From NCBI RefSeq assembly GCF_006345805.1, contig NC_042999.1, positions 52,452,001 through 52,516,000 on the forward strand: DNA of 64,000 nt, in the 5' to 3' direction. The position numbers were made by a program, and so were the translations under genes. This document shows positions 1 through 64,000 of the stretch, piece by piece. Each line of letters begins with the position of its first letter. Position 1 is the first letter of the stretch. The stretch is from Octopus sinensis. Its lineage: Eukaryota. The notes beneath the pieces are model-generated. The model worked only from the letters and a program-made list of their open reading frames with translations, was not told the origin of the DNA and searched no databases.

Positions 1-107
1 TTCACCAGGTGGTGCTATTAAGTTAGACATGGCCTGGGCCAATAATGGCCGAAACCTATCAAAGTATCAAAGTAAGTATATATAAATATATATATATATA
101 CATACAG

Positions 108-165
<58 letters not shown>

Positions 166-446
166 TGTTGTGACTGGGGAGAGTCATTCTCTTTTAGTGC
201 CTTATAATTTAACACACCCACCGGATAACGGACAGAGTCAACAACTATTGCAAAGGTTGCAAGGTTGTGTGAAATTTCACGCACAACATGGACCCACAAT
301 TTCTTCTCAAGAGAATACGTATTTAAATAATTTTTATGAATAGCGAAAGCGGTTGACAAACACAATACAAGATATATTAAAAATTATATTAAAACTATGT
401 AAAGTGTGTGCATTTTCCTTCTTCAGTTTCTCAATTATATGTGTGT

Positions 447-524
<78 letters not shown>

Positions 525-900
525 CATATAGTCACAACATATATACATGTATATATAATCCAGAATTATTTACCTCCCTTACAAATAATCTTTTTTCTCA
601 GCAAGTATTAGACCTGACACCGTATATTAGCCGGTGTTTTTCAAACGATGAATAGCTTTGCGTAACCATGGCTCGTTTTGTTCTCTCTCTTTATTATCAT
701 CTTATAATCATCTCATAATAATGACTTTTATGACTCGTATTACTACCTCAGTCAATCTAAATGTATATATTTGTCACTACCTGTCATAAATAGCCTTTTT
801 GTTTTATTTTGCAATGTGCATTTTCGTTGATTTTTCATATTTTACCCTTATATTTCAACGTGTATTTTGTATTTTATGTTTTCTTTTTATAACATATTTC

Positions 901-999
<99 letters not shown>

Positions 1000-1014
1000 G
1001 AGAGACAGTTAAAA

Positions 1015-1255
1015 GGAAAACAACCAAATTATCCAGTTATATATGGTCCTTAAAAGAAAAGGGTGTCAACAGTAACATCCTTTGTAAGATCTTAGCCAAG
1101 TGTAAGCATTACACTAACGACAGTGGAAAGTGCGGTCTATGTGATATGGAAAGATGGCTCATCTGGAAAAGCAGCTTAGACCTCGCTACATGTCTAAATT
1201 CAAGAATTGAACTTTTTGTGTGATGTCCATACGTGGCTAAATATTTGTTACGGTA
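1015..1255 (+). mobile_element. Penelope-like element, GIY-YIG endonuclease C-terminal fragment
   Basis: Translation KTTKLSSYIWSLKEKG...KILAKCKHY...KCGLCDMER...LNSRIELFV*CP matches the PLE motif LS.YIW.LK...C.LC..EK...LN.R.EL..C.H. Confidence 0.75.
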
Positions 1256-1367
1256 TTGGTCCCCCCAAGATCACAGATAGAACCTGCTTTTTATATTGTG
1301 TCCAAGTACAAGCATTTCATTTCTTACATATATATTTTTATATTTTTACATATATGTATTTTTAGTG

Positions 1368-1677
1368 GAGGCGCAATGGCCCAGTGGTCAGGGCAGCGGA
1401 CTCGCGGTCGTAGGATTGCGGTTTCGATTCCCAGACCGGGCATTGTGAGTGTTTATTGAGCGAAAACACCTAAAGCTCCACGAGGCTCCGGCAGGGGGTG
1501 GTGGCGGTCCCTGTTGTACTCTTTCGCTACAACTTTCTCTCACTCTTTCTTCTGTTGGCCTGCTCGCTTAGCCAATGGGTTGGCGTCATTTGAAGGCTAA
1601 AACAATGCGAAGAGCATTGTGACCAGCGATGTGTAGCAACATCTGATAGCCTGGTCGGTCTCGATGATCACGATGAT
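1368..1677 (+). mobile_element. tRNA-derived SINE, family C (full length)
   Basis: tRNA-like head GGAGGCGCAATGGCCCAGTGGTCAGG...GTTTCGATTCCC; homologous inverted copies at 29376-29666 and 28393-28462. Confidence 0.85.
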
Positions 1678-2586
1678 ATTTTTAGTATATGTTATTGCTT
1701 TATATATTTTTATATATTTTTTCTGTATATTATTTTTCACCCTGCATATTTGTGCATGTGCGTATAGAGAAGTGTATATGAACATAATTGTGCGCGTATG
1801 GGTATATATACGTGGGTGTGTGCGTGTGTACGGGTATGTATATGTGTACATGTTTATGGATGCATATAAATATATGTATACACATAGGTGTGTGTAGGGG
1901 TGCATGTGTGTGTTTCAGGCGAATGTGAGTGAGCATGTTCATATATGCACACGCACGTGCGTGTGTTGGCATGTACATGCGTGCATACTTGGATTCTATG
2001 AGCGTGGGTTTACCTTCTCGGGTAATTTTATTTTCTTCCTATTCGAGTAATCCCCCTTTATTTAACGGTCATTCTCATAGCTCTTTTGTTTGTCTTAATA
2101 ACTGACGAGATGCCGGAGTAGACTTCCAGCCCGACATCCGAAACTCTGAGTTTTATTATGGCAACCGACTAATTTGTCACATGTTATATATATATATATA
2201 TATATATACATATATATTTAAAATCAAAATGAAGGTGAGAAAATTGGATATTAATTTAATAACACCAATTTAACACCAGTGGTCTAGCGCATAAAAGACA
2301 GATTCAGTAAATATTATTGATACACAAATATGAAAGAGAATCCACTATGTGGACGCTCTTACGCTAAAGATAGATTCGCAAGGGTCTCAACCACTAAGAA
2401 TTGTTCTCAAGAAAAATTTAGCGCAGGACAAATGAAAAAATAACAAAAATATAGATTAACCCCATACACTGTTAATAAATTATGCAATTTTACTTACATA
2501 ATTAATCCTCGGATCGTCATATATATATTTATATATATATATATATATATAACATGGAAATTATGTATACTTAGAGTTTATTTACC

Positions 2587-3101
2587 ACTAGCAGTATCGC
2601 CCGGCGTTGCTCGGGTTTGTAAGGGAAATAACTATATAAGCATTTTTAGAGAGTCACTTCCCTTATAGATGCCAATTCGGGCTTTCTTAGCCATTTCTGT
2701 TTTGGTGTCTTCAAGCCATGAAGTCGTTGTTCTAAAAGAACGCTGGTCTCCTTGACAACGCTTTACGACGTTGATTTCCTTACACTCCCTTCCCCACAGC
2801 TTCACGAGGGAGGGAAGAAGGGGGAGAAGCAAACAGGTGCAGGTGTGACCATGGACGCCAACTCCGCCGCCATCGACACACGAAAAATTATGCATTAAAA
2901 TGGAATAAAAAATTATGTTAAATTATTTTTTAAATCGTAGACTCATCGTAGATGCGCGCTAATACTCAGACGGGCTCGATATGAATTACGACTATAAGAT
3001 ACCCGAATTTGGTTAAACTGCACCGCAAAATGTGGGAGTAGTTAGGAATCTAAATCGAAGGGGACAGACACTCACACAACTACAGTTTTATATATATAGA
3101 T
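2587..3101 (+). mobile_element. Non-autonomous Helitron/Helentron-like element (DINE/Lep1-type)
   Basis: Begins ACTAGCAGTATCGCCCGGCGTTGCTCGGG (5' stem-loop) and ends GACAGACA...TTTTATATATATAGAT; ends about 15 nt from the decarboxylase exon-4 donor. Confidence 0.5.
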
Positions 3102-3117
3102 ATGTCACTATACTTAC

Positions 3118-3252
3118 GTCTGGTGATTTATAAGCAATTAGTTTTGAAACAGCCACCCCCTCCTCCATACCGGAATTCCTTCTCTCAATTTTCTGTATTC
3201 CAAGCGTTCTGGCAGTGAAGAGACTTATTAAAATATTTTCAGTGGTTGAACT
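3118..3252 (-). CDS. Decarboxylase coding exon 4 ([15 protein letters not shown]...[10 protein letters not shown])
   Basis: 135 nt; aligns without gaps to GSASEATLVALLAAR...KLVAYSSDQ; AG acceptor, GTAAGT donor. Confidence 0.9.
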
Positions 3253-4645
3253 CTAATAACGAATATTGTACAACACCGGATTAGTTTAGTTAAACATTAA
3301 TTTCTATTAGATATTGTTTCATAATCATAATAGCAAACGTTTTATGCAAATAATTGGTTTGAGACAATGTTATATAAAAAAGATATATATGTATATATAG
3401 GCGCAGGAGTGGCTGTGTGGTAAGTAGCTTGCTAACCAACCACATGGTTCCGGGTTCAGTCCCACTGCGTGGCATCTTGGGCAAGTGTCTTCTGCTATAG
3501 TCCCGGGCCGACCAATGCCTTGTGAGTGGATTTGGTAGACGGAAACTGAAAGAAGCCTGTCGTACATATGTATATATATATAAGTGTGTGTATATATGTT
3601 TGTGTGTTTGTGTGTCTGTGTTTGTCCCCCTAGCATTGCTTGACAACCGATGCTGGTGTGTTTACGTCCCCGTCACTTAGCGGTTCGGCAAAACAGACCG
3701 ATAGAATAAGTACTGGGCTTACAAAGAATAAGTCCCGGGGTCGATTTGCTCGACTAAAGGCGGTGCTCCAGCATGGCCGCAGTCAAATGACTGAAACAAG
3801 TAAAAGAGTAAGAGTTTGTGAATGGCATGGCAGTGACTTACCTGGATTACACCTCCTCCACTTCCTTCAGAGGTTGACAAGAATATTTCTGGCAGTTTTA
3901 TAGCCTTTGCCAACCAGTCTAAAACAATGACTTCTAATTCAGTGGCAGCAGGAGAGGATTTCTGAAATATAACGCAAAAGTTAATCTGTTTGTAACACCT
4001 GCAGAAACACCGTCCTCCGGGTGTTTTTCTACTCATATCTAAATGATATTTACACCTTTCATCTCCAATTTGCGTAATCTTATTATATGTTACATCTAAT
4101 TTCCCTTCGATTCCTTTATTCATCTAATTATTAAAGCATTATTGAGCTATGTTCTCTCTATAAAAACAAGACAATTTTTTGAATTCAAATCAGAAGCAAG
4201 ACAGTTGCAGTATAGTTCCACGTCTATCTATATCGCCTTTTGAAAATCCGACAAATCTGAGAAACCAGTTAAGCGAATCCCAGTACATTTCTATTTCTAT
4301 GCAGGAAATACAAAAGTGAAAGAATATGACTTACCCACGAAATTACCACATTCACCAAAGTATCTGACAACATTTCTGCCAGAATTGCAGCATAAGAGGT
4401 TCGTGCGGGGAAATAAGCACCAAAATTTGGATGTTGCCAGTGACAGACCTGAAGGGTAAGAGTTATTTGAAGAGTTAGGATTTAAGTGATAGTCCATGAA
4501 AGGGAGAAATTTCCTTTTTCTTTTAAAATTATCAGACTAACACAATAAAAACATTTAAAATGTTTGTGTGTTGACTAATTCTATACGTGAAAAATCATAC
4601 AGAAAGAAACAAAATGTTGTGATAGAATGTATGTCAGTTTTTATT

Positions 4646-4704
<59 letters not shown>

Positions 4705-6401
4705 GTGTGTGTGTCTGTGTGTCTATTCTTGTGTAGGAAATATATGTTTTTCTGTGGGGCGGACAGGGAACTAGAAAGAAAAACACAACCAAAAACTTTC
4801 CTTTTTAAATACATGTAAATCTGAACGGGAAATAAACTCGTAATTTCTTTGAAATGATCCCCTCTCTGTATATGCTAATCTTCAACAATTGTAGCTATGC
4901 TTTCTGTTTTCTTTCTCCAGCTTGAAGATAAATTTCTATCAATATATTTCTGATATACATTCTGAGTTCAAATTCCGCCGAGGTCGAGTTTGCCATTCAT
5001 TCTTTCGGGGTCGATTAAATAAGTACCAGTTACGCACTGGGGTCGTTGTAATCGACTTAATCCCTTTGTCTGTCCTTGTTTGTCCCCTCTACAAAGTCTT
5101 CAATACTAACACATTATAATAAACACGATGTTATGCCAAATAGGAAAGCAACCATATGTATAATACAAACGGAAAATTCTTAAAACCAGAACCCTCCCCT
5201 CAGAACATTAAAGGTGGAATCCTTCGGCAAGATACTTTACACTTCTAAATATCAATCTGTTGGCATTACATTATGAAAGGGACAGCCAATGAGTACGTGT
5301 GTCTGTGGGCAATAAAGAAATAAATATATTTCTGTTGTGAAGCGCAACAGATCAGCTGTTTAGTTAAATAATCAACAATTACACTAAAGATGATTACGCG
5401 TTAGGACTGGAAATTGCAATGAGATTGTCTCGAAATAATTGCCCATCAGTCTTCAGGTGTATGTTCGGTAAACATCCTTGAAATAAATATCTCTTAACCC
5501 TGGGAGAAAACTGCTCCCGGATAATTCACATCTCAACTCCAACGACAAATCTAACTCGCGATGATTATCCCCTGATAATCATTATTCAATTATAATTTAT
5601 ACTCATTATTAACGCAATTATTATTTATTATAAAGCCAACAATTTACAATGTTTGTCGTACTTTGAAAGGAATGTGACATTAGAAATCTTATTAAAGGAA
5701 TCATTCGCCTTTTGAACAGCAGAAAGAAACATGACCATGGGAATTGTACGGATGCAGTTGCTCCACAGCCCAAACATTTCCAGTGTTTTATATTATTGAA
5801 GGCTCATGGCTAAGCGGTTAAGATATTCGGCTCAATATTTTAAGATCGTGAGACATGTGGCGGTGTGTTGTGTCCTTGGGCAAGACACTTTATTTCATGT
5901 TGCTCCGGTTCACTCTGTTGGCAAAAGGGAGAAGCATCTGGATTTCAAAGAGTCAATCTTGTTAAACTTTGTCTCATGCTGAATCTCCCTGAGAACTACG
6001 TTAAGGGTACAAGTGTTTTGTGGATCGGATCAACTAGAACACTTGTCCTTGTAACCTATGGAGCGCCAGTGTTTATATATGAGATAACGTAAGAGTTGAA
6101 TTAAACTCCAGCAGCATCTTAAAAGAAATAAAATATTATCAAAATGTCATACGACCTTATTCCTCAATGAAATCTATTTTGATTATCGAAAACTTACGCC
6201 TGGCATAATTATTCTTTCGATATCTTGAAAAACATCTTCCCATTTATCTGGATTTTGTGGGGCTTTTTCTGGTATCAACTTTCTCAGGAACCCGGGAACA
6301 ACAGAAGATAAAACTTTTCTAGTTCGAATATTACCAAAATAACCATTTATATATTTAGTCAACTGTGCAACGGCTTTCACGAAATTTTCAGAGCCTTCCA
6401 T
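3118..6401 (-). CDS. Aromatic L-amino acid decarboxylase-like (group II PLP decarboxylase, DDC/HDC/TDC family), 5' partial gene, exons 1-4, 191 aa
   Basis: Exons 6198-6401 (204 nt), 4335-4448 (114), 3842-3961 (120), 3118-3252 (135); all phase 0, GT-AG. Sizes match my recollection of the first coding exons of human DDC (201/114/120/135). Motifs: [14 protein letters not shown]...[14 protein letters not shown]|[35 protein letters not shown]. The next exon (AHSS, His192) was not found in 1-3117. Confidence 0.95.
3400..3815 (+). mobile_element. tRNA-derived SINE, family A (with internal TA/TG microsatellite)
   Basis: Head GGCGCAGGAGTGGCTGTGTGGTAAG...GGTTCAGTCCC, tail AAGTAAAAGAGTAA; about 9 copies in the window; fills most of decarboxylase intron 3. 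Confidence 0.9.
3842..3961 (-). CDS. Decarboxylase coding exon 3 ([40 protein letters not shown])
   Basis: Within ORF 3719-4123; TTTCAG acceptor, GTAAGT donor. Confidence 0.95.
4335..4448 (-). CDS. Decarboxylase coding exon 2 ([38 protein letters not shown])
   Basis: CTTCAG acceptor, GTAAGT donor; HW.HP.F.AYFP motif; frame not shown in the ORF track. Confidence 0.95.
4960..5303 (+). mobile_element. SINE-B 3' half fused to an R4/Dong LINE fragment
   Basis: Reverse-complement match to 15990-16330, including the SINE/LINE junction. Confidence 0.75.
5805..6065 (+). mobile_element. Degenerate SINE, family D
   Basis: GTGTCCTTGGGCAAGACACTTTATTTCATGTTGCTCC shared with 60955-61275 and, inverted, with 54217-54545. 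Confidence 0.65.
6198..6401 (-). CDS. Decarboxylase coding exon 1 (MEGSENF...IERIIMPG)
   Basis: Within ORF 6183-6401; donor GTAAGT directly after MPG, as in DDC. Confidence 0.95.
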
Positions 6402-7099
6402 GTTTCTATATTATTACGATGATGATGATGATTTATTAGATGAGAGCTAATATAGAACACCTTCTGGGAATATTTGCTATGCAATTGCGCAACAATTTTG
6501 GCTTTTTTAGTTACGTAATAGTTGCATATTGTTTAATTACGTAATAATTGTGTTGTTAATTGCGTAATATTTACATTATTAAATAATTAGATAAGACTTG
6601 ATGAATTTATTTGTTTAAAAATTCCTGTTTATTCTGTTGAGTTTAAATATTTAATACCCAACGAGATGCGACATAAAGGGTTGAACTTAAATGAAAACAA
6701 TTCAACCTGGCCCCCACTCCCTTCTCCAATCTACTTTCCAACAAACTTACATAAGAGTACCACCTCTCCATTCATCGTACTTCCCACCTCACGTGGTACT
6801 TGAAGAAGTTGATAAAAGATAGTCTGCCATTTGCCCTTCCATCTTTCCCACATACAATCTTCCTCGAGGTAACCCCCGTTTTTTGATGGAGTTACGTCTA
6901 GGATGACTCATCGTTTCTGAAAAACGTTCCTTTCTGATACTATGCTTCTTGGTGAATATTCCTTCCTTGTAGGCTGTCCTTGGTGGACTGTCATTCCTGA
7001 TGGGCTCTTCTGCCTGGTGGACTGTCTTTCTTGGCGGACTCTCCATGCTGGGGCGGGGGGGGGGTATGCTCTCCTTTCTGGTGGGCTTTCCTTGATGGT

Positions 7100-7640
7100 G
7101 GGCTCTCCTTGCCGGTGAACTGTGCTTCCGGCTTGACTATCCCTCCTGCTGGACGAAACTTACTGCATGCTACAATATCTGTTCTACATAACTTCATAAT
7201 CGAGCACTCGCGTGACTCTGAGCGAACACATAACGGACGGTTTCGCCGCAGTGAGGGCACCTCGAGCAGACGTGACTTATCGCAACTCTATGCTTGTAAA
7301 CTGCATCTCAAATGAGTAATGTCTTCCAGTATCACCGTCAGAAATTTCTGGGAGTTTCCTATAGTCCTCGCACTGAAAGTAACCCCAAACAAACATTTCT
7401 GTTGATCTCTGTCTCTGTACAATATCACGACGGGCACTTGCCTAAGAGTTAGTGTTTACAGAATGCCATACCACCAATAACATAATCCAGCCAATACAGA
7501 ACTGTAAATGCCTGACAATATTCCAAAGTTTTGACGACCCACTATAGCATTCGCTTGACCCCAAACTGAAGTCTCACCATAGAATCAACCGATGAGCACA
7601 CTTGTTCCCTGTCTATGAATTGTGTCAAATATAGCTAGAT
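7100..7640 (-). mobile_element. L1/Tx1-like LINE 3' fragment (zinc-knuckle region), degenerate
   Basis: Minus-strand translation AVYKHRVAISHVCSRCPHCGETVRYVFAQ...LxSYVEQIL resembles the zf-RVT region of Tx1 ORF2; contains stops. Confidence 0.5.
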
Positions 7641-8133
7641 CAGTACATAACTGCCAATCTTTACTCGTGGTAAACCGAACGTTTCTTTTAATGTTTGTTG
7701 TTAGAAATTTGATATGCAGACAAGTGAAACGCATTCCTTCGCTATAAAACCAAATGAAAATAAGGAAAAGGGTGACTGTCAGAGTTGATTAAATTACTGA
7801 GGTGATAAATATATCCTTTCTGGATCTTTTACGAATAGCTTCTTAGCACATTCATTTCGCGTTGTGATGCCTTCAACGCTTTTAGCGTCCACAAACGCTC
7901 AAGGTATAAAATGCAGAGGAGTGATTGGAAAAGGCACTCTTTGCAGACCGAACATGTGACTCGAAACAGTTTTGTTAGATGGCCATCTCGTCTGAGCATC
8001 GTGAAAACCTACTGAATATTGAAACACTCCAACTCTTAGAGACAACAGAAATCGAATTACGTTATAAGTCACTGTAAAATACTAATGGTCGACTTATGAA
8101 GTACGTACAAATATACATACATTCGCAAAAAAA

Positions 8134-8575
8134 ACATGCATACATACATACATTCAAACATACATACATACATACATACATACATACATACATACATACA
8201 TACATACATACATACAAACATACATACATACATACATACATACATACATACATACATACATAAACATACAAAACATACATACAAACATACATGCATATAC
8301 ACACACACAGACACGCATACATACATACATACATACATACATACATACATACATACATACATACATACAAACATACATACATACATACACACACGCACAG
8401 ACACGCATACATACATACATACATACATACATACATACAAACATACATACATACATACACATATACATACCTAACATACATACATACACACATACATACA
8501 TACATACATACACACACACACATACATACATACATACATATATACATACATACATACATACATACATACAAATAA
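8134..8575. repeat. (CATA)n/(TATG)n microsatellite array, imperfect
   Basis: Seen directly; source of the MYVC/HTYI ORFs. Confidence 0.97.
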
Positions 8576-9793
8576 GCAAACAATTCAACCGGAGCCAGGC
8601 AGCAGTAGGCAGAAACACGAGAGGAGAAGCAGTAAATATCATAGAAGCTCCTTCAAAAGAAACTGACGCGGATTCTCCATATTCAGTCTGTGGAAATTTG
8701 CAAGACATTCCAAAGATTATCCATCTGAGATTCTTTTGGTGAATAGATACGCACACTTAGGTGTATACATCGACAATTGAACTTAACACACCAACTCAAC
8801 CTGTGACGGTCACTTGTTCGCTTCTCTTCAAAACTTCAACCGAATTGTTGAATAGCTCATTGCACTTTCTATGTCCAAAGTATGTTAAGTTTGTGGACAA
8901 CGGCTATTTTGGGGCTTTCACGTTTTCAAGTATCGCAGCATTTCTTAGCCTGTTCTTCTTGCTTATTCTCCTTAATATGCGAAAGATCTACATGTCAGAA
9001 ACATTTTTCTTCTTTTCCATTGCTGTGTACTTGCCCCAGTTTTGCTCCGTGGAGGGCAGTTGGTGGTATATAAAATTTTACTGGTTTTAGTTTTTGGTGC
9101 AAAGTTCTGTATTTTGAGGTGAAGAATTTCGTCATTCTTGCCTTTGATTAAATAGCTATGTTGAAATTATGGCTTAACTTATTCGAAGGGAGAGAACCAA
9201 CTTAGAACGCTATCACGTAAGTTATTTCCCTTGCGTAAATATTTCAGTTTTTATTATACCAGAAAAGTAAAACTCAAAGTTAACTTGATCTCTGTAAAAT
9301 AATAAAACAGTTGCATAACTTTCATGGATATTCACCAGATTGGTCTAAGCTATGATCGGTATCGATAGCAATATTTCTGCTAAGTGAATTCGGGATTCTG
9401 GCGAATTCTCAGGTGTATGTGCATTGGACAGGAATGCAAATTGGAGATAGTTCAACTTGAAGTAGGGAGCAGAGATTTGCAAACAAATTCGTTTTCTGCA
9501 CCGATGACAGCGGAGCAAGATGTGCCTGAGTGTGAGACGACGGAGAGAGCCTAAGTGTTTAGGAGACGGAAATAGGTTGAGTTTAATTAGAAAACGAAGA
9601 ATTGTTTTTGTAGATTGTCTTAAATGTAAACTTGTTATTCCGACAAATATTATGACAAAAATGACTTGGAAAGAAGTCTACGAATGACATGTCTTAATTT
9701 TTTTGCCTGTTCTTCTAATTGTTGTTTATCTTGTCTGCCTTGTATCATTTATCTGTCCGAATGTTTTATTGTACTCTATTGTGTTTATGTTCC

Positions 9794-9847
<54 letters not shown>

Positions 9848-10038
9848 TATTGTGTCTGGGGAGAGTCATTTTATTTTTGTGCCTTATTATGTAACACACT
9901 CACCGGCAAAATTACCACTTTTCTTTTTCATATTTTAATTCTCCTAAAATTTTCGTTGCGTCTTGCAAACTTTTCAATAGTTTTGACTCTGTCCGTTATT
10001 TACACTGCGTTTCCTTTTGTTTGTGCGCATGTTGTGCG

Positions 10039-10104
<66 letters not shown>

Positions 10105-10259
10105 CTGTAAATTAATATGTTACCATATTCAATAGCCAAGATAAAACTCTGAGTTTTATTTTGGCTATTGAATAATGGTAACATTAATTTACAGATAAAT
10201 TTCCTCTATTTACATAATATTGAGGTCTCTTTCTTTCTTTTGTTATCTTACCGTTTTTA

Positions 10260-10323
<64 letters not shown>

Positions 10324-11383
10324 CATGTACAACATGGTCTAACTTTATTTAATGATGTCCAAAGGGAAGCAGATTATCAGAACAGAACCATTAAACGAGC
10401 CCTGAAAAAATATCCCTCGGAGATATCGAAGAACTGAGGCCAGAAATGTTTTCTAGTTTAATCCGACATTCCCAATGAATGCTGAAATTTCTATGACTCG
10501 GAAAATTTTTAACTCGAAGCACATTCACAGCAGAAAATAAAGCAGACGACAATATCAATCATTTTTTAAATGCAGTAAACTAACAGATGAAAAAAAAAAG
10601 TATAAGTGTAGGCATGACTATGTAAGAAAAATACGGCATTGAGATGTTATCTGAGTAGTGTGTGACTTCGAAATATCTGGTAAGTGGTATGGACATGAAC
10701 CAGAAGCTGTGTCAAAGAATGACAATTACTCAGTCATATTATTCAGCTCTAAAGCTGTTGAAATGTAATTGCGTCTCTTCATTTCCTTCGTCTGAAATTT
10801 GTTGTCCTGTTTCATAATTTACTCCATGTGCTGCAGCTGGGTTTCTGTCTTCCATACTGATCTTGATGACATTTACTTACTTCAGGATAGAACACTAGTG
10901 TTGTTTTATGAATCGCGGGGTTATGAACACTTGTATATCGTCCGGTGTTATTTTAGACATTTTGTGACAATATCCTCAAGATATTGACGCTGAATACCTG
11001 CCAATATTTTACCGTATAAAGACTGACTAATACATTTGACGGCAATCTCTTTGAACCAAATATTCTGGAACTACCTTTAAAGCAGGAAACTGTCAGAGTT
11101 AATTCAATTATCTGTTTTCAAGGTAACATATATTATGTCATACGAGCTCCCTCTCCGAGCGTAACATTCCGTATTTGCAGGAGCTGAACAAAATTTTTCT
11201 TTGAGTTGAACAAATAAGCCTTATAACTTTGACAAAGTGCCTTCCAGAATGTTTAGTTTTGGTTCATGTTTGAAATAATATCCAAATAGAAAATGAATTT
11301 CTTCAGTTGAAGCTGGAACACTAACAATTCGCCGAGGAAGTTTTTAAATATATCAGGGTGTCAATAGCAAACAACAAAAACAA

Positions 11384-11393
11384 CAGCGGCGGC

Positions 11394-11427
<34 letters not shown>

Positions 11428-11447
11428 GCAGCAGCAGCAGCAGCAGC

Positions 11448-11481
<34 letters not shown>

Positions 11482-11515
11482 GCAACAACAACAACAGCAA
11501 CAACAGTAATAACAA
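11384..11515. repeat. Compound (CAA)n/(CAG)n trinucleotide repeat
   Basis: Seen directly. Confidence 0.97.
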
Positions 11516-11635
11516 CTTTTATTTACCACAAGGTTCAATAAAATACAGAAAGCGTGTTACAAAAGAGTTACAAATTGGGAATCTGTGCGTATACATATAT
11601 CATACCTTTTGTATGTGTTCGAGATTTTATACACA

Positions 11636-11890
<255 letters not shown>

Positions 11891-12968
11891 TGAATTCTGC
11901 GTTGTGATAACGTTGTATATTAACAGAAGTCAAAACTTTGTTGCTGGAAATAAATACAACCAGAGATCACCTACTCACAGAGAGGTGAGAGGCTTCCTTT
12001 TTATTATCTTAACGCAATATAATCCGATCTTCAGACACTCCAACTTTTCCCTCCTTTTTGTTTCATCTTGTTTAGTCTTTTTATAAATATTAGATACTAG
12101 TTCAGACTGCCGTGAGGCCCAGGTTTCCAGAGCATGGCCATCTCTTCAAGAGGGTTTTGAAACCTCATGCATTTATTTTCTCAGGTCTCATACTTTTTCG
12201 CCTCATTATTCTGAATGCTGTCGACTACTTCTCTCCAGCCTCCCCCAGCCTCATCTTTTCCTGATTGTCATAATACCATATGTCGGCTCCACTGTATGTA
12301 GCATTTCAGAGTTTCTATGCTTCGGGTGTCCGAAGGATGATCCTAGATTTCTTGTCCATTCCAAACATCTGGTGCTCGTTTCGCAGACAATGTAATGATT
12401 TTTTTGTTTCAACTTCGGTTATCATCGATAATAGCCAATAATTCATAATACTTTACCTTTCAATTACACTTCAGTGATAGACAAATGAATGAACAAAGCA
12501 GAAAGATTGATATTTATCCGTGGAGCTAGGAGTAAAGATTGAAATATTTACATTAATTCCGCTCTGTTCACCTTTAACAATAATACATTCTTGGAAGAAG
12601 GATCAGGAATTCTGTACATTTCATTGTCACTTTACGTTTATTATTTTGCGAATCTCATATAACAGGTTTTATATATGAAACAACAATAATAATTATGGAA
12701 TGTTAAATATATTTACGTTTCACATAAACAAGATTCAAAACAAAGAATGATTTCAGCAAATAAGTCTCATTAAGACTACAATGTCGCCATCAGCTGACTC
12801 TTTGAAGAATGTATAATGGTCTTAATATGAACGACTTTATCAACAATACTTTGTTTTGGAATAAAGCAAATTAACTAATTTGATGAGTGTCATTCTCATC
12901 TTCGTTCCCATACTTGGTTTATAAATACATCATTGGATTTTCTGGAGATTATATTATATTTATAAAAG

Positions 12969-56536
<43,568 letters not shown>

Positions 56537-56617
56537 CTGATGATAAAAAATGTAAACGAATACGTAATTAAGACAGGCAAACAATCACAAGAAAAATTAA
56601 CATAATTATAGATTTAG

Positions 56618-56681
<64 letters not shown>

Positions 56682-56829
56682 AAACCGATATTTCTAAATT
56701 ATATTAGAATAAAAGGGCGGTGCAACTTGGCCAAGATAATAAAGCACCGAATAAATTCTATCACTCCAAAACTAGGATTTTATCTTTGTTTCTGATTTTG
56801 GTAAAGAGAGCATCACTATTCTTTGCCCT

Positions 56830-57320
<491 letters not shown>

Positions 57321-57963
57321 ATACATTCTTCACTCTCTGTTCTACCGTGGCCAGAATCAATGTACCTGGGTAAATGTCTCTAACTATCTGACCTATAGCT
57401 GACAAACCATAGTCCTTAATGATGGCATATGCCCTTGTCAAAATACTGGACCAAGCTCAGTTTCTAACCATAATGTCCAATCTGCGGTTTGCAAAGGAGC
57501 GGAACTTTAATAGTCACGCATTTGAAATATAAATTGTTCGATCTTTAGTTAAAAGCCACTAATATCATTAGGAAAGCTTGAACATCGTCTCATCATTTGT
57601 GAACTCTGCTTCCGTATAATTTGGAAGAAGGGGACATTAAGTGAAATAAGTGCAAGAGAAGTTGATGCGATTCTCTTTGCACTTGTGTGTGGATTGAAAG
57701 AAGAATAAGGGAGTATATACCTCTCTCTCCATTCCTTCTTTTCTCTCTCACTTTCTCTCTGTAATAGACAAATGAAATACTAAATCGGTTTAAATTATAT
57801 ATTTGATAATTCAGTTTAAGAATAGATTTAAGTAAATTCATTTAATGGGAAGTTAAAAACCGAAACATTTAATAATTTTCAGTGAAATTTCCATGCTTAG
57901 AGCTTCTGTGGAGGCAGTTGTGGGAAATTATATATTTTCCCCTCTACCATTGCTGGAAGAATA

Positions 57964-58120
57964 AGGAGAAGAAGAAGAAGAAGAAGAAGAAGAAGAAGAA
58001 GAAGAAGAAGAAGAAGAAGAAGAAGAAGAAGAAGAAGAAGAAGAAGAGAAGAAGAAGAAGAAGAAGAAGAAGAACAACAACAACAACAACTACTACTACT
58101 ACAACAACAACCACAACAAC
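57964..58120. repeat. Compound (GAA)n-(CAA)n-(CTA)n repeat
   Basis: Seen directly. Confidence 0.97.
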
Positions 58121-58847
58121 AAGTAATAAAGTTTACTGTTCCTGAGGAATTATAGGAGCATTTTCAAATAAAAGAAAAATCTTATTCAAGATCCCAGAAC
58201 AAATATCCACAAATATCCGCTTTGACTAACATGTCCTAACAAGAAAATTTTATAAATACAATTTACTTGTCGTCAACTTGTTAATTACTGTCTGGTTAAT
58301 TGCGGCTGATCGTTTTATGTCGCAATAGAACTTTATAATTAGTGATTACCAAATGATAATCTCTACAGATTTCTATAGAAACTAGAGCCATCGCTGAAAG
58401 TTATGATGTTTCGTATATGAATACGTCTACAATGCGATCGAAGACAGAAAAATAGGTAATGAAAGCAGATGCATATTTCAGGACGTGCTTACTACCGTTT
58501 CACCTCCACGTCCTTTTACCATCCACCAATGTAATGCTTAATGGCCACCAAATGTAGCGGTTTAACGCAATTGGATAAACTAGTTTTACATATCCAAACA
58601 CATTTCTGGCAACAGGTGCGTACATAATTATTGCTGGCAGGGACACCATAATTCATTATGTAACTTTAATATATCAGAAAATATATCAGTCTTAAATTGC
58701 AATGTATATACATTGTGATATGTGATATGTTACGTAATACATATCATAATATTATAACTTGATATATTATATATGTTATAGGAATCTATTAGTGATATTT
58801 TATAATATATAAAGAGATATATAATTTAATATATTTTAGCATATTAA

Positions 58848-59045
58848 GGTGGTGAGCTGGCAGAATCATTAGCACACCGGGCGAAATGCTTAGCGATATT
58901 TCGTCTGAGTTCAAATTCCGCTGATGTCGACTTTGCCTTTCACCTTTTCGGAGTCGATAAATTAAGTACCAGTTGCGTACTGGGGGCGATCTAATCGACT
59001 TCTTTCTCCCCCAAAATTTCGGGCCGTGTGCCTAGAGTAGAAAAG
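58848..59045 (+). mobile_element. SINE family B variant
   Basis: GGTGGTGAGCTGGCAGAATC...TCTGAGTTCAAATTCCG. Confidence 0.8.
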
Positions 59046-59086
59046 AATATATTCTGGCATATTGTTATATGTTATGTAATATACGT

Positions 59087-59389
59087 CAGTGCTTCTCAAA
59101 CTCTCTGAAGTGGCGTACTGGCAGTTTTTTTTTTTCCAATGTGCCAGGGACCGGTAATATTTCTTACTAATATTAATTTAAACCGGAAACAATATATATA
59201 ATGAATATAATAAAAGTTGACAATTTTTTATATCTTATATTTATTTTGTAAACAAATAATACAATATTACAAAAGCATTTTATAAGCATTTTATAATGTT
59301 TCTTTCTTTTCTGGAAACTCGCCGCGTATCGGCAGCTGATGGCTCGCGGGCCGGCACCGGTCCGCGGGCCACCACTTTCAGTAGTATTG
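59087..59389. mobile_element. hAT (Charlie-like) MITE with perfect 8-bp TSD
   Basis: ATATACGT at 59079-59086 and 59390-59397; termini CAGTGCTTCTCAAACT / ACTTTCAGTAGTATTG; GC-rich subterminal ACCGGTCCGCGG. Confidence 0.85.
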
Positions 59390-59473
59390 ATATACGTTGT
59401 ATAGTGTCATATATCATACGATATACGTGGTATTTATTAATATGTTGTATATCGTGTGATATATATTATGTGC

Positions 59474-59914
59474 GGATCTTTTCGGTTTGAACGGCAGTTT
59501 TTTTTTAATAATTTCCACGTAACTAAACACTTTTAAACTTCGTATACTGGTAGAATGTGTTTATAAAACATCTTTTTCTCTTGGCTTTATTGAGAAAATT
59601 CTATAGTTTGTAAGATATTTGTTGTTTCTTTCTTCAATTTCTGCAATTTCAACCAATCAATGACATCTATTGAGGTGAAAACATTCTGTGTCGTATGAAT
59701 ATGTCACTCGTTAAAGAAACAGATTGGGTATATTTACCTTTCTGAAGAAAAAAGATACCCTTCCCCCACCCCTAACCCTAACCCTAACTAACCCTAACTA
59801 ACCCTAACCCTAAAACAGATTGAAATGCAATAGATCGATACTAGTGTCATAATTATGGGTGTCAGTTTCATATGACACCGCTAGAAAAAACTGCCGTTCA
59901 AATCGAAAAGATCC
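59474..59914. mobile_element. Merlin-like MITE with internal (CCCTAA)n, perfect 8-bp TSD
   Basis: TIR GGATCTTTTCG(G/A)TTTGAACGGCAGTTTTT at both ends; TTATGTGC at 59466-59473 and 59915-59922. Confidence 0.85.
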
Positions 59915-60954
59915 TTATGTGCTATATAAATTTTGATACTTTCACCGAGATTGTGATAGCTGTGGCTAATTGTATACTTCTACGTTCTTCTTTAAAAATT
60001 TTACTGTCCTATTTTGATGCTTCCACGTTATAAAGTTTTTGCTGTCCTACTTTTGGTGTCACTTCAGTTTTATCAGGAAATGTTTGAATGTCGACCGAAA
60101 ATAATGCTTGCAATTGCTGAACTGTCACAAATCTAGGAATGCATTTAGAACTGGGTAAAAGAATAATTGGACTCTAATAACGAATGTTCGCTTGTTGCGT
60201 AGGATGAGTGGTTTTCGGAAACATTTACGTGTGTCTTATGCGAGTTTGTGGACGTGTGCGTGGTGTGAATGTATGTGTATGCGTGTGTGTTGTGTGTGTG
60301 TATGTGTGTTGTGTGTGTGTGTGTGTGTGGTTGGTTGACCTTTATGTGTTTTTATGTGAGATTCAGTGTGTATACCAGAGGTGCATAGACTTGTATATTA
60401 GTTCATTTGCGTTTATCTTATGTGTATTATGTATGTGCGCGTGGATGTGTGAGTGTGCGCGCGCACAGGTCTATACCTGTGTCTATGTGCTTATTCACGC
60501 GTAAAATATAAGGAAACGCTTAAGATAAAATTGTCGATAAAGCCAAGAATTCTATTTTAATACATGGACATCATCATCACATCTAGTACAATGCAATTAA
60601 CATTGATATCATCATCTCATTTGTATCCTTCCTTCAGTTGAAAAGTTACTTAGGCGTGAAAAGGAAGTTATTCGATAGGGTTCCAGCAGTCTCTCGCACA
60701 AACACAATAATCGCTATATGGAACTACAATATGCATTTATCTTTTTATGAAACATTTTGTCATTTATTACAAAAAGTGTTAAAAGGGTTTACGAACGTGG
60801 AAGACAAAAAAGTTGTTTCTATCTATCTGTTGTAATATTTTCTTCATAATTCATTGAGAATGTCGTCGAGGATTTTGCAGCTCTTCATGGTTCTCTTACT
60901 CAGTTTGGTCTCAGCATATATGTATGCGCTTGTGTAGTTAACAAATTAACTGTG

Positions 60955-61275
60955 AAGTCGCTTGGCTTAGTGGTTAGGGCATTTGTTTTCCGATCGTAAG
61001 GTGGTGAGTTCAATTCCCGGCGACGCGTTGTGTCCTTGAGCAAGACACTTTATTTCCCGTTGCTCCAGTCTACTCAGCTGGCAAGAATGAGCTGTACTTG
61101 TATTTCAGAGGGCCAGCCTTGTCACACTCTGTGTCATGTTGGCTCTCCCTGAGAACTGCGTTAGGGGTACTCGTGTCTGCGGAATGCTCAGCCACGTGAA
61201 CGTTAATTTCACGAGCAAGCTGTCCCATTGATCGCATCAGCTGGGACCCTCGTCATCGTAACCGACGGAGTGCTC
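60955..61275 (+). mobile_element. SINE family D (tRNA-like head)
   Basis: GCTTGGCTTAGTGGTTAGGGC...GAGTTCAATTCCCGG A/B boxes. Confidence 0.85.
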
Positions 61276-61849
61276 CTAAGTAATAAACTAACAGCAAAAG
61301 CAGAAGTTTTGAGGTTGTTTTGTTTAGGAAAGACCTAAAATTCGCAATACGGACTTCTTCCTGGATTCAGAAGATAAGTAGGTAGTACTGGCCGCGACCA
61401 CTACTGAAGGCCATATCTTCCGAACAGTAGCCGTCATAGCCCCTACAGGATTGGGGCGGCCGATTTCTTTGCGGAATTTATCTGTAAAATAATATGTGAC
61501 AATTATTCGGTTGCCATAATAAAACTCCGAGTTTCGGATGTCGGGCGGAAATCTGAGGAGAGAGATTTGTATTTAGTTTATTCAGTGAAATGCAGGAGTA
61601 ATTTAAATATTTAATGCATACAACAATGAGAACGAGCATTGCAGGAGTATTCTTTGTGATTGTATGTAGATTTATTATCACTTGTGCAGGTTTTAAATTT
61701 TGGCTTATTTGCTTGTTTATTGGGGGGAAAAGGTCCAAACTATTACAGGTAACATTTATCCTGCTGATGCAAATGCTTTCGTTCTTTGACAATCTTCCGA
61801 AGAAATTCCAACCACGTTTCGTGGTTCGCTACCTCAACAGCTCCTTTAT

Positions 61850-62330
61850 AGGATCCAGTGGCTAAGGACATCATCAGAAGGAACCACGTCCAGTTTACGG
61901 CCCCTACTCCTCTAACGTTTTCGACTTGGCGGTTTCCCACCTTTCGGAGGTGTCTTCAGCTCTGGTGTTGAGTGCATTTCTTCTTTCTCCTTCTTCTGTT
62001 CCCTGGCCTCTTCGATGCAGCGTTAACGAATCTCAGCGGGCGACTGACCATCCTGCCAAATTTCCATTTAAATCTTTGCATTCCGTCTTTCTCTCCTCGA
62101 TGGTCCGCCCTTTGCCAATGAATCTCCATTCCCTGTTTTTTCAAGTCCAAATATTTTCTTTCCTTCCTGGTAGGTCATATTAGCCAAGTTCTTGTACTCT
62201 TGTTCGTCGTCCCCTTTGAACTTGGTGGTCATTCTTGCTACCTCGTCGTCGAATTTTTTTATAGCTCGCTGCATCATTTCCTCTCAGCCACTTAATCTTT
62301 GGCTTCTTCACGCCAATCACCTTTTTTGGG
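61850..62330 (-). mobile_element. Hero/NeSL-like (RLE) LINE ORF fragment
   Basis: KPKIKW[frameshift]..ND..YKKFDDEVARM..KFKGDDEQEYKNLANMTYQEGKKIFG resembles the KWP...D..W..FDEDV...G...M...G.ERFG motif. Confidence 0.45.
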
Positions 62331-62535
62331 GGGCTGTTCCGAATCAACTGTAGAATGAATGTCGCGCAACAGTTTTGTCTTCTAACGCGCAAGTAAACGT
62401 TCTGTCTACCGCAGTACAAATAGTTTCTTTCTCATTCCAAACTGTTATCATATTATGTTTGGTGCACGTTTATACTTCTTCTCAGGTAAATGTTTCGGCA
62501 TATTAGTAATCTTAGTAACTAACTGTTTCTTCATA

Positions 62536-62698
62536 GGCACAGGAGTGGCTGTGTGGTAAGTAGCTTGCTTAGCAGCCACATGGTTCCGGGTTCAGTCCCA
62601 CTGCGTGACATCTTGGGCAAGTGTCTTCTACTATAGCCTGGGGCCGACCAAAGCCTTGTGAGTGGATTTAGTTGATGGAATCTGAAAGAAGCCCGTCG

Positions 62699-62700
<2 letters not shown>
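62536..62700 (+). mobile_element. SINE family A 5' half
   Basis: Head through to the TA microsatellite. Confidence 0.85.
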
Positions 62701-62741
<41 letters not shown>

Positions 62742-62745
62742 TGTG

Positions 62746-62796
<51 letters not shown>

Positions 62797-62889
62797 TTGG
62801 TGCACGTTTATACTTCTTAAACGAGGTCAGATAGATGTTTCGGCATATTAGTAATCTTAGGTGCTGTCTGTTTTTTTATCTTTTATATT

Positions 62890-63099
62890 TTGCTTGTTTC
62901 TGTCACTTTTGACTCCGGCCATACTGGAGCGCCGCCTTGGAAGGTTTTAGGAGAATAAATCGACTCCACTGTTTATTCCTTAAAGCCTGGGACTTATTCT
63001 ATAGGTCTCTTTTGCCAAACTGCCATGTTACCGGAAAGTAAACACACCCATTTCGAATGTAGAGCAGTGACAGGGTGATGAGACATAAATACACACACA

Positions 63100-63136
<37 letters not shown>

Positions 63137-63320
63137 CCACACAGATATATATATATATATACGACGGGCTTCTTTCTGTTTCCGTTTACCAAACCCACTA
63201 ACAAGGCTTTGGTCGGCCCAAGACTATAGTAGAAGACACTTGCACAAGGTATCACGCCGAGGGACTGAACCCGGGACCATGTAATTGAGAAGTCATCTTC
63301 TTACCGCACAGCCACGTCTG
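62890..63320 (-). mobile_element. SINE family A, diverged
   Basis: Reverse-complement match along its full length. Confidence 0.8.
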
Positions 63321-63764
63321 TGCCTGTTTGTAGATATCCTACGATGAACAAGATTTGAGGCACTAGAAATGATGTAATCTATTACGCCAATGTGCTAGAG
63401 TTATTTCTGTTAACTTGTAGTGGAATTTATTTCTGTTTGTAGTTAATTATTCATTAACATATTTTTTTACGGTCTCGTATCGACCTTTTGTTTCTGTTTT
63501 TGACCCAGTACTTTAAAGCAATTCTTTTTTTCCGCTCAACTTTTTTTCCTTTCTGTCCGTTCTTATCCACGACTGATCCTAATTGATTTCTCACTTTTTT
63601 CCATTTTCTTTTCTTTTATAAATCTTCGGACAGCAACTTTCTGTTTATTTTATCTTTTTCTTTTCTGCTTAATAATATTCCAGGTTATATTTATTTCCGT
63701 GTTTATACACACACACACACACACATACACGCACACACATACATTTAGGGCATAAAAATATATA

Positions 63765-63995
63765 TTTCTTTACTGCCCACAAGGGGCTAAACATAGAGGG
63801 GATGAACATGGACAGACAAAGGGATTAAGTCGATTACATCGAACCCAGTGCGAAACTGGCACTTTATTTATTGACCCCAAAATGATGAAAGGCAAAGTCG
63901 ACCTTGGCGGAATTTGAACTCAGAACATGATGACAGACGAAATACTGCTAAGCATTTCGCCCGGCGTGCTAACGTTTCTGCCAGCTCGCCGCCTT
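63765..63995 (-). mobile_element. SINE family B
   Basis: Full-length reverse complement. Confidence 0.88.
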
Positions 63996-64000
63996 TTAGG

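Follow-up and report, generated by a model that had tools for sequence, protein, structure and literature searches.

The window analysed here is a 64,000-nucleotide stretch of Octopus sinensis DNA (CM016861.1:52,452,001-52,516,000) and matches at 100% identity the O. sinensis sequence, L001, that was used for coordinates beyond it. On its minus strand lie exons 1-4 of a 12-exon, Octopus-specific duplicate of DDC (DOPA decarboxylase, which makes dopamine and serotonin), hereafter paralog A. Translation and splice-site checks place coding exon 1 at 6401-6198, with the ATG at 6401 and 68 codons (MEGSENF...IIMPG) that match the start of the RefSeq O. sinensis protein P0271 at 100% identity. Exon 2 (4448-4335) spans DDC residues 68-105 and thus carries Trp71, Tyr79-Phe80, Ala82-Arg83 and loop 2, exon 3 occupies 3961-3842, and exon 4 (3252-3118; SSTTENIL...AYKSPD) is the final exon of paralog A within the window. 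An AG acceptor precedes exons 2-4, a GTAAGT donor follows all four, and the exons join in frame to give 191 residues of an AADC-family protein, identical throughout to the N-terminus of P0271. The product is annotated as 'aromatic-L-amino-acid decarboxylase-like'. A tblastn search with human DDC and 120 homologues found no more AADC exons in positions 1-3117, and exon 5, which encodes His192, lies ~8.9 kb outside the window, past its start (L001 22158).

Intron 3 contains a non-coding interspersed repeat of ~440 bp (3371-3814, no strand assigned), with further copies, 85-89% identical, elsewhere in the window as well as in paralog A and C introns. The old O. bimaculoides model P0121 had mistakenly counted it as an exon. 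Neither Rfam nor tRNA scanning of the window gave any match.

The 191 residues encoded in the window match the Pfam profile PF00282 (Pyridoxal_deC) with 142 bits against a cut-off of 27 (E = 2.7e-41), over profile positions 1-152 of 375, and the nearest solved structures are DDCs (E = 1e-140 to 1e-142). An AF2 monomer model of P0271, an A/C chimera to which the window's gene contributes residues 1-263 (1-191 encoded inside the window), has a pLDDT of 88.9 and a pTM of 0.89, and among PDB entries it matches human AADC 8ORA best (TM 0.94/0.97, rmsd 1.2 Å). Residue numbers follow DDC and were checked on solved structures, pig DDC 1JS3 and 9DUI, to which this region aligns without gaps. Beyond the window, the O. 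sinensis gene encodes His192, which stacks on PLP, in exon 5 (SHCSVEK) and Tyr332 of the catalytic loop in exon 9 (SPLYLQ; L001 35508). The Schiff-base lysine, Lys303 (N-P-H-K-W), is likewise encoded outside the window; O. vulgaris A has it, as do all three copies (A, B and C) of O. bimaculoides, the species in which the third copy, B, is found. Throughout the A/B/C copies His192, His302, Lys303, Tyr332, Gly354 and Arg355 are invariant, so that the catalytic residues named in the original prediction are all found in the orthologues, although the Lys303 exon is missing from the O. sinensis assembly. Asp271, the partner of the PLP pyridine nitrogen, is replaced by Glu in exon 7 of O. sinensis and O. 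vulgaris A (WLHVEASYAG) and is Asp in O. bimaculoides A, B and C; across the family this position is Asp in 178 of 192 proteins and Glu in one. The substitution still leaves a carboxylate.

Onto this preserved framework the gene carries an altered substrate pocket, and each of the residue readings in the original prediction was reproduced on translation. The equivalents of Trp71 and Tyr79-Phe80, together with SPAATELE and GGGVIQ, are intact. The loop-2 segment that reads GCIGFSW in DDC (Gly99 to Trp105) is VNVVISW (codons 4355-4335, minus strand), the Thr82-Ala83 equivalents are Ala-Arg (4406-4401), and the PLP-phosphate loop GSASE is SSTTE (3252-3238). In AADC, ligand contacts are made by Thr82, Thr246, Ile101', Phe103' and Leu353', and it is loop 2 that gives Ile101' and Phe103' to the pocket of the adjacent subunit (PMC8003434, PMC3285636, PMC12443470). 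Paralog A has Ala at 82, Val at 246, Val, Val and Ile at 101', 102' and 103', and Cys at 353'.

How unusual these residues are was gauged against 192 other AADC-family proteins. Position 102, Val in the paralogs, is Gly in 177 of them and Val in none; position 103, Ile in the paralogs, is Phe in 183 and Ile in one; and Arg83, Cys353 and Ser or Pro at 356 do not occur at all (0/192 each). Ala82, found in 55 of the 192, is thus ordinary. Within SSTTE, Ser146 and Ser147 are common in the family, and Thr148 (4/192) and Thr149 (5/192) are rare, conservative replacements. On these counts SSTTE is less remarkable than the changes at 83, 102 and 103, where the deviation lies far beyond chance. The VNVVI motif, moreover, is not found in ordinary molluscan DDC, TDC or HDC. 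Derived residues common to the paralogs and absent, or nearly so, from the 192 others are Arg83, Val102, Ile103, Pro308 and Cys353, and the replacements that map to the stem of the clade affect residues that form the aromatic pocket and shut the active site, namely Thr82, Ala83, Gly102, Phe103, Asn308-Phe309-Asp310, Asp345, Arg347, His348, Leu353 and Arg356. The Asp345-Arg347-His348 triad has become Asn, Thr and Ser in A, and Asn, Met/Thr and Thr/Lys in B and C; paralog C also has Asp at position 101. A pocket with Arg83, Val102, Ile103 and Cys353 (and Asp101 in C) was seen in no other AADC sampled. Some residues of A that touch PLP have changed as well (Thr246Val and Ala273Ser, joined in O. 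vulgaris and O. sinensis by Asp271Glu). In 86 columns the family is conserved at 90% or more; the paralogs alter 9-14 of these (A, 12-14) and cephalopod DDCs 0-2. The changes T69C, G102V, F103I, A148S/T, S149T, D310S/G and D345N are common to the paralogs. The five A/B/C proteins agree with one another at 11 of 15 pocket and catalytic positions, compared with 52% of all columns.

Paralog A is the first of the DDC-derived genes in a tandem array that runs OATP transporter, A, C and then canonical DDC (P0276), which has ACIGFSW and NPHKWLQVNFDCS and lies on the same chromosome and strand ~45 kb past paralog C. In a neighbour-joining tree (our own implementation, Kimura distances, 200 bootstraps) A, B and C form an Octopus-only clade with 100% bootstrap support that is sister to cephalopod DDC, again with 100% support, on a stem of 0.28; HDC-like and TDC sequences group apart, with 98% support. 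A, B and C derive from duplication of cephalopod DDC. All three retain the AADC fold and a 12-exon structure. The gene is therefore, as originally proposed, a paralog with a rebuilt pocket and not the canonical DDC, given the separate P0276 and the long-stemmed Octopus-only clade; its description as a cephalopod enzyme holds within Octopus and is otherwise too broad, because the genes were seen here in just three species, all of them Octopus. Orthology to bilaterian DDC was rejected on the same grounds, the canonical gene downstream and the paralogs' own fully supported clade. Ser at position 354 is a hallmark of HDC and Gly is found there in DDC; since every paralog has Gly354 and the HDC-like/TDC group stands apart in the tree, histidine decarboxylase was also discarded as an identity, and so was TDC, whose sequences fall in that separate group. 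No divergent copy was found within the Argonauta DDC locus and 10 kb on each side, a result that is uninformative because the octopus copies sit more than 45 kb from DDC.

Paralog A is 53% identical to the cephalopod DDCs (O. sinensis P0276, O. bimaculoides P0282 and Argonauta hians P0275), with which it shares the fold, His192, Lys303, Tyr332 and 12 exons of the same or nearly the same length. Where those proteins have ACIGFSW, Thr82, NFDCS, DYRHW and IPLGRRF, however, paralog A has VNVVISW, Ala82-Arg83, PTSCS, NYTSW and IPCGRSF. Identity to human and pig AADC (PDB 8ORA, 1JS3, 3RBF) is 43-45%; the PLP-binding framework and the catalytic-loop Tyr are alike, but Thr82, Ile101', Phe103', Thr246 and Leu353' are all substituted in the paralog and the Asp345-Arg347-His348 triad is replaced. 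In human AADC this loop-3 network is required for productive closure and catalysis, and G102S, R347Q and L353P are loss-of-function disease alleles that abolish catalysis (PMC8003434, PMC12443470).

DDC is usually a single, highly constrained gene. Canonical octopus DDC has a dN/dS of ~0.04 in a control comparison of O. sinensis with Argonauta, a pair in which dS is saturated. The corresponding values are 0.57 for paralog A (95% CI 0.40-0.82, significantly below 1) and 0.62 for paralog C, whose upper confidence bound is 0.99. By these ratios constraint on A, B and C is weak, about ten times less than on DDC. When O. vulgaris/O. sinensis proteins are compared with those of O. bimaculoides, A is 84% and C 87% identical, and DDC ~96%. 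The genes have nonetheless stayed open: the orthologues of A in O. vulgaris (P0270, 485 residues) and O. bimaculoides (P0389, 481 residues) are intact 12-exon GT-AG genes, and intact reading frames with all 11 GT-AG introns are found in O. vulgaris A, in O. bimaculoides A, B and C and in O. sinensis C, in spite of an old A-C divergence (dS 0.67). Between O. sinensis and O. vulgaris, substitutions number 2.2 per kb in the exons of A and 8.9 per kb locus-wide, and the exons are four times less diverged than the introns.

The O. sinensis copy of A is defective as assembled. A 1,420-bp deletion removes exon 8 and with it Lys303, and the final exon carries a +1 frameshift (+1 T) in an otherwise clean stretch, so that the assembled gene cannot yield a full protein. 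The deletion abuts 600 bp with 38 gap-opens, an error density typical of an unpolished read patch, and is probably an assembly artefact. The RefSeq model joins A exons 1-6 to C exons 7-12, a chimera apparently forced by the assembly defect and a practical matter for anyone who uses the annotation of this gene. Read at face value, the absent Lys303 exon and the frameshift would count against the original prediction by its own criterion (downstream exons with stops or no PLP lysine), but the deletion looks like an assembly error.

We consider the chances about even, and higher than for any other reading, that paralog A has diverged into a decarboxylase that prefers a new substrate. Its protein would remain a PLP-dependent amino-acid decarboxylase for which L-DOPA and 5-HTP are presumably no longer preferred substrates, because the Phe103/Leu353/Arg347 network that closes over L-DOPA is gone, as is the hydroxyl-binding Thr82, with an Arg now beside its position. 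In that case it would act on another amino acid, possibly at low efficiency. The main rival, possible but unlikelier, is that of a decaying duplicate or pseudo-enzyme, which has lost DOPA decarboxylase activity and drifts under weak constraint as a folded protein that does not catalyse or has a non-catalytic role; on this view the O. sinensis A gene might be a pseudogene by now, or A-C chimeric read-through might be its sole form of expression. What speaks for decay counts equally against a diverged decarboxylase: the ratios of 0.57-0.62 are high for an enzyme beside the ~0.04 of DDC, PLP-touching residues have changed in A (D271E, T246V, A273S), the loop-3 triad is gone and, in the O. sinensis assembly, exon 8 is missing and the final exon is frameshifted. 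Decay is also consistent with the replacement of D345, R347, H348, L353 and R356, since human AADC is inactivated by a single change at R347 or at L353, with the lower protein identities between species, with the chimeric RefSeq model and with annotated isoforms that skip exon 2 (paralog A of O. vulgaris and paralog B of O. bimaculoides). It is harder to reconcile with five other copies that have kept their reading frames and introns since the old A-C split, a dN/dS for A significantly below 1, His192, His302, Lys303, Tyr332, Gly354 and Arg355 invariant in every copy, derived pocket residues that are conserved among the paralogs, exons that diverge four times more slowly than introns, and a deletion that adjoins an error-dense patch. 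The original prediction had offered neofunctionalisation or a pseudo-enzyme as alternatives; the rebuilt pocket on which both draw is present, and its dN/dS check returned a value below 1 for A that is nonetheless high for an enzyme.

The insect enzyme DHPAA synthase (DHPAAS), or alpha-methyldopa-resistant protein (amd; PDB 6JRL), is a precedent for neofunctionalisation of exactly DDC. The amd gene is located in the Ddc gene cluster, and like the octopus paralogs it arose by tandem duplication, from Ddc, kept the fold and changed its active site. His192Asn and a swap of Tyr79 and Phe80 gave it a new chemistry, with Gly102-Phe103 and Leu353 kept (PMC12078590); the octopus genes, on the other hand, keep His192 and change Gly102, Phe103 and Leu353, and the two sets of changes are independent events. 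An aldehyde-synthase-type enzyme, in which decarboxylation is coupled to oxidative deamination as in DHPAAS and plant aromatic acetaldehyde synthases (AAS) and which the original prediction had put forward, is nonetheless very improbable here. Paralog A shares with amd its origin as a DDC-derived tandem paralog with an altered active site, and in DHPAAS Phe103 shifts off PLP and the Leu353 loop shifts, opening an O2 tunnel (PMC12078590), a region that Phe103Ile and Leu353Cys could loosen. Yet position 192 is His and not the Asn of insect DHPAAS, the catalytic-loop residue 332 is Tyr and not the Phe of plant AAS, and copy A has the Tyr79-Phe80 order of DDC in place of the Phe-Tyr of mosquito DHPAAS; with His192 and Tyr332 retained, the proposal is unsupported.

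Plant AAS and TyDC/TDC (PDB 6EEI, 6EEM, 6EEW, 6EEQ) belong to the same family, at 36-39% identity in the fold search, and a few active-site residues switch their specificity and chemistry. The switch to AAS chemistry places Phe at the Tyr332 position, where the octopus paralogs keep Tyr, and the plant proteins retain Gly-Phe at 102-103 (NVVGFNW or SIVGFSW; P0122), unlike the paralogs.

Because loop 2 (101-103) and loop 3 (345-356) complete the neighbour's active site, the paralogs could also form heterodimers, with DDC or among themselves, instead of working as homodimers, and in this way inhibit the pocket of their partner or retune it, a role to which we assign a slim probability. The loops holding residues 102-103 and 345-356 are donated in trans (PMC12078590, PMC3285636), and most of the stem changes (Val102, Ile103, Asn345, Thr/Met347, Cys353, Ser/Pro356) fall within them; the genes, moreover, are adjacent to DDC, with read-through or chimeric transcripts annotated. 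The proposal is purely inferential, however, and the same-subunit residues Thr82, Ala83 and Thr246 have changed too. That the gene is an ordinary octopus DOPA decarboxylase with lineage-typical drift has next to no probability: its annotation and its best structural matches, which are DDCs, point that way, but this identity is refuted by a canonical, consensus-pocket DDC nearby (and in O. bimaculoides and Argonauta), by a tree that splits the two groups with 100% support, and by the pocket residues.

Octopus tissues are historically rich in unusual amines, and octopamine was first found there. More tentatively, A, B and C may be octopus-private, DDC-derived decarboxylases that make a non-canonical amine or, as heterodimer partners in trans, retune DDC, a suggestion we regard as rather doubtful. 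Candidate amines include a new neuromodulator, a salivary or venom amine and a pigment or ink precursor. A tandem trio in which trans-donated pocket loops were rebuilt together offers a natural experiment in the evolution of AADC specificity, independent of the insect Ddc-to-amd switch and by a different path. Active paralogs would point to an amine pathway yet to be characterised in an animal of neurobiological importance; inactive ones would be a clean case of a duplicated enzyme held as an open reading frame under weak constraint.

No transcript-derived fragments of A, B or C were found in the protein collection, which is weak evidence since the candidate lists were limited by length. The short-query protein searches returned only unrelated proteins (at most ~335 residues and 58% identity) and missed even the 100%-identical RefSeq protein, and thus say little on transcript fragments or other cephalopods. 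A literature search found no paper on the octopus A, B and C paralogs. The leech Helobdella offers another lineage-specific tandem AADC expansion in a lophotrochozoan, but one that belongs to the TDC clade, with its division of labour unassigned and no pocket rebuilding reported (PMC7992859). The tree in that study includes O. bimaculoides sequences, without comment.

The window carries exons 1-4 of an aromatic-amino-acid decarboxylase (AADC) gene, here called paralog A, on its minus strand at 6401-6198, 4448-4335, 3961-3842 and 3252-3118. Exon 1 begins at an ATG, an AG acceptor precedes each of exons 2-4, a GTAAGT donor follows all four, and joining them in frame gives 191 amino acids. The original prediction, of an AADC paralog with an intact framework and a rebuilt substrate pocket, had its exon structure right (four in-frame exons with canonical splice sites) and its residue calls proved exact on translation: VNVVISW lies at codons 4355-4335, Ala-Arg at 4406-4401 and SSTTE at 3252-3238, all on the minus strand, and the equivalents of Trp71, Tyr79-Phe80, SPAATELE and GGGVIQ are intact. 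Residues are numbered as in canonical DOPA decarboxylase (DDC), in a register checked against pig DDC (1JS3) and 9DUI that is ungapped over exons 1-8 and in which octopus residue n is DDC residue n-1. The 191-residue fragment matches Pfam PF00282 with 142 bits and forms the N-terminus of P0271, the RefSeq 'aromatic-L-amino-acid decarboxylase-like isoform X2 [Octopus sinensis]'. No further AADC exon was found in window 1-3117, and the window therefore holds exons 1-4 only; window 1-16401 matches L001, an O. sinensis locus that reaches the later exons, at 100% identity, which places the window at GCA_006345805.1 CM016861.1:52,452,001-52,516,000. An exhaustive HMMER search found the O. bimaculoides protein P0121 (A0A0L8H4P3) to be 88% identical to the window gene, and the full set of octopus relatives was recovered with a longer query. 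Exon 2 (114 nt, in frame; window 4335-4448) supplies Trp71, Tyr79-Phe80 and all of the pocket segment in loop 2, and isoforms skipping it, annotated for O. vulgaris A (P0270) and for O. bimaculoides paralog B (P0392, P0279), would yield products without half of the pocket.

Paralog A stands in a tandem array. The O. sinensis order, on one strand, is an OATP/SLCO transporter gene, paralog A with a span of 47 kb, paralog C (P0272) and canonical DDC (P0276), the last ~45 kb past the end of C. The organic-anion transporter gene occupies window 12969-56584, directly upstream of paralog A and likewise on the minus strand, and its large first (55682-56584) and last (12969-13466) exons are both hits to Pfam PF03137. 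O. vulgaris has these genes arranged OATP-A-C as well, and in O. bimaculoides A and C are followed by an additional, third copy, B, which is encoded on the other strand (P0391; minus strand of the O. bimaculoides locus L003, 43096-49590). In O. sinensis, neither the 10 kb following C nor the set of annotated proteins revealed a copy of B. B is a mosaic, A-like in exon 2 (87% vs 63% identity) and C-like in exons 4-9 (85-100%), a pattern suggestive of gene conversion or recombination between members of the array. The A, B and C genes and canonical DDC have a common 12-exon structure with near-identical exon lengths.

In a neighbour-joining tree (477 columns, 200 bootstraps), A, B and C form one clade with 100% bootstrap support that joins, also at 100%, a cephalopod DDC clade comprising Octopus, Argonauta and one RNA-seq-derived sequence. 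The A/B/C clade sits well within molluscan DDC, apart from TDC and HDC, on a stem of 0.28 substitutions per site vs 0.02 on the DDC side. As a rough guide to the order of duplications and splits, dS is saturated between A and DDC, 0.67 between A and C, and 0.11-0.15 between the O. vulgaris/O. sinensis and O. bimaculoides orthologues. Among full-length matches, no member of the divergent clade was found outside Octopus. The window gene is a tandem duplicate that derives from DDC within the Octopus lineage and keeps the AADC fold.

The comparison set for the pocket was 192 further members of the family, 400-1000 amino acids long. All A/B/C proteins have Arg at position 83 (0/192 in the family), Val at 102 (0/192, with Gly in 177/192), Ile at 103 (1/192, with Phe in 183/192), Pro at 308 (3/192) and Cys at 353 (0/192). 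Position 309 is Thr or Ile (4/192), position 356 is Ser or Pro (0/192), and positions 347 and 348, Arg and His respectively in 145/192 family members, are Thr or Met and Ser, Lys or Thr. SSTTE is only mildly unusual. Across the 86 family columns conserved at 90% or more, 9-14 are altered in the paralogs, compared with 0-2 in cephalopod DDCs and a family median of 2. Stem changes common to A/B/C are T69C, G102V, F103I, A148S/T, S149T, D310S/G and D345N; Trp71, Phe80, Pro81, Trp105, His192, His302, Lys303, Tyr332, Gly354 and Arg355 are invariant in all of them. Around the PLP, copy A carries Thr246Val and Ala273Ser in each of the three species; O. vulgaris and O. sinensis add Asp271Glu, a real change because their two assemblies agree fully over exon 7. 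In copy C (P0272, P0393) the loop-2 sequence is LATDVISW, which places Asp where DDC has Ile101, and C also has Phe79-Phe80; the cluster therefore holds two versions of the rebuilt pocket. The AF2 model, made for the A/C chimera P0271, is confident overall, and its weakest blocks, residues 101-110 and 321-360, are the two rebuilt loops. Both loops are intrinsically mobile in DDC.

The catechol ring is contacted in DDC by Ile101' and Phe103' (primes mark residues donated by the neighbouring subunit) and its hydroxyl is hydrogen bonded by Thr82 (PMC8003434), and a hydrophobic wall is formed by Phe103', Leu353', Tyr79, Phe80 and Thr246 (PMC3285636). Moreover, Ile101' stabilises the substrate, Leu353 supports the PLP phosphate and Arg347 holds loop 3 via Asp345 and His348; activity is lost in the R347Q and L353P variants, and G102S is disease-causing (PMC12443470, PMC8003434). 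The residues replaced in A/B/C are exactly those that this literature puts at the ligand and the closure machinery. Pocket and closure network have been replaced collectively, and the catalytic residues are retained in the orthologues.

Nei-Gojobori estimates of dN/dS are 0.57 for A between O. vulgaris and O. bimaculoides (bootstrap 95% CI 0.40-0.82; 84% amino-acid identity), 0.62 for C between O. sinensis and O. bimaculoides (CI 0.42-0.99) and 0.36-0.40 for A vs C. Canonical DDC gives ~0.04 between O. sinensis and Argonauta (dN 0.094, dS ~2.2 or more) and its O. sinensis and O. bimaculoides proteins are ~96% identical. Selective constraint on the paralogs is therefore present but about tenfold weaker than on DDC, and purifying selection on paralog A is weak. 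Between O. sinensis and O. vulgaris the A exons show 2.2 substitutions per kb vs 8.9 per kb locus-wide and one small indel, a last-exon frameshift, against ~6 expected, and all splice sites are conserved. Among five paralog proteins 11/15 pocket/catalytic positions are invariant, vs 52% of all columns (P = 0.08). The low exon divergence, conserved splice sites and invariant pocket positions point to some constraint at the level of sequence.

Exons 1-7 and 9-11 of O. sinensis A are intact and near-identical to those of O. vulgaris; exon 8 (68 nt), which encodes YADSFSMNPHKWLHMPTSCSIIW, Lys303 included, is absent, and its loss causes a frameshift and an immediate stop. The 1,420 bp at 31,199-32,618 of the O. 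vulgaris locus L002 are cleanly missing at L001 31,101, at a site that adjoins a (TC)n tract and has no N-run. In the 600 bp that lead up to the junction there are 38 gap-opens vs 0-4 per 500 bp elsewhere, a pattern typical of an unpolished long-read patch, and the deletion is probably an assembly artefact. The last exon (L001 ~56995) has one extra T (TT to TTT; CTTCCTTTCGA vs CTTCCTTCGA in O. vulgaris) that shifts the frame in an otherwise clean region and may reflect either a true mutation or an error in a homopolymer. The exon-8 loss and this frameshift account for P0271, a model in which A exons 1-6 are followed by C exons 7-12. Isoforms joining A to C are annotated in RefSeq (P0271 in O. 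sinensis, P0269 in O. bimaculoides; L001 64067-64207), another such isoform consisting of A exons 1-11 and reading through into the C 5' end, which suggests read-through or chimeric transcripts of the tandem array, or models forced by assembly defects.

That the gene is canonical DDC is refuted by the separate P0276 downstream and by the A/B/C clade's 100% support, as the original prediction had held. The tree proposed with it agrees, as does the absence of the VNVVI motif from ordinary molluscan DDC, TDC and HDC, and of the residues it named in downstream exons, His192, Lys303 and Tyr332 are all present in the A/B/C orthologues, the Lys303 exon being the one missing from the O. sinensis assembly. 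Its further reading, a neofunctionalised enzyme or a pseudo-enzyme, may hold for a diverged decarboxylase or a pseudo-enzyme and finds no support for an aldehyde synthase: His192 and Tyr332 are kept, and neither Asn192 (the insect switch) nor Phe at the loop Tyr (the plant switch) occurs in A/B/C, making aldehyde-synthase chemistry very improbable.

We see about an even chance that paralog A has remained a PLP-dependent decarboxylase but has lost its tuning to L-DOPA or 5-HTP. Replacement of Phe103/Leu353/Arg347 by Ile/Cys/Thr, loss of the hydroxyl-binding Thr82 and gain of Arg at 83 (Asp at 101 in copy C) would together make for a substrate that differs from that of DDC. The main rival, a slowly decaying pseudo-enzyme, is the less likely reading but a serious one, and draws support from a dN/dS of ~0.6, from D271E/T246V/A273S in A and from loss of the Asp345-Arg347-His348 triad. 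Most stem changes fall in loops donated to the neighbouring subunit, as might be expected of a trans-acting heterodimer partner, a role that we nevertheless regard as improbable.

The A/B/C names in RefSeq and UniProt are automatic ('AADC-like'), and one published tree takes in the O. bimaculoides sequences but does not discuss them (PMC7992859); our literature search found no paper describing or testing the paralogs. The closest precedent is insect amd/DHPAAS, likewise a tandem duplicate of Ddc, although the residues altered there are not those altered in octopus.

An interspersed repeat of ~440 bp occurs at window 3371-3814, 16894-17347 and 31564-31951, in copies that are 85-89% identical. 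Copies sit in introns of A and C, ARAGORN did not recognise the repeat as a tRNA, and the old O. bimaculoides model P0121 translates it as an exon. Long (ACAT)n, (AT)n and (AAC)n microsatellites at window 8134-8570, 11370-11888, 54606-55820 and 39510-40183 give rise to spurious ORFs of 100-300 amino acids in all frames. In an OATP intron, a 163-residue minus-strand ORF at 48151-48642 resembles, on visual inspection, part of a retrotransposon reverse transcriptase; a Pfam search gave nothing for it at E <= 0.001.
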